Part shown: positions 1 to 64,000 of the stretch, one piece after another
How positions within the stretch are numbered: position 1 is the first letter of the stretch
How the letters are laid out: each line of letters begins with the position of its first letter
From: an uncultured Armatimonadetes bacterium
GTDB lineage: Bacteria > Armatimonadota > UBA5829 > DTJY01
DNA: 64,000 bases
NCBI GenBank assembly: GCA_963717145.1
Contig: OY970325.1
Location: 1,184,001 to 1,248,000 of the forward strand
Reading direction: 5' to 3'
Translations under genes and position numbers: made by a program
Notes under the pieces: model-generated
Seen by the model: the letters and a program-made list of their open reading frames with translations, nothing else
What the model was told of the DNA's origin: nothing
Database searches by the model: none

Positions 1-792
1 TTCATCGCGGTCGAACCGATCGTCGGCGACTGGAGGGGTCTCTCGGAGATCGAGCACTCCAAGCTCGACGAACGGCGCGGAATGCGGATGTGGTTCTCGG
101 ACTTGTCGGACGCGTCGGACAAGTCAGACCTCCCTTGGAATCCCACCCGCGGGAAGACCGGGAAGATCCGCGTGGACGGCAAGTCCGTCGAGACGCTCAG
201 TATCTTCCTGAATATCGAGAAGTTCGACAATGGCGCGCATCCCGTGATCAAGATCACATTTCGCGCCGACCGCCCGAACGAGATCGGCTTCAAGACGTTC
301 GCCGCGAAGGACAGTGCTGCGATGCAGTCGTGCGTCCTGACCGCGACGATGGGCAACTTCTCGCGGTGCCGGCTTCTCTGGCTCAAAGACGAGGTGCTCG
401 ACGCGCGGACCATCTGGCCGAACTGCAAGGAGTGGGATTTCGTCTGGACCCCGGATATCCCCGGCGAGCGCATCAGGAGGGACAAGGACGGCACTCTGAC
501 GGTCGCCATCACCCCGAACGAGACCTCGCTGGAGTCCGACAGGATCCCGGAGCCGTTCTGGCAGTTCCACGGGAAGGTGGCCACCCAGTACTGGCGGAAG
601 TATCCGAGCAAGGAGTCGCCGAAAAACCTGCGGGTGCGGGTCAACGGACGGGCATTCTACTACGGCCGCCCCACCCCGATCCCCGGAGGCGTTTCCTTCG
701 AGAACTTCGAGCTGATCGAGGACTTCCAGCCGGGCGAGGAATCGTGGTTCGGCGTCACCCTGAAAACGCCTTATCAGATGGGATGGAAATAG
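1..792 (+). CDS. hypothetical protein, 5'-truncated by window edge
   Basis: Frame 1 is open from base 1 (FIAVEPIVGDWRG...) through ORF 82..792; GC3-rich codons. Confidence 0.75.
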   Translation, partial: FIAVEPIVGDWRGLSEIEHSKLDERRGMRMWFSDLSDASDKSDLPWNPTRGKTGKIRVDGKSVETLSIFLNIEKFDNGAHPVIKITFRADRPNEIGFKTFAAKDSAAMQSCVLTATMGNFSRCRLLWLKDEVLDARTIWPNCKEWDFVWTPDIPGERIRRDKDGTLTVAITPNETSLESDRIPEPFWQFHGKVATQYWRKYPSKESPKNLRVRVNGRAFYYGRPTPIPGGVSFENFELIEDFQPGEESWFGVTLKTPYQMGWK

Positions 793-813
793 CCAACACC
801 GAACACCCAACAC

Positions 814-1821
814 CTAACCCCTCATCCGCCACGCCTCATCGAGCATCGCGAGGTAGTACCCCACCGGCACGAACGGCGCGATCGAGTTCCCGGACCCGAG
901 GCAGTATCCCCCACCCCAGCCGCACTCGGTTATGAGCATGCGGGTGTACTCGCGGACCTCCGACTCAGTGCTGCGGCAGAGACGGTCGACGTCGAAGCCG
1001 CCGAGGATCGCGATCCGGTCGCCGTAGAGGCGCTTGGCTTCGGTTACCGGGAGGATGGCATCCTCATACGAGTGCTTGGCGTCGATGCGCACATCCTCGA
1101 TGATGTCCTCCATGATCTCACTGAGGTTCCCGCAGCAGTGGAGGATCACCGGCTTCCCGGCGGCGTGACCGATCTCCGCCAGGCGCTTGTGCCACGGGAG
1201 GACGTACTTCCGGAGGTCATCCGGTCCGATCATCGTCTGCGTCTTGAAGCCGAGGTCGTCGCTGATGGTGATCGCGCCGACCTCCGGGATCGCGGCCATC
1301 GCGCGGTACATCGCCTCAAAGAGCACGCCGAGCCGGTCGAACAGCGCCTGCACGAGGTCCGGGTCGTCGGCGAGCATGAGACAAAGCTGCTCGTAGCCCA
1401 CCAGGCACTCCGCCTTCTCGAAGATGCCGCCGGTCTGCCCGACCATCTTCATGCCCGCAGGAAGGATCGGCGCAGTCGCCTCGAACTCCCCGATGCTAAC
1501 CGAATCCGGCGACGGCCAGGGGTACGCCTCGAACGTCTTCCGGTCCGTGATCGGGTAGCCGGTCGTTCGGTCGATCAGGCTTCCACCGGGGAGGTCGATC
1601 CAGACCCACGTCGGGACGTAGTCGTATCCCGCGCGGTGGTAGAACTCGACGACATCGTTCCGCGTCTCGATCTTCCTCCCAAGACACGGCTCCATGACCT
1701 CCGCGTTGGCGAACAGCTCGTAGAACGGCACGTACTCCGGCACCCCGTCTCTCACGAGCGCCTTCCGAAGCTGCTCGAAATCCGGGCGTGGCTTGATTGA
1801 TGTCTCAGCAAGTGTCATCAT
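814..1821 (-). CDS. uroporphyrinogen decarboxylase (URO-D/MtaA-like) family protein
   Basis: Motifs ISDDLGFK, ILHCCGN, ILGGFDVD, YCLGSGNSI; start trimmed to the MMTL ATG. Confidence 0.85.
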   Translation of the reverse strand: MMTLAETSIKPRPDFEQLRKALVRDGVPEYVPFYELFANAEVMEPCLGRKIETRNDVVEFYHRAGYDYVPTWVWIDLPGGSLIDRTTGYPITDRKTFEAYPWPSPDSVSIGEFEATAPILPAGMKMVGQTGGIFEKAECLVGYEQLCLMLADDPDLVQALFDRLGVLFEAMYRAMAAIPEVGAITISDDLGFKTQTMIGPDDLRKYVLPWHKRLAEIGHAAGKPVILHCCGNLSEIMEDIIEDVRIDAKHSYEDAILPVTEAKRLYGDRIAILGGFDVDRLCRSTESEVREYTRMLITECGWGGGYCLGSGNSIAPFVPVGYYLAMLDEAWRMRG

Positions 1822-1866
1822 CAGTATGCGGTACCTCTTAGTGTTCAGGCGGCACAAGGCGCGCCC

Positions 1867-3855
1867 CTACAGGCGAAGGACTGTCCCGCCGCCTGACGGA
1901 AGCTTGACGGACGCTCCGATCTCCGACTTGGTGAGCATATCGACCGTGCCCTTCGCGGTCCATGGGATCACGGCCTCATGCTTCACGTCCTTATTCGCCA
2001 GGATCACGTACTTCGCGCCCTTCGGATCGACGAATCCCTTCGCGAGCACCTGCTCGGGAACGATCGGAAGCGTGAACTCCGCCGGCTTCAGCTTGAGGAG
2101 GAGCGGTGCGAGCTTCGTAACCTGCTCATTGACGCGACCGACCTCATCGAGCCGGCCGTCCATCGGCTTCAAGTCCATATCCACCAGGCCTTGAAGCCAC
2201 TCGCCCTGGAATCCCGTCGTCGACTGATAGATGAAGTAGATGATCCCCTTCGCCCCATGCGCCAACGCGAGCCAGACCTGCGCGCGAATCTCCTCCGGCG
2301 TCGGAATCTTCCATTGGTTGTTCGGCTTGCCGAACGCTTGCATGATCACCCACAGCGGTCGGTCACCCTGATTTCGCATGCCGCGCTCGAGTTCGCTGAT
2401 GTAGCCGTTCCAATCGCCCGACCACGTCGGGTGAAGCGGGTAGATGTCAATCATCAGCACCTGGTAGTCGACCGTCTTGAGCAGATCCTCATAGCCGCCG
2501 AGGAGACATGAGAAGCCGGGGTGCTTCGGATCGACCGTCTCGAGCGCCTGCCTCGCGAGCTTGATCCTGCGCGCGACCTCCGGGGCGTTGTTCGGCTCGT
2601 CGATCATGTAGTAGCCGATCGTCGCCGGATGGCCCTTGACCTCCCTGACCGCATTCTCCGCGACCTCGAAGACGTTCTGCTTCTCGCCCGCCTCTCCGCT
2701 CGAAATGAGCGTGTTGATCTCGTCGAGCTGGAGGATGACCTTCATGTCATGCTTCTGCGCCGTATCGAGGAGCAGCTTTCGATGATCGTGCGGCGTCCAG
2801 ATGCCGAATACCATGTTGAAGCCGTGGTCCGCCAGGTCCTTGACCGCGGCCTCATAGTACTCCCGCGCCTTCACCATGTCGTCCACATGGCGATTGATAT
2901 AGGACGCGTCGTCCTCCCAGAAGAACCACGTGCTGAGCGGGAAGAAGTCGTTGTACATGGGTGGCGCTTCCTTCCACTTCCAGCGGCGGTCGACGGTGAT
3001 CTTCGCCATCAACTGCCGGTTGTCCGCGCGCATGGTGATCGTGTGCTCGCCATCCTCCGCGCCCTCGCCGTCCCAGGTGACGGTGTACTCCCCTGCCGCG
3101 ACCTTCGCGTCGACCAGTTTGGCGACGACATCACCAACCCTGTCCGCGACAGTGAGCGTAACCTTCGAGTCGGACTCTACGCCATATGTGATCGTCAATG
3201 TGTCGAGCAGGCCGTCGTCGTTCGGGGAGATGATCGGGCCGGAAGTGGCGAGGCGGTCGATCATCGTGCGGAACGTCCGGAAGTTGCCGATCGTGCAGGG
3301 AGGCGCGTCGTTCCAGGGATCGTCCCATCCGATCCGCTTGGCGGTGTTGGCGAGGCCGCCCTTGTACTCGTTTCGATCCACGATCTTGCCGTCGATCTCC
3401 AGCCTCATGCCACCTGGTCCGTAAACCAGCGTCACGTGATGCTGCGCGCTCCAGTCGATATCCTTCGCGATGCACCAGTTGTGCGCCGAGCCATCAAAGA
3501 TGCCGAACTCGAAGTCCGCCGGCTTATCGCGCCAGTGGACGTTGATCGCGCCAACGTGCGAGCCGCCCGCCCCGATGTCGGAGAGGATGCACCAGATCGG
3601 TCGCTCGACATCGAGCAGCTTCGTGAGCTTGACGTCGAACTCGATCCGTCCGGCTGCACCAGCAAAGAGTTCCGCCGGATACTCGATCGTGTCCCCCGGC
3701 GCATCGAGCACGGCCTTCCCGTCCTCGAACGTCACCCCCGATGCCTTCCCGAGCGTCTTCCCCTCAAAGGAATCCTCGAAGAGCAGCGCATCAGCGCTGT
3801 GACCCGCCACCGCACATACTACCAGACACGCAATCATGGCTCGTCTAATGAACAC
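1867..3855 (-). CDS. secreted protein: LamG-like and FlgD-Ig domains plus glycoside hydrolase-like TIM barrel
   Basis: Signal peptide; ISPNDDG...TWDG FlgD-Ig pattern; YYMIDEP, DIYP, WLALAHGAKGIIYF; AAGGAG RBS before GTG. Confidence 0.7.
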   Translation of the reverse strand: MFIRRAMIACLVVCAVAGHSADALLFEDSFEGKTLGKASGVTFEDGKAVLDAPGDTIEYPAELFAGAAGRIEFDVKLTKLLDVERPIWCILSDIGAGGSHVGAINVHWRDKPADFEFGIFDGSAHNWCIAKDIDWSAQHHVTLVYGPGGMRLEIDGKIVDRNEYKGGLANTAKRIGWDDPWNDAPPCTIGNFRTFRTMIDRLATSGPIISPNDDGLLDTLTITYGVESDSKVTLTVADRVGDVVAKLVDAKVAAGEYTVTWDGEGAEDGEHTITMRADNRQLMAKITVDRRWKWKEAPPMYNDFFPLSTWFFWEDDASYINRHVDDMVKAREYYEAAVKDLADHGFNMVFGIWTPHDHRKLLLDTAQKHDMKVILQLDEINTLISSGEAGEKQNVFEVAENAVREVKGHPATIGYYMIDEPNNAPEVARRIKLARQALETVDPKHPGFSCLLGGYEDLLKTVDYQVLMIDIYPLHPTWSGDWNGYISELERGMRNQGDRPLWVIMQAFGKPNNQWKIPTPEEIRAQVWLALAHGAKGIIYFIYQSTTGFQGEWLQGLVDMDLKPMDGRLDEVGRVNEQVTKLAPLLLKLKPAEFTLPIVPEQVLAKGFVDPKGAKYVILANKDVKHEAVIPWTAKGTVDMLTKSEIGASVKLPSGGGTVLRL

Positions 3856-3879
3856 CTATCGCTCCTTGCCGAACATTCG

Positions 3880-3979
3880 GTCAACGGATTTCAAACGGAT
3901 AAACGGATGGGCTCGTATACACAAGGAAGCTCCTGGAAAACCACCCACCTATCCGTTTATCCGTTCTTTATCCGTTGAC
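3880..3979. repeat. inverted short tandem repeat (AAACGGAT)n ... (ATCCGTTT)n
   Basis: Three AACGGAT units followed by three ATCCGTT units, intergenic. Confidence 0.8.
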
Positions 3980-3980
3980 A

Positions 3981-5036
3981 TCACGTCCCTATGTTATCCT
4001 TCACCACGTGCCCGGCCTTCTTGTCGTACTTCATCGCCTTCTCGGCGTGATGGCGGAAGATGTTGTCCTTCACGATCCAGTCCCGGCAGCCCTTGTCGAG
4101 CACGATGCCGATCGTGTGCTTCACCGAGTTCGAGTCCCAACTGAAGATCTGGTTCTGGCAGAACGTCGTATCGACCGCATCGTACGCGATCACCGCCGGG
4201 AACTTGCCGCTATTGTTCTCGGAGTTCGTGTGGATCGTGTTGCCGGTGATGATGTTGAGCATGTTCGCATCGCCGCCCTTGGGGTCGCCGATCACGATGC
4301 CGCTCTCGTAGCTCTGTTCGAGGCGGTTGTTCTCGATGCGGTTGAAATGCGCGCCGGGGCCGAGTCGCAGCGCGACCGTGTTCCCCCAGTGGTAGTTCAG
4401 CGTGTACGATCCCGCCGAGGAGTGATCGAGCAGGCATCCCGAGCGAGGCGTCCTGCCCGGCCCGCTGCCGAACTGGTTGCCGGTGATGTAGAAATCGTTG
4501 TTCGCGCGGCTGTAGAGCTGATCGCCGAGGTTGTTCGTCAGCCAGCAGTTGCTCACCGTGTTCGAGGAGAACGGCGTCTTCACATCGCCCTCGAACCGGA
4601 TGCCGCTTTCCGGGAACATGTCGATGTGGCAGAGGTCGATCACGTTGATCCCCGCCCACTCGCCCTTTCGGAAGACGATGCCCGAGCCCTTCGTCGCCTT
4701 CGGGTCGCCGGTGATGTCGAGGTTCCGCACCCAGCACATCCAGCACGAGCCCTCGAATGCGATCGCGTCGCCGTCGCCCTGCTTGACGATCTTCGTGTTC
4801 CAGCCGCTCCCGATGAGGCAGACGCGGCTCTTTTGCTTGATGACGATCGTGTCCTTTATGGCATAAGTCCCTGGGAGCAGAGTGATCGTCGTATCGCCCA
4901 ACGGCGGGATCTTCGCGATCGCCGCGAGGAGGGACTCGGTGTCCGATACTTGGAAGTGTGCGGGTTTCGCGGATTCATCTTCCGCGAAACATGCAGATAT
5001 CGCCGCGATACAGAGCAGAACCACGAGTTTCAGCAT
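3981..5036 (-). CDS. secreted right-handed parallel beta-helix (pectate lyase/NosD-like) protein
   Basis: Signal peptide; LLPGTY motif; repeated ITGNxI / IENN beta-helix turns. Confidence 0.8.
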   Translation of the reverse strand: MLKLVVLLCIAAISACFAEDESAKPAHFQVSDTESLLAAIAKIPPLGDTTITLLPGTYAIKDTIVIKQKSRVCLIGSGWNTKIVKQGDGDAIAFEGSCWMCWVRNLDITGDPKATKGSGIVFRKGEWAGINVIDLCHIDMFPESGIRFEGDVKTPFSSNTVSNCWLTNNLGDQLYSRANNDFYITGNQFGSGPGRTPRSGCLLDHSSAGSYTLNYHWGNTVALRLGPGAHFNRIENNRLEQSYESGIVIGDPKGGDANMLNIITGNTIHTNSENNSGKFPAVIAYDAVDTTFCQNQIFSWDSNSVKHTIGIVLDKGCRDWIVKDNIFRHHAEKAMKYDKKAGHVVKDNIGT

Positions 5037-5086
5037 ATCGATCCTCCATTCGATCTACGCATTGTGCCTTTCCCGGACTTCTGGGC

Positions 5087-5244
5087 GCGTTATCCAGAAG
5101 TCCGTGCGCGTTATCCAGAAGTCCGGGCGCGTCATCCAGAAGTCCGGGCGCGCTATCCAGAAGTCCGGGCGCGCTATCCAGAACTCTGGATCCGTCATCC
5201 AGAACTCTGGATGCGTTTTTCAGAGCTCTGGATGCGTTACCCAG
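5087..5244. repeat. 21-bp tandem repeat, 7 full copies plus 1 partial
   Basis: Unit GCGTTATCCAGAAGTCCGGGC at 5087, 5108, 5129, 5150, 5171, 5192, 5213, drifting towards ...GAACTCTGGAT. Confidence 0.95.
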
Positions 5245-5279
5245 CGACCACACCACGCCTGCGCCAATGATCGCTTGCC

Positions 5280-5693
5280 CTATGCGCTGAGCAAGCCGAT
5301 CGCACACGCGCCTACAACGATCCCGGCGATGCCATACGGGCCGATCTTCTCCTTGAATGCGACTCGCCCGACGAGCGCCACCATCAGCAGCGTGCCCCCA
5401 TTGATGATCGGGAACGCGATATATCCCGGGAGCACCGACGCTGCCGCCATGTTCGCGCTCAGGCCGACCGCCGTCCCGATCCCGCCGATCGCGCCGATCA
5501 CGATGCTCTTCCCCTCGATAGGCTTCTTTTCACGCATCATGTAGACAAGCGCGATCAGGCCCGCGACAGCATAGACGAAGAACAGCACCACAGGAATGAA
5601 GTGCTGCAGTCCGATCTTCCCGACAGCCTGCGTGCAGATCATCGTCAGGCCATTGAATATGAACGACGCAAGCATCAGCCGCCGGTATGTCAT
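5280..5693 (-). CDS. EamA/DMT family single-domain transporter subunit
   Basis: About 5 hydrophobic helices; C-terminal FKEKI...GI motif. Confidence 0.8.
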   Translation of the reverse strand: MTYRRLMLASFIFNGLTMICTQAVGKIGLQHFIPVVLFFVYAVAGLIALVYMMREKKPIEGKSIVIGAIGGIGTAVGLSANMAAASVLPGYIAFPIINGGTLLMVALVGRVAFKEKIGPYGIAGIVVGACAIGLLSA

Positions 5694-6115
5694 TCCCCCG
5701 ACCTCCCGGCGTCGATGCCCAGAAGCGCGATGGCGACGATCGTCAGCGCGAATCCGGCATAGTGCCTGGCGTGCGGAATCTCATGCCACAGGAAGACCGA
5801 CGCGAGGACCGGGATCACGAGGCCGAGGTTGATGATCGTCCACGAGGTCGATATGCGTCCGAGCGCGACCGCCCTCCGGAAGAGGTAGATGCCGAAGAAG
5901 ATCAGTATCCCATCAACCACTCCGAGTGCGATGGCGTTCCGGGGGAGCGTCCTGATTCCGGTGGTGACCGCGAATACGAGGACGATCACTGCCGCCGATG
6001 CCAGGAGGAAGAAGTTGACCTGCGCCCCGTCGCACTTCCGTCGGTCGGAGAGCTTGTAGGTGATGCCCAGCATGGCGAATGCGACGGCGGCGACGATCGA
6101 GTAGATGTATCCCAC
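5690..6115 (-). CDS. EamA/DMT family single-domain transporter subunit
   Basis: Hydrophobic; FLWHE motif; ATGA overlap with downstream partner; GTG start at 6115. Confidence 0.8.
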   Translation of the reverse strand: MGYIYSIVAAVAFAMLGITYKLSDRRKCDGAQVNFFLLASAAVIVLVFAVTTGIRTLPRNAIALGVVDGILIFFGIYLFRRAVALGRISTSWTIINLGLVIPVLASVFLWHEIPHARHYAGFALTIVAIALLGIDAGRSGE

Positions 6116-6221
6116 GGCGGCATTATACCGCGTGCGGCAGCCCAACGTCTAATGCACCTATCACTGGCGCGTACGGTATTTCAGGATTTGAGTGAGTCTG
6201 CGAACGGAAATCCCGAAATAC

Positions 6222-6287
6222 CATGATGGTTCATGGCGGACCGGCCCGCATCAACCATGAACCATCAACCATCAACCATTCCCCATC
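6222..6287. repeat. inverted heptamer repeat (ATGGTTC / AACCATC)n
   Basis: TGATGGTTCATGG ... CCATGAACCATCAACCATCAACCATT downstream of purH. Confidence 0.75.
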
Positions 6288-7463
6288 CTAATGGTGGAAC
6301 AGCCTCAGCCCGGTGAACGCCATCACCATGCCGTACCCGTCCGCGGCGGCGATGATCTCCTCATCCCTTTGTGCGCCGCCCGGCTCGGAGATGTACTTCA
6401 CGCCCGTGCGGCTTGCTCTGTCGATACTGTCCCTGAATGGGAAGTACGCATCCGACCCGAGCGAGACTCCGGTGAGCTTGTCGAGCCACTTACGCTTCTC
6501 GCCCTTCGTGAACCTCTTCGGGCTGCCGATCAGGTTCTCCATCATCTGCGCCTCTTCCGGCGGCGTGATGTCCTCCAGCAGGAAGAGGTCGATCGCGTTG
6601 TTCTTCTCTGCGCGGTTCATCCCCTCACGGAACTGCAGTTCGAGCACGCGGGGGTGCTGCCTGAGCCACCACAGATCGGCCTTTCCGCCGGCGAGTCGCG
6701 TGCAGTGGACGCGCGACTGCTGACCCGCTCCGATCCCGATCGCCTGCCCGTCTTTCGCGAAGCACACCGAGTTCGACTGCGTGTATTTGAGCGTGATCAG
6801 TGTGACGATCATGTCGCGGACGGCGTTGTCCGGGAGGTCCTTGTCCTTGGTCACGACCTTGCCGAACAGATCCGCGCCGATGCGCACGTCGTTGGCCTGC
6901 TGGAGGAGCGCCACGCCGTAGACCTCTCTGGTCTCGATTACGGGAGCCGTGTAGTCGGGTGCGATCTGCAGGACGAGGTACTTGCCCTTGCGCTTCGCCC
7001 TCAGGAGTGCGAGCGCATCGGCGTCGTACCCGGGCGCGATCACTCCGTCGGAGACCTCGCGGGCGATCAACTTCGCGGTCGAGAGGTCGCAGGTGTCGCT
7101 CAGGGACACGAAATCGCCGAACGACGAGACGCGGTCAGCCCCTCGCGCGCGGGCATATGCCGTCGCGAGGGGTGACAACTCCATGTCATCGACGAAGTAC
7201 GCCTTCCTGAGCACATCATCGAGTGGCATTCCCACTGCCGCGCCCGCCGGACTGACGTGCTTGAACGATGCGGCCGCCGGGAGCGCGAGCGCCTGCCGAA
7301 GCTCCTTCACGAGTTGCCAGCCGTTGAGGGCGTCGAGCATGTTGATGTACCCCGGCGCGCCGCTCAGCACCTCGATCGCGGGGCTCTCGTCGAACAGCAC
7401 GACCTCTGCCGGCTTCTGATGCGGATTCAGCCCATACCGCAGTGGGATGGTTTTCTCTGCCAT
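6288..7463 (-). CDS. purH: AICAR transformylase (short PurH without the IMP cyclohydrolase domain)
   Basis: LRYGLNPHQ, SFKHVSPAG, KYTQSNSV, GAGQQSR, SDAYFPF, RLFHH. Confidence 0.93.
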   Translation of the reverse strand: MAEKTIPLRYGLNPHQKPAEVVLFDESPAIEVLSGAPGYINMLDALNGWQLVKELRQALALPAAASFKHVSPAGAAVGMPLDDVLRKAYFVDDMELSPLATAYARARGADRVSSFGDFVSLSDTCDLSTAKLIAREVSDGVIAPGYDADALALLRAKRKGKYLVLQIAPDYTAPVIETREVYGVALLQQANDVRIGADLFGKVVTKDKDLPDNAVRDMIVTLITLKYTQSNSVCFAKDGQAIGIGAGQQSRVHCTRLAGGKADLWWLRQHPRVLELQFREGMNRAEKNNAIDLFLLEDITPPEEAQMMENLIGSPKRFTKGEKRKWLDKLTGVSLGSDAYFPFRDSIDRASRTGVKYISEPGGAQRDEEIIAAADGYGMVMAFTGLRLFHH

Positions 7464-7517
7464 GATTTCCTCCTTGGAAAGACTTTGGACTTTGGACTTT
7501 CGACTTTCTACTCACAC

Positions 7518-7561
7518 AAACAAAAACGCCTGGACGCACATATGATATGTTTGCCCAGGCG
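7518..7561 (-). terminator. intrinsic terminator, expression platform of the ZTP riboswitch
   Basis: mRNA CGCCTGGGCAAACATATCATATGTGCGTCCAGGCG followed by TTTTTGTTT; overlaps the aptamer 3' hairpin. Confidence 0.85.
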
Positions 7562-7630
7562 ATCGGCATATCTCAAACCCCGGTGCTTCACGCGGTCAAT
7601 TCCGCTTCATATCGCCAGTCACACCGGGAT
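7552..7630 (-). ncRNA. ZMP/ZTP riboswitch (pfl motif)
   Basis: mRNA CCCGGTGTGACTGGCG...GCGGAATTGACCGC GTGAAGCACCGGG...GCCGATCGCCTGGGCA matches the pfl consensus; lies upstream of purH. Confidence 0.92.
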
Positions 7631-7657
7631 CGTTATTCGGTTGAGTAAGAAGACCGG

Positions 7658-8704
7658 TCAGTTCCGTTCCACCCAAGCCACGCGACTCAGCACGCCTTTA
7701 GCGGCAAGTCTCTTCTTGCCTGTGGCGGTATTCACCACCCAGAGATCCTTCTCCACGAAATCCAGCCTCGTCTCGTAGCCACTCTCGGTGCGTTCACTGG
7801 ACCAGTACACGGAGGAGTCTCGTCGCTCCGTAGTCACCTTGCCGGTCTTGAGGTTCAACGTCTTCAGCGTGACGAAATCCTGGCTGTTCTGGTCAAGCGA
7901 CCAGATCGTGCCCATATCCGGATCAGCGCCGCAGAAGAGAACATTCCGCAAATCCAATTGTGGGTATGGCCACCGCCGGGCCTTCCCCAACGGGAAATCC
8001 ACGAGCACCGGCTTCTTGGGCGGGCCCTCACCCGGATAAGATCCGAACCGCACCATCAGCGTGTGATCATCTTTCCAGACGGGCTCAATGTACTCCATAC
8101 TGTCGGTTATGTAGTACAAAGGACGATGGGTAGCCGTATCCAGAACATGCACCCAGTTCTCTCCGTGAAGTGCCAGCATGGATCCGTCAGGAGAGCGAAA
8201 GAGGTCCATGATGACCGAGCGATACGGATCGCCACTTAAGACACGGCGGGAGATCAGGGTATCGAGGTCTAGGGCAAAGAGCCCTCCATCCGTGGGTCCC
8301 CCGCTTTTCTCCCTGGTAACGTGTCTCACGACAAGGAACTCGTTTGGCTTGTCTCCCCAGTCCAGGAACTCGTACGTCTCAGACACCCCATCATGCTTGC
8401 CAAGAATCTCATTAGCCGGCTTCACATACTGCACCTTCGCGGTAGACATGTCCATCAGATACAGACGCGTGTCTCCCGGCCTACCCCAGACCAATATCGT
8501 CTTGTAGTCAGGCGAGATGTCGAGATAACTGGTCGTATGATCGCCAACGCCGGTGGCGAGCAGCTTCTTGTTGCCGCCATCGATGTCTTCGACCCAGATT
8601 GCGCGGTCTTTCTCCAACAGGTAGGCGAGACGTTCCACTGCCCACGCCGGACTGGTGAGGGCCGCAATGATCCCGATGCAAGTGAAGAACCTGCTCAACC
8701 CCAT
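7658..8704 (-). CDS. secreted TolB-like beta-propeller hypothetical protein
   Basis: Signal peptide from MGLSRFF with GAGAGG RBS; SPDY and SPDG blade repeats. Confidence 0.65.
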   Translation of the reverse strand: MGLSRFFTCIGIIAALTSPAWAVERLAYLLEKDRAIWVEDIDGGNKKLLATGVGDHTTSYLDISPDYKTILVWGRPGDTRLYLMDMSTAKVQYVKPANEILGKHDGVSETYEFLDWGDKPNEFLVVRHVTREKSGGPTDGGLFALDLDTLISRRVLSGDPYRSVIMDLFRSPDGSMLALHGENWVHVLDTATHRPLYYITDSMEYIEPVWKDDHTLMVRFGSYPGEGPPKKPVLVDFPLGKARRWPYPQLDLRNVLFCGADPDMGTIWSLDQNSQDFVTLKTLNLKTGKVTTERRDSSVYWSSERTESGYETRLDFVEKDLWVVNTATGKKRLAAKGVLSRVAWVERN

Positions 8705-8760
8705 GATCTTGCCTCTCACGTCCACACGGGAAGGCGCAAAAGCCCTCCTCTCCCCGCTCA

Positions 8761-9063
8761 TCATGAATGCTGCGCCGGGTGCTTGAGCCGTGCCATCAGC
8801 ATCAAGACCATGCCTATCGGTATGGCGAGCGCACCGGCCACCATCAGCACCCATGAAACGGTCTCCGATACCGACGACCGCCCGTATGCCCCTACGAGCC
8901 ACCCAACCGCTACCAGCAGTATACAGAAGCCAGGGTTCACTATGACTCCCCAGACCAGTAACCTGTTGGGGTCGCTTCGCGTCCGCCTCCACCAGAATGT
9001 GATAAAGGCTGTGTTGACGAGTATGGCGATCATCGACAGGACAGTGATCACGTTGTCGTCCAT
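8761..9063 (-). CDS. small three-helix membrane hypothetical protein
   Basis: MDDNVITVL... preceded by GGGGAGG RBS; three hydrophobic segments. Confidence 0.6.
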   Translation of the reverse strand: MDDNVITVLSMIAILVNTAFITFWWRRTRSDPNRLLVWGVIVNPGFCILLVAVGWLVGAYGRSSVSETVSWVLMVAGALAIPIGMVLMLMARLKHPAQHS

Positions 9064-9097
9064 GGAGGTTCCCTCCCCTGGCTGCTGTCTCAGCCAA

Positions 9098-9202
9098 CTA
9101 CCCACATTTAGAGAATCCGCAGAAGCGGCAGACGATGCAGCCGCTCTCGTGCTCGACCGAGCCTCCGCAATCGGGGCACGCACCCACGAGGCTATCGAGC
9201 AT
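9098..9202 (-). repeat. diverged duplicate of the last 105 bp of nrdJ; possible 34-aa zinc-ribbon ORF
   Basis: Translates [34 protein letters not shown], versus nrdJ 9696..9800 [12 protein letters not shown]...KCG*. Confidence 0.9.
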
Positions 9203-9203
9203 G

Positions 9204-9467
9204 CTAACGATAAGCCTCTCTGCGGTGACGAATCCGATAGACTATTATCGTTCCTGCACGATCATCAACCTCGTAGGCGATGCGATAGTCACCGATCCGT
9301 ATTCGGTAGTCGGAGTCAGTGCCAACCAGTTTACGGCTGCCGCGGGGTCGGGGATCGGTGATCAACCCTCTCAGCGCGCTCCCCACGCGCTTCAGAATCG
9401 TGCCCTGAAGCGATTCGAGTTCCTTCCTGGCTGATGGCAGTATGCGGAGTCTATATGCGTCCGGCAT
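9204..9467 (-). CDS. RelE/ParE family type II toxin
   Basis: [35 protein letters not shown]. Confidence 0.92.
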
Positions 9468-9642
9468 CTTCCAGGTCCGCCAAAACTTTCTCCAAGTCTT
9501 CGGGAGTCTCGTTTCGCCGTTCCAGCTTGGCCCGGAGATCGGCGATGTCCTCCATCAGTTCCTCGTACCGCCTGCAGCTTATCACGATCGACTTCCGTCG
9601 ACCCTTCTTATCCACCAAGTACTCGATCTCATGCATACTCAT
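9451..9642 (-). CDS. putative antitoxin of the RelE pair
   Basis: 63 aa, acidic C-terminus YEELMEDIADL, overlaps the toxin start by 17 nt; GGAGG RBS. Confidence 0.8.
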   Translation of the reverse strand: MSMHEIEYLVDKKGRRKSIVISCRRYEELMEDIADLRAKLERRNETPEDLEKVLADLEDAGRI

Positions 9643-9695
9643 CCGGTCGCCTCCGCGGTACATCCACATCCAGGTTAGTATACCACATGGTCAGC

Positions 9696-11918
9696 CTACC
9701 CGCACTTCGAGAAGCCGCAGAAGCGGCAGACGATGCAGCCGCTCTCGTGCTCGACCGAGCCCCCGCAGTCGGGGCACGCGCCGACGAGGTTGTCCAGCGT
9801 GCTCGACCATTTGGAGACCGTGCTCTCCGCCGTGCCGGTCTGCTTGTACTGCATGTAGTGCTCCAGCGCAATCCCGATCGCATCCGGGCAGGAGAGTACT
9901 CGTCCGCCGTTATCCCAGGTCGGCGACGGGCAGACGTTCCCCCTGAGCTGCTTGATGACGGACTCGGCCTTCACGCCGGCTCGGAGCGCCGCCGAGATGA
10001 CCCTCGATACCGCATCGAGCTGACTCGAAGCGCATCCGCCGGACTTGCCCATCCGCGCGAAGACCTCGCAGAGGCCGTCCTCGTCCTCGTTGATCGTGAC
10101 ATAGAGGCTCCCGCATCCGGTCTTGACCTTCTCCGTGACGCCATAGGTCCGCACCGGTCTCGGCCTCGGAGCGAGTACTCCAGGCACCGCCGCTTCCGCG
10201 TCTTTCTTGGCGCCGACGCTGAGCACCTGTTGGGACCTGCTGCCGTCGCGGTAGACGGTCACGCCCTTGCATCCCACCCGGTACGCCAGCTTGTAGACCT
10301 CAGTGACATCCTCGGTGGTCGCGGAGTTCGGGAAATTGACGGTCTTCGAAACCGCGTTGTCCACGTACTTCTGGAACGCGGCCTGCATCTTGATGTGCCA
10401 CACGGGCGCGATATCGAGCGCCGTGACGAACGACGCGCTGCACGTCCGGCGGCACCGCTTCGAGGCCGCGAACCGTCCCGTGGCGCGCGATCTCCTTCAT
10501 CAGCGACTCGCTGTAGAAGCCTCGGTCTCGGCCATCTCCTCGAACATCGGGTTGACTTCGACCAGCTCCGTGCCGTCGAGTACCGTGCGGACGTAGGACA
10601 CGGCGAAGAGCGGCTCGACCCCGCTCGAACAGGCGGCGATGATCGAGAGCGTGCCGGTCGGCGCGATGGTGGTGACGGTCGCATTCCTCATCCTGAGGCC
10701 CTCGGGCACGTCGTAGATGCTGCCCTCGAAGTTCGGGAAGACTCCGCGCTCGCCGGCCAGCTCGCCGGACATCTGCTGCGCCTCGTTGTGGATGAACGCT
10801 CATGACCTCCTCGGCGATGCTCGATCGCCTGCTCGGAGTCATACGGGATGCCCAGCTTGATCAGCATGTCGGCGAACCCCATCACGCCGAGGCCGATCTT
10901 CCGGTTGCCGCGAACCATGTCGGCGATCTCGGGCAGCGGGTACTGGTTCACGTCGATGACGTTGTCCAGGAACCGAACGGCGGTCCGAACCGTCTTCCCG
11001 AGCTTCATGTAGTCGATCTTCGGCTCACCCTCTGTCGTGACCATCGTGGCGAGGTTGATCGAACCCAGGTTGCACGCTTCGTAGGGCAGGAGTGGCTGCT
11101 CGCCGCAGGGGTTGGTGCTCTCGATCTCGCCGAGCCTGGGAGTCGGGTTGTCGCGGTTGATGCGGTCGATGAAGATGATCCCCGGCTCGCCGTTCCGCCA
11201 GGCCATGTTGACGATCAGGTCGAAGACCTTGCGGGCGTTCAGCGTCTTGGCGACCTCCTTGGTGCGCGGGTTGATGAGGTCGTAGTCCTCGCCCTTCTCG
11301 ACGGCCTCCATGAACTCCTCGGTCAGCAGAACGGAGATGTTGAAGTTGGTGAGGCTGGTCGTTGTCCTTCTTGCAGGTGATGAAATCGAGTATGTTCGGG
11401 TGATCTACCCGCAGGCAGCCCATGTTCGCGCCCCGACGAGTGCCGCCCTGCTTGATCGCTTCGGTGGCGGAGTTGAAGACCTCCATGAAGGAGATCGGGC
11501 CGCTGGAGACACCGTTCGTGGACTGAACGACATCGTTCGCGGGACGGAGGCGTGAGAACGAGAATCCGGTGCCGCCGCCGCTCTTGTGGATCAGCGCGGT
11601 GTGCTTGATCGTCTCGAAGATGCTCTCCATCGAGTCCTCGATCGGCAGGACGAAGCATGCCGCGAGCTGCCCGAGTTCGCGGCCGGCGTTCATCAGCGTC
11701 GGGCTGTTCGGCAGGAACTCAAGGTCCGACATCATGCGGTAAAACTCCTCCTCGATCTCCATGACCTCGGCGTCCGACTTGCCATAGTTCCGCTCGGCCT
11801 CTGCGATCGCCGACGCCACTCGATGGAACATCCCCTCCGGCGTCTCGATGCAGCTGCCGTGTTCGTCCTTCTTCAGATACCGCCTCTCGAGCACTGTGAT
11901 AGCATTCTGTGTGAGCAT
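9696..11918 (-). CDS. nrdJ: adenosylcobalamin-dependent (class II) ribonucleotide reductase with TSCPD and zinc-ribbon tail; several frameshifts
   Basis: [63 protein letters not shown] spread over ORFs 11025..11918, 10688..11311, 10500..10772, 9696..10403. Confidence 0.92.
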
Positions 11919-11930
11919 CTTCTCCTCCGT

Positions 11931-12005
11931 AATGGTTAATGGTTCATGGTCGATGGCTCATGGGCTCCCCATTAACCATCAAGCATCAACCATTCCCCAT
12001 CAACC
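11931..12005. repeat. inverted heptamer repeat (ATGGTTV / AACCATC)n
   Basis: Same family as 6222..6287, including the tail CAACCATTCCCCATC. Confidence 0.8.
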
Positions 12006-12452
12006 GTGTGCCAGTCCCTCGACCAGCTCTTTGAACTGCGTGACGTCCTCGAACTCGCGATATACCGATGCGAACCTGATGTATGCAACTTTGTCCAGCA
12101 TTCTGAGCTTTTCCATTACCATTTCGCCCAGAACCGTTGTACCGACCTCGCGATCACCCTGGTTGTTCAGCGCCCGTTCTATCTCCTCGACGGCTTCCGC
12201 GAGCTGCGCCATGCTCACGGGCCGCTTCTCGCAAGCTGTGAGCATCCCCTTAAGGATCTTTGAACGATCGAACGGTTCTCGTCGCAGATCCTTCTTGATC
12301 ACCATCAGACGCATTTCCTCGATCTCTTCGTAGGTGGTGAACCTGCGCGCGCACGCCAGGCACTCACGGCGGCGCCTTATTCCACCGCCGTCACGCACGG
12401 CGCGGGAGTCGAGCACTTTGTCATCATTGTGTCCGCAGTAGGGGCATTTCAT
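12000..12452 (-). CDS. nrdR: transcriptional repressor NrdR
   Basis: MKCPYC...VLDSR...IRRRREC..C..RFTTYE, ATP-cone, VAYIRFASVYREF. Confidence 0.97.
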   Translation of the reverse strand: MKCPYCGHNDDKVLDSRAVRDGGGIRRRRECLACARRFTTYEEIEEMRLMVIKKDLRREPFDRSKILKGMLTACEKRPVSMAQLAEAVEEIERALNNQGDREVGTTVLGEMVMEKLRMLDKVAYIRFASVYREFEDVTQFKELVEGLAHG

Positions 12453-12472
12453 GATGTAATATCGACAAGGGA

Positions 12473-12525
12473 ATACAAGGTGTTGTGGTACGCCCCAGTG
12501 TACCACACTATATGTTCCACGTCAA
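12473..12525 (-). promoter_or_regulatory. sigma70 promoter TTGACG-17-TACACT overlapped by two candidate NrdR boxes
   Basis: -35 at 12520..12525, -10 at 12497..12502; boxes ATACAAGGTGTTGTGG (12473) and ACACTATATGTTCCAC (12505), 32 bp apart. Confidence 0.7.
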
Positions 12526-12574
12526 GCGCTTTTTGAACCAAAACGGGGAATAGTTGCGGGGACGTAGGATTGAT

Positions 12575-12651
12575 CGGGATGGATGCTGAATCAAGTTCAG
12601 CATGACACTAGCGCGACACGTCATGCTGAACTAGATTCAGCATCCATCCCG
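12575..12651. repeat. REP-like palindrome (GTCATGCTGAA family)
   Basis: 32-bp near-perfect inverted arms, each internally palindromic. Confidence 0.85.
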
Positions 12652-12660
12652 GAAAACCTT

Positions 12661-15143
12661 CTACTGGTCGCTCGTGATCGCCGGGATGCGGTCGGTGAGA
12701 AAGAACTCGATGTCGTAGTCCACTTCGAGGAAATGCGGAACGATCACGCGGGCGCACTCCCAGTCACCCTCGAGGTCGAGAGCGAACACCGACCACGAGT
12801 ATCCCGACCGGATGCGCGGTACGAGCGGCGGCACCCTGTACGCCTCCATCCAGATTCCGTCGAGCCAGATCGCGCACTGGGCCATTCGAGGGTCGGCCGA
12901 TGGTCGGACGGGCATCCCGTCCTTGCGATACCGTATGATCACGACCATGCTCGACACTTTGGCATGCGGCCAGTCCTCGCGACACGTACTGCTGCTCGAG
13001 TACCCGAGCGGACGGATGACGAGATCATCCTGCCTCGTGATACTCGGGTCGTCGACCGCGACGTAGAACATGTTCGCCCGCCCAAAGCCCAGATGAGCGT
13101 ATTCACGCGTGCCGGGGTAAAACAGCCTGGATGAGCCGCCGAAGATACCGGAGGGCAGGTTATTGATGTACAGCTCCCCAGTCAAGCTGCAGAGGTCAAC
13201 CAGAACCGGATGACCTTCCCACTCCTTCGGAATCATCGGGAGGCACCTGAACGCCGACCCGGTGCGGTAGAACACCCTCTCGAGTGGGAGCGACAGACCC
13301 ATCGCGCCGTCGGAAGGCGGCGAGACCGCCGTGATCGGCATCGGATACTTGCCGACATTCTCGATGCGGGATTCGAACAGCTCGTAATGCTGTCGTGACG
13401 GGCTGATCTCGAGCAGCTTCAGCTCCCAAGGGTTGAACCGCAGATCACAGCTCTCCCACTCGAGCATACTGGCCGCCTGAGTGCTCGGGAACAGCTCGAT
13501 GACCATGTTGCGGATCTCAGGGGCGCACCCGAAATCGAGGGCCTGCAGTTCGACGGTCCGCGCGACCCATGTCGGGTTGTAGATCGCGACCATCCCGCGG
13601 CCGTCTTTGATATTGGCGTATCCGTAGACCTCGCCGGAAGCCGGGTCGCCCATGACGCGCCTGGCGTGGCCATACGACTGCTTGGAGGCGCTGTGATGCT
13701 GAGCCAGCCGCTGCAGGAATAGCTTGTCCTCGTCATCCAGAATCGAGAGGTCGCCCGCGACGCATAGCTGGTTGCACCTGGCCATGGACATTATCACGCT
13801 CTTCCGCCAGAACTGCTTGCCGCTCCAGAAAGCCGCATCGGAAAAGCTGATGTTCGTGCTCAAATCGAGTTCGAAGAAACGACGATCCAGGTCCACTTTG
13901 ATCATCTGGCTGTCTCGAAGGCTCGGGGCGGGTGTATCCGATAGATCGCCGTCGCCGAGACCCGCGTAGTCGGCATGCCTGAGCCACCAGGGAGACCGGG
14001 AGAAGCCGGTCACGTGGACGATGATCTCAGGATCGGCCGACTTCAACTGCGTGAGGAGATCGATCATCCGCCGGGCAGACGTGTAATCCTCATACTTGCC
14101 GGATTCCTGCGACTCGGCATGTATTCGGGCGAGCTTGAGCCCGAATGCCGAGTTGAGATCCAGGATAGACCGCTTCAGGTTGTCGATGGCGTCCTCGAAA
14201 GCAGGATAGCGCAGCCCAAACCACATGCCGAGACGCAGCTTCGACTCAGCAAGACCGGCGGTGATCTGCGCGAAGCTGTCACCGGGGAACTTCGTGTCGC
14301 GGTCGATGGAGTACCGGCCGGTCGCGAGAGGATCCTCTCCCTCAGCCCAGTAGCCGTAATCGACCATCAGGTGCTCGATGGGAATGTGCCAGTTCGCCTT
14401 CAGGTCGGCCAGATGACTCAACTGCTCGCGAACGATCGTCGCGTTCGGTCCCTCATATTCGTGGGCGCCCCACGTGCCATAGGATGTGAAGAGGCGGTCG
14501 GACTTGCGGACGCGGAACTCGTCGGTGTATCGGTGCAGAGCGGCTTCCGGATCATCCGGGGCAAATTCGAGAAGCGCGCGCTCGGTCTCATACGATTCGC
14601 CCGGCTCGATGGCGACAGCCGGGTAGTACTCCAGGATGCAGCTTCCGTCCACGAGCCTGTTCTCGGCCTCGGGGTATTCGATGGCGAAATAACCGAGTCC
14701 TCCGACGAAGATCGGCCATCCGCGTCCCCCACCCCAGGCGTATGCATCGGGTGCGAGCGGAAAGCGCTCGAGGACGACATCGAACAGGATCAGTTGACGG
14801 TCGCCGGTATTGGTGACGGTCGACCACTTGCGCAGCCTCGGACCGGGGCCGGCGCTGAAGTGGACCGCGATGGCCACGGCGCTGTCGGGACACTCGAAGC
14901 TCAAGATGGCGTGGCTGTCGTCGCCGCTCTCACCGACGAACCGGCACACCGAGGCGGAAACGTCGATGGACGGCCCCTCGCTGCTCGGACCTCCGAGGCG
15001 CAGGAGGAACTCGGAGATCGCTTCGGGAACGATCCTCGCCGTTCCGTTGAGATCCCCATCTCGAGGGTACGGTAATCCCCGATGCCGACCACTCTGTATG
15101 CGCCCGGCGATTCGGGACTGGCTATTCGTATGGACTGACTCAA
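12661..15143 (-). CDS. large hypothetical protein with GH27/GH36-like TIM barrel; one probable frameshift near 15055
   Basis: ORF 12661..14949 (MVDYGYW, DTKFPG, LGMWFG); one extra G in the G4 run at 15054..15057 joins ORF 14901..15143, which has a GAGG RBS. Confidence 0.6.
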
Positions 15144-15151
15144 TGAAACCT

Positions 15152-16282
15152 CTACTTCACTTCCACCGCGGGCGGGTTGACGTATCCGTGGTATCGTGTG
15201 CCCACTCCCGCGGTCTCAACATCGCCGGCGTGGATGTAGACCCTGTATGCAAACTTGAACTCCCCGCCCGACTTCACGACGTGGCTGCCATCCCACGATG
15301 GATCATTCTTGTACGCCGAGAGCGCGAACGGATTGGCGGTCATCAGTCCGTAGTTGCGCACGTGCCAGTACGTCGGATGCCGGAAGTTTGCGGGATTGTC
15401 GAAAACCGCTATGCCGACCGTGCGCCCATCAACGAGGCCGGAGTAATCGCACCAGTGTGCTCGCTTGCCCCAGTTCTCCGCCTCGGAGACCCCTCCACAG
15501 GAGTTGGTGATCACCCCGCCCTTGTCGCCGTCCATGGATGTCGCCACCCGGATCGAGCAGATGCCGCCCTCCTTGGTGTCGCCGAAGGTCAGGTCGCCCT
15601 CTGTCGCCCGGAAAACGACCGCCAAGTCTAAGACGCGTCCAGTGTCGGGAAGGTTGTAGACCGTTATGGTGCGCTCTTCCCGCAGAACCTTCCTACCCTG
15701 ATTGTCCACCCAGTCATTCAATGCCCTGACGCGCGCGAAGACCGGTCCGCTCGCCTTCTCCAGAAACTCACGATGCTGCTGAGAGGCATGACCGGTATCC
15801 TCCGACCAATTGTCCGAGCCGTTGATATCCCCGTGTGCCACCCACATCGACCGGTGATGCGCATGATCGCTCGTCTCGCCGGGCACATCCTTTATCATCG
15901 GGTAGTTGCGGGTGATTCCCTTACCCCCAGGGCCGAGGATAGGGTACAGAAACGGCCGCGCGTACTCATCGGCATAGTTGTAGGTCGTGAACGGCTCTCC
16001 ACCGATCCGGAACTCTATCCGCCCGTCCTCTTCAATCAGTTCGACCCCGGAACCGGGCGCAGCTTCAAACTCTGCGAGCCTGTACTCCCTCGACTCGCCG
16101 ACCTTCATCGGCTCGCAGATCCAGACGATCCGCTGACCGTCCACCTGCGCGGGAATCCTGACGCCGTGCGTCCCGATCAGGCCAACCGCCGATCCATGTC
16201 TCAATCCGGGGATCTCGACGGAGATCGGCGTACTCTGACAGGCGTGCCTGACCGCGGTCACTAGTATGCGCTTTCCGAGCAT
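15152..16282 (-). CDS. PmoA-like (DUF6807) family protein
   Basis: RPFLYP, DHAHHRSMW, FGDTKEGG, WCDYSG, WHVRNYGLMTANPF. Confidence 0.8.
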   Translation of the reverse strand: MLGKRILVTAVRHACQSTPISVEIPGLRHGSAVGLIGTHGVRIPAQVDGQRIVWICEPMKVGESREYRLAEFEAAPGSGVELIEEDGRIEFRIGGEPFTTYNYADEYARPFLYPILGPGGKGITRNYPMIKDVPGETSDHAHHRSMWVAHGDINGSDNWSEDTGHASQQHREFLEKASGPVFARVRALNDWVDNQGRKVLREERTITVYNLPDTGRVLDLAVVFRATEGDLTFGDTKEGGICSIRVATSMDGDKGGVITNSCGGVSEAENWGKRAHWCDYSGLVDGRTVGIAVFDNPANFRHPTYWHVRNYGLMTANPFALSAYKNDPSWDGSHVVKSGGEFKFAYRVYIHAGDVETAGVGTRYHGYVNPPAVEVK

Positions 16283-16342
16283 CGAAGGCCTCCGAATGAT
16301 CTGTTCACCTCGGGGTTTTCAATCTCCTGCCCTGCATCCAGG

Positions 16343-16372
16343 TTGACATGGCACTGGTGGCTCGTCTATGCT
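16343..16372 (+). promoter_or_regulatory. candidate sigma70 promoter TTGACA-18-TATGCT
   Basis: 33 bp upstream of the dehydrogenase start. Confidence 0.55.
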
Positions 16373-16405
16373 CAGAGTCAGACCGATGCCTGAGGTGCTG
16401 AAACA

Positions 16406-17401
16406 ATGAAGATTCTCGTACTCCCGCCCCCGGCCCTTCGAGAGAGGCTGTTCGCCCCTGAGGTCGAAGAGCGTCTAAGGGCGGTCGGCGATCTGACGCT
16501 CAATCCCGAGGAGCGAAACTACACGAAAGAGGAACTCGCCGATATCGTCCCCGGCCACGATGCCGCGATCACGAGTTGGGGGTCGCCGCAATTCGCCCCC
16601 GAGGTCGTGGAGCGCGCCGACAAGCTGGCGGTGATCTCCCACGCCGCCGGATCACCGCAGGGATTGATCACACCGGCGGTCTTCGAGCGGGGGATCGCCG
16701 TTTGCACCGGGCAGCCCGCGATGGCGATCTCCGTCGCCGCCATGACGGTCGCCATGATGGAGATCATGCTGCGAAACGTCGTCAACTGGGCGGTCAACAT
16801 CCGGGAGAAGCGGTGTTTCCGCCCTCAGGGAGTGGCGGGCGCACGGGAACTCAACGGCAAGCGCGTCGGCATTATCGGGGCGAGCCTCATCGGGCGCGAG
16901 GTGATCCGCTATATCGCTCCGTGGGACGTGGAGCTGTGGATCGCGGACCCGTACCTGTGCGCCGAGGATGCCGAGCGGCTCGGGGCGAGGAAGGTCTCAC
17001 TCGACGAACTGATGGCGGAGTGCGACGTGATCAGCCTGCACGCGCCGTCGAATCAGTCGACGCGCGGCATGATCACCCGCAAGCACCTGGAGTCGATCAG
17101 GGAGGGCGCGGTGTTCATCAACACGGCCAGGGGGGCGATCATCGACCACGGCGCGCTTCTCGATGAGCTGCGGACCGGACGGTTCTCGGCGGCCCTCGAT
17201 GTGACCGATCCCGAGCCGCTCCCTCAGGGCCACGAGATGTACTCGCTCCCGAACGTCGTGTTCACGCCGCACATCAGCGGGGGGACGCCCGAAATGGTCC
17301 GCCGCCAGGGTGAGGAGTCCGTGCGCAACCTCGAACTCTTCTTCACCGGCCACAAGCCGAACCGCCTCGTCACCGCCGAGATGATGGAGCGGATCGCCTG
17401 A
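16406..17401 (+). CDS. D-isomer-specific 2-hydroxyacid dehydrogenase
   Basis: VGIIGASLIG Rossmann motif, FINTARG, ALDVTDPEP, TPHISG. Confidence 0.93.
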   Translation: MKILVLPPPALRERLFAPEVEERLRAVGDLTLNPEERNYTKEELADIVPGHDAAITSWGSPQFAPEVVERADKLAVISHAAGSPQGLITPAVFERGIAVCTGQPAMAISVAAMTVAMMEIMLRNVVNWAVNIREKRCFRPQGVAGARELNGKRVGIIGASLIGREVIRYIAPWDVELWIADPYLCAEDAERLGARKVSLDELMAECDVISLHAPSNQSTRGMITRKHLESIREGAVFINTARGAIIDHGALLDELRTGRFSAALDVTDPEPLPQGHEMYSLPNVVFTPHISGGTPEMVRRQGEESVRNLELFFTGHKPNRLVTAEMMERIA

Positions 17402-17447
17402 CCTTGGAGTGCGATGGCTCGACATCACTTTGGTCTGTAGACACCGA

Positions 17448-18644
17448 TCAGCGGCCGTTCGGTTTCCCGACTGAAGGAACCAGGGGCGTCTTGTAGACGA
17501 GCCCCGACCCCGCATTGACGCAGAGGATTCTACCATCGTCGCTGAACTTTAGGAAGGGCAGGTCGACGTCCTCGGGCACTCCGGCACCGGAGAGCTTCCA
17601 GCGCTTGATCAGGACTCCGTCGGTGCGGACCTGGCACAGATATCGGGCATCCGGTTCCGACGTCGTGAACATCGCATACAGACCGTCCGGCGATACCCAC
17701 AGATCATCGTGGCACGTCCATATCCCAAGAGCTGCCGGAGATCTCCAGACGACTGATCCGTATCCATCGAGGAGCGTGACCCGATCCTGGGTGGCCGTAT
17801 CCTCGCCCACAAGGATGTGCATGCCCGACCGGTCGATGGCCACGGACGCCGTGTCCATGTACTTCCGCCATCGCTCCTTGCCGGCACCATCATGCACGGC
17901 AACCACGGGTTTCAGCCCGTGCTCCGTCAGTATCCTTCCGCGGAGGACGAGGCGTTCTGCCCCTTCAGAGATAACTGCCTCCGATGGGCGGAAGGGAATG
18001 CTCCACATGGTGCGGCCCGCGCGGTCGATCAGCATGGCCGGTTCTTCCGCGGTCAGCAAGAGTATGCGCATGCCGTCCGGAGAGAACTTGCCGCCAGCGC
18101 GCGGCAGGTCATTCTTGCCCCAGAGCGCTCCACCGTCGGAGGTATGAAGTAGTTGAAGCTCCCTCCTCCCTGGGCCACTGATGAGCATGACGTCGCCGGA
18201 CGCAGAGAATCCGGCCAGGACTCCCCGTAACCGTTTCTCCCACATCACCTGCCCGCTGCCGTCAAACGCCAGCACCTGTGCATCTTCACTCTCAGTGATA
18301 GGAACGTTCAGCCGTAGAACGACGAGCGTCTTATCGGATGCGATCGGCATCGCTTCCATAAGGTAGACCTCACGTCCTCGGATTGTCTCGGGCGGATCGT
18401 AGCTCCACAGTATCTTTCCGGAATCGTCGCGAAGAGTGAGGACGTCCCCGGAGATCAGTGCGATTCTACTCCCATCAGGCGACACTTCGATCGGCTGTAC
18501 CCAGCCGGCCGGATCCCAGGTGAATGCAGGGGCCAACACGTTAGTCGGAATGGATGGAAGAGACTTCGCCTCGCACGAGATCTCCAGCAGTATACATGCG
18601 ACAGCAAGCGCCGCCACTGCCCATGATCTTGATTTGATCGCCAT
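17448..18644 (-). CDS. secreted PQQ/WD40-like beta-propeller protein
   Basis: Signal peptide; repeated DxxGxxxW and SPDG blades. Confidence 0.7.
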   Translation of the reverse strand: MAIKSRSWAVAALAVACILLEISCEAKSLPSIPTNVLAPAFTWDPAGWVQPIEVSPDGSRIALISGDVLTLRDDSGKILWSYDPPETIRGREVYLMEAMPIASDKTLVVLRLNVPITESEDAQVLAFDGSGQVMWEKRLRGVLAGFSASGDVMLISGPGRRELQLLHTSDGGALWGKNDLPRAGGKFSPDGMRILLLTAEEPAMLIDRAGRTMWSIPFRPSEAVISEGAERLVLRGRILTEHGLKPVVAVHDGAGKERWRKYMDTASVAIDRSGMHILVGEDTATQDRVTLLDGYGSVVWRSPAALGIWTCHDDLWVSPDGLYAMFTTSEPDARYLCQVRTDGVLIKRWKLSGAGVPEDVDLPFLKFSDDGRILCVNAGSGLVYKTPLVPSVGKPNGR

Positions 18645-18664
18645 CGGCTTACCCCTCCAACTGT

Positions 18665-19468
18665 CTACTGCTCACCGCTCTCCTGATGGTATGCGAACGC
18701 GTTGTGCTGGTGGATAGATTCTTCCGACTCGCACTCGACCTCGAACCATCGGATGCGCTCGTCCTTCTGGAGGGACAGCACACAATCGCGGACGACGTCC
18801 TCGACGAACCTGGGGTTGTGGAACGCGTGCTCGGTAACGTACTTCTCGTCCTCGCGCTTGAGGAGCGGATAGATCTCCGCGCTGCCCTGTCGCTCCAGGA
18901 GGCGGACGATCTCCTCGATCCATACGAACTTCCCCGGCACGAACCGGATGTTCGCGCGAATGTTCGCGCGTTGATTGTGAGCGCCTACCTCCGAGATCTC
19001 CTTGCTGCACGGGCAGACCGTCTGCACCGGCGCCTCGACTCCGAGCATGAAATCGAACTCCCCATCGAGACTCCCGGAAAAACAGGTCTGGTAGCCGAGC
19101 ATGCTCGACAGCTTCGAGACAGGCGACTGCTTTTCCATGAAGTACTTGAAGCCGATATCCGCGTGAGCGGTCTCGGCCTTGAGCAGGCTCTTCGTCTGCT
19201 GGAGGATCGATTTCACTTCAGGGCCGGAGATGGGCCGGTTACGCCACTCCTCGATGATCTCGATGAAGCGACTCATGTGCGTGCCCTTGAAGTAGTGCGG
19301 AAGTCCGGCGGTCAGAGTCGCTGAGGCGAGGACGGTCTGATGCCCGTCATTGATCCCCTTGATCTGGAACGGAATCTCGACTCCCTTGACTCCGACTCGC
19401 TGGAGCGGCACGCGCCTTCTATCGGCGCGGCTCTGTGTATCCTTGAGCGCCCCCGGTGTTACTCTCAA
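18665..19468 (-). CDS. folE2: GTP cyclohydrolase IB
   Basis: KGTHMSRF, CPCSKEIS..GAHNQR, LLKREDE, NPRFVED, ESIHQHNA. Confidence 0.95.
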   Translation of the reverse strand: MRVTPGALKDTQSRADRRRVPLQRVGVKGVEIPFQIKGINDGHQTVLASATLTAGLPHYFKGTHMSRFIEIIEEWRNRPISGPEVKSILQQTKSLLKAETAHADIGFKYFMEKQSPVSKLSSMLGYQTCFSGSLDGEFDFMLGVEAPVQTVCPCSKEISEVGAHNQRANIRANIRFVPGKFVWIEEIVRLLERQGSAEIYPLLKREDEKYVTEHAFHNPRFVEDVVRDCVLSLQKDERIRWFEVECESEESIHQHNAFAYHQESGEQ

Positions 19469-19772
19469 TGTCTTTGTTATCCTCTTCTATCTCCATGCCG
19501 CGCTGCTTTGCGAGCCAGCGATCATGTTCCTCGAGCAGGTCGAGATACTCCTCCTGCAGTTCGGGGATAGGGAGCGCATGAGCGGTCAGGCACTGCGTCT
19601 GCTGCTGGATGGCCCAGCAGTTCCCTTCCTCATCATCGAACATGAGCTGGACATCGTGCTCTCGGACGGCCACGACTTTGAACTCGGGTACCGTCCCCGT
19701 CCACTCCAGCGGCTTCATTATGAGGTCATGATACCGTATTCCGAGCAGGTCGAGCAATTCCAGGGTCTCAGG

Positions 19773-21272
19773 GAAAGAGTTCACGATCGTTGATAGTGAA
19801 GTTTGTCAGGCTGGATCGGTCGCGGGTGTCTGAGGAACGCCCATGAGCATCCGCCGGCATGACTCCATCGCATCTTCACCACGCAAGTGCCAGGTCCCGA
19901 ATAGACTCATCAGCGCCATGCGGGTCTCAGATCCCTTGGCCGACCGTGTGCCGCCGCTGATCTTGCGAGCCGTTACCGCAGGCCGGATCGCTCGCTCGGC
20001 CGCGTTGTTCTCGCTTGGTACTTCCGGACATTCTACGAAGACAAACAGCTCCGGCAGGAACCTCTCGATCCGCTGAGCCAGTATCCGCTGGGGAACATCC
20101 CGCTTCAGGTATGGCCTGGCGAGCCGATACAACTCTTCCTCGAATGCGATCCGCTGCTCGTGCCGAGCCTTCGACTCCTCGTTCGAATATCTCTTCGCGC
20201 GCCTGTAAACGGCCTTGACCTTGCCGGCCCAGACTGCTACCCCTCTCTTGTCAGGGTTCGCCTCGACGAGCGTTCGCAAGTCCCGCAGGTAGTGCACCCA
20301 ACACCGCTGATGCCAACCGAGCAGCACGTTGTAGCCGCAGTAGAAGTCGCTTACGACTACACCCTCGTAGTCCTCTCCCAGCACGTCTTTTGCGACCTGG
20401 CCGCTCCGACTCTTGTTTCGGACGAAGTAGCGCACGCGTGGCGTCGTGAAGCTCCAGATGTATCCGTTCTTCCCATCTTCCCGCCAGCCGGTCTCATCCG
20501 CGTTCACCGTAGGGCTTCCTCTGACTGCTTGCAGAAGTTTCTCTACCTCCGGCTTGCCCATGGAGGCCACCTTCTGGAGTATCTTCGCGATCTCTCCGAG
20601 CCCGAGATGCAGACCGTAGAGTGATTCCAGAAGCTTCTGCACACGCTCGACCGGCATTCTACCGACCGTGTGGAGATAGCTCACCAGGCTCATCAGCCGG
20701 ATGCCCACCCGGTGTGTCCCGACCACCTCTTCGGAGAGGTCGAGCTTCGGCACGTGTATCTTGTGGCAGACTCCGCAGTACCGTCCGATCACCAGGTGCT
20801 CGATGATCCTGACCGGCATCACCGGTATCTCGATCACCTGCCGGCTGTGATGCACCGTGCCGCCGGAGAGCTTCCTTCCGCAGTCGGGACAGGTGTCGAG
20901 CGCGTGATCCACGATCTCAGTCGGAGTCTCCCTCAGCCGTGCAAACGACTTCTGCCGCTTCTTGCGATCCTTCTTCTTGCGCTCGGGCCGGTTTGCCTTC
21001 ACAAAGGCAGGTATCGTCCTGCCGCCGCCACCGAGCTTGGACCGGAGTTCTTCATTCTCCTTCTCAAGCGCTCGGACGCGTTCGGTCAGGGTGTCTACAC
21101 CTTCACGCAACTCCAGGACGGCCTGATGCTGCTCTCGGATCGCCTGGTGCTGCTCCAAGACGATGCCGATCAGTTCTTCTCTTGATAGGTTGCCGAGATC
21201 GTTCACAACCTACCATTCGACAGCCGATCCTGGGGTACCTTCCTCAGATTATCAATGATCGTGAACTCTTAC
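19773..21272 (-). mobile_element. IS66 family element, single-ORF (ISBst12-like) type, 1500 bp
   Basis: 23-bp terminal IRs GTAAGAGTTCACGATCATTGATA / GAAAGAGTTCACGATCGTTGATA; 8-bp target duplication GTCTCAGG at 19765..19772 and 21273..21280. Confidence 0.95.
19806..21206 (-). CDS. IS66 transposase (TnpC)
   Basis: Coiled coil, CPDCG zinc finger, ADETGW, VSDFY, QRCWVH, NNAAERAIR. Confidence 0.95.
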   Translation of the reverse strand: MNDLGNLSREELIGIVLEQHQAIREQHQAVLELREGVDTLTERVRALEKENEELRSKLGGGGRTIPAFVKANRPERKKKDRKKRQKSFARLRETPTEIVDHALDTCPDCGRKLSGGTVHHSRQVIEIPVMPVRIIEHLVIGRYCGVCHKIHVPKLDLSEEVVGTHRVGIRLMSLVSYLHTVGRMPVERVQKLLESLYGLHLGLGEIAKILQKVASMGKPEVEKLLQAVRGSPTVNADETGWREDGKNGYIWSFTTPRVRYFVRNKSRSGQVAKDVLGEDYEGVVVSDFYCGYNVLLGWHQRCWVHYLRDLRTLVEANPDKRGVAVWAGKVKAVYRRAKRYSNEESKARHEQRIAFEEELYRLARPYLKRDVPQRILAQRIERFLPELFVFVECPEVPSENNAAERAIRPAVTARKISGGTRSAKGSETRMALMSLFGTWHLRGEDAMESCRRMLMGVPQTPATDPA

Positions 21273-21474
21273 GTCTCAGGACGCCGCCCCTCGTCGCGAG
21301 CGGTGATGATCGCGACGTAGTTCTTCGCGTCGAGGATCGAATCGATCAGCCGCTTGAAATGTGAGGGCGCCTGCGTAATCGTGCCGTCGATATCTATGCC
21401 GAAGCGTAACTGGCGGACTACCGGCTTTTTCTCGCTCATGTGTACATCCCCAGTGCATCATACCCAGACGCGCC

Positions 21475-23217
21475 CTACCATCCGCCGGCATAGCCGGTCT
21501 CGAGTCGAGGGGAGGCAGCGCCCTCTATGAGCCCGTCGGTTATACGAATGCCGAGCACGCGGCCGTTGCTCCATGGGCCGTTGACGACCAGGTCATGCCC
21601 GCGCCGGCTCAGCTCATCGCGCACGGCCTCGGGTATTCGATCCTCGACGGTCACGCGCTTGACAGCCATGGAGCGCGGATAGAAGCTGCTCGGGAAGTGG
21701 CTCGTGTGGAACGTGGGCGCGTCGATCGCCTCCTGCAGGTCCATCCCGAAGTCCACGACGTTGAGGAAGAACTGAAGCGTCCACTGGTCCTGCTGGTCGC
21801 CGCCGGGAGTACCGAGCGCCATGAACGGCTTTCCGTCTCTCATGGCGAGCGATGGCGTCAGTGTCGTGCGGGGTCGCTTCCCGGGCTGGAGGGCGTTCGG
21901 CCTTCTCTCGTCGAGGAAGAACATCTGGCCGCGCGTGCCGAGCGGGAATCCGACTCCCGCGACCACCGGTGACGTCTGAAGCCATCCGCCGCTCGGCGTG
22001 GCGGACATCATGTTGCCCTGGGCATCGATCACGTCCAGGTGAGTTGTGTCATGATCGTGATTCGGCAGGTGAGACTTCGCGGAAGACGGGTCGTAGGGGA
22101 GCGGATTTCTGCCGACATCGCCGGGCCTGAAGTCGGGTGATGCCATCGACGGGTCGATCAGGCCGCGTCGGCCATCGGCATACTCCTTCGAGAGGAGTAT
22201 GTCCATGGGCACGTCATCGAACTCGGGATCGCCGTAGTAGGCCTCGCGATCGGCAAACGCGAGCTTGGCGCATTCGACCAGCGTATGGATGTAGTCCGCG
22301 GAATTGTGGCCGAGCGCCCTGAGATCGAATCCTTCGAGCAATGCAAGCTGCTGGAGCATAACCGGGCCCTGACACCACGGCCCGCACTTGAGCACATCGA
22401 TCCCCCGGTAGTTCACGACCTCGGGCGTCTCGACCTTGGCGGAGTAGCCGGCCATATCATCGTACTCGAGGAGTCCGCGATGCGGCTTGCCGGTCGAGTC
22501 CATGATCTCGGTGCATGCGACGAACTCGGCGATCCCCTCCGCGATCTCGCCCTTGTAGTAGAAGTCGCGCGCAGCCTGCAGTCCGGCATCACGCCCGCCC
22601 CGAGCGCCTTGCTTCTCGGCATTGAGGAGCTTCCTGAACGTAGATGCGAGCAGGGGCTGGCCGAAGATCTCACCGATCTCGGGCACTCGGCCGCCGGGAA
22701 GAAACACCTCGGCGGAGGTCGGCCAGTCCTTGAGGAACGCCTCCCGCTTGGCGACGAGGATCTCCCGGAGCATGTTGTACATGGGGAAGCCGTTCTCCGC
22801 GAGGTCGAGCGCCGGGGCGAGCACCTGCGCCAGTGACATCGTGCCGAACTCGCGCAGGGCGGTCACCCATGAGTCGAAGGCGGCCGGCACGGTCGCCGGG
22901 AGGAAGCCGTTGCCGGGAATGAGATCGATCCCCTGTTCGCGGAACCATTCGATGGTGGCTCGGCGGGGAGCGGTCCCATGCCCGTTGATGGAGAAAGCCT
23001 TCCCGCGCTCGGCGGAGTAGATCAGGATCGGAGCTTCGCCGCCAGGGCCGTTCTGATGCGGCTCGAGGACGTGCTCGCAGAAGCCCGCCGCGACCCCGGC
23101 GTCGATCGCATTCCCGCCGGATCGGAGGATGTGCACCCCGGCCTCGGTCGCCAGGTAGTGTCCCGCCGCGATAACTCCATGCGTGCCTCTGATAACCGGC
23201 CGGGTGGTGAATGCCAT
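21475..23217 (-). CDS. ggt: gamma-glutamyltransferase family protein
   Basis: GGNAIDA, KLAFADR, TTHLDVID nucleophile, PGKRPRTTLTP, GTPGGDQQ. Confidence 0.93.
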   Translation of the reverse strand: MAFTTRPVIRGTHGVIAAGHYLATEAGVHILRSGGNAIDAGVAAGFCEHVLEPHQNGPGGEAPILIYSAERGKAFSINGHGTAPRRATIEWFREQGIDLIPGNGFLPATVPAAFDSWVTALREFGTMSLAQVLAPALDLAENGFPMYNMLREILVAKREAFLKDWPTSAEVFLPGGRVPEIGEIFGQPLLASTFRKLLNAEKQGARGGRDAGLQAARDFYYKGEIAEGIAEFVACTEIMDSTGKPHRGLLEYDDMAGYSAKVETPEVVNYRGIDVLKCGPWCQGPVMLQQLALLEGFDLRALGHNSADYIHTLVECAKLAFADREAYYGDPEFDDVPMDILLSKEYADGRRGLIDPSMASPDFRPGDVGRNPLPYDPSSAKSHLPNHDHDTTHLDVIDAQGNMMSATPSGGWLQTSPVVAGVGFPLGTRGQMFFLDERRPNALQPGKRPRTTLTPSLAMRDGKPFMALGTPGGDQQDQWTLQFFLNVVDFGMDLQEAIDAPTFHTSHFPSSFYPRSMAVKRVTVEDRIPEAVRDELSRRGHDLVVNGPWSNGRVLGIRITDGLIEGAASPRLETGYAGGW

Positions 23218-23252
23218 GTCAACTCCTACTCATACTCATGCTCGTACTCAAC

Positions 23253-23353
23253 CCGTTCGGGCAGGAGTTGTACTCCTGCCCGCAGCACTGCCTCCGGGAG
23301 TTCAACTCCCACATCCAGTCTTGCGGGCAGGAGTACAACTCCTGCCCGAACGG
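23253..23353. repeat. REP-like palindrome (GGAGTTGTACTCC family)
   Basis: About 32-bp inverted arms with a third core (GGGAGTTCAACTCCC) in the loop; relatives at 52814 and 62162. Confidence 0.85.
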
Positions 23354-23391
23354 TCGGGATTACCGGAAACAATCATCCCGGAGAATCCGTC

Positions 23392-24756
23392 CTACTCCAA
23401 CTCGCTCACCGCTGATAGAACCGCACTCGCATCGGAGAGGCCGCTCAGGCGGTCCTTCGCGAATACGGGAGGGATGAAGGCTCGTCCGATCTGGGTGAAA
23501 AACGTGTTCTTCGCCGCTCGATCGTCCCCGAATGCCGCCTGCGCCTTCTCGCTGAAGTAACCGAAGTCGGCGTATCGAGCCAACACCGTGTGCCCGTAGA
23601 GACACCGCGCGCCATCCACGAAGTCCCGGCGATATGGCAGCAGTTCGGGTGCATTGAAGTTGTCCACGAACGGCAGGCCGGCTTTGTTCATCTCGGTGCC
23701 GACGGACATCGGCAGGTGGAACTTGCGCGCGCCTTCCACGACTTCCTTCAGCTTCCGTGTCTTGAGCGCCTTCTCGTCCGCGTTCTTGATGTTCCAGTTC
23801 CGGTCGGGGATGATATTGAGCGAGACGCACCCCTTCGAGATCAAAAGCCCCAGGAACGCGTCGGTGTCCTCCTCCCCGGGATTCGTGCCGTCGAGCCAGG
23901 CGATCATGGGAAGAGCCTCCATGCCGCGCATCATCTTGATCGCATCCTCGATGCTCGGGAAACTGCCACTTGTCGGCGGCACATACCCTACCCCGCCGAA
24001 CTTCATCAACTTGGAACGCATCTTCTCGTGGAGTTTCGGCGTGTCGGTAAGCAGTGCCGCCATCTCGTTCTTCGGGACTCCCAGCTTCTCAGCCCAGAAC
24101 GCCGCAACCATCTCCGGCCCGAGGATCTCGCGAGCCTTCGCATCGTATGCGGCGAGCAGATGCCGCTCGGTGGCGTTCCCGGAGGGAGTGAGCGGAAGGG
24201 CGTCCGACTCGTAGTCGAGCATCACAGGATCGAGGTACACATTGACACGGCCAACCAGGGCGAGGTTTCGTTCGCGCGCGGTCTCGGCCATCGAATCGAG
24301 GATACTCTCGGCCTCGCTACCCTCAGGCGGGCGCTTGAAGCATCCCGAGGCCATGAAATATGCGATGCCGGGCTCGTTTGGCGAACTCATCACCTTATCC
24401 GCAAGTTCACTGACGAAGACCCGTGTCTCCATCCCCGCAACGGCCTTGAGACCGAGGAGTTCGCCGGTGGACAGGAACTCGTCCATGCCGTCGAGCACAT
24501 CGAAGTCGACGATTCCCGCCGCTTCGAGCCCGTACTTCACGCTCTCCCATGCGATCCGGCTCGGCGACCAGCCATTGGCATTGAAAGAGAAGGACGTGTG
24601 GTAGTGGAGGTTAACCTCCTCCTTCGGCGGCGGAACAGGCATGTGCCCGAGCTTAAGGCGGCGGACCAGTTCCTCCACAGCGTCGCGTCGCTCCTTGGGA
24701 TCGAAGCTGTTGAGCAGTTCCTCGAGTCGAGCCTGAATCTGAGTGATACTGGCCAA
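23392..24756 (-). CDS. PHP-like domain protein
   Basis: NLHYHTSFS, GIVDFD, GMET metal-binding pattern; TTG start estimated. Confidence 0.65.
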   Translation of the reverse strand: MASITQIQARLEELLNSFDPKERRDAVEELVRRLKLGHMPVPPPKEEVNLHYHTSFSFNANGWSPSRIAWESVKYGLEAAGIVDFDVLDGMDEFLSTGELLGLKAVAGMETRVFVSELADKVMSSPNEPGIAYFMASGCFKRPPEGSEAESILDSMAETARERNLALVGRVNVYLDPVMLDYESDALPLTPSGNATERHLLAAYDAKAREILGPEMVAAFWAEKLGVPKNEMAALLTDTPKLHEKMRSKLMKFGGVGYVPPTSGSFPSIEDAIKMMRGMEALPMIAWLDGTNPGEEDTDAFLGLLISKGCVSLNIIPDRNWNIKNADEKALKTRKLKEVVEGARKFHLPMSVGTEMNKAGLPFVDNFNAPELLPYRRDFVDGARCLYGHTVLARYADFGYFSEKAQAAFGDDRAAKNTFFTQIGRAFIPPVFAKDRLSGLSDASAVLSAVSELE

Positions 24757-24887
24757 GGTGGACACCCCCCACATCGAATGACGATTCATGAGCGCGGAGA
24801 GATGGGCGGTAACCGGCTCACTCCCCGCCTCAGGATACTATGGGGACGAAAGTCAGGTCAAGTCCATCATAGGCCCATTGTAGACGT

Positions 24888-24952
24888 GTAGTGGCCGTGC
24901 CTCCGTGCCGGCCATCACCACCGGAAGGCCGGCACGGAGGCACGGCCACTAC
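24888..24952. repeat. GTAG-type REP doublet (GTAGTGGCCGTGCCTCCGTGCCGGCC)
   Basis: 26-bp perfect inverted arms; relatives at 32169 and a single unit at 53221. Confidence 0.9.
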
Positions 24953-24968
24953 GGAGATAACCCTGGTC

Positions 24969-26603
24969 TCAGGGCATCAGCTCTACCGAGCCCAGTTCCG
25001 CGCGAATCTCGTCCAGTCGGGCAAGCGAGAGAGGCCCTTCCTCCGTGATTACCGCGGTGAAATCCCCTATCGGTGTCCCGTCGAAGACCACTGTCCCCGT
25101 TCGCACGTAGTCGGAGTGGCCGCTGACACCCCTTGCTTCCCACTGCTCCAGGAAGAATGGCCATCCCGGAGGGATGATCTTGTAGGTCTGGGCAATCGCG
25201 TAGGAGGGCACGCCCGCCTCGCCGGCACTCGACACCGCAACGGACGTGCCGACCTTGTTCACGATCAGATTCTCTTCGGTGATAGCATCACAGCCCACGA
25301 GCACCGCGTCGACTTCTCGCGCCATCGCCGGGATCTCGCTGTCGGTAACGACTTTCACGCGCACACCCTCCGCATGAAGCTCGTCTGCGAGCCTCACACC
25401 CTCGCCGCCGGGCTTCGACTCAGCTACCAGCACCTTGCAGTCATTGTGCTTCCAAGCGAGGATGGTATCCCGAACGGCTTCACTATAGCTCAGCGTCAGG
25501 ATCGTGTTCTTGCCCTCGATCACCTCAGCCGCATTGGTCACAGAGAGGTCGGCTGCATCATTTACCATGGACAACAACTCGGTGACGAGCACGTCGAACT
25601 TGAACTGCCCACCCTCCCTGTCCATCGCCAGGAGGAGCCTCGCTGCCAGATCCGGAAAGACGCCCATCGTGGGGCGGCAAGAGGCAAATGCTCGGATCGA
25701 GCGCAGCAGCACATCGTGCCCAATGGAGTCGGACCTGTCCTGGACATACCCGCCGAGAGCAGCCAGTCCCTTTCGTGCAAGATTGGTCGCGCCACCGCAC
25801 CGGTCGGCGGCGATATCGGAGAGATCATCCCAAAACTGCGCGTCCCCGAACGGCGGCGACACTCGATCGAGGGCAGCGGCCAATCCGGGAACCGTCTCCA
25901 TGTCCTCCAAGTCGCTGGCGTGGAACCAATCCCACTTCTCCGCTTCCCAGTCCGTCCGAATTCCTGCGCCATCCTTCAGTTGGAACAGAAACGGCAGGAC
26001 GAGCCACGAGCGGCCCTCCTGGGCATCGTCTACCGGCAACGGGGCGCCGATCCCTCGCAGGCTCACGCTCTCCCGCGGCAATCCGGCCTCCTCGGAGAGT
26101 TCCGTAAATGCCTGGTCGAGCGGCATCTTCTCGACATAGCCGCTGAATGCCGCCCATGAGCCCTTGTATGTTCCAACTTGCTGACTCCGCTTGATCAGCG
26201 CAATCTTATCGCCTCGAACGACAAAAGCGGTCACCACGGGGACTTGTTCCTTCATTGTCTGCTCCTCACCGAAGAATTCGTCATCATGCTTACACGCCGG
26301 GGTGCCGACGATGAGGCACTTCACATCGCCATACGCCCGGTGAGCGACTCCCGGCGGGATCATGATTGTCACGCCGGGCCTCAACTCCACCGTGTCTTTA
26401 CCCAGTTCCATCTCTCCGTTACCTCCGAGGATGTAGTAGATTTCGGTGGCTTCCTTGTGGTAATGCCTGGTAGAGTCGATGATGTGCGTGACATGGACGT
26501 TGGCGACGGGGGTGTCCGCCCGCGTGATGATGCGCGTGCTCGTGCCACACGGGCACGGGACACTCGGGGCGTCTTCGATGGTGCGGTAGATGTATTCGGG
26601 CAT
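24969..26603 (-). CDS. cupin + NUDIX + eIF-2B-like (sugar-phosphate isomerase fold) in one frame
   Basis: Cupin HYHKEATEIYYILGG; NUDIX SGYVE...TELSEEAGL; eIF2B-like RPTM, AESKPGGEG, VGCDAI, NKVGT; internal ATG at 26255 with GAGGAG. Confidence 0.8.
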   Translation of the reverse strand: MPEYIYRTIEDAPSVPCPCGTSTRIITRADTPVANVHVTHIIDSTRHYHKEATEIYYILGGNGEMELGKDTVELRPGVTIMIPPGVAHRAYGDVKCLIVGTPACKHDDEFFGEEQTMKEQVPVVTAFVVRGDKIALIKRSQQVGTYKGSWAAFSGYVEKMPLDQAFTELSEEAGLPRESVSLRGIGAPLPVDDAQEGRSWLVLPFLFQLKDGAGIRTDWEAEKWDWFHASDLEDMETVPGLAAALDRVSPPFGDAQFWDDLSDIAADRCGGATNLARKGLAALGGYVQDRSDSIGHDVLLRSIRAFASCRPTMGVFPDLAARLLLAMDREGGQFKFDVLVTELLSMVNDAADLSVTNAAEVIEGKNTILTLSYSEAVRDTILAWKHNDCKVLVAESKPGGEGVRLADELHAEGVRVKVVTDSEIPAMAREVDAVLVGCDAITEENLIVNKVGTSVAVSSAGEAGVPSYAIAQTYKIIPPGWPFFLEQWEARGVSGHSDYVRTGTVVFDGTPIGDFTAVITEEGPLSLARLDEIRAELGSVELMP

Positions 26604-26618
26604 GTTTCCTCCGGAACA

Positions 26619-26697
26619 GAGTATGGGAGTGTGGGGGTATGGGAGTGTGTGAGTCCGCAACACTCCCATACCCCCACACTCCCATACTCCCATACTC
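26619..26697. repeat. inverted octamer repeat (GTATGGGA / TCCCATAC)n
   Basis: Four units followed by four reverse-complement units, between pmbA and the cupin gene. Confidence 0.85.
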
Positions 26698-26699
26698 CG

Positions 26700-28025
26700 C
26701 TAGAACTCCGTCGCGCCGCTGAAACGGAAGTCCTTCGCTCGGATGGCAGGCACGACCGCCCATGACTGGCGCTTGGTGTCCTTCGAGATCATATCAACGT
26801 TCGACAGGATCCGGAGCACGCTGTCGGTGAACCGCATGTTCTTGAGCGGCTTCGTGATCTTCCCGTTCTCGATCAGGAACGTACCGTCGCGGGTCATTCC
26901 CGTGATGAGCGTCTGCACCGGGTGGATGACGTTCGAGTAGTGGAAACGTGTGACGAGCACGCCGCGCTTCGTGGCGGCGATCATCTCCTCCACGGAGGAA
27001 TCGCCCGGCTGCATGAACATATTCGCCGCCATCGGCCCGTAGGTTCCTATGCCGCCACAAGCATGACCCGTCGACGCCTTGCCTTCCTTGTTGGCAGTGT
27101 ACGAGTCGTAGACGACCGCGTTTGCCACACCGTTGACGATGAGATCAACGCGCTGCTTCGGCACTCCCTCCGGGTCGAATCCCGCGGGCATGCCGCGAAG
27201 GTCGAGCCCGTCGTCCCAGATGGTAATGTTCTCCCCGACGATGCGCTGCCCGAACTTCCCGTTCATGAAACTACGGCCTTCCTGGACTGACAGCGCCCCA
27301 AAGCCGAGGTCGGACAGGAACCCGAGCAGATGGACCGTCGCATACGGGAGCAGGACGACGTGATATTCGCCCGGCTCGATGCCCTCAGGGTTCCTCGAAC
27401 GCACGCTTCGGTCGGCGGCCTCGATGCCTGCCCCGGTCGGATCGAAGTCCCCTATCGACCTGGAAACGCGGTCAGCGTATCCACATCCGGTTCCGGCGGT
27501 CATCACAGTGCTCATGGTCGCAACCGTGTCCGCCCGATATGCCTCGATGCCGAGCGAATTGGCGATCGCAATCTCGGCGTACTCGTTCCTGAGCGATCCG
27601 GCGGCGGAGGCGTCGCGCTTATTCCCCTCCGCGATCAGGCCGCCGACCGCTGAGGCGCGATCCTCCGGCGAGTAGGTTGCCGTGCGCTCGTCGAAGCTGT
27701 CGATCTGCTGGATCGGTTTGGGTTTGGGGAGCGAGACGAAGTCCGGGTTCTCGCCCGAGTTGCGGGCGAACCTCACGGCGCGCTCCGTTACCGCACGGAT
27801 CGAGGCGTCATCGAGCCTGTTGGTCGTCGCGTAACCGATTCGTTTGCCGCAGATCGCTTTGACAGCCAGTCCGCCGTTCCGCTCGGAGACATTCTGATGG
27901 ATCATCGAGTTGGCGAACCTCGTCAGGCTCGACTCGCCGATCTCGACCGTCGCCTGAGTCTGTTCGGCATCCGAGCACTCAAGAGCCTTTCGTACGATGT
28001 TCAGCACCGTGTCACGTCCGAGCAT
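26700..28025 (-). CDS. pmbA: TldE/PmbA family metalloprotease subunit
   Basis: LTRFANS.IHQN, FDPEGVP, TGMTRDGTFLIENG; lacks HExxxH. Confidence 0.88.
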   Translation of the reverse strand: MLGRDTVLNIVRKALECSDAEQTQATVEIGESSLTRFANSMIHQNVSERNGGLAVKAICGKRIGYATTNRLDDASIRAVTERAVRFARNSGENPDFVSLPKPKPIQQIDSFDERTATYSPEDRASAVGGLIAEGNKRDASAAGSLRNEYAEIAIANSLGIEAYRADTVATMSTVMTAGTGCGYADRVSRSIGDFDPTGAGIEAADRSVRSRNPEGIEPGEYHVVLLPYATVHLLGFLSDLGFGALSVQEGRSFMNGKFGQRIVGENITIWDDGLDLRGMPAGFDPEGVPKQRVDLIVNGVANAVVYDSYTANKEGKASTGHACGGIGTYGPMAANMFMQPGDSSVEEMIAATKRGVLVTRFHYSNVIHPVQTLITGMTRDGTFLIENGKITKPLKNMRFTDSVLRILSNVDMISKDTKRQSWAVVPAIRAKDFRFSGATEF

Positions 28026-29488
28026 CAACTTGTCTCCTCCGGGCACTCCATGACCCCGATGCGCACATTCTGGAACCTGGCTGGCGACACTCCATGTCCG
28101 ACGTGTGCAGACTGGCCGGGTTGCCCCTTCCCACAGTTTGGGATACCCCAGAGATGCCACTCATCCTCGTTGGCGATCGCGTCGCAGCCGCCCCAGAACT
28201 CGTAGGTGATGCCCGTGTACGTCGGATTCTTGTACACCTGGCCGAGCGAACCGTCCTCGATGTCCCAGGCAATCTCGGTCGCGAACTGGAAGTTGAGGCG
28301 CTTGTCATCGATGCTCCAGCAGCCGACCATCGCGCCGTAGAGGCCCCTCTGGGTGTCGGCGATCATCTCGTCGAGAGTCCAGTCGCCCGGATCGAGGTTG
28401 ATATTGGTCATGCGGATGAGCGGGATTCTGTTCCACCCATCGGCTCTCATCGCCCCGCCGCTCGCCTCGAAGCCGATCTTTGCCGCAGTCTCTCTTGACG
28501 TGAGATAGCCGACGAAGATACCGTCCTCGATGATCTGCACGCGCTGGGCGGGAACACCCTCGTCGTCGTAGAAGAAGCTGCCGAGGCCGCAGGGACTCGT
28601 TGCGTCGGCGGCGATATTGACGATATCCGAGCCGTACTTGAAGCTCCCCAGCTTGTCCGGCGTCAGAAAGCTCGTCCCGGCGTAGGAGGACTCGGTGCCG
28701 AACACCCGGTCGAGTTCGATCGGATGGCCGCAAGACTCGTGGACCTGGAGCGCGAGCATCGAGCCTTCGAGGATCAGCGTGCGGACATCAGAAGGGCATT
28801 GGGGCGCATCGAGGAGTTGCCTGGCCTCCCGGGCGACGCGCTCGGCCTCGTCGATCAAGTGCATCGCTTCGACGAACTCATATCCGGCCGTGGCGAAATC
28901 TCCGCCGAACGAGCACGGATACGAGCGCTTCTGCACTTCGCCCTCTCTGATCGCGGTGGACTCGATCCCCGCGCCGCTCTCAGTCTTGGTCTGCTCGATA
29001 TACGATCCCTCGGTACTGGCAAACACCGTGTCGTACCGCCAGAAGTTCATCGATGTCTGGGAGATGCCGATGTCGGGAGTGTCCCGCATGATCTTGTCAG
29101 CGTCGAGCAGGAGACTGATCTTGTCCTCGATGGGAACCTCGAATGGATCGAGCTTGAAGTCCGAGGCGAATCGGCCCTCAGCGGGTTCGACCGGCGCAAG
29201 CTCGACTGGCTCGTGTTCAAGGCTAGCGGAGGCCTTCGCGATCCGGACTGCCATCTCGGCCACTCGCTCGATCTCCTCGGGATTGACCTCCAGGCTGGCG
29301 GCGAATCCCCACGCGCCGTCCGCGATCACCCGGATGCCGAACCCGTAGTCGGACCCCGAACTGAGTCCTTCGACTCTGCCGTTCTTGACCTCGATGGATT
29401 CGGCCTGCTGCTCGACGATCCGGATGTCGCCGTAACTCGCTCCGAGCGCGCGGACCTTCTCCAGTGCTTTCTCCGTCAATTCTCTCAA
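28025..29488 (-). CDS. tldD: TldD family metalloprotease
   Basis: HESCGHPIELDR, DDEGV, RMTNI, CGKGQP. Confidence 0.93.
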   Translation of the reverse strand: MRELTEKALEKVRALGASYGDIRIVEQQAESIEVKNGRVEGLSSGSDYGFGIRVIADGAWGFAASLEVNPEEIERVAEMAVRIAKASASLEHEPVELAPVEPAEGRFASDFKLDPFEVPIEDKISLLLDADKIMRDTPDIGISQTSMNFWRYDTVFASTEGSYIEQTKTESGAGIESTAIREGEVQKRSYPCSFGGDFATAGYEFVEAMHLIDEAERVAREARQLLDAPQCPSDVRTLILEGSMLALQVHESCGHPIELDRVFGTESSYAGTSFLTPDKLGSFKYGSDIVNIAADATSPCGLGSFFYDDEGVPAQRVQIIEDGIFVGYLTSRETAAKIGFEASGGAMRADGWNRIPLIRMTNINLDPGDWTLDEMIADTQRGLYGAMVGCWSIDDKRLNFQFATEIAWDIEDGSLGQVYKNPTYTGITYEFWGGCDAIANEDEWHLWGIPNCGKGQPGQSAHVGHGVSPARFQNVRIGVMECPEETS

Positions 29489-29510
29489 GGGTGAGTGTAC
29501 TCCTCTCGGA

Positions 29511-29582
29511 TGTCATTCTGAACGCAGTGAAGAATCTGGCTCTCGGCTGTCGGCCAGATTCTTCACTGCGTTCAGAATGACA
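29511..29582. repeat. REP-like palindrome (GTCATTCTGAACGCAGTGAAGAATCT family)
   Basis: 30-bp perfect inverted arms. Confidence 0.88.
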
Positions 29583-29675
29583 ACGCTGTCGGCCTTACGT
29601 GGTACCCGCTCCGTATTGCCGATGAAACGCTGAAGCTTAGTTGGGCATTTGGCGAGGTGTTTCCTGCCTGCCGTG

Positions 29676-31013
29676 CTATCGGAGGCGGAAGCGGAGTTTG
29701 CTGAGGAAACCTGGGATGCGACGAGCCGACTCGCACACCGCAACGGCCACCACCAGTTCCATGAATACCGACGGGACGTACTGCGTGTGAGCCAGGGTCT
29801 GAGCAGCCATGAAGGCCGGCGCTACCGAGATCACACACATGCTGAAACCGAGCAGTGCAGTCGGCCAGTCATGCCTGGCATTCCATGCAATCAACAGCCA
29901 GACGGTGTACGCACAGATGATCACCAGCCTGCATTGCAGCAGGAAACACTGTCCCATCGAAATGTCCCACCGAGACCGCAGAAACAACACGTCAGCACCG
30001 ATTCCCACGATGAAAGGAAGCAGGAGGATGAGGAACCTCGGCAGCAGACGCATCCGTTGAGTTGCCACGATGGCGACCGCAGCGAGAGTAGCGATCACGG
30101 ACGGGATGGGATCGATCATGAAGAAGCTCGAGAGGACGGGCCCGCCGAGATAGAGGAACATCCGCCAGAACCACGCCTCATTGTTACCTATGCGGTAGCC
30201 GATGCCGACCGCCAACAGGTGGATCACTATCAGCGCCGCCAACACGCCTGTCCACATGAGGATCGCTGTACGGTTCCGTCTCACCGACTCGCGGAGATAG
30301 TCGAACCTCGACGGCACGGCGAGTTGGCCTCTGTGACGGTAAGACAGCAGCAGCAGTGCCAGCGGCCACACAGTGAAGCCGATCTCCTTGAAACAGACGC
30401 TTACCACAGCAACCACCAGGCTCGATGCCCATCTGCCTCTCAGCAGCAGGATAAGGCTGATCATCATGGCGATTCCGGCGAGTGGATCGGGTATGTTCTT
30501 CGGGTCGCGCAGCAGTTCGAAAACGGGTTTCAACTCACCGAAAACCTCCGAGACGGGCCACGGCCTGAATCCCGCAAACAGCCACAATACCGTCATGACC
30601 AGCCAGAAGCGTTTGGTCAGCCGCCACAAGAAGAGGCCGGCGACGGATATGAAGCCGAGGTGCAATACGATGAGAATGATCTGGCGGGGAAGCATATAGT
30701 CCGGCGGCCAGATTAGTTTCATGCCCCAGAAGACGTAGGATGTGAGGGGCCTCCAGAACGGTACCTCTCCACACCACGTGTCTGTCCACCAGCTAAGTGT
30801 ATCGGAGAAGCTATGGATTCGGCTGAGCCCCCGGTCGAGGTACATCCAGTCGACGCCTCTATATGCCACTACCGGGTGATCCACATAGGGCTGGAGCATT
30901 GACCAGGCGCTTATCAGGATGCTGACTGCGACAATGAGCAGGACGACAACTCTGACCACTCTGCTGCTTCCCAGGCGTTCTATCCACTCCGACAGCCGAT
31001 TGCCCGACGCCAT
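29676..31013 (-). CDS. polytopic membrane protein, possible GT-C glycosyltransferase
   Basis: Many hydrophobic helices; FWRPL and CFKE motifs typical of GT-C-like proteins. Confidence 0.6.
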   Translation of the reverse strand: MASGNRLSEWIERLGSSRVVRVVVLLIVAVSILISAWSMLQPYVDHPVVAYRGVDWMYLDRGLSRIHSFSDTLSWWTDTWCGEVPFWRPLTSYVFWGMKLIWPPDYMLPRQIILIVLHLGFISVAGLFLWRLTKRFWLVMTVLWLFAGFRPWPVSEVFGELKPVFELLRDPKNIPDPLAGIAMMISLILLLRGRWASSLVVAVVSVCFKEIGFTVWPLALLLLSYRHRGQLAVPSRFDYLRESVRRNRTAILMWTGVLAALIVIHLLAVGIGYRIGNNEAWFWRMFLYLGGPVLSSFFMIDPIPSVIATLAAVAIVATQRMRLLPRFLILLLPFIVGIGADVLFLRSRWDISMGQCFLLQCRLVIICAYTVWLLIAWNARHDWPTALLGFSMCVISVAPAFMAAQTLAHTQYVPSVFMELVVAVAVCESARRIPGFLSKLRFRLR

Positions 31014-31017
31014 AATC

Positions 31018-32151
31018 CTACATCCTGACCGAGTAGCCTTCCAATTTGCTCTCGTCGATCTCCACCCCGATGCCCGGGGAATCGCTGAGACGAACGACGG
31101 CTCCATCTATGGATACGCCACTTGCGACCGGATCGTCTGCGAGGAACTGCGGACCATTGAGGTCAACCGGTATCTCGACGCCGTACGCGGCGTAGAGGTG
31201 TGCGCTTGCCGCCAATCCGAGGCGGGTCTCCGTCAGCCCGCTGCCAAGCAGCCAGATGCCCGAATCGAGTGCCCGCTCGATGCACTTCCGCGCGCCGGTC
31301 AGCCCGGCCATCTTCGACACCTTGATCACCAGGGCGTTGAGCGCCTTCAGTCGGATAAGCTGATCCAGGTCGCCGACCGAGAAGACGCTCTCATCGACGG
31401 CGATCGGGACAGCCGAGCGACTCACCAACTCCGCCAGGCCGAGGAAGTCGTTCGCGGCCACCGGCTGCTCGAGGACATCCGCGCCGATCTCCGCCATCTT
31501 CCGGCTCAGCTCTACCGCATCCTCGACCGAATACGCCTGGTTCGCGTCGGCCCAGAGATAGCATCCCTCCGCGGCCGACTTCACCGCGCGCAGGATGTCC
31601 ACGTCCAGCGACGGCTGCATCCCGATCTTGACCTTGAAGCCCTCGTAACCCGCGGCACGAGCATCAGCGGTGACCTTCTCGGCCTTCGCCGGGCTGTCCA
31701 CACTGACGAGGTAGCTCAGACGAACCCGCCCGGGATCGCCCTGCTTGAGGAACGAATGCAGGGGCATCCCGACGCGCTTCGCATTCAGATCCATGAGCGC
31801 CATGTCGATGCCCGACTTGGCGACCGGCTGGCCGACAGTGATCCCCGGAGCGATCTCCCGCTCCATGACCGCATGGACCGCCTCAATGTCGGTCGCGTCT
31901 ATGCCGATGAGCGCCGGAGCCAGGTAGTTGCGGATCGTAGTGACGACTGATTCCTGGGTCTCGTAGCTCCATCGAGGGCTCGGGCGCGATTCGCCCCAGC
32001 CGATGTCGCCGGAATCGGTGGTGATCCGGATGTACACGTGTGGAGCACCGGCAGCCGGTCCGCCGACCGAGCCTCGCGATATCTTGAACTCGGTGAGGAA
32101 CGGAAGCTTCAGAGGGAAGACGTCGATCGCTGCGATGTGGGGATTGCTCAT
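31018..32151 (-). CDS. mandelate racemase/muconate lactonizing enzyme family (enolase superfamily)
   Basis: GWGE, IDMALMD, FKVKIG, DANQ, EQP, DES, KVSKMAG. Confidence 0.92.
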   Translation of the reverse strand: MSNPHIAAIDVFPLKLPFLTEFKISRGSVGGPAAGAPHVYIRITTDSGDIGWGESRPSPRWSYETQESVVTTIRNYLAPALIGIDATDIEAVHAVMEREIAPGITVGQPVAKSGIDMALMDLNAKRVGMPLHSFLKQGDPGRVRLSYLVSVDSPAKAEKVTADARAAGYEGFKVKIGMQPSLDVDILRAVKSAAEGCYLWADANQAYSVEDAVELSRKMAEIGADVLEQPVAANDFLGLAELVSRSAVPIAVDESVFSVGDLDQLIRLKALNALVIKVSKMAGLTGARKCIERALDSGIWLLGSGLTETRLGLAASAHLYAAYGVEIPVDLNGPQFLADDPVASGVSIDGAVVRLSDSPGIGVEIDESKLEGYSVRM

Positions 32152-32168
32152 GTCTTGGAACTACCTCC

Positions 32169-32259
32169 GGGACCGTGAAATGTAGTGGCCGCGCCTCCGT
32201 GCCGGCCTTGCCACCGCCATGGCCGGCACGGAGGCGCGGCCACTACATTTCACGGTCCC
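32169..32259. repeat. GTAG-type REP doublet with extended arms
   Basis: 39-bp perfect inverted arms; same family as 24888. Confidence 0.9.
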
Positions 32260-32283
32260 ATGGTTCGCTAATCGCCGGACGAG

Positions 32284-32313
32284 TTGCGGTCCGGCCGGGG
32301 ATTCTGATATAAT
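32284..32313 (+). promoter_or_regulatory. candidate promoter with extended -10 (TGaTATAAT)
   Basis: TTGCGG-18-TATAAT upstream of the FmdB-like gene. Confidence 0.6.
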
Positions 32314-32357
32314 GTGAACAGTGAGCAATGCTCACGGAGTCTTTACGAGGATATAGA

Positions 32358-32660
32358 ATGCCAACCTACGGATACCGCTGCACCGCATGTGACCATCAGT
32401 TCGAATGCTTTCAGAAGATCACCGACGAGCCGCTTACCGAATGCCCCGAGTGCAAAGGAAAGATCAAGAAGATGCTCTATCCGGTTGGGATAGTCTTCAA
32501 GGGCTCAGGTTTCCACATCAACGACTACAAGAGATCTGATACCAAGAGCGGCGGGAATGGCTCCGAGCCCAAAACCAAGGCCGAAAGCACCAAGGAAACC
32601 GTCGAGTCGACCATTACTAGGACAGACTCGGGTACTAAGGCAGATCCAAGTTCTCCGTAA
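32358..32660 (+). CDS. FmdB family zinc-ribbon protein
   Basis: MPTYGYRC..C...CPEC...GIVFKGSGFH. Confidence 0.92.
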   Translation: MPTYGYRCTACDHQFECFQKITDEPLTECPECKGKIKKMLYPVGIVFKGSGFHINDYKRSDTKSGGNGSEPKTKAESTKETVESTITRTDSGTKADPSSP

Positions 32661-34035
32661 CGAATGATTGAGGCACCATCGTCCGACCCGACTGCAGGGA
32701 CGCCGGCCTTTCCATCGTGACCTCGGTATCGTTCACTTCCGCCCGCACGCTGCCGATCCACACTCGGACCTCAGTCCCGGGAGCCCACGCATGTACCGCG
32801 TGCTTCCTGACATCCCACCCGAGCCTGCCACCAGCCGCATCGAACACCGATCTCAGCGACACCATGGCCGCGCCATCCGTTCCCGCCGGGATCCGCAGCT
32901 TCTGGCCGATCCTGATGAGGCTCGGATCCCGGAGGCCGTTCTCTTCCACCAGTGCATCGACGGTCGTGTCGTAGCGGCGGGCAATCGTCCAGAGAGCGTC
33001 ACCCGACCGAACGACGTAGATCGTTTCGGCAGGCTCAGCCTCAGGCATCGATGTAGTCTGAGGTTCCCTCGGTTCGTCGATCCTGGCAGAGGCAACCTCA
33101 GGCTCGGCGGCGAGGTAGACCTCGGTCGGGCCCGATACCAATACCGCCACCTCGGGCTCTGGTGCGGGCATCGGGGGCAAGGTCTGCAACCGGGTAGGCG
33201 GAACAGCCCGCGTCACCTCGAAAGACTCTGCACCGGGGGCATTCATCCTCGCGGATTCGGTCGTCTGTGGAAGCTCTATCGACGTCTCGCCGGTCTTGAT
33301 CTCCGATGAGGGGACAGACACCTCTTCGGCGTGCATCGGAATGGCACTGGTCGGATTTCGGACAAAGACGCGCACCGGCGGCGTCACCGTCCGATTCTCC
33401 GCCTCATCGAGCGCGGAAATATGTATCTCGTGCGGGCCGTTCTCTGCCTGAGTGCTGTCCCAAATGTATCTGAACGGTTCGCGATTCGTGATGGATTTCA
33501 GCGATTTGTCCACGAAGACCGAGATGAACGGAGTCTTGCCGCTGTCGTCCTTCCCCTGGATGACAACGGGTACTTTGCCGGAGACGGTTTCGCCTTCGGT
33601 CGGACTTTCGATCTTGACGTGAGGCGGCTTCATATCTCTTACGGGCGGCTCGATCCCCTGATCGACGATCCCGTTGTTCGCGACTGTTACGACGCTGGTC
33701 GCCATGCCGAGGAAGACCTTCCCGGAATAGACCTGCGCGTCCAATCGATGCTGACCGTCCGCCGTGCGCACGGTATCCCACAGGAACCCGCATTCACCGC
33801 CGGCGATGGCCGATCCATACGTGCGCTCCGTGACGACCTGGCCGTCGAGACTGATCTGCACTCTGGACACAGGCTGTTTCGCGCTTGCTGTGAATGAGAC
33901 CGATATCTCGACCTCACTGCCGGTGATGAGGGCCCCATTCTTTGGGGATACGATGGTCACGCCCGAAGCGGCCGAGACCAGACTCGTCACCGTGAGGAGT
34001 AGAATCATTGCTGCCCAGGGGAATGGATTGCGCAT
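32635..34035 (-). CDS. secreted Ig-like + LysM + stalk (copper amine oxidase N-terminal-like) domain protein
   Basis: Two WDT/WDS Ig-like repeats; YVVRSGDALWTIA...IRIGQKLRIP LysM; GRTMVP stalk motif. Confidence 0.85.
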   Translation of the reverse strand: MRNPFPWAAMILLLTVTSLVSAASGVTIVSPKNGALITGSEVEISVSFTASAKQPVSRVQISLDGQVVTERTYGSAIAGGECGFLWDTVRTADGQHRLDAQVYSGKVFLGMATSVVTVANNGIVDQGIEPPVRDMKPPHVKIESPTEGETVSGKVPVVIQGKDDSGKTPFISVFVDKSLKSITNREPFRYIWDSTQAENGPHEIHISALDEAENRTVTPPVRVFVRNPTSAIPMHAEEVSVPSSEIKTGETSIELPQTTESARMNAPGAESFEVTRAVPPTRLQTLPPMPAPEPEVAVLVSGPTEVYLAAEPEVASARIDEPREPQTTSMPEAEPAETIYVVRSGDALWTIARRYDTTVDALVEENGLRDPSLIRIGQKLRIPAGTDGAAMVSLRSVFDAAGGRLGWDVRKHAVHAWAPGTEVRVWIGSVRAEVNDTEVTMERPASLQSGRTMVPQSFVTENLDLP

Positions 34036-34137
34036 TTGTGTCCACCTCGCTCATTGGTATATGAACCACTTAGCTAGCGCACAAACTGTACCATACACCT
34101 CGTGCAAAGTCAACAGCAGAGCAAACCAGTTTTCGGG

Positions 34138-34231
34138 CCTTCGGAGTGCGGTGGGTTGACACCGCTTTGCCGGGGTAACGGACGAAATCCGACGTCGCAC
34201 AGGGCGGTGTCAAGCCACCGCACTCCGAAGG
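34138..34231. repeat. REP-like palindrome (GGAGTGCGGTGGCTCGACACCGC family)
   Basis: Inverted arms; relatives near 17404, 36134, 40744, 41410 and 62111. Confidence 0.88.
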
Positions 34232-34236
34232 GACAG

Positions 34237-34971
34237 TCACTCGGCACTGATGATTCCGCCCATGACCTGCTCGATCGTCTTCTGACCCGGACGCACGATC
34301 AGGAACTCGTCCTCGTCCCAGTTGCCGCCGAACAGAATGTCTATCAGGCGCGTATCACCCTGAAGTTCCTCATACTCCCAAGCGTTGCTCTCCGCCACGC
34401 CCTGAGTGAACCGCCGATAGGTCTCGATGTCGCCGATACCCGTGTCTATCAGTGCCGCGCGGCTGTAGTTAGCGAGCCAGAGACCCTCCTGCTCGATCAG
34501 ATACTTTGCGTTGTCCTCGCCGAACTTCTCGACATACTCCAGGTACCGCTCCTCGGCTTGCGTCTCCTTCAACGGCTTCAGTGTCCCCTGGGACAGATCG
34601 CCGTCCATGCGCTCGATCCATCCCGCACTGTAGTAGTACGTCCCCGGACGTTCGTTGAACTCGCGGTCGTACCGCTCGCGGCTCCCGAGGAACAGGGTGA
34701 TGCAATCGTGCGCGCGCGGAATGACGATCGGGGTGTCACGTGCGACCAGGTCGGCCGTGCCCCGACTGCAGAGCCCGTAGCCGAGGATGATGTAGTCGAA
34801 CCGGCCGTCGGATGCCGCGTCTATTTCGGCCTGAATGCGTGTCCGCAGTTCATCCGGCGTGCTGTGGAGACCCGACGGCAGGAACACGAGGTGGACGATG
34901 TTCGGCGAATAAGCGGCGGCTCTGGCGGCTTCGCGGGCAAGTATTTCACAGCAGATCGCGCAGATCCTCAA
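34237..34971 (-). CDS. DUF1638 domain-containing protein
   Basis: GLHSTPD.LR, ILGYGLCSRG, PRAHDCITLFLGS, GTYYYSAGW; TTG overlaps the upstream stop. Confidence 0.85.
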   Translation of the reverse strand: MRICAICCEILAREAARAAAYSPNIVHLVFLPSGLHSTPDELRTRIQAEIDAASDGRFDYIILGYGLCSRGTADLVARDTPIVIPRAHDCITLFLGSRERYDREFNERPGTYYYSAGWIERMDGDLSQGTLKPLKETQAEERYLEYVEKFGEDNAKYLIEQEGLWLANYSRAALIDTGIGDIETYRRFTQGVAESNAWEYEELQGDTRLIDILFGGNWDEDEFLIVRPGQKTIEQVMGGIISAE

Positions 34972-36083
34972 CTTCTCAACTCCTCGATGATCGCGGCGAC
35001 TTCCTTGAGCTGCTCGATGATCGGTATGTGGTTCGGGCACTTGGTCTCACACTCGCCGCATTCCGTGCAGGCCCACGGTCCCTGCCCCGGCTCGATCCTG
35101 TTCGCACTCCGCTGAGCCCATTCCTTCATGCCGAAAACCTTGTAGTAGTTGCGCATTCGGAAGAGTCGCGGAATCTTGACCTCGCTCGGGCATGGCTGGC
35201 AGTAGTCGCAGCCGGTACAGAACTGCTGACCGAGAACAGCATATTCATCGAGCGCCCGAACCGCTGATGCGCGCTCCTCGGCGGTCATGGGGACGAAGCT
35301 CTCCATCGCGGCGACGTTCTGCTCGACCTCGGTGAGGGAAGTCATCCCGGACGGCGCGGTAGTGATTCCGGGGTTGGAGAGCACAAACGCCAGTGCGGAG
35401 GCGGCCATGCTCGGCTGCTGGCCGGGGAGAAGCTCCCGCAGAACGTCTGACGGGGTGGCGAGCAGCCCGCCGGCGATGGGAGTCATGCAGACGACGCCCA
35501 TCCCGCGTTTGGCCGCATAATCGATCACCGGCTCGACGGTCCGCTTGAGCATGTGGTAGCTGAGGGTGCAGCTCTCGAACCGGCCGGTGTCTATGAGCCT
35601 GATCAGTTCGTCGTTCGATTCATGGGAAGTGAAGCCGATGTGGCCGATCAGTCCTTCGCCCTTCAGCTTCTCGAGCAGATCGAGCGCCCCACCCTTCTTC
35701 GTGACCGCGTCGAACGCATCGGCCTTGTAGTCCCAGACCTGGTAGAAATCAAAATGGTCGATTCCGAGCTTCTTGAGCGACCCCTCGATCGCGCGCATGG
35801 TGTCGTCCTGAGTCGTCGCCGGCTCGATCTTGCTCTTCGTGGAGACATAGATCTCATCGCGCCGACCCTTGATGCCCAGGCCGACCTTGATCTCACTGCG
35901 GTTGTCGCAGTACCATTCCGATGTCTCCATGTAGTTGATCCCGAGATCGATCGCGCGGCTCACTACCGCCCCGCCCTCCTCATCGTTCTCGGGCAGGCGC
36001 ATGCATCCGAGACTCAGAATCGATAGATCCTTCCCGGTCTGGCCAAGCGTTCTGTACTGCAAGTCGGTGTTCCCCTTTCCCAT
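34968..36083 (-). CDS. aldo/keto reductase with C-terminal 4Fe-4S dicluster
   Basis: LSLGCMRLP, STK, IGFTSH; CTGCDYCQPCP and CTECGECETKCP. Confidence 0.92.
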   Translation of the reverse strand: MGKGNTDLQYRTLGQTGKDLSILSLGCMRLPENDEEGGAVVSRAIDLGINYMETSEWYCDNRSEIKVGLGIKGRRDEIYVSTKSKIEPATTQDDTMRAIEGSLKKLGIDHFDFYQVWDYKADAFDAVTKKGGALDLLEKLKGEGLIGHIGFTSHESNDELIRLIDTGRFESCTLSYHMLKRTVEPVIDYAAKRGMGVVCMTPIAGGLLATPSDVLRELLPGQQPSMAASALAFVLSNPGITTAPSGMTSLTEVEQNVAAMESFVPMTAEERASAVRALDEYAVLGQQFCTGCDYCQPCPSEVKIPRLFRMRNYYKVFGMKEWAQRSANRIEPGQGPWACTECGECETKCPNHIPIIEQLKEVAAIIEELRS

Positions 36084-36097
36084 GCTCCAGCACGCTC

Positions 36098-36126
36098 ATT
36101 ATACCGCCCGACCGCTCGTGGGGCAA
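36098..36126 (-). promoter_or_regulatory. candidate sigma70 promoter TTGCCC-17-TATAAT
   Basis: Directly upstream of the aldo/keto reductase. Confidence 0.6.
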
Positions 36127-36237
36127 CCCCACTTTGGAGTGCGGTGGCTCGACACAAACAAACAGGCAGAAGGTCCCCGGCCTTCTGCCTGCTTCGTGTC
36201 GCTCGCGGCTCGGACGCCGCTCTGCTGTATGTCTGGC

Positions 36238-36735
36238 CTAGCTCAGCAACCTCTTGGTCAACACGAGGTGCGTGCCCTTCGGCACGTCCAGAAACTCGAC
36301 GTTGTCCATCAGGTTTTTCATCAGCCTGATGCCGAAACCCCTGTTTCGCCGCCTGCATCTGCGGGTGTTGACGGGCAGGCAGACTCCCGGTCCGTGATCG
36401 ATGACCTCGATCCGCAGGCCATCCTCAGCCTTTGTGAGGATAACCTTGATTGAATCTGCCTTTCCACCGGGTGAACCGTGCTCCATGGCGTTTGCGACGG
36501 CCTCACCTACCGCCAGCTTCACACCATCGACGACTTCACAAGTCAATCCCAAGTCGCCGCATACATCCGCCGAAACCGCGCGGACGAGCGATAGATAGCG
36601 CGGATCGCTTTTCAGCGTCAGCTCGATCTTTGCTTCCAGGGGCATATCGGTTGCCGAACGCATCTCCGGCAGGAGCATCCGATCAGCCAGTGTATCAGCA
36701 CGCTTCTGCTGTCTCACGCATCTTTCCATTACCAT
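36238..36735 (-). CDS. anti-sigma factor-type serine kinase (RsbW/SpoIIAB-like HATPase)
   Basis: LAVGEAVANAMEHG, DHGPG, RGFGIRLMKNLMD, GT. Confidence 0.88.
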   Translation of the reverse strand: MVMERCVRQQKRADTLADRMLLPEMRSATDMPLEAKIELTLKSDPRYLSLVRAVSADVCGDLGLTCEVVDGVKLAVGEAVANAMEHGSPGGKADSIKVILTKAEDGLRIEVIDHGPGVCLPVNTRRCRRRNRGFGIRLMKNLMDNVEFLDVPKGTHLVLTKRLLS

Positions 36736-36883
36736 TGGGTCGCACCCCCTTCTCTAACGACTAATTCTGCGAAAGGCTGAGAGAGCCTCGCAGGTGCGCC
36801 GCAAACGGTAACCGGGATGAGAACAAGCTCATCCGTATTGGACGGTTACCCTACTGACCAAGGCAGTCGGTGACCGAGTGAAC

Positions 36884-37417
36884 TCAGTGCTGGTAAGTAG
36901 CACTCAATCGGCCCAGTTCGACCGCCTCACGGATGATCTGGTGGGCGGACTCGATTCCGAGCCGGCCGATGATCTCCGTGCTGTCGCATTCAGATTGTCG
37001 AACATCAGTAAGAAACTGGTGAATATCACGCAACGCATGTTCCGGCAAGTCTTCGAGCCTTGCCACTTGGCAATAACGCGGATCCGCGCCGGCCACAGCG
37101 ATGATCTTTCGATCTTCGCCCGTCTCGTCGCGCAGATGAAGCGCTCCGATCGGCCTTGCGCTGATCACGCAGCCAGGAAATGTGGGGTGACTTACGAACA
37201 CGAGTATGTCCAAGGGGTCGCCATCCTTGGACAGTGTGCCAGGAATCCAACCGTAGTCCGTGGGGCAACAGAGTGGTGAGGCAAACACCCGATCCAGCAC
37301 AAAACTATCTAATGCAGCGTTGTACACATAGCTGTTCGCGCTGCCTTGTGGTATCTCTATGACGGCGTTTACGATCGCCGGGTACTCATCGCCGATCGGC
37401 AGATCGTGGTATTTCAT
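36884..37417 (-). CDS. ppa: family I inorganic pyrophosphatase homolog (divergent)
   Basis: VIEIP, LDRV, YGWIPGTL, DGDPLD, EDRKIIAV. Confidence 0.8.
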   Translation of the reverse strand: MKYHDLPIGDEYPAIVNAVIEIPQGSANSYVYNAALDSFVLDRVFASPLCCPTDYGWIPGTLSKDGDPLDILVFVSHPTFPGCVISARPIGALHLRDETGEDRKIIAVAGADPRYCQVARLEDLPEHALRDIHQFLTDVRQSECDSTEIIGRLGIESAHQIIREAVELGRLSATYQH

Positions 37418-37603
37418 GGCCGCACACCTCCCTTGGGCCGGTGTTACTGTCGGCTACATGTACTACCGTAACGCCCCCGTGTTTCTAGTCACCTTTTACC
37501 CAACAGGCTCATCTGCTCAAACGCTGATAAACTTACCAGTTTCACGGATTGTCAAGGTTCGTTCACATATTAGACGCCGCGCCGACACATGGAGTTCCGC
37601 ATT

Positions 37604-38923
37604 TCACAGGCTTGGAACCTCACCGACGACGTAGAACGAACCGCTGACAAGAATCAGGTCGCGAGGGCCGGCTATTCCGAGCGCGCGGTGCACCGCTTCT
37701 GCAACCGGCTGAACGATCTCGATCTCGTGGACATGTCCCTCGGCTGCTTCTGCGATCGACTGCGCCGGCATCGCGCGTGGGGTCGAGGCGGCGGTGGCGA
37801 TGAGGATGTCGGCGAGAGGGGCCAGTACGCCGACGACGTCCCCGATCGAATGGCCCTGCACCATGCCCATGACGAGGATCAGCCTGCCGTACTCGAACTC
37901 GGCCCTGATTGTGGCGGCAAGCGTCGAGGCGGCGGCGAGGTTGTGTGCGCCGTCAAGGACGACCGTGGGATCCCTGCGAACGACCTCGAGTCGCCCGGGC
38001 ATGTAGGCATCTCTGAGGCCGGATCGGACAGCCTCCTCCGGCACGTCCACTCCTTGCGAGATCAGGGCTTCGATAGCCCCGACGGCGGTTGCGGCATTGG
38101 AATACTGGAACTCGCCCCTCATTCCCACCTCTAGACCCTCATGGCCGTCGACAGTCAGAGTCGGCATGCGATCGGGAGGCAGCGGATGGCCGACGGATGC
38201 GCTATCACCGGGTTCGACACTTCGAATCTCGAAGCGGGCGCCGGTGTCGTCAGTCGGAACAACGTGCCACAGAGCCGAATTCCGCTCCTCGCATACCTTG
38301 CGAATGACTGTGAAGGCATCGGGATCGGTCACGGCGGTGACGAGGTGGCCATTCGGCTTGACGATACCGGCTTTCTCGAATGCGATCTCGGCGACCGTCG
38401 TGCCGAGCCTGTCCGTGTGATCGAGACCGATGCTTGTGATGACGCTGACCATCGGCGTCACGATGTTAGTGGCATCGAGGCGTCCTCCCAGGCCGACCTC
38501 CAGGACCGCGAAGTCGACCTCCTGCTCGACGTAGTACAGGAAACCGAGCGCGGTCTTGAACTCGAATTCGGTGGGGTGGCCGAATTCAGTCGCGGCGAGC
38601 GCCTCGGCACATGAGATCATGGATTCGAGCAGGCGGACGAAATCGTCCTTCGGGATCATGCAGCCATTGACCTGCACGCGCTCCCGGATGTCGTGGACGT
38701 AGGGGGAGACGTACATACCGACTTTGTACCCGGTGGCCTGGAGGATGTTCGCGATCATGGCAGCCGTCGATCCCTTGCCGTTTGTGCCGGCGATGTGGAC
38801 CGACTTGAACCTGTCCTGCGGGTCGCCGAGCCGCTTACAGAACTCGGTGAACCGCTCCAGACCCGGCTGCCAACCCAGCGTCGTCAGCCAGTCCATGTAC
38901 GCCAGGGCTTCTTCGTAGGTCAT
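37604..38923 (-). CDS. folC: folylpolyglutamate/dihydrofolate synthase
   Basis: HIAGTNGKGST, EVGLGGRLDATN, DHTDRLG, EKAGI, LDGAHN, SGSFY. Confidence 0.96.
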   Translation of the reverse strand: MTYEEALAYMDWLTTLGWQPGLERFTEFCKRLGDPQDRFKSVHIAGTNGKGSTAAMIANILQATGYKVGMYVSPYVHDIRERVQVNGCMIPKDDFVRLLESMISCAEALAATEFGHPTEFEFKTALGFLYYVEQEVDFAVLEVGLGGRLDATNIVTPMVSVITSIGLDHTDRLGTTVAEIAFEKAGIVKPNGHLVTAVTDPDAFTVIRKVCEERNSALWHVVPTDDTGARFEIRSVEPGDSASVGHPLPPDRMPTLTVDGHEGLEVGMRGEFQYSNAATAVGAIEALISQGVDVPEEAVRSGLRDAYMPGRLEVVRRDPTVVLDGAHNLAAASTLAATIRAEFEYGRLILVMGMVQGHSIGDVVGVLAPLADILIATAASTPRAMPAQSIAEAAEGHVHEIEIVQPVAEAVHRALGIAGPRDLILVSGSFYVVGEVPSL

Positions 38924-39369
38924 TCCGTGATGATCCGGTACGCCTCTTCGGCGGCGAAGGCGACGAGTTTCGTGCAGAGGCCGGCGTGCATTTTCTCCGA
39001 CTGGAAGCGCGCCTGGCCCTCGGGCGTCAGGAGATCACACCCCGTGAGCGTTCGGCACCCCACTGAGCCGTATTCGATCTCGAAGGCGCGCATCAAGCGC
39101 ACCACTTTCGCGTACACTTCGCCCCTTGTCGCAGTGTCATCGGCGCTCTCCCGACCTGACTTGAGTCCCAATGCCATCATCGCGCCTGTGATCGCTCCGC
39201 AGACCTCGCCATACCTGCCCATGCCTCCGCCGAACGGTGTGGCGATCTTCGGCACGCATTCGGACTCGATGCCGAGCGCCTCGGTCACTCCAAGCAGGAC
39301 CGACTCCGCGCAATTGAACCCATTGCCGAAATGATCTACCGCAATCTTTGATGCCTTCTCTGCCGACAT
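38920..39369 (-). CDS. C-GCAxxG-C-C family redox protein
   Basis: NCAESVL, FGGGMG...CGAITG, further C...C; GGAGAGG RBS. Confidence 0.88.
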   Translation of the reverse strand: MSAEKASKIAVDHFGNGFNCAESVLLGVTEALGIESECVPKIATPFGGGMGRYGEVCGAITGAMMALGLKSGRESADDTATRGEVYAKVVRLMRAFEIEYGSVGCRTLTGCDLLTPEGQARFQSEKMHAGLCTKLVAFAAEEAYRIITE

Positions 39370-39382
39370 GCCTCTCCTCCGT

Positions 39383-40678
39383 CTAAGCGTACTTCTCCTG
39401 AACCTTCTTCGCAATCGCACAACACCTGCGGGCCAGGTCCGAGATGCTCTCCTTCTCGTGGCCGCGGATGTACGTCGTGAGCGTGTCGCCGAACGGTCCG
39501 ACCCACTTCTTCGGGAGCTTCTTCGCCCCGAGGATCGCGCCGACGATGGAGCCGGCGGTCGCCCCGGTGCAGTCCGTGTCCACGCCGCCCATGACTGTGT
39601 ACGCGATCGTCTTCTCGAAGTTGCCCTCGCCGTAGTGGAGTCCCGCGACCGTGAGCGCCGCGTTGTTGAGAGTATGCGCGCCACTCATCCCGGCGTACTT
39701 CTTCTCGATGCGCGTCACGGTGGCCTCCCAGTCGCCGTCCTGCCTGCACCATCGAAGCGTCTCCTTGACGGTTTCGGTCAGGCGGCACTTCGCCGGAATC
39801 TCCGTCAGGCCGATCCTCAGGCACTCGATCGGGTCATTCACGACGAACGCGGCAGCGATCGCGGCGGAGAAGAACATCTCGCCATACGTGCCGTTCATGA
39901 TGTGACTGACGCTCGCGTCGCGATACGCGAAGTCGGCGGCAACTTCGGGCAGTCCGGGAGCGGCGTAACCCCACGGATCGCTTCGGATATCCGCGCCGAT
40001 CCACTCCATGAACGGATTGCCCTTGAGCGCGGTCTTCGGCGGCTTCATCCCCTTCTTGAGGTTGTCGAGCGCGACCTTTTCAGCCGTGCATGCCATCGGG
40101 AGCAGCTTCACCCATGCATCGCCGACATCCTGACTGGTGAAATCAATACCGTACGTCTCGAGTATCACCAGGCCGAGCACCGTATACGTCATGTCGTCGT
40201 CCGGCCCGATGTGGTCGATACGCCCTTTGAGGAAGTTCACTATCGGTTCCGAATAGTGGACGGCCCGGTGCGGTACTTCCTTCCAGAAGTCGGATAATGG
40301 ATAGCTTTGTCCAAGTATTCCCGCCCATTCCTGTATCCTTCTCCGCGACCATCCCTCGACCGGAATCCCGAGCACGCATCCCGCGCCTCGACCAAGCCAC
40401 GCTCCGAGCATCTTGTCACAGAGCTGATCATCGGAAAGGTTGTAGGGCAGCGACCTCGGGCCTTTCGGACGCGCAGCCAGAATGTCCTTATAGGGGATCG
40501 GCTCGACATACTTCGGGGTGAATGGCGGCTTGAGGGATTCGAGTCCGTGCGCCAGACTCCTGAGATGCTCGATGACTTCTTTTTCGATATCGGATACATC
40601 GAGGCCCTGCTCTCTTCGCAGGTCCATCCATGCCTTGAAGGCGCCGAACTCGTTGTCCATCTTGGGGAAATATGGCAT
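39383..40678 (-). CDS. ADP-ribosylglycohydrolase family protein
   Basis: GAWLGR.AGC.LG, DDDMTY, IGADIR.D, DTDCTGATAGS; GGAGGAG RBS. Confidence 0.88.
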   Translation of the reverse strand: MPYFPKMDNEFGAFKAWMDLRREQGLDVSDIEKEVIEHLRSLAHGLESLKPPFTPKYVEPIPYKDILAARPKGPRSLPYNLSDDQLCDKMLGAWLGRGAGCVLGIPVEGWSRRRIQEWAGILGQSYPLSDFWKEVPHRAVHYSEPIVNFLKGRIDHIGPDDDMTYTVLGLVILETYGIDFTSQDVGDAWVKLLPMACTAEKVALDNLKKGMKPPKTALKGNPFMEWIGADIRSDPWGYAAPGLPEVAADFAYRDASVSHIMNGTYGEMFFSAAIAAAFVVNDPIECLRIGLTEIPAKCRLTETVKETLRWCRQDGDWEATVTRIEKKYAGMSGAHTLNNAALTVAGLHYGEGNFEKTIAYTVMGGVDTDCTGATAGSIVGAILGAKKLPKKWVGPFGDTLTTYIRGHEKESISDLARRCCAIAKKVQEKYA

Positions 40679-40743
40679 ATCGATTGCTCCTCCGGGATTC
40701 GTTCTTCGAGGGAGTGTTAGGGGAAAGAGGCGGATATCCTCTT

Positions 40744-40835
40744 TGGAGTGCGGAAGCGAGGTCTGACGGAGCTTCCGCTTTGCTTGCACCGCGTACCAAA
40801 GCGGAAGCTCCGTCAGACCTCGCTTCCGCACTCCA
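40744..40835. repeat. REP-like palindrome (GGAGTGCGG variant)
   Basis: 38-bp perfect inverted arms. Confidence 0.88.
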
Positions 40836-41063
40836 TAAGTGAGGGGGACGGCAGCGGTCGGCGCTCAATCGATCGTGCCGTCCCCCCGTGGCGGTGGCCC
40901 ATGCCTCCGCTCGCATATCTTAGACCCCATGACATTCCCTAACCTTCAGGAGGAGTGAGGACTATTCTCCGAGAATACTAAGGCCTGAGCAATCCAGCTA
41001 TGTATCAGACGGAAACTCACGGGACGCCGTTGAGGAATTTTGCGTTTCTATATGAGGAGAAGT

Positions 41064-44000
41064 ATGTCAGGGAAGGACCTGGTTCTTGGTATCGATGTTG
41101 GATCCGTGAGCGTCAATCTCGCTGTTTTGGCGAGAAACGGCGAGATCCTCGACACGACATATGTGAGACACAAGGGAAGGCCGATGCAGGTCACCGCCGA
41201 CGAGGTCGAAAAGATCTTGCATCAGTATGGCGACCGGATAACGGGCTGCGCAGCCACGGGCACGGGCGGTCGGTTGGTCGCCCGAATCTTCAACGGCATA
41301 TTTGTCAACGAGGTCATCGCGCAGGCCTCCGCCGCCGCATACCTCACCCCGGAGATCCGCACCGTCATAGAGATCGGCGGCGAGGACTCGAAGCTGATCT
41401 TCCTCAAGCCTTTGGAGTGCGGTGGCTCGACACCGCTTTCCAAGCTCGCTGACAGCGATATCGAGCGATCGCACTCCGAAAGCGGTGTCGAGCCACCGCA
41501 CTCCAAAGCGATCGCCGACTTCGAGATGAACACCGTCTGCGCGGCCGGCACCGGCTCATTCCTCGACCAGCAGGCGACCCGAATGGGCCTGAGCATCGAG
41601 GAGTTCGGCCAGCTCGCACTGAAGTCCGAGACGCCGCCGCGGGTCGCCGGGCGGTGCAGCGTCTTCGCCAAGAGCGACATGATCCATCTTCAGCAGAAGG
41701 CCACTCCCGTCCACGACATCGTCGCCGGGCTGTGCTTCGCGCTGGCCCGGAACTTCAAGAGCACCGTTGGCGCCGCGAAGCAGTTCGAGACGCCGATCGC
41801 CTTCCAGGGCGGAGTCGCGGCCAACCCGGGCATCGTCCGGGCGATGAAGAGCGTGCTCGGCCTCGAAGACGATGAACTCGTCATCCCGAAGGAGTTCGGC
41901 TGCACCGGCGCAATCGGCGCCGTACTGGTATCGCTGAGAGGAAACCTCCCGCAGCCCGACTTCGCCGCCGTAACCCAACTCAGATGCACTACGAGTCCGG
42001 GCCCTTCAGTGGCCGTGCTCTGCGATGGTTGCACATCCGGACTCCAGGGGGACAAGGAAGAGATTTCAGAGAAACCACTCAAGCTGGACAAGTCCGTCAT
42101 GCCTGCCGACAACTCCTGCGATCCACCCCCGACCGAGCGCATCCCCGCCTATCTCGGCGTCGACGTCGGCTCCATCAGTACCAACGTCGTCGTCATGGAT
42201 GCGCAGAAGCGCGTCCTCTCGAAGCGATACCTTCTGACTGCGAGCCGGCCGATCGAGGCCGTCAACCAGGGACTCAAGGAGGTCGGCGCGGAGGTCGGGC
42301 ATCTCGTCGACATCAGGGGCGCATGCACCACCGGCTCGGGCCGCTACCTCATCGCGGACTTCATCGGCGCGCGATGTCGTCAGGAACGAGATCACCGCTC
42401 AGGCGCGCGGCGCCGTCGAGATCGACCCGGAGGTGGACACCATCTTCGAGATCGGCGGCCAGGACTCCAAGTACATCAGCCTCAACAAGGGCGCGATCGT
42501 CGATTTCGAGATGAACAAGGTCTGCGCCGCCGGCACCGGCTCGTTCCTCGAGGAGCAGGCGGAGAAGCTTGGCATCAGCATCAAGGGCCAGTTCGGCGAC
42601 CTCGCCCTCAGTTCGGATGCGCCGGTAAACCTCGGGCGAGCGCTGCACCGTCTTCATGGAGACGGAGCTGGTCCGCCACCAGCAGGGCGGATCGGCGACT
42701 CGAGGACCTTGTCGCCGGTCTGAGCTACTCCATCGTGCGAAACTACCTCAACCGGGTCGTCGGCACCAAGCCGGTCGGGAACAAGATCTTCTTCCAGGGC
42801 GGAGCGCCGCCAACAAGGGCGTCGTGGCCGCGTTCGAGATGGTGACCGGCAAGCCGATCATCGTCCCGAAGCACCACGAGGTCACCGGCGCGCTCGGCTG
42901 CGCATGCCTCGCGATGGAAGCCGATGCCGGCCAAGGCAGCAGGTTCAAGGGCTTCGACCTCAGCGACCGGCACTATGAGGTCTCCTCCTTCGAGTGCAAG
43001 GACTGCTCGAACCACTGCGAGATCAACCGGGTCATCGTCGAGGGCGAGAAGCCGCTCTTCTACGGCAGCCGCTGCGAGAAGTACGACGTGGACCGCCGTG
43101 CGAAGGAGAACGCCGCTCTTCCCGGACCACTTCGCCGAGCGCGAGGAGATGCTGCTCGGCGCCATACGCCCCGTCGGAAGCCGCATCGCCGCGGACGCGC
43201 CCGCGCATCGGCATCCCGCGGGCGCTGCTCTTCTACGAGCTTTACCCGTTCTGGCAGGCCTTCTTCACGGAGCTCGGCTGCGAGGTCGTCGTCTCGGACG
43301 CGACCACCAAGGCGATCATCCACAACGGCGCCGAGCGCTCGGTCTCGGAGACCTGCTTCCCGATGAAGGTCGCGCTCGGACACGTGCTCAACCTGCTGGA
43401 CAAGGAGATCGACTTCATCTTCCTCCCGAGCGTCATCAACATGTCGAAGCCCGACGAGCGCATGACCGACAGCTTCGTCTGCCCGTACGTGCAGAGCCTC
43501 GTCTACACGATCAAGTCTTCCATCGACTTCAATGCGGCCAGGGTGAAGGTGCTCCAGCCGGTGATCTATCTCCAGTTCGGCCGGAAGCACCGAATCAAGG
43601 CGCTCGAGGAGGTCGGAAAGGCCGTCGGACGGTCACGCAAGCGATGTGGCGCGCGCAGTCGAGGCCGCCGAGGCGCATCTGGAGCGCTTCCAGGAGAAGC
43701 TCATGGCGCGCGGTCGGGAGCTGCTTGCCGATGTCGGGCCCGACGAAAAGGCGATCGTCGTCATCAGCCGCGCCTACAATACGTGCGATCCCGGCGCGAA
43801 CCTGGAGATCCCCCACAAGCTCCGCAAGATGGGCGTGCGATGCATCCCGATGGACTTCCTGCCGCTCGATTCCGTCCGCCTGCCCGAGGACTGGACGAAC
43901 ATGTACTGGCGCTACGGCCAGAAGATCCTCTCCGCCGGCGAGATCGTCGCCGACGACCCGCGGCTCTTCCCGCTCTACCTGACCAACTTCGGCTGCGGCC

Positions 44001-45390
44001 CGGACTCGTTCGTCCACAAGTTCTTCCGCGAGCGACTCGGGATCAAGCCCTGCCTGGTGATCGAGGTCGACGAGCACAGCGCCGACGCCGGGATGATCAC
44101 CCGTTGCGAGGCCTTCCTGGACAGCCTCGAACACGCAAGTCGAGAAGGCCACCGGCGCGAGGCATTTCCGCCAGGTCGCCATCGATCATGGGACACATCG
44201 GACCGTCCTGATCCCGAACATGAGCGCCCACGCCTATGCCCTCGCCGCCGCCTTCGAGTCCTGCGGCATGAAGGCCGAGGTGCTCCCGACCTCGGACGAG
44301 GAGACCCTGGACTGGGGCCGCCAGTACACGACGGGCAAGGAGTGCTTCCCCTGCATCGTCACGACCGGCGACATGGTGAAGTTCACGAAGCGCCCGGACT
44401 TCGATCGCGACAAGTACGCCTTCTTCATGGGCGGATCGGGCGGGCCGTGCCGCTTCGGGCAATACAACGCCCTCCAGCGCATGGTTCTCGATGAACTGGG
44501 CTACCCCGACGTGCCCATCTATGCGCCGAACCAGGCGTCGAGCTTCTACAACGACATCGGCATCGTGGGCCGCAAGCTCCTGGAGCAGGGCTGGCAGGGA
44601 ATCGTCGCCATCGACATGCTGGAGAAAGGCCTCCGCGAGACGCGACCCTACGAGCTTGTGAAGGGCTCGACGGAGGATGCCTTCGAGCAGGGCGTCAGGA
44701 TCGTAAGCGATGCTATCGCGGGTGATTCCGATCTAGTCCCCGCGCTGAGGGAGTGCCGCAAGGTATTCGAGACAGTGCAGGTCGATCGTAGCGTTCAGCG
44801 GCCGATCATCGGCCTCGTCGGCGAGTTCTACGTCCGCGCCAACGCATTCAGCAACCAGGACGTCGTCCGCAAGATCGAGGAACTCGGCGGCGAGGTATGG
44901 GGCGCTCCGCTCCTGGAGTGGTTCCTCTATCGCAACGTCCGCCGCGCAAATGCGGGCGCGGCTCGCCGGCGACCTGAAGCTCTGGGTCAAGAATCGGGTC
45001 ATGGACTTGTTCATGAAGAAGCACGAGCACGATTTCGCTCACGTCTTCGACGGGTACCTGCGCAACTGCCACGAGCCGTCGAGCAACGAGGTTCTCGAGA
45101 TGGCCGAGCCGTATGTCCATCGGAGCTTCGAGGGCGAGGCGATCATGACTGTCGGCAAGGCGGTGGACTTCGTGAACAAGGGCCTCGCGGGGGTCGTCGC
45201 GGTGATGCCGTTCACCTGCATGCCGGGGACGATCTCGAATGCGCTCCTGAAGCGGGTCCGCGAGGAGATGGGCGAGTTCCCGTTCCTGAACATGGTCTAC
45301 GACGGCGTCGAGCAGGCCACGAGTCAGACGCGCATCGAGGCCTTCATGCACCAGGCGAAGGAGTACGCGAAGCGGCGCTCCAGCTCGTAG
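41064..45390 (+). CDS. 2-hydroxyacyl-CoA dehydratase activase-type multidomain protein (two ASKHA ATPase domains + DUF2229-like region); multiple frameshifts
   Basis: Two GIDVGS...EIGGxDSK...CAAGTGSFL domains; later ETCFPMK, NFGCGPD, ECFPC, GPCRFGQY, PFTCMP across 5-6 ORF fragments. Confidence 0.88.
41410..41508. repeat. REP-like palindrome inserted in frame within the activase gene
   Basis: 31-bp perfect arms CTTTGGAGTGCGGTGGCTCGACACCGCTTTC, 99 bp in total. Confidence 0.92.
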
Positions 45391-45456
45391 CTCGTTCAAC
45401 GGAATAAGGGCCGCCGTCGAGTTCGGCCTGTAGAGTTCTCCCCCTCTGCCGGAGAC

Positions 45457-45657
45457 CTAAGCGTCGGGTGCGGAGGGATGAAGGGCTCGTCTGTTTGTAC
45501 GGCCCTCGATGATCATGCCGCTAAGGTCCCGTGGGGACTTCGCGAGGATTCGGCGGGCTTCATCCACTGATACCGCATTGATTGCCAGTTCTGACCACTC
45601 CAGAGTGGGAAGAGCAACCTGTCCAGCTATGCTTTTCTTTCTAGTTGAGCCCATCAC
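45457..45657 (-). CDS. small hypothetical protein, weakly antitoxin-like
   Basis: VSVDEARRILAKSPRDLSGMIIEGR resembles small antitoxin C-termini. Confidence 0.3.
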   Translation of the reverse strand: MMGSTRKKSIAGQVALPTLEWSELAINAVSVDEARRILAKSPRDLSGMIIEGRTNRRALHPSAPDA

Positions 45658-45684
45658 TAATCACCAGTTCGCAATCCATACGGC

Positions 45685-45708
45685 AAAAAGCCCGCCGGAG
45701 CGGGCTTT
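45685..45708 (-). terminator. intrinsic terminator after tRNA-Met
   Basis: AAAGCCCGC TCCG GCGGGCTTTTT on the minus strand. Confidence 0.85.
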
Positions 45709-45715
45709 CGTGAGA

Positions 45716-45792
45716 TGGTAGCGGAGGGCGGACTCGAACCGTCGACGCCACGGGTATGAGCCGTGTGCTCTAACCAACTGAGCTACTCCGCC
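45716..45792 (-). tRNA. tRNA-Met(CAT), elongator type
   Basis: GGCGGAGTAGCTCAGTTGGTTAGAGC-ACACGG-CTCATAC-CCGTG...GGTTCGAGTCC...CTCCGCTACCA; lacks initiator features. Confidence 0.95.
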
Positions 45793-45804
45793 ATGACCAT
45801 TGTT

Positions 45805-45834
45805 ATTCTACCATCAAGGCGGGCCGTTCGTCAA
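45805..45834 (-). promoter_or_regulatory. tRNA promoter TTGACG-18-TAGAAT
   Basis: -35 at 45829..45834; -10 about 12 bp upstream of the mature tRNA. Confidence 0.75.
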
Positions 45835-45839
45835 CACTT

Positions 45840-47201
45840 CGAATTGCTTCACGAACGATGTTACCGAAACGGAAACGTTGCCTCAGATAAGAATGTTACC
45901 GAAACTGAGGCATGGAGAAGATGACAACTGCATCCGTAAGAGAAGTCGTGAGGCGCAAACGCAAAGAATATGGCAAAGCCACCAAATCGGAGAAGAAGCT
46001 GGTATTGAGTGAAGTCCAGGGATTGACCGGTTACCACAGGAAGTCGCTGGTGAGGCTGTTCGCGAAAGGAGTTCCACCAGCGAGGAGTCCAGTGAGACGC
46101 GCAAGGAAGTCGAAATACGAGCCGATAGCCCACAAGCTGAAGACACTCTGGGCTGCGAGTTTCTACGCGTGCGGTAAGCGTCTGCAGCCGTTTCTGACTG
46201 AGTTTCTACCCATACTGGAGTCATTCGGGGAGATAACGGTTACACCAGAAGAAGAGAGGCTGCTTAACTCGATCAGCGCGTCGAGCATCGACAGGTTGAT
46301 GAAGAAGGAGCGGTCTGCCCTATCGCTAACAGGGAGGACCTTAACAAAGCCGGGGACACTGCTTCGGTCTCAGATCCCGGTGAGGACGTTTGCCGACTGG
46401 GATGAAGCTGAGCCTGGGTTCTTCGAGATGGACTTGGTGGGTCATTGCGGAGGTGACGGGAGCGGAGAGTTCCTGTATACTTTGACTATGACTGATGTAG
46501 CGACCGGATGGGTAGCGCTTGATGGAATGAAAGGCCGAGGGGAGCACGGAACCGTGCTTGCGGTGCAGTCCGCGTCCAAGAGCGCACCGTTTGCAGTCAG
46601 AGGCATAGATACCGACAACGGCGGCGAGTTCATCAACCATCACATGAACAAGTACTGTCGAGCGCACAGGATCACGTTTACGCGCAGTCGGCCTTACAAG
46701 AAGAACGATCAATGTCATGTAGAGCAGAAGAACTGGAGCGTAGTCCGGCAGTTTATAGGTTACCGGCGATTCGAGACGGACGAGCAGCTTGCGGTACTAA
46801 AGGCGATATATCCGCTGATCGTGGCGTATCACAACTTCTGTCAGCCCATGATGCGTCTTAAAGAAAAGGAGCGGATTGGGAGTAAAGTGATCAAACGCTA
46901 TGAGCCTGCGATGACGCCGTACCGCAAGCTGATAAGTGTTGAAGGATGGCTTGACGATGAAGCAAAGGATCGCCTCGATAAAGAACGTAGAGCGACGAAC
47001 CCGGTGGAGCTACTAAGACGCATCCACAGGCTATCATCAAAGCTTGACAGGATGCCGAACAAAGACAGATCGAAAGCGAGCAAGGCGCGGCCCTGAGCGG
47101 CGATCAAGAGCCGATCTGACATACTTGAACACACTACTTGGTAACATTATCAATGACGCAACGAATGGCGTTTCGGTAACAAAGTTAAATGAGGCAACAC
47201 G
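45840..47201 (+). mobile_element. DDE integrase-type IS (ISNCY/IS481-like), copy 1, 1362 bp
   Basis: Imperfect terminal IRs CGAATTGCTTCA / CGTGTTGCCTCA with internal TGTTACCGAA repeats; flanked by the 5-bp direct repeat CACTT. Confidence 0.9.
45912..47096 (+). CDS. DDE (rve-type) transposase
   Basis: EMDLVGHCG, IDTDNGGEFIN, FTRSRPYKKNDQCHVEQKN. Confidence 0.92.
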   Translation: MEKMTTASVREVVRRKRKEYGKATKSEKKLVLSEVQGLTGYHRKSLVRLFAKGVPPARSPVRRARKSKYEPIAHKLKTLWAASFYACGKRLQPFLTEFLPILESFGEITVTPEEERLLNSISASSIDRLMKKERSALSLTGRTLTKPGTLLRSQIPVRTFADWDEAEPGFFEMDLVGHCGGDGSGEFLYTLTMTDVATGWVALDGMKGRGEHGTVLAVQSASKSAPFAVRGIDTDNGGEFINHHMNKYCRAHRITFTRSRPYKKNDQCHVEQKNWSVVRQFIGYRRFETDEQLAVLKAIYPLIVAYHNFCQPMMRLKEKERIGSKVIKRYEPAMTPYRKLISVEGWLDDEAKDRLDKERRATNPVELLRRIHRLSSKLDRMPNKDRSKASKARP

Positions 47202-47207
47202 CACTTG

Positions 47208-47744
47208 TCAGTCAAACGACCCCGTCGGAACGTCTCGGAAGATCGGCAGGTACGTCCGCCAAGTCTCATTCCGAGCGCCATCGAGATACTTAGTCAGGCT
47301 GATGAACGGAACATATCTCGGCTTTCGAGGCTGCTTCATCAGGTGCATGTTGACTTTGTCGAGCGTCTTGTCGCCCTTCTTCGAGTTGCACTTCTTGCAG
47401 CAGCAGACAAGGTTCTCCCAGGTGGACGTTCCACCCAGCCGCTTCGGGGTCACATGGTCGATCGTCAGCTCCCTGGCCTGAAAGCCGCAGTACTGGCACA
47501 TATAGTTGTCACGCGCGAACACGCTCCGTCTGGAGAGACGAAGCTCCGGCAGGGGCCGCTTGACGTGATGCCTCAGCTTCACGACCGATGGCGGGTCGAT
47601 CGCACCGTCGAGCATGTGTATCACACCGTCGTTTGTGTGCAAGACCTCGGCCTTGCCCAGGAAGACCAGGACAATCGCTCGGCGGAGATTGCACACATTG
47701 AGCGGCTCGTAATCGTTATTCAGCACAAGTACCTCTTGGCTCAT
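47208..47744 (-). CDS. HNH endonuclease (McrA/COG1403-like)
   Basis: VLVLNNDYEPL, RD...CQYCG, LTIDHVTP...GG...WENLV.CC..CN..KG; GAGAGGAG RBS. Confidence 0.95.
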   Translation of the reverse strand: MSQEVLVLNNDYEPLNVCNLRRAIVLVFLGKAEVLHTNDGVIHMLDGAIDPPSVVKLRHHVKRPLPELRLSRRSVFARDNYMCQYCGFQARELTIDHVTPKRLGGTSTWENLVCCCKKCNSKKGDKTLDKVNMHLMKQPRKPRYVPFISLTKYLDGARNETWRTYLPIFRDVPTGSFD

Positions 47745-47789
47745 ATCAGATACCCGGTTCTCCTCTCTACGGCAATTCCAGGAACCGCT

Positions 47790-47825
47790 AACAAAAAACC
47801 CGCTATGCCATATGGCACAAGCGGG
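47790..47825 (-). terminator. intrinsic terminator in the HNH gene leader
   Basis: mRNA CCCGCT-TGTGCCATATGGCAT-AGCGGG followed by TTTTTTGTT. Confidence 0.8.
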
Positions 47826-48030
47826 CTACGAACACACCAATACATTTGACGGTTGACGGAATCGGAACACACCATCCTCGGTCAGTCGTAGCCGATTAGC
47901 GCTCAAGCCGTCGAGACAGTCGGCGGCCGGACAATCCGGCGCCATCTCGGCTTTGCGACTGGTCAGCGTATCGTACAGGTCGACAACTCTGCGCACGGGG
48001 GGCGACTCCCATCAACATTTCTTCTTTCGT

Positions 48031-48059
48031 ATTATACCAAGATTCTCGCGACTAGTCAA
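48031..48059 (-). promoter_or_regulatory. near-consensus sigma70 promoter TTGACT-17-TATAAT with TG extension
   Basis: Minus strand TTGACT AGTCGCGAGAATCTTGG TATAAT. Confidence 0.85.
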
Positions 48060-48064
48060 CGCGC

Positions 48065-49426
48065 CGAATTGCTTCACGAACGATGTTACCGAAACGGAAA
48101 CGTTGCCTCAGATAAGAATGTTACCGAAACTGAGGCATGGAGAAGATGACAACTGCATCCGTAAGAGAAGTCGTGAGGCGCAAACGCAAAGAATATGGCA
48201 AAGCCACCAAATCGGAGAAGAAGCTGGTATTGAGTGAAGTCCAGGGATTGACCGGTTACCACAGGAAGTCGCTGGTGAGGCTGTTCGCGAAAGGAGTTCC
48301 ACCAGCGAGGAGTCCAGTGAGACGCGCAAGGAAGTCGAAATACGAGCCGATAGCCCACAAGCTGAAGACACTCTGGGCTGCGAGTTTCTACGCGTGCGGT
48401 AAGCGTCTGCAGCCGTTTCTGACTGAGTTTCTACCCATACTGGAGTCATTCGGGGAGATAACGGTTACACCAGAAGAAGAGAGGCTGCTTAACTCGATCA
48501 GCGCGTCGAGCATCGACAGGTTGATGAAGAAGGAGCGGTCTGCCCTATCGCTAACAGGGAGGACCTTAACAAAGCCGGGGACACTGCTTCGGTCTCAGAT
48601 CCCGGTGAGGACGTTTGCCGACTGGGATGAAGCTGAGCCTGGGTTCTTCGAGATGGACTTGGTGGGTCATTGCGGAGGTGACGGGAGCGGAGAGTTCCTG
48701 TATACTTTGACTATGACTGATGTAGCGACCGGATGGGTAGCGCTTGATGGAATGAAAGGCCGAGGGGAGCACGGAACCGTGCTTGCGGTGCAGTCCGCGT
48801 CCAAGAGCGCACCGTTTGCAGTCAGAGGCATAGATACCGACAACGGCGGCGAGTTCATCAACCATCACATGAACAAGTACTGTCGAGCGCACAGGATCAC
48901 GTTTACGCGCAGTCGGCCTTACAAGAAGAACGATCAATGTCATGTAGAGCAGAAGAACTGGAGCGTAGTCCGGCAGTTTATAGGTTACCGGCGATTCGAG
49001 ACGGACGAGCAGCTTGCGGTACTAAAGGCGATATATCCGCTGATCGTGGCGTATCACAACTTCTGTCAGCCCATGATGCGTCTTAAAGAAAAGGAGCGGA
49101 TTGGGAGTAAAGTGATCAAACGCTATGAGCCTGCGATGACGCCGTACCGCAAGCTGATAAGTGTTGAAGGATGGCTTGACGATGAAGCAAAGGATCGCCT
49201 CGATAAAGAACGTAGAGCGACGAACCCGGTGGAGCTACTAAGACGCATCCACAGGCTATCATCAAAGCTTGACAGGATGCCGAATAAAGACAGATCGAAA
49301 GCGAGCAAGGCGCGGCCCTGAGCGGCGATCAAGAGCCGATCTGACATACTTGAACACACTACTTGGTAACATTATCAATGACGCAACGAATGGCGTTTCG
49401 GTAACAAAGTTAAATGAGGCAACACG
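48065..49426 (+). mobile_element. DDE integrase-type IS, copy 2 (direct orientation, offset 2225 bp)
   Basis: Same ends and identical protein as copy 1; one synonymous AAC/AAT difference seen; no matching 5-bp flanking repeat. Confidence 0.9.
48137..49321 (+). CDS. DDE (rve-type) transposase
   Basis: Protein identical to 45912..47096. Confidence 0.92.
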   Translation: MEKMTTASVREVVRRKRKEYGKATKSEKKLVLSEVQGLTGYHRKSLVRLFAKGVPPARSPVRRARKSKYEPIAHKLKTLWAASFYACGKRLQPFLTEFLPILESFGEITVTPEEERLLNSISASSIDRLMKKERSALSLTGRTLTKPGTLLRSQIPVRTFADWDEAEPGFFEMDLVGHCGGDGSGEFLYTLTMTDVATGWVALDGMKGRGEHGTVLAVQSASKSAPFAVRGIDTDNGGEFINHHMNKYCRAHRITFTRSRPYKKNDQCHVEQKNWSVVRQFIGYRRFETDEQLAVLKAIYPLIVAYHNFCQPMMRLKEKERIGSKVIKRYEPAMTPYRKLISVEGWLDDEAKDRLDKERRATNPVELLRRIHRLSSKLDRMPNKDRSKASKARP

Positions 49427-49507
49427 CCCGGAACCATGAGGCCGGGAACACCGTAGTACCAAGCGGGAGTCTACTCTATGTGAGTGGTCTGAGCGCACAC
49501 GGCCCCG

Positions 49508-49590
49508 GAGCATGTCCTTGACATGCTCGGGGGCCGCGAGAGCGGCGGGAGGGCATGTCCTTGACATGCTCGGGGGCGACTTCGTATACT
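49508..49590 (+). promoter_or_regulatory. promoter TTGACA-18-TATACT with two palindromic operator-like sites
   Basis: GAGCATGTC-CTT-GACATGCTC at 49508 and a 1-mismatch copy at 49551; the second contains the -35 (49561..49566). Confidence 0.65.
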
Positions 49591-49628
49591 TAGGCGTCGC
49601 AGCGGAAGCTGCTTTTTTTGCGCCTGTC

Positions 49629-49807
49629 CCGTAGGGGAGGCCTTCAACGGCCTCCTTCGCGGGCGACCGTTGAAGGTCGCCCCTACGGCTTGCGGACAAG
49701 GGCGACCGTTTGAGGTCGCCCCTACGGGCTACTGGAGGCGGGCGACCGTTGAAGGTCGCCCCTACGGCTTACCGGAGACGGACGGCCATTCAGGGCCGCC
49801 CATACAG
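49629..49807. repeat. GTAG-type REP cluster (GGGCGACCGTTGAAGGTCGCCCCTAC), one inverted plus four tandem units
   Basis: Units at 49661, 49700, 49740, 49780 with 11-12 bp linkers. Confidence 0.9.
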
Positions 49808-49835
49808 CTTGTGAGCAACTCGGAGGTACCCACGC

Positions 49836-50765
49836 ATGGGAACTGCAATCCAGATAGACGGTCTCACCAAGACCTTTCGCTTGCTGATGCAGAAGACACC
49901 CGTAAAGGCGGTCGATGACCTGAACCTCGAGGTCCATCAGGGTGAGATCTTCGGCTTCCTCGGGCCCAACGGAGCGGGCAAGACTACCACGATCAAGATG
50001 CTCCTGGGCATCATCTTCCCCACATCCGGTTCCGCCCACATCCTGGGAAAGCCGGCGGGCGACATCGAGACCAAGAAGCACATCAGCTACCTGCCCGAAA
50101 GCCCTTATTTCTACGAACATATGTCGGGCCAGGAGCTTCTCGATTTCTACGGGCGCATCTTCGGCCTCTCTCATTCGGTAAGGCAGCAGAAGATCGAGGA
50201 TCTGCTCAGGACCGTCGGGCTGTACGCAGACAAAACCAAGCCGTTGAGCCAGTACTCGAAGGGGATGCTGCAGAGGATCGGCATCGCTCAGGCGCTGATC
50301 AACGATCCCCAGGTTCTGATATTCGATGAGCCGACTTCAGGCCTCGATCCGATCGCTCACATGGACATCCGCGATCTGATCCTCGATCTGAAGGCTCAGG
50401 GGAAGACCGTATTCCTCAGTTCACACCAGCTATCCGATGTCGAGATGGTCTGCGACCGAGTATCGATCCTGAACCGAGGCAAGCTGCTGAAAGTTGGCAG
50501 TCTGTGCGACCTGCTCGCAGGCGGTAAGGTTGAGATCACAGCTACGGGACTCGATGACTCGGCGGTAAAGAGGCTGGAGTCATGCTGTGCGGCCCTGGAA
50601 TACCGAAACGACTGCATTGTCATCCTGCAGCCGGAGGGGCCGACGGTCAATGAGACGATCGACGCCATCAGGTCGGCAGGCGGACACATAATATCAGTTG
50701 TCCCTCTGAAGAGAACGCTGGAGGACCTTTTCGTCGAAGTCATCCGGGAGGGCAACAAGCAGTGA
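49836..50765 (+). CDS. ABC transporter ATP-binding protein
   Basis: GPNGAGKTT, YSKGMLQR, LIFDEP, SSH. Confidence 0.95.
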   Translation: MGTAIQIDGLTKTFRLLMQKTPVKAVDDLNLEVHQGEIFGFLGPNGAGKTTTIKMLLGIIFPTSGSAHILGKPAGDIETKKHISYLPESPYFYEHMSGQELLDFYGRIFGLSHSVRQQKIEDLLRTVGLYADKTKPLSQYSKGMLQRIGIAQALINDPQVLIFDEPTSGLDPIAHMDIRDLILDLKAQGKTVFLSSHQLSDVEMVCDRVSILNRGKLLKVGSLCDLLAGGKVEITATGLDDSAVKRLESCCAALEYRNDCIVILQPEGPTVNETIDAIRSAGGHIISVVPLKRTLEDLFVEVIREGNKQ

Positions 50766-51538
50766 ACATACTCGTTATCGCTAAGACCACATTCAACGAA
50801 GCTCTGAGGAAGAAGATCATCAACGTCTTCCTGCTGGTTGCGCTGGCGCTCATCGTCTTCTCCGTATCATTCACGTACTTCAGCGCGAGGCAGGAGATGA
50901 CCATCATCAAGAGCCTCGGACTCGGGATCATCGCCATCGCAGGGATGTTCATCAGTGTCGTACTCGGCATAAACCTGATTCCCGCCGAGATCGAGAAGCG
51001 AACGATCTACACGATCCTCGCGAAACCAGTCAAGCGTCATGAGTTCCTGCTCGGGAAATTCCTTGGCGGGACTCTCACGATGCTGCTGAATCTCGTGCTG
51101 ATGACGTTCGTGTTCATGCTCACAGTCGCCTACAAGAGCAACTGGGTACCGGACTGGGCGCTCCTCAAGGGCAGTCTCATGATCTTCTTTCAGTTGTTCC
51201 TGCTCGGCTCGGTGGCGGTCTTCTTCTCGATCTTCACGACACCGGCTGTCAACTTCTTCATGACATCGGCAGTGTATATCATCGGCAGCCTGTCGGATGT
51301 CACACAGGCCATGATGAGGAGTCAGAATGCCAATCCCATAGCAAAAGGCTTCTACTGGCTGATGCACTACCTCGTGCCGAATTTCGCCAACTTCTTCACG
51401 CAGAACCCGCTGATCAACCCGGGAGTGGTGATCAAGAACGAGGCGGTCTACTATGCCGAGAACATCCTCTACGCGCTGATCTACGTGTCGGTCCTGATGA
51501 TCATCGCGATTCTGGTGTTCGACAAGCGGGAAGTATGA
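50762..51538 (+). CDS. ABC-2 type transporter permease
   Basis: EIEKRTIYTILAKPV.R.EFLLGKFLG; about 6 TM helices. Confidence 0.9.
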   Translation: MNILVIAKTTFNEALRKKIINVFLLVALALIVFSVSFTYFSARQEMTIIKSLGLGIIAIAGMFISVVLGINLIPAEIEKRTIYTILAKPVKRHEFLLGKFLGGTLTMLLNLVLMTFVFMLTVAYKSNWVPDWALLKGSLMIFFQLFLLGSVAVFFSIFTTPAVNFFMTSAVYIIGSLSDVTQAMMRSQNANPIAKGFYWLMHYLVPNFANFFTQNPLINPGVVIKNEAVYYAENILYALIYVSVLMIIAILVFDKREV

Positions 51539-51548
51539 GGTAACCGAG

Positions 51549-52763
51549 ATGAAGCAAAGCTCCAGGATACTGCTGCTCCTCGTCGTCATAGCCCTGCTTC
51601 CCGCGGTTGTGAAGCTGCAGTCCATCATCGATCCGCAACGGAAGCAGTTTCTCCCTGACCGGGAGATAGTTTCGTCAGTGGTCGTTGAAGTGGGGAACAA
51701 CCCGGTTGTGCTGCCCAGCCAGTTCGTGGCAGGGGCCGTCATCGGGTTCCGGGAAGTGATCGCCGGCCTGCTCTGGGTTCGGGCCAACGACTTCTTCCAC
51801 TCAGGCAACTACGAGGCAATCGTCCCTCTCACCCGCATGGCGACCTGGCTGGATCCGCATCAGATCGACGTGTACTCGGTTGGCGCATGGCATCTGGCCT
51901 ACAACTTCATCGATTCTCAGAACCGGGCGGACCGCCGTTACCTGCTCCCCGCGATCAAGTTCCTCGAGGAAGGCATCGAGAACAACCCAAACCTCTGGGA
52001 CCTCTATTTCGAGGAAGGCTTCACAATGTACTATTGGAAGAAGCAGGACTACGTCCAGGCGACCCACTGGATGAATGAGGCCGCGGAGAGGAAGCCGCCA
52101 TACTACGTCCACACGCAGGTTGCCCACGCATATGAGAGAACCGGCGATATAGACAAGGCGATCGAGCAGTGGAAGAGAGTTATCGCGATCACGGATGCGG
52201 CTCTGAAGAGGAACCCGAATGACAGGAACGCGTGGCAGATCAGAGAGGTGGGGAGACGCAACCACGACCTTACCGTCATACGCAAGGTGCTGCGAGCCAA
52301 GGGGGCCGAGCATCCGGTGGATGTAGGCTTCGATGCCACGTTCCAGCGACTGGCCCCGCGTGTCTTCCGAATATCAGGACACATGAACATCACGGACGGA
52401 GCCCGAGTGGAGATGTCCCTGGTCGATGCTGACTACAAAGAGCCGACCCTGACCAAGTTCTCGTGGGAGGTAGACCCCAGGACAACCATCATCTACGACG
52501 GAGGGGTCAACGGAATCTCGGTCGAGAACGGCAGGTTCGACAGGATCTATGATGTCAGCAGAGACCTGAAGATGCACCCTCTGGCAAAGGAAGACTACAT
52601 CCTGACGATCTCATTCAATGCGAGGAACTCCACTCAGGACATCAAGGACATGACGGGATGGAGCGGCGAAGGCATCACCGACAAGAGATACCTCGACACC
52701 TCCACGCCGGGCCTTCGGGTGATCAAGAAAGTCATCAAGTTGAAGCGAGCGGACATCATCTGA
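51549..52763 (+). CDS. membrane-anchored TPR-containing protein
   Basis: N-terminal anchor; AWHLAYN, FLEEGIENNP, AHAYERTGDIDKAIEQW. Confidence 0.75.
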   Translation: MKQSSRILLLLVVIALLPAVVKLQSIIDPQRKQFLPDREIVSSVVVEVGNNPVVLPSQFVAGAVIGFREVIAGLLWVRANDFFHSGNYEAIVPLTRMATWLDPHQIDVYSVGAWHLAYNFIDSQNRADRRYLLPAIKFLEEGIENNPNLWDLYFEEGFTMYYWKKQDYVQATHWMNEAAERKPPYYVHTQVAHAYERTGDIDKAIEQWKRVIAITDAALKRNPNDRNAWQIREVGRRNHDLTVIRKVLRAKGAEHPVDVGFDATFQRLAPRVFRISGHMNITDGARVEMSLVDADYKEPTLTKFSWEVDPRTTIIYDGGVNGISVENGRFDRIYDVSRDLKMHPLAKEDYILTISFNARNSTQDIKDMTGWSGEGITDKRYLDTSTPGLRVIKKVIKLKRADII

Positions 52764-52813
52764 CTCGCTGGTAATATTCCCCGCCACCTGGTATAATATC
52801 GTGTTGATTTGAG

Positions 52814-52886
52814 CGCTGGGGTCAGGAGTACAACGCCTGACCAACACAAAGTCGTTGGGTCAGGAGTTGTACTCCTGACCCCAGCG
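52814..52886. repeat. REP-like palindrome (GGAGTTGTACTCC family)
   Basis: Inverted arms lying between a TGGTATAAT promoter element (52789..52797) and the SRP RNA. Confidence 0.85.
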
Positions 52887-52897
52887 TTGCGAAGGTT

Positions 52898-53169
<272 letters not shown>

Positions 53170-53263
53170 TTGTTTGGAAGATCTGCAGTACCCGGAGCAG
53201 TCCGGGTACTGCATTTTAGTGTAGTGGCCGCGCCTCAGTGCCGGCCCGCACAGGGTTGATCTC

Positions 53264-54889
53264 ATGTCGCACATTGCGCTTTACCGAAAATACCGATCGC
53301 AGACCTTCCAGGACGTCATCGGCCAGGACCACATCACCCGGACGCTTCAGAACGCCATCCGTCAGGAGAAGATCAGTCACGCCTACCTGTTCTGCGGCAC
53401 ACGAGGAACCGGCAAGACCACAACCGCCCGACTCCTCGCCAAGGCGCTCTGCTGCGAGAAGGGGCCAACACCTGAGCCGTGCAACGAGTGCGACGCGTGC
53501 CTCAGCATTACCGGTGGGAGCGCGGTAGACATCGTCGAGTTGGACGCGGCGTCGCACCGAGGAATCGATGACATCAGGGACATCAGGGAAAACGTCAAGT
53601 TTCCACCGATGGCACTCCGCTACAAGGTGTTCATCATCGACGAGGCCCACCAGCTCACGAGGGAAGGCAAGGACGCGTTCCTGAAAACCCTGGAGGAGCC
53701 GCCGGCTCATGCGATCTTCATCCTCGCGACCACTGAGCCGCACAACATCCCGATCACCATTCGCTCGAGGTGTCAGCAGTTCGACTTCCGGCGCGGCTCG
53801 CTCGCGGATATTCGATCGAGAATGAAGTACGTCTGCGAAAATGAGGGGATCGAGGCGGATGACGCGGCGCTCGATATTATTGCAATGGACGCGGACGGCT
53901 CGTACCGGGATTCGCTGAGTCTTCTGGAGCAGGTGCTCTCATACACAGAGGGGCGGTTGACTCCGGAAGATGTGTACGCGGTACTCGGGACGGTCACCCA
54001 GGACTTCCTCTTCCGCATGGCCGATATGATCTCTTCAGGCGACGAGGCGGGCGCATTCGAAGCGGCCCGGGAGGCGGCTGAGTCCGGCAAAGATCTCCGC
54101 CAGCTCATGCGCTCGATGGCGGATCATTTTCGCAACCTGCTCTTCGCGACCGTCACGACTGACAAGGACTCCCGCGCATTCTCCGGCGATGTCTTCTCCC
54201 GCCTCAGGGAACAGGCCGACGGATTCAAAAAGGCGAGGCTTCTCCGGATCATCGAGACCTTCTCCGAGATGGAGCAGAACACTCGATTCGCCGAGCGACA
54301 TAAACTGCTGCTCGAGATGGCGCTGCTGAAGGCAATCGAAACGGCTCAGGGAGTCGCACCTGCGCCGACGGCGGCGGAACCCGCTGAGACCACCGCATCG
54401 CCGGTGAAGCCCCCTCCCCCGCCCAGGCAGCCGGTCCGACCGAAACCCGCGGCCGACGTTCCGGCTCCTGAATCGGCTCTGCCGGCGCCCGTGTCAGGCG
54501 AGCAGAAGCTCCCGGAATTTGGTACAATAGTTCAGAAGTGGAACGTGGTCCTGCAGACCATAAAGAGCATCTACGTACCCGCCCACGCACTGCTCTCCAA
54601 TGCGGTTCCCGGGGCTATCAGGGATGGCGCGATCGTCATCCACTTTGAGCACCCGGCCCACGCCACGATGCTGGACAACGAGCCCAGCAAAGCCAAGAAG
54701 AAGGCCCTGCAGACCGCTATCGAACGCGTCTTCGGCGTCGCGAACGTCGGCATAGTCTGCGAGGTCGTCAAGAAAGCGCCCGCGGAACCCGAGCTTGCGC
54801 TCGAGACCCCGGAGGTGGCGACCCCGGAGCAGGATACGGCGCTTCAGGACGTGCTGGACATTTTTAACGGTCAGATAGTGGACGATTAG
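53264..54889 (+). CDS. dnaX: DNA polymerase III subunit gamma/tau
   Basis: LYRKYR, GTRGTGKTT, IIDEAH, LKTLEEPP, TIRSRC. Confidence 0.97.
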   Translation: MSHIALYRKYRSQTFQDVIGQDHITRTLQNAIRQEKISHAYLFCGTRGTGKTTTARLLAKALCCEKGPTPEPCNECDACLSITGGSAVDIVELDAASHRGIDDIRDIRENVKFPPMALRYKVFIIDEAHQLTREGKDAFLKTLEEPPAHAIFILATTEPHNIPITIRSRCQQFDFRRGSLADIRSRMKYVCENEGIEADDAALDIIAMDADGSYRDSLSLLEQVLSYTEGRLTPEDVYAVLGTVTQDFLFRMADMISSGDEAGAFEAAREAAESGKDLRQLMRSMADHFRNLLFATVTTDKDSRAFSGDVFSRLREQADGFKKARLLRIIETFSEMEQNTRFAERHKLLLEMALLKAIETAQGVAPAPTAAEPAETTASPVKPPPPPRQPVRPKPAADVPAPESALPAPVSGEQKLPEFGTIVQKWNVVLQTIKSIYVPAHALLSNAVPGAIRDGAIVIHFEHPAHATMLDNEPSKAKKKALQTAIERVFGVANVGIVCEVVKKAPAEPELALETPEVATPEQDTALQDVLDIFNGQIVDD

Positions 54890-54908
54890 CGAACCGACGG
54901 AGGATAAC

Positions 54909-55244
54909 ATGGCAAATCCATTCGGCAATCTCGGCAACCTCGGCGGCCTCATGAAGCAGGTCAAGAAGATGCAGGAAGACATGCAGAAAGCTCAGGCAGA
55001 ACTCGAGGAAGCTCGCGTCGAGGCCACATCGGGCGGCGGCATGGTCAAGGCAGTCGTGACCGGCAAAGGGGAACTGGTGGAGATCAAGATCGATCCCCAA
55101 GCAGTTGACCCGGACGACGTGGAGATGCTGCAAGACCTGATCATGAGCGCCGTCCATGAAGCGCAGGAGAATGCGGCAAAGTTCCAAGCCGACACCATGC
55201 AGGACATCACCGGAGGCATGGGCCTTCCGCCGGGGATGATGTAG
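54909..55244 (+). CDS. ybaB: YbaB/EbfC nucleoid-associated protein
   Basis: SGGGMVK, DPDDVEMLQDLI; between dnaX and recR. Confidence 0.95.
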   Translation: MANPFGNLGNLGGLMKQVKKMQEDMQKAQAELEEARVEATSGGGMVKAVVTGKGELVEIKIDPQAVDPDDVEMLQDLIMSAVHEAQENAAKFQADTMQDITGGMGLPPGMM

Positions 55245-55280
55245 GGAGTTGTCATTTTTCGCTTCGCTCCTGGGAAGATG

Positions 55281-55389
55281 CCCACCGTCAGTCCTGAGTG
55301 CGCCTCTGGGCGTGTAACGAAGGACAGCCCTGCTGCACCGAGCCGTCCTTCGTTACACGCCCAGAGGCGCACTCAGGACTGACGGTGGG
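55281..55389. repeat. REP-like palindrome (GTCCTGAG...CGAAGGAC family)
   Basis: 45-bp perfect inverted arms between ybaB and recR. Confidence 0.9.
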
Positions 55390-55411
55390 GTCCAACCTGA
55401 TAGAGGAAAGA

Positions 55412-56008
55412 ATGCATTACGCAAAGCCGCTCGCGAGACTTGTGGGAGCACTGGAGAAGTTGCCGGGGATCGGACCGAAGTCCGCGCAGCGCGTGGCTTT
55501 CCACATCCTGCGCGCCTCCGCCGAGGATGCCCGCGAGCTTGCCGAAGCGATCAGCGAGGTCAAGGACAAGATAGTCCAGTGCAAGGTCTGCTTCAACCTG
55601 ACGGACCAGGAGACGTGCGATCTTTGCGCGAGCGATAAGCGGGACAAGTGCACCATCTGCGTCGTTGCCGAGCCGCGCGACGTGATCGCGATGGAGAAGA
55701 CGAACGAGTATCGAGGCGCTTACCACGTGCTCCAGGGAGTCATCTCCCCAATGGACGGAGTCACGCCCGAGATGCTCCGCATCCGCGAACTGCAGCAGCG
55801 AGTGGTGGACGATTCCGTCAGGGAGATCATCCTCGCGACCAATCCGACGATCGAGGGCGATACCACCGCCATGTACCTTGCAGGTATTCTGAAGCCTTTG
55901 GGCGTAAAGGTAACAAGGATCGCACACGGAATGCCTGTGGGCGGAGACCTCGATTACGCAGACCAGGCAACGCTTATCAAGGCGCTCGAGTGGCGCCGTG
56001 AAATGTAG
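55412..56008 (+). CDS. recR: recombination protein RecR
   Basis: [12 protein letters not shown]4 zinc finger, [24 protein letters not shown] before ATG 55412. Confidence 0.97.
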
Positions 56009-56010
56009 CT

Positions 56011-56094
56011 CTCGACATTCCGTAGGGGCGATCCTTCAACGGTCGCCCGGTTCGTTGGGCGACCGTTGAAGGATCGCCCCTACGGAATGTCGAG
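56011..56094. repeat. GTAG-type REP doublet
   Basis: 38-bp perfect inverted arms; same family as 49629 and 60261. Confidence 0.9.
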
Positions 56095-56121
56095 GGGTTG
56101 AACAAGAGAGGAGTCGTGAAT

Positions 56122-56703
56122 ATGCCAAATATGATGGAGATCCGCTGGCACGGACGCGGCGGACAGGGAGCGAAGACCGCCGCCCTGCTCGTCGGAGATG
56201 CCGTGCTCTCACAGGGGAAGCACATGCAGGCTTTCCCGGAATACGGACCGGAGAGAATGGGCGCACCCGTTCAGTCGTATAACCGGATCAGCGATGCGCC
56301 GATCACGCTTCACTGCCACGTGACCAATCCGTCGGTGGTGGTCGTGCTCGACCCAACGCTGATAGGTGCGACCGACGTGACGGCGGGCCTGCCGGATGAT
56401 GGAGTCATTATTATCAATACTGACCAGCCCGCGTCCTTCTTTCGCGACAAGCTGGGCCTCAAGAACGCCCAGAAGCTGTACACTGTTGACGCATCCAAGA
56501 TCGCCCGGGAAACCATCGGGCGCGATATCCCCAATACACCCATGCTGGGGGCGCTCGTTCGGGTCACCGGAATGCTGGACTTCGACGCGATGCTGGAGGA
56601 TACCAAGCACAAGTTGGAGAAGAAGTTCCGATCGAAACCCGGAGTCGTTGAAGGCAACGTCAAAGCCATCCAGAGGGCTTCCGAGGAGGTAAACTCAGAT
56701 TGA
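56122..56703 (+). CDS. porC: pyruvate/2-oxoacid:ferredoxin oxidoreductase gamma subunit
   Basis: EIRWHGRGGQGAKT, FPEYGPERMGAPV, PNTPMLGA. Confidence 0.92.
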   Translation: MPNMMEIRWHGRGGQGAKTAALLVGDAVLSQGKHMQAFPEYGPERMGAPVQSYNRISDAPITLHCHVTNPSVVVVLDPTLIGATDVTAGLPDDGVIIINTDQPASFFRDKLGLKNAQKLYTVDASKIARETIGRDIPNTPMLGALVRVTGMLDFDAMLEDTKHKLEKKFRSKPGVVEGNVKAIQRASEEVNSD

Positions 56704-57911
56704 GTACTCAGAACGTTAGAGAGAGAATAGCTCTGACCGGTAACGAGGCCGCGTCACTTGCTATGAAGCAGATCAATCCCGACGTCTGCGCGGCATACCC
56801 AATCACGCCTGCGACCGAGATCATGCAGATCTTCGCGCAGTACGTGGCAGACGGTCTGGTCGATACGGAACTCGTAACAGTCGAGAGCGAACACAGTGCC
56901 ATGAGCGCCACGATCGGCGCGGCGGCGGCGGGCGCTCGCTCCATGACGGCAACATCATCCCAGGGCCTGGCTCTGATGTGGGAGATGCTCTACATCGCAT
57001 CGGGTCTTCGGCTGCCGATCGTCATGCCGATGGTCAACCGCGCGCTCAGCGCCCCGATCAACATCCACTGCGATCACAGCGACTCGATGGGCGCTCGTGA
57101 CGCCGGCTGGATTCATATCTTCTGCGAGAATGGGCAGGAAGCATACGACAGCACCATCCAGGCGATGCGCATTTCCGAGCACCCGGACGTCCTGCTACCC
57201 TCCATGGTGAACTTCGATGGCTTCATCATCAGCCATGCCATGGAGCCGGTCGATACCCTGGACGATACGGATGTCGCCAGGTTCATCGGTCCGTACAAGG
57301 CGCCCTACCAGCTTCTCGACGTGGACCACCCCATCACAGTCGGGGCGATCGACCTGACCGACTACTACTTCGAGCACAAGCGGTCCCAGGTTGAGCCGAC
57401 GTTCGGGGCATGGAAGATCATCGAGCAGGTAGGCGAGGAGTTCGGCCGGAAGTTCGGGCGCAAGTACGGCCTCTTCGAGGAGTACATGCTCGATGACGCG
57501 GAGATTGCGATTGTCGTCCTCGGTTCGACGGCCGGTACGGCAAAGGTCGTCATCGATCAACTCAGAGCGAAAGGCGTCAAGGCCGGCATGCTCAAGACTG
57601 CGCATCTTCCGCCCGTTCCCGCATAAGCAGATCGCAGAGGCACTGAGCGGCATGAAGGCAGTCGCGGTACTCGACCGCTCGAGGGCATGGCGAGCATGGG
57701 CGGCCCGGTCTTCGCGGAGATCCGCTCGGCCCTGTACGACTACGAGAAGCGTCCGATCACCGTGAACTACGTCTACGGACTGGGCGGGCGGGACATCACC
57801 CTGGCACACATCGGCAGCGTCTACAGTGACCTGCAGAGGCTGGCCGCGGAGGGAAAGCCCTGTGTCGATTCGATCAGCGACCTGGTCACGTACCTGGGCG
57901 TGAGGGAGTAA
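56700..57911 (+). CDS. porA: pyruvate:ferredoxin oxidoreductase alpha subunit (frameshifts near 57600 and 57685)
   Basis: AYPITP, VESEHSAMS, TATSSQGL, NRALSAP; RPFP and YGLGGRD in shifted frames. Confidence 0.9.
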
Positions 57912-57925
57912 CGGAGGATAATCGT

Positions 57926-58853
57926 ATGGCAACTCTGAAGGAACTAGCGAAAAAGGGAGAATTCCTGTCCGGCGGACATCGAGCCTGCGCGGGATGCACT
58001 TTCCCTCGATAATCAGGCAGGCGCTGTCGGCGGCGGAGACCCCTGTCGTCGTCGGCGCGGCCACGGGCTGCCTGGAAGTGACGACGACGATCTTCCCCTA
58101 CACCGCGTGGAAGGTCCCGTTCATCCACAGCGCGTTCGAGAACGCCGCTGCCACCATGAGCGGCGTCGAGGCGGCCTACCGCTCGCTGAAGAGACAGGGC
58201 AAGTATGACAAAGATGTCCGCTTCATCGCATTCGGCGGCGACGGCGGCACCTACGACATCGGCCTCCAGTCGCTCTCGGGGGCGATGGAGCGCGGGCACC
58301 ACATGTTCTACATCTGCTACAACAACGAAGCGTACATGAACACCGGCATCCAGCGATCGAGCGCGACTCCGCATCGGCGCACACACGACCACTTCGCCGA
58401 CCGGGGCGGCTTCGAGCCGGCAAGAAGCAGTTCCGCAAGGATCTGACCGCAATCCTGATCGCGCACAACGTTCCCTACGTGGCACAGGCGTCCCCAAGCC
58501 ACTGGAACGACCTCGTCACCAAGGTGCAGAAGGCGCTGGCGGTCGACGGCCCGAGCTTCATCAACGTTCTGATGCCTTGCCGGCTCGGTTGGGCATTCGA
58601 TCCAAAGAACAGCATGGAGATCGCGCGAGATGCCGTGAACACCTGCTACTGGCCGCTCTATGAGGTCGTGGACGGCAACTACCGAATAACGTACACGCCG
58701 AAGGAGAAGCTCCCGGCTGTGGACTTCATGAAGCAGTTGACGAAGTTCCGCCATCTGTTCCAGCCCGGCAACGAAGCGATCGTCGAGAGTCTGCAGGGCG
58801 AGATCGACCGCCGCTGGGAAAGGCTCCAGAAGTTCGCGGCGATGGAGTTTTAG
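57926..58853 (+). CDS. porB: pyruvate:ferredoxin oxidoreductase beta subunit (frameshifts near 58000 and 58370-58420)
   Basis: [45 protein letters not shown]. Confidence 0.9.
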
Positions 58854-58875
58854 TCTGAGATAAGGTGAGGGCGAC

Positions 58876-59070
58876 ATGCCAAAGTCAAGTGACGTGCAGT
58901 TCATAGTTGATCGGCGTGGCAGGAAGAGATCCGTCGTCATGAGTTACGGGACGTACAGACGCTTGATGGAGGATATTGCCGATCTCCAGTCGATTGAAGA
59001 CCGGAAACATGAGAAGCCGGAGAGCCTCGAATCGGTGATAGCAGAGCTTAAGGATGCCGGACGAATATAG
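58876..59070 (+). CDS. putative antitoxin
   Basis: Paralog of 9451..9642 (LMEDIADL...DAGRI). Confidence 0.8.
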   Translation: MPKSSDVQFIVDRRGRKRSVVMSYGTYRRLMEDIADLQSIEDRKHEKPESLESVIAELKDAGRI

Positions 59071-59317
59071 TGTCGAGATAGTGCCTTCCGCCCGCAAGGA
59101 ACTGGAATCAGTCCATGACCCTGTGTTGAGGAGAATTGTCGACGCTTTGGTCGATCTGTCTCGTAATCCGAGATCGGCCGCCTGCAGGAAGCTGGTAGGC
59201 AGCCAGTCGCGCTATCGTTGCCGTGCCGGTGACTTCAGGATCGTATATGAAATAGTCGAAGCATCCAAGGTGGTGCGAGTGTTTCGAATCCGCCACCGAA
59301 AAGACGCGTACAAATGA
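59054..59317 (+). CDS. RelE/ParE family type II toxin
   Basis: PSARKEL, RKLVG, YRCRAGDFRIVYEI, IRHRKDAY. Confidence 0.9.
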   Translation: MPDEYSVEIVPSARKELESVHDPVLRRIVDALVDLSRNPRSAACRKLVGSQSRYRCRAGDFRIVYEIVEASKVVRVFRIRHRKDAYK

Positions 59318-59349
59318 TCCGGATGCTTCGAGAATGAGGTGATTCAGGT

Positions 59350-60240
59350 ATGACAGATACACAGAACTCAACGTGGCGGACCAAGATCGGTCTGGCCGAA
59401 ATGCTCAAGGGCGGCGTCATCATGGACGTCACCAATGCGGATCAGGCGAAGATCGCCGAGGAAGCCGGCGCCACCGCCGTGATGGCCCTGGAGCGCGTCC
59501 CGTCCGATATTCGCAAGGACGGCGGAGTCGCCCGCATGGCCGACCCGAACGTGATCCTCGGGATCATGAAAGCCGTGACGATCCCCGTCATGGCCAAGGC
59601 TCGGATCGGCCATTTCGTCGAAGCACAGATACTCGAGTCCCTCGGCGTGGATTACGTCGACGAGAGCGAGGTCCTGACCCCGGCGGATGAGGCATTCCAC
59701 ATCGACAAGCATGCGTTCAAGGTGCCGTTCGTCTGCGGATGCAGGGACCTCGGCGAGGCGCTCCGACGCATCGGCGAGGGCGCGGCGATGATCCGCACTA
59801 AGGGCGAGGCGGGATCCGGCAACATCGTCGAGGCCGTGCGCCACATGAGAGCGGTTATGTCCGAGATGAGGCGGCTCAAGACCATGGCCCACGAGGAGTT
59901 GATGGCCTATGCCAAGAACCTCGGCGCACCGTATGAGCTGGTGGTCGAGATCGCGGAGACCGGCAAGCTGCCCGTGCCGAACTTCTCGGCGGGCGGCATC
60001 GCTACTCCCGCCGATGCGGCACTCATGATGCAGCTCGGCGCAGAGGCCGTGTTCGTCGGATCAGGCATCTTCAAGTCGGAGGATCCCGCTCCGCGCGCCA
60101 AGGCGATCGTGGATGCCACAACTCACTTCGACAAGCCGGAGATACTGGCCGAGCTGTCGAAGGGCCTCGGATCGGCGATGCCCGGCTTGGACATTCGTCA
60201 GCTAGCGGAGAACGAGCTTCTCTCCACGCGAGGGTGGTAG
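59350..60240 (+). CDS. pdxS: pyridoxal 5'-phosphate synthase lyase subunit
   Basis: [38 protein letters not shown]. Confidence 0.98.
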
Positions 60241-60260
60241 GGTACCTTTGATTTCGAGCG

Positions 60261-60342
60261 GACGTCCGTAGGGGCGATCCTTCAACGGTCGCCCTATACC
60301 GTGTCGGCGGGCGACCGTTGAAGGATCGCCCCTACGGACGTC
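60261..60342. repeat. GTAG-type REP doublet
   Basis: 34-bp perfect inverted arms between pdxS and pdxT. Confidence 0.9.
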
Positions 60343-60356
60343 ACCAGGTATTTTCA

Positions 60357-60983
60357 ATGAGCAATCAGATCACAATCGGCGTCCTGGCTCTCCAGGGCGC
60401 CTTCCAGAAACATATCGAGATGCTCGGCCGCTGTGGTGTCAACGCGATCACGGTCCGAACCGCCGAGGAGTTGGCACAGGTCAGCGGCTTGATCATCCCG
60501 GGCGGCGAGAGCACCACGGTCGGCAAGCTCATGGTCCGGTACGGCCTCGACAAGAAGATCGCTGAGGCGGCTCACCAGGGCATGCCGATCTACGGCACCT
60601 GCACGGGCCTCATCCTGCTTGCAAAAATCATCGCGGGAAGCAATCAGCCGTGCCTCCACCTGATGGACGTGACCGTCCTGCGCAACGCCTTCGGACGACA
60701 GGTTGACAGCTTCGAAGCCGACCTCGAGATCGACGAGATCGGATCGCCGCCGATGCGAGCGGTGTTCATCCGCGCCCCTTATGTCGTCGAAGTGAGGGAT
60801 GACGCGCGGGTGCTCGCCCGGTGCGACGACAAGATCGTTCTCGTCAGGCAGGGCAACCTCCTCGGGGGCGCATTCCATCCAGAGTTGACGGAAGACATCA
60901 GACTGCACGAGTACTTCATCGGCATGGTGAGGGAGTCTCTAGCAGCGGACTCGGTCTCAGGGCCGGGGACCCCTGCACGATGA
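60357..60983 (+). CDS. pdxT: pyridoxal 5'-phosphate synthase glutaminase subunit
   Basis: GVLALQG, PGGESTT, GTCTG, RNAFGRQVDSFE, FIRAP, FHPEL. Confidence 0.97.
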   Translation: MSNQITIGVLALQGAFQKHIEMLGRCGVNAITVRTAEELAQVSGLIIPGGESTTVGKLMVRYGLDKKIAEAAHQGMPIYGTCTGLILLAKIIAGSNQPCLHLMDVTVLRNAFGRQVDSFEADLEIDEIGSPPMRAVFIRAPYVVEVRDDARVLARCDDKIVLVRQGNLLGGAFHPELTEDIRLHEYFIGMVRESLAADSVSGPGTPAR

Positions 60984-62107
60984 AAACTTGCCTCCCATTC
61001 CGAGCCGGCCTTGTATTTGCCCTCCTGACCGTAGTCGCTTCGACAAGCTTGTTGGCCCAGCTCAAGGAAAAGATCACGATCCGCTGGCAACGTCACGCCA
61101 ATCAGCCGCAATCGCTCACGATATCGCCCGGCGCGAACTACTTCGGCGGCGTCGATAAAGACGGCACGGTGCGCTTCTATGACGCGCAGGGCAAGCTCCT
61201 CTGGACCAAGCGGGTCCCCGGCGCTACCGACGTGCTCATCGCGCGGAATGGACAGAGCCTCCTGGTCTATTCCCGCCTCAATCCGGTCCACAGGACCGTG
61301 CGCTTCTTCCGCCGGGACGGTCGCCTGCTCTGGGAGCACGAGGTCGATGGCAGCGTATGGGCCGGTGCGGTGACTCCCGATGGGCAGTACGCAGCCGTCA
61401 CGACCGGCGAGAAGTTCATCTACCGGTATCTCCCACATCCCACCAGCCCGAAGTTTCGTCGCTGGAGACTCCCTGGTATCGGAGACAGCCTGACGTTCAC
61501 CCCGGACAGCAAGTACCTGGTAGTGGGCACATGGCAGGCCTCGACCATTGCCTGCTATGACCTGGAGGGGAAAGAGAAGTGGATACTCGCGCAGAAGTCA
61601 GACCGCCAGTACGAGCTGCAGAACAGCGGTGATGGAAAGCGGATACTCGGAATCCGACCGTCCACTCAGCACACTCCACTGGCTGAGATAAGCCTGTGGG
61701 ATTCCTCGGGCCAAGGCATCTGGCGGAGGGATCTGAAGGGCTTCGACGTGGCGGCGCGCATCTCCCCTCAGAGCAAGTATGTGGCGGTAAGCTATGCCAC
61801 AATCCTCTCCCACAAGGACAAAGAGATTGTCGAGCGCAAAGTTGCGGTCTATGACGCGAAGGGTGATCTCTCATGGGAGAAGGGTGGTCTCTTCTTCGGC
61901 CCACGTCTGATCGCGCTCTCTCCGACCGGCGACTCCGTGATCGTCTCCGACGGCGCCCGGTCGCTATATAACATCGACAGCCACGGACGGATTCTCTCCA
62001 AGCGGACATTCGGCGGTCAGATCAAGATGGCGGTATCCTCCGAGGATGGCCGCAGGATACTCCTGTACTGCGGGGATGGCTGGCTGTATCTTCTCGAAGT
62101 GGCGTAG
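60980..62107 (+). CDS. secreted WD40/PQQ-like beta-propeller protein
   Basis: Signal peptide from MKTCLP; repeated DxxGxLLW and TPDG blades. Confidence 0.75.
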   Translation: MKTCLPFRAGLVFALLTVVASTSLLAQLKEKITIRWQRHANQPQSLTISPGANYFGGVDKDGTVRFYDAQGKLLWTKRVPGATDVLIARNGQSLLVYSRLNPVHRTVRFFRRDGRLLWEHEVDGSVWAGAVTPDGQYAAVTTGEKFIYRYLPHPTSPKFRRWRLPGIGDSLTFTPDSKYLVVGTWQASTIACYDLEGKEKWILAQKSDRQYELQNSGDGKRILGIRPSTQHTPLAEISLWDSSGQGIWRRDLKGFDVAARISPQSKYVAVSYATILSHKDKEIVERKVAVYDAKGDLSWEKGGLFFGPRLIALSPTGDSVIVSDGARSLYNIDSHGRILSKRTFGGQIKMAVSSEDGRRILLYCGDGWLYLLEVA

Positions 62108-62110
62108 ACC

Positions 62111-62268
62111 CTTTGGAGTGCGGTGGCTCGACACCGCTTTGCCCAACACAGCGTTGTGACACCCCACATGTTGGTTCTGGAGTTGGACTCCAGAACCCTC
62201 GGCCTGTTGGGGGTTCTGGAGTCCAACTCCAGAACCAACATGTGGGGAGGGCGCTCCGGCACTCCAAA
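62111..62268. repeat. composite REP: GGAGTTGGACTCC-type palindrome (62162..62247) nested in a GGAGTGCGG-type element
   Basis: Outer TTTGGAGTG...CACTCCAAA; inner inverted arms of about 35 bp. Confidence 0.8.
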
Positions 62269-62276
62269 AGAAAGAA

Positions 62277-62307
62277 ATCTCCCCCGAGTTACGGATCGGG
62301 GGAGATC
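62277..62307 (-). terminator. probable terminator downstream of the LuxR gene
   Basis: ATCTCCCCCGA...TCGGGGGAGAT hairpin followed on the minus strand by TTCTTTCTTTT. Confidence 0.6.
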
Positions 62308-62403
62308 TCATAGGAATTGCGACACGGCAAAGCAATCATTCGCCACATCGGCTACTGGTACCGGACCATCCGTCAGGACGGCCCGGTCCGCTTCGGCCGT
62401 TTC

Positions 62404-62667
62404 TTACGCGGATCTAACCACAGCAGGCTCAAGCGGTATCAGGCCCAGGCTGGTTGCTCTGCGGAAGGCTTGCACTCTGTTGCTGACTTGCAGCTTCTCG
62501 TAGATATTCGCGAGGTGGAAGTCCACTGTCCGCTTGCTCACGTACAGGTCCTCCGCGACCTCTCTACTTGACTTTCCTTCGATAACGAGAGTCAGAACCT
62601 CCTGCTCACGTTTCGTCAGGTGTATGGTTCGTTCATCCCGTATCTGAGGCATAGTCATAGCCGTCAT
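62404..62667 (-). CDS. solo LuxR-type (GerE-like) HTH transcriptional regulator
   Basis: LTKREQEVL...G.SSREVA..L.VS.RTV.FHL.NIYEKLQV.NR; AAGGAG RBS. Confidence 0.93.
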   Translation of the reverse strand: MTAMTMPQIRDERTIHLTKREQEVLTLVIEGKSSREVAEDLYVSKRTVDFHLANIYEKLQVSNRVQAFRRATSLGLIPLEPAVVRSA

Positions 62668-62840
62668 ACCGTAACTCCTTTCTCGTGTCGCCGCTTCTGG
62701 ATAGTTTCTTCCATAGTTTTGCCGGGTTCTGAGAGGAAAAAATACTCACGTGTGAGGAGTCTTTCCTCTGCGGCATGGAAGCCACCAGTAAGGAGTTATG
62801 CCACGTATGACGGTTTTTCGGCTATTGGAAATGCGGTTGC

Positions 62841-64000
62841 TTACTTATGGGGCAGAACCTCGAAGAACGCGACGGACACGCCGTGCGGGTTGAAGAGCGA
62901 GTACGCCTCCCGCAGGTCCGGTCTGCGCCTGAGTTCACCGTAGAGCAGGTTCGCGCGAGGCTGCTTGGTCTCAGGCAGGCTGATCAGTATCCACTTGATC
63001 TTGAGCTTGGCGAGCTGGGCGGCTCCAGAAGCTTGTCCGTCGAATCCCACCAGGCCGAGCGGACCAGGTGAGCGTAAGTGCTCTGTTGCAGATACGCCAT
63101 CTGTCTCGGGTTGCAGGTCAGCACGAAGTCATCCGGCTTGATGTTCTGCTTGATCCAACCCGCCGCCGTGAACATGCCACATTGCGGCCCGTTCGCACGG
63201 CACTTCAGCGCCTGCGTCCCCATATCGAACCGCATCCTCGAAATGCCCGGAGCGGCAAGCGCAAGCACAAGCAGCACGAATCCGACATACGTGAACCTTC
63301 TCCGGAATCCGGCGAGGTTCGCCCTGCGCCCCATGAACATGCGTATGAGGTGGAATCCGAGCGCGATCAGCGGGATGCCGTACACCGCCTGGAGGTAGTG
63401 GGGCCACAGACCCGTGCGCGTCCGAAGCCAGTACAGTGTCAACGCCTCTGCGCCGACCAGTCCGATGAGCCCGGGAATGCTACCGGCCGCGAGCAGTCCT
63501 GTCGCCGACGCGGCACATATCGCCGGGAATGATGGCAAGACCAGGCGCGCACCCCACAGGTTGCGCAACATGCTGAAAAAGAGGCAGAAGGTCAGCGGGA
63601 GGATCAGCATCGCCACTACCGCCCCGGCGTTCGACTTGATGACGCCATCCGGCGCGACGGAGATGCGCTTCCTCAGCGAGACGAGCAGAATCACCGACCC
63701 GAGAACAGCGAGGGCCAGAAAGACATACGGAATGTCGGCCTCTGAGAGGTGCTGGGCCATCAGCTTGTTGAGGCTCGGCGCGGTTCGGCCCACATAATCC
63801 TGGCGCTCACCGCGGATCTGATTGATGAGGTACGATGCTTGCGGGAGCAGCCCGGACTTGAACTGCAGGAATCCCACTCCGGCGAGCACCGCGCCGAGAA
63901 TAAGCGCCAGACCGGGAAGGTAGGTCCACCTGCGCCCGCGAGCGTTCAGCAGCGATCCCACGGCAAGCGCCGGCGCAGACAGGACGAGCAGGTACTCCTT
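62841..64000 (-). CDS. polytopic membrane protein (GT-C/ArnT-like), 5'-truncated, probable frameshift near 63030
   Basis: ORF 62984..63961 is open to the window edge; ARLVLP and AAGWIKQN motifs; C-terminus continues in ORF 62841..63050. Confidence 0.6.

Follow-up and report, generated by a model that had tools for sequence, protein, structure and literature searches.

Promoter-seeking integration in bacteria has hitherto been tied to a single superfamily, the Mutator-like transposases. [quoted passage not shown] The ISAba32 subgroup of the IS1202 family targets XerC/D sites, and the idea of a safe haven has been discussed for it (bioRxiv 10.1101/2022.12.17.520857). The insertion sequence (IS) considered here comes from an uncultured Armatimonadetes bacterium and was noticed in a stretch of 64,000 nucleotides (GCA_963717145.1 OY970325.1:1184001-1248000; hereafter the window, in which all positions are counted). 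It belongs to an integrase-type family whose members reach promoters with single-base precision, at another distance, and turn the opposite end toward them. The original prediction, read from the two copies in the window, was that this IS selects sites just upstream of promoters.

The genome (5.37 Mb) holds 22 full, near-identical copies of the element, and the length of 1362 bp given in the original prediction is correct. Copy 1 occupies 45840..47201 on the plus strand, with tips CGAATTGCTTCA...TGAGGCAACACG and with boundaries set by 22 copies with unlike flanks; metagenome contigs of 1363–1375 nt end at 45840/47201, the same borders. Copy 2 (48065..49426, plus strand) differs from copy 1 by one base. 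Alignment of the 22 copies gives CGAATTG...AACACG as the tips, and a perfect 5-bp target duplication is present in 17 of them. At copy 1, comparison of the junctions identifies this duplication as CACTT, at 45835..45839 on the left and 47202..47206 on the right. Copy 2 has no target duplication (left CGCGC, right CCCGG), and its right side has thus been rearranged after insertion. As read from the sequence, the left end (45840..45905, plus strand) consists of two tandem bipartite repeats, a layout that is equal in relatives: TTGCTTCA (45844-45851) with TGTTACCGAAAC (45859-45870), and TTGCCTCA (45878-45885) with TGTTACCGAAAC (45894-45905). The right end (47135..47201, minus strand), read inward in the same way, is CGTG TTGCCTCA ... 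TGTTACCGAAAC ... TTGCGTCA ... TGTTACCAAG, again two bipartite repeats. Abutting the two ends, as in a circle junction, creates no convincing -35/-10 pair as judged by eye.

The transposase gene of copy 1 (45921..47096, plus strand; identified from the ORF, Pfam and fold) encodes 391 aa from the second ATG, which lies behind GGAG; an alternative start, the ATG at 45912, would give 394 aa. Its counterpart in copy 2 is the ORF at 48146..49321 on the plus strand. Pfam rve matches residues 167-263 (38.2 bits, cut-off 32.6), and the catalytic triad D174, D235 and E271 (394-aa numbering), with gaps of 61 and 36 residues, falls in invariant columns. The structure model has a pLDDT of 83, and its top Foldseek matches are PFV/HIV integrase, IS21 IstA and TnsB (E ~1e-6), which are likewise matched in profile comparison. 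The protein is thus a DD35E enzyme of the rve (retroviral-integrase) type with an RNase H fold, and the rve/DDE assignment of the original prediction holds. Residues 1-140 match no Pfam domain, even at E <= 10, and the clusters obtained from a protein atlas, all with rve, are named no more closely than 'hypothetical protein' or 'DDE-type integrase'. The transposase gives no match to the NCBIfam ISKra4 or ISLre2 models at E <= 0.01; the ISKra4 model does recognise a resident ISKra4-family IS of this genome (274 bits), and hhalign assigns a probability of only 0.08% to the comparison of the two transposases. The enzyme is therefore unrelated to the known Mutator-like promoter-targeting families.

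Both left junctions in the window match the earlier reading: CGTCAA (45829-45834) and CACTT (45835-45839) precede CGAATTG at 45840 in copy 1, and AGTCAA (48054-48059) and CGCGC (48060-48064) precede CGAATTG at 48065 in copy 2. In each case GTCAA had been taken for the -35 box of a good minus-strand promoter with a spacer of 18 or 17 bp, and a consensus scan of 45600-49600 bears this out, ranking the two as the top promoter-like sites on that strand (10/12 and 11/12). Predicted promoter 1 (45805..45834, minus strand; TTGACG-18-TAGAAT with TG before the -10 box) lies upstream of tRNA-Met (CAT; 45716..45792, minus strand), the start of which is 48 nt from the IS tip. Predicted promoter 2 (48031..48059, minus strand; TTGACT-17-TATAAT, also with TG before the -10 box) would serve, via a long leader, an HNH endonuclease gene (47208..47744, minus strand; 178 aa, from ORF and Pfam) situated between the two direct IS copies. 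The sequence GTCAAC is common to both insertions, and it could be imagined that the promoter belongs to a larger repeat, as the outer end of the element or as a relic of local duplication. This is highly improbable: the flanks are unlike everywhere outside this sequence, unrelated housekeeping genes lie downstream, and the duplications, which lie between the -35 box and the IS tip, vary from copy to copy and fix the tip at CGAATTG. Both forms of the idea are further contradicted by contigs of related strains from two metagenome runs (X1 and X2), which carry the empty site of copy 1: they link tRNA-Met and its promoter straight to the HNH side, with a single CACTT, skipping 1367 bases (1362 + 5).

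The same arrangement recurs throughout the genome. Every one of the 22 copies has, beyond its left end, a promoter-like site that fires away from the IS, with the -35 hexamer beginning 6 bases from the tip and the -10 hexamer a further 16–19 bp out. The two hexamers together reach at least 9/12 of the consensus in 17/22 copies (0.038% of 400,000 random genome positions), and at least three -35 and four -10 matches are found in 21/22 (0.72% of random positions). Counted from the IS tip, the promoter-strand bases are T6 (21/22), T7 (17/22), G8 (19/22), A9 (13/22) and C10 (17/22). A -35 match of at least 5/6 begins at position 6 in 13/22 copies and at none of the other positions from 1 to 33; a -10 match of at least 5/6 begins at one of positions 28-31 in 17/22. 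No promoter signal is present in the right flanks of the 22 copies, and the pattern is thus far beyond chance. The IS-tip 12-mer also recurs elsewhere in the genome, at 28 sites that served as a control; they comprise 27 chance matches and one relic beside the 752635 copy, so that no MITEs of the IS were found, and not one of the 28 has a promoter before it (best sum 7/12). Twenty of the 22 sites have a tRNA or a Pfam-confirmed gene downstream: tRNA-Ala, tRNA-Met and tRNA-Asn begin 48–83 nt from the IS tip, and Pfam matches were obtained for 17 of the 19 downstream ORFs, including SecA, PEPCK, glutamate dehydrogenase, E2 acyltransferase, iPGM and ThyX.

That this IS homes to promoters is, then, as good as certain. 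The predicted GTCAA-type -35 box at a set offset, with its -10 box, is present in the other copies; the common 5-bp spacing and orientation extend to all 22, and to relatives in four other genomes. Core promoter and gene remain intact at the insertion sites (the core promoter in 22/22), which makes these sites a safe harbour, in line with the strategy proposed at the outset. Intergenic positions are tolerated in general, and a similar picture might be expected if insertion were random and only harmless copies upstream of promoters survived. This can be set aside almost entirely, because selection cannot yield a single exact offset with a single orientation in all 22 copies, which are near-identical and hence recent, nor an equal offset in other phyla. 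Integrase-type enzymes prefer bent targets, as retroviral intasomes do, and the -35 and -10 boxes both add to the pattern; the transposase might therefore sense a promoter-typical bend or an easily melted stretch, rather than polymerase or bases. The single-base precision relative to the -35 box and the strict orientation in 22/22 copies would be hard to obtain from shape alone, however, and AT-rich or bendable DNA elsewhere, such as that of the patternless right flanks, is not used, making recognition of DNA shape improbable.

The same genome contains a second promoter-seeking element. The resident ISKra4-family IS lies 16–17 bp upstream of -35 boxes in 12/12 copies, at the same class of promoter, and duplicates 9 bp, as against 5 bp for the rve IS. 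At one promoter the two elements occur together; they keep their respective distances there, and both duplications are intact. Two kinds of transposase have thus converged on one safe harbour, within one genome and even at one promoter.

Relatives of the transposase number at least 7,966 proteins, and 80 homologous loci were used to follow the habit beyond this genome. Of these loci, 50 were scorable (the left end could not be recognised in 26, and four were too short), with left ends set by motif search, so that some may be misplaced. A sum of at least 9/12 was found in 15/50 scorable loci, compared with 0.13% of controls, and 19/50 have a -10 match of 5/6 or better within positions 28-31, with 15 of these at position 29. 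The promoter habit was found again in four of the five other genomes tested, in relatives with 41–47% protein identity. In the acidobacterial genome (G041) the sum reaches at least 8 in 5/6 copies; in three Chloroflexia genomes a -10 match of at least 5/6 is seen in 6/7 (G042), 6/7 (G043) and 3/3 (G045) copies (binomial P from 1e-10 to 5e-6), and in these hosts the -35 hexamer is poor (0–4 of 6), with TATAAT at a fixed distance. In the fifth genome (G044), promoter association was seen in none of seven copies. Target duplications occur in relatives too. A well-supported sister clade of 20 relatives contains no members scored as targeting, 11 scored as non-targeting and nine unscored. Of five single copies on proteobacterial or actinobacterial plasmids, four have no clear promoter and one, on a Mycobacterium plasmid, has TTGCAT at the right place; the two rhizobial copies among the five have flanks that are alike, so the true IS end may lie further out. 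The habit is conserved in a large clade of the IS family.

How the site is found is a separate matter. The transposase inserts, through cuts staggered by 5 bp, into the five bases that adjoin the -35 hexamer on its upstream side, with the IRL always toward the promoter and the transposase gene directed away from the host gene. It probably docks on a promoter that RNA polymerase holoenzyme already occupies, close either to sigma region 4 or to the C-terminal domains of alpha, and would cut where the -35 contact ends upstream, the site being found by more than DNA reading alone. A simpler scheme would need no host protein: the N-terminal region that binds the TTGCyTCA repeat would also bind the TTGACA-like target and thereby set the active sites 5 bp beside the hexamer. 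A -35-like hexamer, TTGCTT or TTGCCT, is indeed present in both IS tips, four bases from the end and within the presumed transposase-binding repeat; this type of motif recurs subterminally and the family tip CGnnTTG(C/A)CTCA is conserved, so that the enzyme may have an affinity of its own for TTG-type hexamers. The distance to the -35 box is fixed in this genome and the -10 box floats with the spacer (16–19 bp), which fits anchoring by sigma region 4 and direct reading of the -35 box equally well. The targets, however, follow the sigma70 consensus TTGACA (hexamer position 4 is A in 13/22 and C in 6/22) and not the tip motif TTGCyT, and the second half-site, TGTTACC, was not found in the targets of the 22 copies. 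End mimicry also leaves unexplained the -10 box at the right distance in 17/22 copies and the near-perfect -10 boxes that accompany poor -35 boxes in Chloroflexia, and an unrelated transposase, that of the ISKra4 element, chooses the same class of promoter. The target consensus, the Chloroflexia sites and the ISKra4 element each point to polymerase rather than to DNA reading. The comparative data thus lean toward promoter-bound RNA polymerase over reading of TTGAC by the transposase, and direct readout, although the most serious of the alternatives, seems unlikely.

Guidance by polymerase is accordingly the mechanism that we narrowly favour, and the explanation as a whole, an active multi-copy IS homing upstream of sigma-A (sigma70-type) promoters by docking with polymerase, is given a probability of about 0.6. 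The stretch that distinguishes the targeting clade from the non-targeting one comes after the catalytic E of the transposase; its clade-specific residues include a W, as opposed to G in the non-targeting clade, four positions beyond this E, and the RFETDEQL segment. A more far-reaching proposal, doubtful at present, is that a large clade of integrase-fold IS is tethered to promoter-bound polymerase, at sigma region 4 or at the C-terminal domains of alpha, via this post-E stretch, EQKNW...RFETDEQL (residues ~266-295), independently of the Mutator-like promoter-seekers. The predicted complex of the whole transposase with residues 296-377 of sigma-A scored 0.01, the mark being 0.32, a value that speaks neither for nor against contact.

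The element offers a second, simpler system for the recognition of promoters by a transposase, made up of one 391-aa protein and a 1.36-kb element, and the targeting clade and its non-targeting sister can readily be compared in search of the residues responsible. Its insertion sites mark putative sigma-A promoters in the little-studied phyla Armatimonadota, Chloroflexota and Acidobacteriota. If tethering is true, such sites could act as a naturally drawn map of the sigma-A promoters of uncultured phyla, with the enzyme as an orientation-specific tool for promoter-adjacent insertion.

The closest named relatives are ISBj12 and other 'ISNCY' elements of rhizobial plasmids (37–39% identity over ~95% of the protein); records annotated 'ISNCY-like element ISBj12 family transposase' have 37.8% identity over 95% of the query. 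They share with this IS the tip type, CGCATTGCCTCG, but their transposases are of ~500 aa and the single copies inspected have no clear promoter at the junction. Where ISBj12 is named in two papers, those passages are silent on target choice (PMC8692435, PMC3927601). The best NCBIfam match is a weak one to the IS481 family (46.4 bits, cut-off 224 bits), which shares the rve core and a short duplication but has TGT...ACA termini (for TGT, bioRxiv 10.1101/2022.12.17.520857), as opposed to CG...CG here. The ISAba32 subgroup resembles this IS in being rve-related, with a single ORF, a 5–6-bp duplication, directional insertion and an IRL that abuts a site bound by a host protein; as described, it is set apart by its target, a Xer recombination site rather than a promoter consensus, by its TGT termini (CG here) and by its transposase of 400–500 aa (391–394 aa here; bioRxiv 10.1101/2022.12.17.520857).

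Likenesses of another kind are found among eukaryotic retroelements. Ty3 integrase is placed at Pol III start sites, and LEDGF tethers lentiviral integrase, its binding place on HIV integrase lying approximately just after the catalytic E. In these systems, as proposed here, a host transcription factor on the DNA directs an integrase-fold enzyme to one set place, and the clade-separating stretch of the present transposase also follows the catalytic E, at roughly the LEDGF-binding place; the tethering partner of this IS, unlike theirs, is putative. Tethering of this IS clade, if true, would give bacteria an equivalent of Ty3 and LEDGF-type tethering. Ty3 is also cited in the work on the Mutator-like families (PMC3942029). 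With those families, as reported in the same paper, this IS shares a DDE transposase, a preferred orientation upstream of sigma-A promoters and an intact promoter, but it differs in its offset of 5 bp rather than 13–17 bp and in turning its left end, not its right, to the promoter (22/22). In the literature searched, the coverage of which ended short of ISfinder and the supplements of PMC3942029, no promoter targeting is described for rve-type, IS481-like or ISNCY elements; this agrees with the original claim that none was on record for this group, the phenomenon itself having been published for the unrelated Mutator-like families (PMC3942029). What is added here is thus a new lineage and a new geometry of promoter targeting, and not a new principle.

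The 1362-bp insertion sequence with a DD35E rve transposase (rve IS) is present in the window as two plus-strand copies in direct orientation, at 45840-47201 and 48065-49426, which differ by a single base. Each copy encodes one protein of 391-394 amino acids, and the termini are imperfect inverted repeats, reading inward CGAATTGCTTCA... and CGTGTTGCCTCA.... A bipartite motif, TTGCyTCA followed after 7-8 bases by TGTTACC, occurs twice in tandem at each end, and thus presumably provides four binding sites in total. Both left junctions read as claimed in the original prediction. A minus-strand promoter-like site, TTGACG-18-TAGAAT (45834..45805), points away from copy 1 towards tRNA-Met (45716-45792, minus strand), and a second, TTGACT-17-TATAAT (48059..48031, minus strand), points away from copy 2 towards an HNH endonuclease gene lying between the two copies (47208-47744, minus strand). 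Both sites have a TG before the -10 box, and they were the top minus-strand matches in an independent consensus scan of 45600-49600.

Several other features surround these copies. The two direct copies flank the HNH gene in a composite-transposon-like arrangement (45840-49426). A long stretch of untranslated leader, about 280 nt, separates the second promoter from the HNH start (47745-48024, minus strand) and holds a terminator-like hairpin with a T-run (47820..47803), possibly an attenuator or riboswitch-like control. Further to the right, at 49505-49590, about 40 bases (…catgtccttgacatgctcggggg…) are duplicated in tandem and bear a plus-strand TTGACA-18-TATACT site; four REP-like palindromic repeats of 33 nt come next (49659-49810).

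The empty target site can be seen in soil metagenomes, for which contigs from four runs were aligned to window positions 45300-47700. In a contig of 2819 nt from run X1 (about 95% identical), position 45792 and 42 further letters are joined directly to 47202, and the joint in a 963-nt contig from run X2 omits 1367 bases (1362 + 5). Related strains therefore have the tRNA-Met promoter and a single copy of the duplication, without the IS. In runs X1, X2 and X5, the rve IS itself forms contigs of its own (1363-1375 nt), which terminate at the IS tips and have a depth several times that of the flanks.

The genome, a single contig of 5,366,867 bases, contains 22 full copies of the rve IS, which are 99.85-100% identical, and a single diverged relative with 62% identity at the protein level. 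A 5-bp target duplication is perfect in 17 of the 22 copies, retains four of five bases in one and is absent in four, including window copy 2, so the neighbour to the right of this copy (49427 onward) is not the original one. Since the duplications differ between copies, the tips can be placed precisely, at CGAATTG...AACACG; the GTCAA of the -35 box lies outside both element and duplication, and is not part of the IS. The duplication GTGCT stands to the left of the copy at 905202 and to the right of an inverted copy at 1425534, 520 kb away. Recombination between copies thus probably explains part of the duplication loss, and the match may be taken as a sign of IS-mediated inversion; the reciprocal pair is unmatched, and more than one event is therefore needed. 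A solitary remnant similar to the left end of a related IS (CGAATTGCCTCACG) was found at 751249-751273, directly past the duplication that belongs to the copy at 752635, and this promoter has probably been struck twice.

On the strand leaving the IS, positions 6-11 from the tip are TTGACA-like in all 22 copies (T 21/22, T 17/22, G 19/22, A 13/22, C 17/22, A 10/22), and a -10 box matching at least five of six bases begins at positions 28-31 in 17. The combined -35 and -10 match to the sigma70 consensus reaches at least 9 of 12 in 17/22 copies, versus 0.038% of random genome positions (n=400,000). No promoter-like pattern was found in the right flanks of the 22 copies, and the IS-tip 12-mer, which occurs at 28 other places in the genome, adjoins a promoter at none of them (best sum 7 of 12). 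The 22 sites are followed by three tRNA genes, beginning 48-83 nt from the tip, and by 19 ORFs, of which 17 have Pfam matches (E <= 1e-5); their products include SecA, PEPCK, glutamate dehydrogenase, E2 acyltransferase, iPGM and ThyX. One ORF encodes an IS66-family transposase, and its site has the weakest promoter match of the set, the GTAACA...TATTTT stretch of the IS66-family end. The copy at 4728348 and the 62%-identical relative (4942316-4943674; 1359 bp, duplication CATGA) both adjoin this kind of IS66-family end. These data show that integration occurs with a 5-bp stagger directly upstream of the -35 box, with the left end (IRL) towards the promoter, and the promoter-targeting interpretation of the original observation, itself real, is supported.

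The transposase scores above the cut-off for Pfam rve, and its NCBIfam matches to IS481, IS3 and IS21 are weak and far below threshold. The invariant D174, D235 and E271 show classical spacing, and the family profile matches foamy-virus and HIV integrase cores. In an AlphaFold model (pLDDT 83, pTM 0.76), the N-terminal region (residues 1-133) is helical and is followed by a disordered linker, the RNase H core, a small beta domain and helices at the C-terminus; the top structural matches of this model are the PFV/HIV intasome integrases, IS21 IstA and ShCAST TnsB. Relatives on rhizobial plasmids (37-39% identity) are annotated as ISNCY or ISBj12 family.

When each species was represented by one genome, a homologue scan yielded 80 loci at 38-55% identity, from Armatimonadota, Chloroflexota, Acidobacteriota, Actinomycetota, Cyanobacteria, Pseudomonadota and others. 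Their tips keep the motif CGnnTTG(C/A)CTCA, and the 5-bp duplication is likewise conserved. Fifty non-redundant loci could be scored, as their left end was identifiable and their flank long enough (26 lacked the motif and four were too short). The sum reaches at least 9 of 12 in 15 of the 50, versus 0.13% of control positions, and a -10 box of at least 5/6 begins at positions 28-31 in 19, at position 29 in 15 of them. In five multi-copy genomes, all copies returned as loci were checked: the sum is at least 8 in 5/6 copies in an acidobacterium (G041), and a -10 box of at least 5/6 is present in 6/7, 6/7 and 3/3 copies in three Chloroflexia (G042, G043 and G045), whereas an Anaerolineales genome (G044) shows promoter association in 0/7 copies. 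The Chloroflexia hosts have a poor -35 hexamer, yet TATAAT lies at a fixed distance. Targeting of this type is widespread in uncultured phyla.

A maximum-likelihood tree built from 73 transposases by a quick search places those of G044 in a 20-row clade (SH-aLRT support 97). Loci L041, L048, L119-L144 (G044) and 18 others belong to this clade, and the tip in G044 is CGCATTGCATCA. No promoter association was found among its 11 scored members (0 targeting, 9 unscored), and of the remaining 53 rows, 28 are targeting and 8 non-targeting, with 17 unscored. On the tree, the targeting label is clustered, with 14 changes versus a shuffled mean of 22.4 (0/500 shuffles as low). With five unresolved basal rows (L015, L016, L019, L030, L075) set aside, the protein part best separating the groups is residues ~266-295, directly past the catalytic E: EQKNW...GY.R.ET.EEL in the targeting group versus E(E/Q)KNG...GYDR(F/Y)EG..AW in the sister clade, which has G in place of W four residues past this E. 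The correlation comes from one split only, and the non-targeting sister clade provides a natural contrast for locating the targeting determinant.

We infer that what the transposase recognises is a promoter with RNA polymerase holoenzyme bound to it. The chief alternative is that the end-binding domain directly reads a TTG-type hexamer in the target, and a -35-like hexamer is indeed present in both IS tips. Polymerase occupancy is favoured because both promoter elements are needed, though located 6 to 34 bases away from the cut, because the position is kept even where the -35 sequence is poor, and because these sites are also chosen by an unrelated enzyme. The constant distance to the -35 box despite a variable spacer suggests that the anchor would be at sigma region 4 or just upstream.

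The unrelated enzyme belongs to a 1433-bp IS of the same genome (11 copies and one diverged; e.g. 128026-129459), the transposase of which passes the NCBIfam ISKra4 cut-off. Its duplications are of 9 bp, and 12/12 copies have the right end upstream of a TTG hexamer, at a distance of 16-17 bp. The two transposases are unrelated (hhalign probability 0.08%). At 1487608-1490418, one promoter carries the ISKra4 end 16 bp and the rve IS 5 bp from the -35 box, with both duplications intact; the rve IS was therefore the later arrival, entering the stretch that separated the promoter from the older element. At two more sites, the rve IS is followed on its right, after 17 bases of flank, by a repeat of about 175 bp (a MITE) with ISKra4-like ends, found in more than 25 genome places (e.g. 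2676134-2676308); the MITE lies 17 bp from the -35 box and the rve IS is inserted between them. The other end of the MITE has a second promoter-like site, facing away. Two unrelated enzymes thus pick the same class of site, differing only in offset.

No description of promoter targeting by an rve-type IS was found in the searchable literature. For TnGBS, ISLre2 and some members of the ISKra4 group, all with Mutator-like transposases, insertion upstream of sigma-A promoters has been published, at a distance of 13-17 bp and with a preferred orientation (PMC3942029). The offset of the ISKra4-family IS agrees with this published habit, and the rve IS adds a lineage and a geometry that are new to this known kind of behaviour.

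Follow-up and report, generated by a model that had tools for sequence, protein, structure and literature searches.

A probable leader mini-gene and an intrinsic terminator precede an IshB-like HNH nuclease gene in Armatimonadota: a candidate transcription attenuator

In the parts available of the papers that treat them, proteins of about 180 aa that combine a PLMP domain with an HNH domain are named IshB and are grouped with IscB and IsrB in the OMEGA nucleases (PMC11610941, PMC10734217, PMC13284715), and reviews, in the passages seen, place IshB in the RNA-guided OMEGA nucleases. The same portions of the literature report neither a function nor a partner RNA for IshB, and they mention neither an attenuator nor a leader frame upstream of IshB-like genes. 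Within the family from which Cas9 arose, IshB is the least understood branch.

Control of a downstream gene by a translated leader takes several forms. In the pyrBI attenuator of enteric bacteria the leader frame extends into the attenuator, where a ribosome that follows closely blocks the hairpin. Arrest peptides such as TnaC, SpeFL and SecM, together with the antibiotic-sensing leader peptides, mostly mask Rho sites or remodel hairpins in the known cases.

Here we describe an IshB-like gene and its upstream region on the minus strand of a 64,000-nucleotide stretch of DNA from an uncultured Armatimonadetes bacterium (contig OY970325.1, positions 1,184,001 to 1,248,000), referred to as the window. 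An initial annotation had read the region before the gene as an unrecognised structured leader RNA with a terminator. The features, in window positions and in the order in which the minus strand is transcribed, are the following.

48065..49427, plus strand: IS copy 2, 1363 bp, with an rve/DDE transposase at 48137..49321; it lies 5 bp upstream of the leader -35 box (context).
48031..48059, minus strand: leader promoter of the sigma-70 type, with -35 box TTGACT (48059..48054), a 17-nt spacer and a TG-extended -10 box TATAAT (48036..48031).
48006..48010, minus strand: leader ribosome-binding site GGGAG, read from the sequence, 8 nt 5' of the GTG start.
47826..47996, minus strand: putative leader mini-gene (uORF), GTG start, 56 codons, with its TAG stop (47828..47826) abutting the terminator hairpin; the frame is open in relatives.
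47865..47909, minus strand: conserved core of the predicted peptide, codons 30-44, G-x-S-A-x-R-L-R-L-x-E-D-G-x-F, from 18 aligned loci.
47793..47825, minus strand: intrinsic terminator, a 27-nt hairpin (47825..47799) with foot CCCGC/GCGGG and -18 kcal/mol, followed by UUUUUU (47798..47793).
47745..47792, minus strand: spacer between terminator and HNH gene, containing the HNH ribosome-binding site GAGAGGAGAA at about 47767..47758 and no promoter-like site.
47208..47744, minus strand: HNH nuclease gene, 178 aa, with a PLMP-like N-domain (about residues 3-67) and an IscB/Cas9-type HNH domain (about 67-143).
45840..47202, plus strand: IS copy 1, 5 nt past the HNH stop and 5 bp ahead of the -35 box in a tRNA-Met promoter, with a 4-bp duplication, ACTT (context).

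The protein is related to IscB and Cas9 by sequence and by predicted fold. Pfam finds only HNH families (HNH_5 and HNH) and no RuvC domain. The best NCBIfam match is guided_IscB (1e-19, 70.8 bits, under the whole-protein cut-off of 175), and the top match in a PDB sequence search is an IscB. An alignment of 24 orthologues has 73% identity per column, with the cysteine pairs, the N residues and the catalytic D-H invariant. The structure model (mean pLDDT 78) consists of two small domains, of which residues 67-143 come closest (VIA-align) to compact Cas9/IscB HNH domains, with Z values of 9.9, 9.3 and 9.1 to NbaCas9, a type II-D Cas9 and YnpsCas9. Residues 3-67 align to residues 2-52 of HfmIscB (Z 6.6, rmsd 1.7, 51 aligned) and to 1-51 of TbaIscB (Z 6.0, rmsd 1.9, 51 aligned). 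The Pfam model RRXRR falls below threshold on residues 5-48 (E 0.054; 13.8 bits, with the cut-off at 25), and the literal motif in the alignment is P-L-N-[VI], not PLMP. Because the Z values are middling, the model gives moderate support for an N-terminal PLMP domain at the level of the fold. The protein has the IshB layout, so that the earlier suggestion of kinship with RNA-guided systems was a good lead; that it corresponds to the original IshB set we infer from secondary sources.

The HNH gene is single-copy in its own genome, and of 41 related genomes 33 carry one full-length orthologue each. The neighbours that it has in common with the closest relative are an ABC ATPase upstream and a tRNA-like stretch (from the translation of an open reading frame) downstream. 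It behaves as a resident chromosomal gene and not as a mobile one: neither an IS200/605 context nor mobility of the gene was found around the locus, and the flanking IS is an unrelated rve element. That the module sits between two IS copies had been overlooked in the initial annotation. A composite transposon made of IS, HNH module and IS was considered and rejected, as copy 1 has its own 4-bp duplication and the outer flanks mismatch, and it is also countered by the IS-free synteny in the closest relative. The insertions are recent, because in that relative the IS is missing while promoter and neighbours are the same, and for the same reason the leader promoter is native and not supplied by the IS. 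The flanking IS, of which there are 22 copies, habitually inserts upstream of sigma-70 promoters, 5 bp from the -35 box.

The two ends of the leader stood up well. The near-consensus promoter proposed earlier was confirmed, with 11 of 12 consensus matches and the TG extension in the sigma-70 promoter scan, and so was the intrinsic terminator ahead of the HNH gene. Transcription of the minus strand is predicted to start near 48024, which places the GTG start of the 56-codon frame 28 nt 3' of the predicted transcript start; at the other end there is no gap between the TAG stop and the terminator hairpin, and the HNH gene starts 46 nt beyond the terminator, behind a second ribosome-binding site. 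Conservation was followed in a scan with one genome per species, which gave 257 relatives, the best 80 of the 257 being nearly all labelled Armatimonadota. After removal of 14 loci whose last 300 upstream bases match an earlier locus, 96 distinct upstream regions were left. A hairpin with a U-rich run was called in 82 of these by strict rules and in 91 by looser rules. Of the 82 loci with a terminator by the strict rules, 70 also have a called promoter that agrees with the consensus at 10 or more of 12 positions, giving leaders of 131-350 nt. In an alignment of 66 hairpins the foot, CCCRC/GYGGG, hardly varies, and compensatory change is seen at 7 of the 9 consensus pairs. The arrangement of promoter, mini-gene, hairpin with U-run and HNH gene recurs across the phylum Armatimonadota. 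The initial annotation had offered an attenuator gating a nuclease as one of its readings, and the layout of that reading is supported, namely a promoter, a leader of about 230 nt, a terminator and the HNH gene, with no promoter between, phylum-wide.

The body of the leader proved to differ from what had been supposed, and the 56-codon frame within it had gone unmentioned. In the closest relative (L003) this frame has equal length and position; the two peptides share 50% amino-acid identity, and the HNH protein of L003 is 91% identical. In the block D-G-L-S-A-N-R-L-R-L 8 of the 10 codons have only synonymous differences from L003, and substitutions in the peptide motif R-L-x-L-x-E-D-G-x-F/C are mainly synonymous. 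A purine-rich site of the GGAG/GAGG/GGGG type lies 7-10 nt 5' of the start codon in all ten family-level relatives that were read. The orthologue set consists of the upstream regions of 29 loci and the window, and 26 of these 30 sequences have at least one frame of at least 25 codons that ends no more than 50 nt short of the first base of the U-run and no more than 12 nt past it. Most frames that carry the motif end about 30 nt before the U-run, at the hairpin foot. In the remaining four (L020, L026, L027 and L030) the frame passes through the hairpin, and in three of them (L026, L027 and L030) it stops close to the HNH start. When the window peptide was used to seed an iterated profile search, the search picked exactly one frame per locus in 18 of the 30 loci (83 frames), and after extension one frame per locus in 26 of the 96 distinct loci (513 candidate frames). 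All-against-all clustering of candidate frames was uninformative, as close relatives share all three frames.

The 15-codon core evolves as coding sequence would. In the 18 loci the entropy at codon positions 1, 2 and 3 is 0.92, 0.69 and 1.53; pN/pS is 0.40 in frame vs 0.96 and 1.46 in the shifted frames, and stops number 0 in frame vs 10 and 10 shifted. Serine codons switch between TCN and AGY, and arginine codons between CGN and AGA. As this alignment was built on protein, the test was repeated on nucleotide-level alignments, which favour no frame. In the window's own family the true frame has 0 stops vs 18 and 9, with a pN/pS of 0.65 vs 1.19 and 0.87, and the test also singles out one frame in each of five other clade groups (pN/pS 0.48-0.64 vs about 1.0-1.6). 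Altogether one frame is lowest in pN/pS (0.48-0.65) in groups f1, C, K2, F4, F3 and F2, and it also has the fewest stops, except in F2 (2 sequences only) and with a tie in K2; in groups K and A no frame stands out in this test.

Small proteins of the same kind are present in databases. A profile search of 1.84 billion representative proteins gave 13 matches at E up to 0.001; the 12 that were fetched are 41-88 aa long, most with the leader motif, and the thirteenth is a protein of 2242 aa with no reportable stretch. A search of a protein atlas with the leader peptide gave no usable match. Two other frames in the window were set aside: one of 40 codons (47896..48018), which begins 6 nt into the predicted transcript and lacks a ribosome-binding site, and one of 44 codons (47741..47875), which runs through the hairpin to the HNH start and is absent in L003. 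Taken together, the substitution patterns make it very probable that the leader is a translated frame. The profile links only the 26 of 96 loci, and the other clades were connected by eye through a looser motif, with an acidic pair, a small residue, a hydrophobic one, C/F/S and then basic and histidine residues; the loci of the Chthonomonadaceae have histidine-rich versions. For the clades that are not profile-linked this likeness is suggestive only.

In relatives the mini-gene is roughly 35-60 codons long (56 in the window), and conservation is restricted to about 15-25 residues of the C-terminal half, the N-terminal part being free in length and sequence. Codon usage in this half is unusual in the window: the last 26 codons have an adaptation value of 0.446, which in a post hoc comparison with 26-codon windows taken from 1170 long frames falls at the 1.5th percentile, and their third-position GC is 0.50 vs 0.78 in the HNH gene. 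Among the 26 loci there is a weak trend in the same direction, the third-position GC of the last 20 codons being below that of the HNH gene in 18, with a mean difference of -0.07.

When frames with the motif were scanned to 60 nt past the hairpin foot, a stop was found in 29 of 31, and the other 2 run on. These stops range in position from 19 nt short of the hairpin foot to 21 nt past it, and 17 of the 29 are 2-5 nt short of it. Judging by the general size of ribosome footprints, a ribosome located there would hide most of the 5' arm, which is 9-12 nt long. Between the E-D motif and the hairpin there are 44 to 68 nt, and because of this variation a fixed arrest geometry is unsupported. It must be kept in mind that a terminator right behind a stop codon is also expected for any small stand-alone gene.

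No conserved antiterminator was found in the leaders. The consensus fold without the 3' arm has only -0.25 kcal/mol, and the upstream pairing of the hairpin's 5' arm is inconsistent, engaging 0-10 of 10-13 nt among 20 single sequences. If translation matters, this points to occlusion and not to a trp-type switch, and it leaves occlusion itself unharmed; because no alternative antiterminator hairpin exists, direct occlusion by the ribosome would be the likely route.

We propose the following scheme. The leader is most probably the mRNA of a small conserved frame, transcribed from the near-consensus sigma-70 promoter. This frame ends at the foot of, inside or just past a strong intrinsic terminator, 20-150 nt upstream of the HNH gene, and transcription would reach the HNH gene only by read-through of this terminator. 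A ribosome close behind RNA polymerase, or paused near the end of the frame, would cover the 5' arm of the hairpin and termination would not take place, and with a lagging or absent ribosome the hairpin would form. The conserved C-terminal half and, in the window genome, the rare codons would set the pace or the pausing of the ribosome. The parts of this scheme differ in strength. Because no promoter of its own is detectable, the HNH protein would be made only from read-through transcripts, and the dependence of the HNH gene on read-through is likely. That ribosome occlusion is the switch is more tentative, and we would place it a little short of an even call. The reading as a whole, a leader-peptide transcription attenuator that works without an antiterminator through a ribosome covering the hairpin, is one that we hold about as readily as we doubt it.

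The main rival takes the product of the mini-gene to be a free small protein that works in trans, for example a partner or an inhibitor of the HNH protein. Leaky read-through would then set a high ratio of peptide to nuclease, and the ribosome would have no regulatory role. This agrees with the conservation of the motif throughout the phylum, cysteine and histidine positions included, and with a strong promoter that suggests an abundant product; gene callers, moreover, already predict such small proteins. The linkage to the HNH gene is strict, the two clear peptide matches (E 5e-12 and 2e-6) lying directly upstream of an HNH gene and the remaining peptide matches in relatives being at chance level (E 0.02 or higher). 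A protein working in trans fits less well with conservation of only the C-terminal 15-25 residues or so next to a free N-terminal part, a pattern that is typical of nascent regulatory peptides. Its C-terminus would, in addition, not be conserved where the frame ends inside or beyond the hairpin, and the leader peptide belongs to no family in Pfam, NCBIfam or PADLOC. A prediction of the complex between the HNH protein and the leader peptide gave no answer, with a score of 0.00 in both runs, and speaks neither for nor against this reading. On balance we consider a trans-acting protein unlikely, and nevertheless the most serious competitor of the attenuator.

Both of these readings take the HNH gene to depend on the leader promoter. 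A further reading is that the terminator merely ends the mini-gene transcript and that the HNH gene has its own, unrecognised promoter, the two genes being just neighbours. The promoter scan was made for sigma-70 consensus promoters only. Within 45500..49800 it gave 6 promoter-like sites vs 1.9 +/- 1.2 in shuffles, and on the minus strand of this interval there was no second promoter-like site upstream of the HNH gene. The distance from the U-run to the HNH start ranges from 21 to 154 nt in relatives, and where it reaches 90-150 nt a weak non-consensus HNH promoter may be present. In many loci, however, this distance is 21-36 nt, which leaves no room for a promoter there, and order and orientation are kept in 91 of the 96 loci. 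A separate HNH promoter is therefore improbable as the general explanation.

The PLMP-like domain brings in another possibility. According to the part seen of the report on IsrB, its PLMP domain makes contact with the omega-RNA at the Shine-Dalgarno sequence and at the 3'-terminal hairpins (PMC9581776). By analogy, the terminated leader might be a partner RNA of the nuclease as well as an mRNA, its 3' hairpin and ribosome-binding site being held by the PLMP domain, and autoregulation or an omega-RNA-like particle would be predicted. The element is located where IscB and IsrB loci have their omega-RNA, and the near-invariant hairpin foot would suit such a contact. Against this stand the coding-like evolution of the leader body, the hairpin as the sole conserved structure, and a gene that is single-copy, syntenic and non-mobile. 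No relevant Rfam match was found either at the gathering score or at E up to 10, the IscB omega-RNA family included. The hairpin itself is not distinctive in its genome: the literal pattern CCCGC..GCGGGTTTTT has one occurrence, but with the hairpin covariance model two ordinary terminators elsewhere score 30.4 and 29.9 bits vs 35.8 here, and the idea of a special hairpin was dropped because ordinary terminators score nearly as well. The guide function that the initial annotation had also entertained finds no evidence in its favour, as exact matches between the leader and the rest of the genome extend to 15 nt at most (E 1.1, chance level), so that no target is evident. A dual-function partner RNA is accordingly rated as more remote still than a separate promoter.

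The structured leader RNA itself, the central claim of the initial annotation, is unsupported. The 278-nt leader folds at -101.8 kcal/mol vs -95.2 +/- 5.1 for shuffles (z -1.29), and 24 of 200 shuffles are as good. The three stems that had been proposed are real as far as the window goes, where all 33 base pairs are standard and the minimum-energy fold shows a similar long-range pairing, but they are kept in relatives no better than shuffles: in 10 family-level leaders 54.6% of the cells pair vs 52.0 +/- 2.1% after shuffling, a value reached by 64 of 500 shuffles, and the covariation score of the stems in these leaders is reached by 133 of 500. RNAalifold on the relatives retains only the terminator hairpin and one mini-hairpin of 5 pairs. 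Likewise the repeats, TGGTGTGTTC at 47874..47865 and 47839..47830 and CCGTCAA in tandem at 47859..47846, are present in the window and absent from L003. The statement that the leader does not fit the riboswitch, T-box or 6S consensus was right, there being no Rfam match and no conserved aptamer-like fold. A ligand- or protein-sensing RNA of the riboswitch or T-box kind could appeal to the stems in the window and to the promoter and terminator that frame the leader, but given the folding statistics, the lack of conservation and the coding signature it is largely refuted.

If the attenuator is real, the module offers a concrete control circuit for a potentially dangerous nuclease, proposed here as a peptide-coding leader, occlusion of a hairpin and read-through. 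Throughout the phylum the IshB-like gene is a conserved single-copy chromosomal gene, and the RNA upstream of it is most probably a translated mini-gene with a terminator and not a guide scaffold, which argues against assuming RNA guidance for IshB-like proteins. The peptides would form a conserved leader-peptide family from a poorly studied phylum. Should the clamping of a dual-function RNA by the PLMP domain turn out to be true after all, the module would stand, as a living intermediate, between an HNH gene under plain autoregulation and the RNA-guided lineage of IscB and Cas9.

The locus can thus be set beside the known systems as follows. Like IshB with its about 180 aa, the window protein is small, at 178 aa, and joins a PLMP-like domain to an IscB/Cas9-type HNH domain, with no RuvC; unlike IshB, its gene is a single-copy, syntenic chromosomal gene in Armatimonadota in which no IS200/605 context was seen. 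The leader resembles the omega-RNA (HEARO RNA), as described in the part seen of the source, in being a promoter-driven RNA of about 200-300 nt upstream of a nuclease with an end hairpin beside the ribosome-binding site (PMC9581776), but it differs in having no Rfam match, no conserved multi-stem fold and no guide-like genome match, and in a body that is apparently protein-coding. With attenuators of the trp, his and leu type it shares the order of promoter, short leader frame, intrinsic terminator and structural gene, whereas it has no conserved antiterminator and the window peptide has no run of regulatory codons (the versions in Chthonomonadaceae being histidine-rich). The arrest peptides are closer in that a short upstream frame has a conserved C-terminal stretch of 15-25 residues rich in R/K/H/F and a free N-terminus, and in that the stop is placed where, by analogy, a stalled ribosome would mask the termination signal; in contrast to them, the distance from motif to hairpin varies here over 44-68 nt. 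The pyrBI attenuator responds to nucleotide-sensitive pausing, whereas here the peptide sequence is conserved and the regulated gene is a nuclease. Yet as in pyrBI the frame reaches or enters an intrinsic terminator and no antiterminator is needed, and the closeness of ribosome and polymerase that completes the parallel is the part that we propose.

The two insertion sequence copies that flank the HNH nuclease module of the window belong to a family with 22 full-length copies in the genome, which share at least 99.85% identity:

45840..47202, + strand, rve/DDE insertion sequence, 1363 bp
48065..49427, + strand, rve/DDE insertion sequence, 1363 bp

A 4-bp target duplication was found at 17 of the 22 copies. 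Read outward from the left end of the element, the flanks give the consensus NNNN-S-TTGACA, 17 nt, (tG)gTAtAaT; positions 6-10 correspond to TTGAC with at least four of five matches in 14 of the 22 copies, and a -10-like hexamer follows the -35-like site at a spacing of 16-18 nt in 19. From this consensus, the position of TTGAC and the spacing to the -10-like hexamer, it follows that the insertion sequence lands ahead of sigma-70 promoters, roughly 5 bp upstream of their -35 box, and in a single orientation throughout.

The window holds further features. Both repeat sets fall in the stretch that separates the ABC ATPase gene from copy 2 of the insertion sequence, and the tRNA lies immediately downstream of the HNH gene:

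7546..7632, - strand, ZMP/ZTP riboswitch (70 bits)
45716..45792, - strand, tRNA-Met (CAT)
45834..45805, - strand, the tRNA's own promoter
49502..49577, paired inverted or direct repeats of 25-36 nt
49659..49810, repeat array, four copies of a 33-nt repeat at about 40-nt spacing
52901..53166, + strand, large bacterial SRP RNA (192 bits)

Canonical intrinsic terminators appear to be scarce in this genome (5.37 Mb, 60.6% G+C), where only 34 perfect-stem hairpins followed by at least five T were found on both strands combined. The terminator between the leader mini-gene and the HNH gene of the window is crossed by a second reading frame in another phase:

47741..47875, - strand, 44-codon frame beginning within the leader mini-gene

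The stop codon of this frame overlaps the HNH start as ATGA, and the frame is not conserved in the closest relative. Leader frames that cross the terminator hairpin were also observed upstream of HNH orthologues, namely at L020 and at three loci of one genus (L026, L027 and L030), the latter starting with M-S-D-D-D. In these three loci the end of the frame overlaps the HNH start codon, which suggests that leader frame and HNH gene are translationally coupled there.

The leader peptide of the window contains no histidine. Histidine-rich tails were observed on the leader peptides of eight Chthonomonadaceae-type loci (L064, L065, L067, L071, L074, L081, L091 and L110), with runs such as H-L-H-Y-L-H-H and H-H-H-H, and these tails recall histidine-codon leaders or metal binding.

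Follow-up and report, generated by a model that had tools for sequence, protein, structure and literature searches.

A long-range fold-back at the start of an Armatimonadota LuxR-type gene that could silence it on long transcripts

Is the start of a small regulator gene hidden by the RNA upstream of it and, if so, on which RNAs? The question is raised by an inverted repeat near one end of the window, by which we mean the whole stretch of 64,000 nucleotides analysed here, from an uncultured Armatimonadetes bacterium. The gene, LuxR1 (62404..62667, on the minus strand like the other features of the locus placed below), was found as an open reading frame and through Pfam, and encodes a GerE/LuxR-type HTH-only regulator of 87 aa. 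GerE (residues 17-70, E 1e-20) is its sole domain; the remaining Pfam models that match this stretch, of the HTH or sigma-region-4 type, are weaker. Hence the "solo", receiver-less label given by the first-pass annotation is apt, as LuxR1 is a stand-alone GerE HTH without a receiver or autoinducer-binding domain. Its Shine-Dalgarno sequence (SD), AAGGAG at 62680-62675, stands 7 nt before the ATG at 62667-62665. The gene is widespread among relatives whose public records are titled Armatimonadota: orthologs are found in 39/61 related genomes (this one included in the count) and in 7/10 other genomes of the window's own family, and a search of genome contigs gave 327 confirmed stretches, 80 of which were kept. 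A literature search returned nothing that links Armatimonadetes LuxR genes to a leader structure.

Structure and rarity of the fold-back

The fold-back spans 62661-62813, with the sequence there as the first-pass annotation described it. Its 5' arm (62783..62813) is an inverted copy of the initiation region and consists of an anti-start stretch, CCGTCATAC (62813-62805), and an anti-SD stretch, TAACTCCTT (62798-62790). The 3' arm is the initiation region itself (62661..62687), with the SD, the ATG, and the first codons, and is invariant or nearly so across the family. An inverted-repeat search returned both parts of this match, 62661-62669 with 62805-62813 (9 nt, 100% complementary) and 62672-62687 with 62783-62798 (16 nt, 88%). 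It also returned 62732-62749 with 62752-62769 (18 nt, 83%), which form an apex hairpin (62732..62769; AGAGGAAAGA...UUUUUCCUCU around CUCA/UGAG, -14.5 kcal/mol) with a second ACUCCU word, and 62657-62672 with 62810-62825 (16 nt, 81%). The latter is an outer extension of the rod (62810..62825), seen in the folds as well, in which AUAGCC pairs with GGCUAU at 62657-62662.

RNAfold folds 62655-62820 of the minus strand into a single rod of -57.9 kcal/mol (z = -5.04 against 200 dinucleotide shuffles with a mean of -38.6 +/- 3.8; 0/200 fold as well), and thus the fold-back claimed for 62661..62813 is real. The claimed burial of the SD and start codon is borne out too: 18/19 bases of the start region (-16..+3) are paired in the minimum free energy (MFE) structure, every one with a partner at least 60 nt away. 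The nested stems proposed at first sight fared less uniformly. As an exact set they comprise 45 pairs, all canonical, at -48.2 kcal/mol, and the outer arms, GCCG/CGGC, AGAGGAAA/UUUCCUCU, and the apex recur in the MFE, which departs from the set only in how the middle of the rod is paired. The opposite strand gives a fold just as good (-60.9 kcal/mol, z -5.24), so the mRNA strand is not marked as the selected one.

The element is not a copy of a REP- or MITE-like repeat, in line with its supposed independence from the REP families: a 191-nt query found a single match, itself, in the 5.37-Mb genome. A cmscan of 62000-64000 against Rfam 15, ROSE and fourU included, at E<=10 gave no match on 62661-62813.

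How unusual is such a fold in this genome? Among 170 sampled upstream regions, z<=-4 was reached by 22 and z<=-5 by 18. Fold stability alone is therefore not special here, but completeness of start-region burial is rare. At least 18 paired bases in the start region occur at 11/1473 AGGAG-bearing ORF starts, and at least 18 that are paired long-range occur at 1/1473. The raw energy of the duplex between the start region and its upstream sequence ranks 112/1473, and the GC-adjusted energy 19/1473.

The cost of opening the ribosome-binding site points in the same direction as the burial and depends on where the RNA begins. Opening -16..+5 at 37 C is predicted to cost 17.6 kcal/mol on an RNA that begins at 62840 and 15.0 kcal/mol on one from 62820; shorter RNAs give 7.6 (from 62789), 8.0 (from 62749), and 6.8 kcal/mol (from 62698). 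At 15 C the 17.6 kcal/mol rise to 21.5. With 175 nt of upstream RNA the cost is 17.8 kcal/mol, against 8.8 +/- 1.4 when the distal 93 nt are shuffled (0/28 shuffles reach the observed value). The difference between the long and the short RNA amounts to 10.8 here and to 0.8 +/- 3.0 in 300 random genes, 3 of which reach 10.8. By these predictions, the fold-back could silence LuxR1 on long transcripts.

Conservation of the arm and of the proximal leader

The first-pass annotation went further and took the fold-back for an undescribed, dedicated cis-regulatory RNA. This idea found no support when the gene was followed through its relatives. A metagenome scan with an invariant 21-mer of the leader added 18 stretches, and 21 distinct family leaders were left after dropping the duplicates L114, L116, L121, and L130 and also L119, in which the motif is not followed by a start codon. 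The DNA upstream of L126 was too short for the duplex and ensemble tests, and L129 was left out of the ensemble test. Family DNA similarity to the window begins only at about 62740-62749 (about -80), that is, it covers the apex and the 3' half of the rod, and the 5' arm lies upstream of this conserved proximal block. Across 51 distinct orthologous leaders, start-region burial is at the background rate, with at least 16 paired bases in 4/51 against 107/1473. The part that is conserved, the proximal 80 nt, has no consensus structure: RNAalifold gave 0 pairs for the 51 leaders and 4 pairs, none of them compensatory, for the 21 family leaders.

A homologous 5' arm was found in two relatives only among the family leaders compared, L003, from the nearest genome (95% amino-acid identity), and L122, which is 85% identical in DNA over 747 nt and has the upstream gene and synteny of the window. 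In the folds of both, UAACUCC pairs with GGAGUUA and the start-codon region pairs with the outer arm; the interior of the rod differs, with inserted hairpins in L003. The anti-SD 13-mer TGGCATAACTCCT is invariant in all three. Between the window and L122 the arm is identical at 22/24 positions and the gene's fourfold-degenerate sites at 39/43, so the arm is no better kept than they are. Compared with L003, the values are 21/24 for the arm, 31/41 (76%) for the fourfold sites, and 22/40 (55%) for the adjacent interior. The excess of the arm over the fourfold sites in this comparison is not clearly significant, and arm conservation is weak evidence. No compensatory change is scorable, since coding and SD constraints hold one arm fixed.

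Beyond these three, the pairing is largely not conserved in homologs. In 20 family leaders, a duplex of upstream sequence with the start region exceeded shuffles in the window (0/200) and L003 (1/200) only; with a shorter target, the window (8/400), L034 (12/400), and, marginally, L122 (21/400) stood out and no others. Structure together with compensatory changes across orthologs, as expected of a conserved cis-regulatory RNA, was thus not found, and judged by these comparisons the gene family does not conserve the fold-back as an RNA element. Since only the closest relatives keep the arm, it looks like a local safeguard or a leftover rather than a new kind of RNA switch.

The ensemble test, in which the distal sequence was shuffled, gave a somewhat different list. 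L113 (z 2.9), L128 (z 3.8), and L122 (z 3.3) stood out, each beyond all 28 shuffles; L003 was weak (z 1.4, 3/28), and the remaining 14 of the 19 tested were unremarkable. L127, the close relative of L128, gave a weak value (z 1.3, 3/28). The distal occluders of L113 and L128 are not homologous to the window's arm. Both leaders have a co-directional upstream gene; L033, L032, L034, L115, and L123 have one as well, yet no occlusion beyond shuffles (z -0.72 to 0.93). An association of occluders with co-directional genes (4/10 versus 0/9, one-sided Fisher p ~0.05 by hand, orientation judged by eye) was considered and is not used as support, because the rows are not independent. Compensatory-looking upstream words in L115, L120, and L124 (CGTAGC.., pairing with GGAGCTACG) and in L113 were also set aside, as they did not exceed shuffles as duplexes (153/400, 87/400, 68/400, and 232/400, respectively). 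The same applies to ACTCCT words in L004 and L033, which a MAFFT alignment offered as homologs of the arm and which are indistinguishable from chance.

A putative promoter between the arms

What the family does conserve is the sequence of the proximal leader (62668..62745, ~80 nt), in which TGGAA and GCGGCGA..GAAAGGAG are conserved over all 51 leaders. The best reading of this stretch is a promoter with a short 5' untranslated region (UTR), lying between the two arms. The first element, A-TGGAA-GAAA at 62705..62714, is a candidate extended -10 (TGn + AAnnAT) or, alternatively, the start of a mini-ORF. Over the 51 leaders, the nine-base box has T in 49, G, G, A, and A in 51 each, two free positions, A in 43, and T in 34. 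Read as an extended -10, this gives TG in 49/51 and 51/51, A2 in 51/51, and T6 in 34/51; the final T of the hexamer is absent in 17/51, the window with its AAGAAA included. A weak -35-like hexamer, TCTCAG (62729..62734), may be placed 18 nt before AAGAAA; its family consensus, TCTCAA, lies 17-18 nt upstream of the -10-like hexamer, and the best -35 matches are 2-5 of 6. L115 and L123 carry TTGAAA-N17-(TG)AATTAT at the same two places.

The second conserved block, (A/G)GCGGCGA..GAAAGGAG, begins 6-10 nt after the TGGAA box in 51/51 leaders (as RGnGGC, counted from the end of the nine bases) and runs into the start codon. In the window, the block AGAAGCGGCGACACGAGAAAGGAG (62675..62698), unique in the genome, would be the short 5' UTR. 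It begins near the predicted transcription start site (TSS): the fit to an extended -10 puts this start near 62698 and suggests a leader of ~31 nt. The paralogs of the gene have leaders of 85-105 nt, and both have canonical promoters of the kind used in this genome (TTGACA-N17-TAAAAT or TATACT, that is, the TTGACA-N17-TAnAAT type). No canonical sigma-70 promoter (at least 8/12) was found within 260 nt upstream in 14/21 family leaders, the window included (145 nt were scanned for L126). According to a MAFFT alignment with the LuxR2 promoter, CAAAAC could be an alternative -10; a start site near 62749 is another possible placement. All these placements would put LuxR1's own start site between the arms of the fold-back, the arm being at -123..-146 and the promoter-like box at -38..-47.

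Other readings of the two blocks were tried. The box could open an upstream ORF (62664..62714), MEETIQKRRHEKGVTV and a stop that overlaps the LuxR1 ATG (ATGA), but this is doubtful, as neither its length nor its frame is conserved. The opening RTG-GAA is ATG in 40, GTG in 9, and ACG in 2 of the 51 leaders. Stops occur at codon 3 in 13, codon 5 in 3, codon 6 in 18, and codon 16 in 2; in the remaining leaders, the frame ends in an ATGA overlap (12), runs in frame with LuxR1 (2), or has no stop in view (1). We rejected it, since the length varies, families differ in how the frame stands to the conserved block, and there is no SD in front of it. Sigma-54, ECF-, SigH-, and SigB-type readings of TGGAA/GCGGCGA were rejected by eye, the spacing being variable and second half-sites missing.

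RNAs on which the arm could act

Upstream of LuxR1 lies a co-directional operon with the Pfam domains Glycos_transf_2 (GT2), DUF2304, EamA, and PMT_2. Its promoter, the canonical TTGACA-N18-TATATT, lies outside the window (L112 4201-4172) and diverges from that of the second GerE paralog. The last gene, of which the 3' part (62841..64000) is in the window, encodes a PMT_2 (GT39-like) membrane glycosyltransferase; it is split by a frameshift into 62984.. and 62841..63050, and intact in one frame in L122. The operon ends at 62841, 27 nt before the 5' arm, and a scan between its last stop and LuxR1 found neither a terminator-like nor a promoter-like site. Likewise, no intrinsic terminator (a G+C-rich stem of at least 5 pairs plus a T run) was flagged between 62668 and 62841. 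The first terminator-like site downstream of the operon comes after LuxR1, a hairpin of 14 pairs with a T run at 62274..62309. The arrangement is not general: L003 and L004 lack the operon and have the two GerE paralogs side by side in divergent orientation, and eight other family leaders have a co-directional TPR-like gene that ends 146-280 nt upstream.

Taken together, the arm would block translation of LuxR1 from operon read-through RNA, whereas the gene's own, shorter transcript would escape; this is the explanation we tentatively favour. In our model, the SD/start region was copied in inverted orientation, and the copy, since diverged, is the 5' arm, which lies upstream of LuxR1's own control region; because of this position it could act only on RNAs that begin upstream of 62813. 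RNAs holding both arms would most plausibly come by read-through from the GT2/DUF2304/EamA/PMT_2 operon, since the operon ends 27 nt before the arm and no terminator-like site precedes LuxR1. On such RNAs the rod would form and the ribosome-binding site would cost ~15-18 kcal/mol to open, a cost at which, as we propose, LuxR1 would stay untranslated from the operon message. The gene's own transcript, presumed to start between the arms near 62698 from the extended -10-like TGGAA box, would lack the 5' arm and have an open start region (~7 kcal/mol). Among the mechanisms listed in the first-pass annotation, the evidence thus favours the alternative-TSS switch, with the read-through RNA silenced and the own transcript, from a predicted TSS, free. 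RNA-library contigs do not decide the matter, as neither the start nor the end of a transcript can be read from a contig. The 8 pieces came from one metatranscriptome run (X1; Logan contigs; share 0.06), and a single near-identical contig (316 nt, 2 mismatches, 24 letters not fitting) covers 62458-62749; it extends beyond the predicted start site on the upstream side, which is what read-through would produce. The stretch 62750-62813, 5' arm included, is uncovered, depth is ~3, DNA carry-over is possible, and the contigs show presence at most.

By this explanation, the element would insulate the synthesis of an HTH regulator from neighbouring transcription, much as fold-back inhibition does in IS10/Tn10. 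There, Davis, Simons, and Kleckner reportedly found in 1985 that translation of the transposase is inhibited by fold-back in transcripts from outside promoters (a full-text search for the phrase "fold-back inhibition" found no paper). The two cases would share a segment upstream of the gene's own promoter, here a predicted one, that is complementary to the start region; read-through RNAs, postulated here, that alone hold both arms and are silent; and an own transcript that starts between the arms, again at a predicted site here. They differ in that the gene is a chromosomal HTH regulator rather than a transposase, that mobile-element ends are absent, and that the rod is ~150 nt long with an apex hairpin. 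As the locus lacks mobile-element features and is syntenic and chromosomal in relatives, the fold-back may work like IS10 fold-back inhibition without being a member of it; the known kind to which it belongs is the SD-sequestering fold-back. If the insulation is true, the locus offers a clear example, not tied to a mobile element, in which a gene's translation is protected from the transcription of a newly neighbouring operon. It would also show the origin of such a device by inverted duplication of a start region and bear on how regulators stay independently controlled after changes in gene order. A bolder version, possible in our judgement but to be held more loosely, is that the IS10-style shield of a chromosomal transcription factor gene from operon read-through, born from an inverted copy of the ribosome-binding site, has arisen more than once in this Armatimonadota family, as the unrelated occluders of L113 and L128 might indicate. 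In that case, translational insulation of regulators would be a selected trait and not a transposon curiosity.

Nearly as likely as insulation, though likewise doubtful, is a neutral origin, in which a template switch duplicated ~25-40 nt of the leader/start region in inverted orientation in the common ancestor of the window, L122, and L003, and the copy, of no regulatory role, has not yet decayed. This would account for an arm that is the reverse complement of the start region in two 9/9 blocks with only the middle replaced, for both strands folding alike, as a plain DNA inverted repeat would, and for an arm limited to the closest relatives and evolving at about the neutral rate relative to L122. 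The background level of occlusion among orthologs and the frequency of strongly structured intergenic DNA here (22/170 at z<=-4) fit as well. It is less at ease with an anti-SD 13-mer unchanged in L003 despite 76% identity at fourfold sites and 55% in the interior, with a degree of burial seen at 1/1473 gene starts, and with the non-homologous occluders in L113 and L128. Against insulation, in turn, stands the retention of the arm in L003 without a co-directional gene within 1.1 kb. If the repeat is neutral, the lasting result is the sequence-conserved GerE leader, with the TGGAA box and then GCGGCGA..GAAAGGAG in all 51 compared, which offers work on promoters and operators a defined target in a phylum that is poorly known.

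It seems improbable that LuxR1's own transcript has a long 5' UTR in which the fold-back serves as a dedicated cis-regulatory RNA, to be opened by heat, an sRNA, RNase III, or a ligand. The stable fold that buries the SD and AUG would suit such a switch, and the paralog leaders of 85-105 nt show that long leaders occur in the gene family. However, the 27 nt between the upstream stop and the arm, with no promoter-like site in them, leave no room for a promoter; the arm is not conserved where the gene and the proximal leader are, no Rfam family matches, and covariation is not available. A precedent would be the rpoS mRNA leader, whose inhibitory hairpin is opened by DsrA, RprA, and ArcZ and in which, as here, the start region of a regulator gene is paired over ~100 nt with an anti-SD arm far upstream. 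In rpoS, however, the arm lies in a mapped long 5' UTR and is conserved together with its sRNA partners, whereas here such a transcript would be a postulated one and a homologous arm was found in two close relatives only. RNA thermometers such as ROSE and fourU also mask the SD and start codon by pairing, but they are short, imperfect UTR hairpins; here there is no Rfam match, the fold is worth -58 kcal/mol, and the predicted cost of opening it, 17.6 kcal/mol at 37 C (21.5 at 15 C), greatly exceeds the 7-8 kcal/mol calculated for the short leaders.

Still less probable is translational coupling, by which ribosomes finishing PMT_2 would melt the outer stem and open the LuxR1 start on a polycistronic RNA. 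Long-range coupling of the MS2 coat/replicase type, in which a hidden downstream start is opened by upstream translation, shows that a start site within long-range structure can be reached in this way, and the distances are not wholly unfavourable: the upstream stop codon of L122 is 7 nt before the outer stem, and in the window the outer extension begins 15 nt after the stop. Yet PMT_2 is frameshifted in the window, where ~170 nt separate the end of the main frame, at 62984, from the arm. The core arm lies 27 nt past the stop of the second frame, which exceeds a terminating ribosome's reach, the size of a ribosome footprint being established, and L003 has no upstream gene at all.

The least likely option is a role at the operon's 3' end, with transcription terminating at the apex hairpin and its U run, or with the rod serving to stabilise or process the mRNA of the operon, the SD pairing being incidental. 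In its favour, UAUUUUUU follows, and partly makes up, the apex hairpin, and the inner stem is stronger in L122 (CCUCA/UGAGG, then AUUUUUU). In the window, however, the apex was not flagged as terminator-like, the inner stem comprises 4 pairs, and the U run falls within the outer stem. Relatives that lack the hairpin also conserve the T-rich block, and the 9+9 nt match to the SD and start codon would be left unexplained. The left end of IS200 joins the two functions, a terminator against impinging transcription and a 5'-UTR stem-loop that sequesters the SD (PMC4513863). The likeness would be that an inverted repeat upstream sequesters the SD and that the gene is shielded from transcription entering from outside; the SD hairpin of IS200 lies within the gene's own 5' UTR and a separate terminator stops read-through, whereas here no terminator-like site was detected between the operon and LuxR1 and the anti-SD arm is probably outside the own transcript. 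The matches that the cmscan of 62000-64000 did return all lie on a palindrome at 62160-62251, except for one sub-threshold match at 63165-63201.

Short words and a small frame in the LuxR1 leader

The apex hairpin in the leader of LuxR1, the gene for a GerE/LuxR-type regulator, contains a second anti-SD word, GACUCCUC, in its 5′ strand (window 62752-62759, minus strand). The apex 5′ strand also carries AGAGGAAAGA, a mimic of the SD region, which is paired with the conserved T-rich block UUUUUCCUCU, and the arrangement at the apex looks like an anti-SD/SD-mimic pair. Nearer to the gene, a very short upstream frame starts at the invariant RTG-GAA (62664-62714, minus strand), and relatives have one in the corresponding position. 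The frame of the window is MEETIQKRRHEKGVTV followed by a stop, and it overlaps the LuxR1 start as ATGA. In 34 of the 51 relatives, the frame consists of M/V/T-E plus zero to three further codons before a stop (at codon 3, 5, or 6), and in two it shares the reading frame of LuxR1. The RTG-GAA frame could be a mini-ORF, or RTG-GAA could merely be a promoter box.

Genes flanking LuxR1

Eight of the other family leaders (L033, L032, L034, L113, L115, L123, L127, and L128) have a co-directional gene for a TPR-like protein upstream of LuxR1, with 146 to 280 nt between its end and LuxR1; the C-terminal end of the protein reads ...AL(S/T/A)xKMP(E/D/Q)P... In contrast, the window and L122, the leader of a close relative, have the glycosyltransferase operon at this site, and therefore, the upstream neighbourhood of LuxR1 has been rearranged. 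The PMT_2 (GT39-like) glycosyltransferase gene of the window is split by a frameshift at 62984-63050 (minus strand), where the ORFs 62984..64000 and 62841..63050 overlap. Sequence comparison with the window revealed that its counterpart in L122 is a single frame to the gene end, reading ...AWWDSATKYAEPARLAKLKVKW..., and the frameshift is either a real pseudogene mutation or an assembly error. Downstream, between the LuxR1 terminator and a convergent beta-propeller gene, lies a near-perfect palindrome of 90 nt (62160-62249; CCCCACATGTTGGTTCTGGAGTTGGACTCCAGAACC...), which probably belongs to the REP-like families mentioned in the first-pass annotation; its Rfam microRNA matches, on both strands, are below threshold and spurious.

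Related sequences elsewhere in the genome

Outside the window, the sequence TCTCAAAT-N13-TGGAAT...GGCGGGGGTGG (G000:C1:103607-103643, minus strand) is similar to the leaders of Fimbriimonas-type orthologs. Downstream of it a GerE gene is absent and only repeat-like DNA is found; it may be an orphaned leader. Just beyond the window lies a second GerE paralog of 85 aa (L112 4306-4675, corresponding to G000:C1:1250305-1250674), divergent from the glycosyltransferase operon. It has a predicted canonical TTGACA-N17-TAAAAT promoter and a leader of ~85 nt, headed by a 7-pair hairpin (GTGTGGA..TCCACAC). For a third GerE paralog, at G000 996003, the predicted promoter is TTGACA-N17-TATACT.
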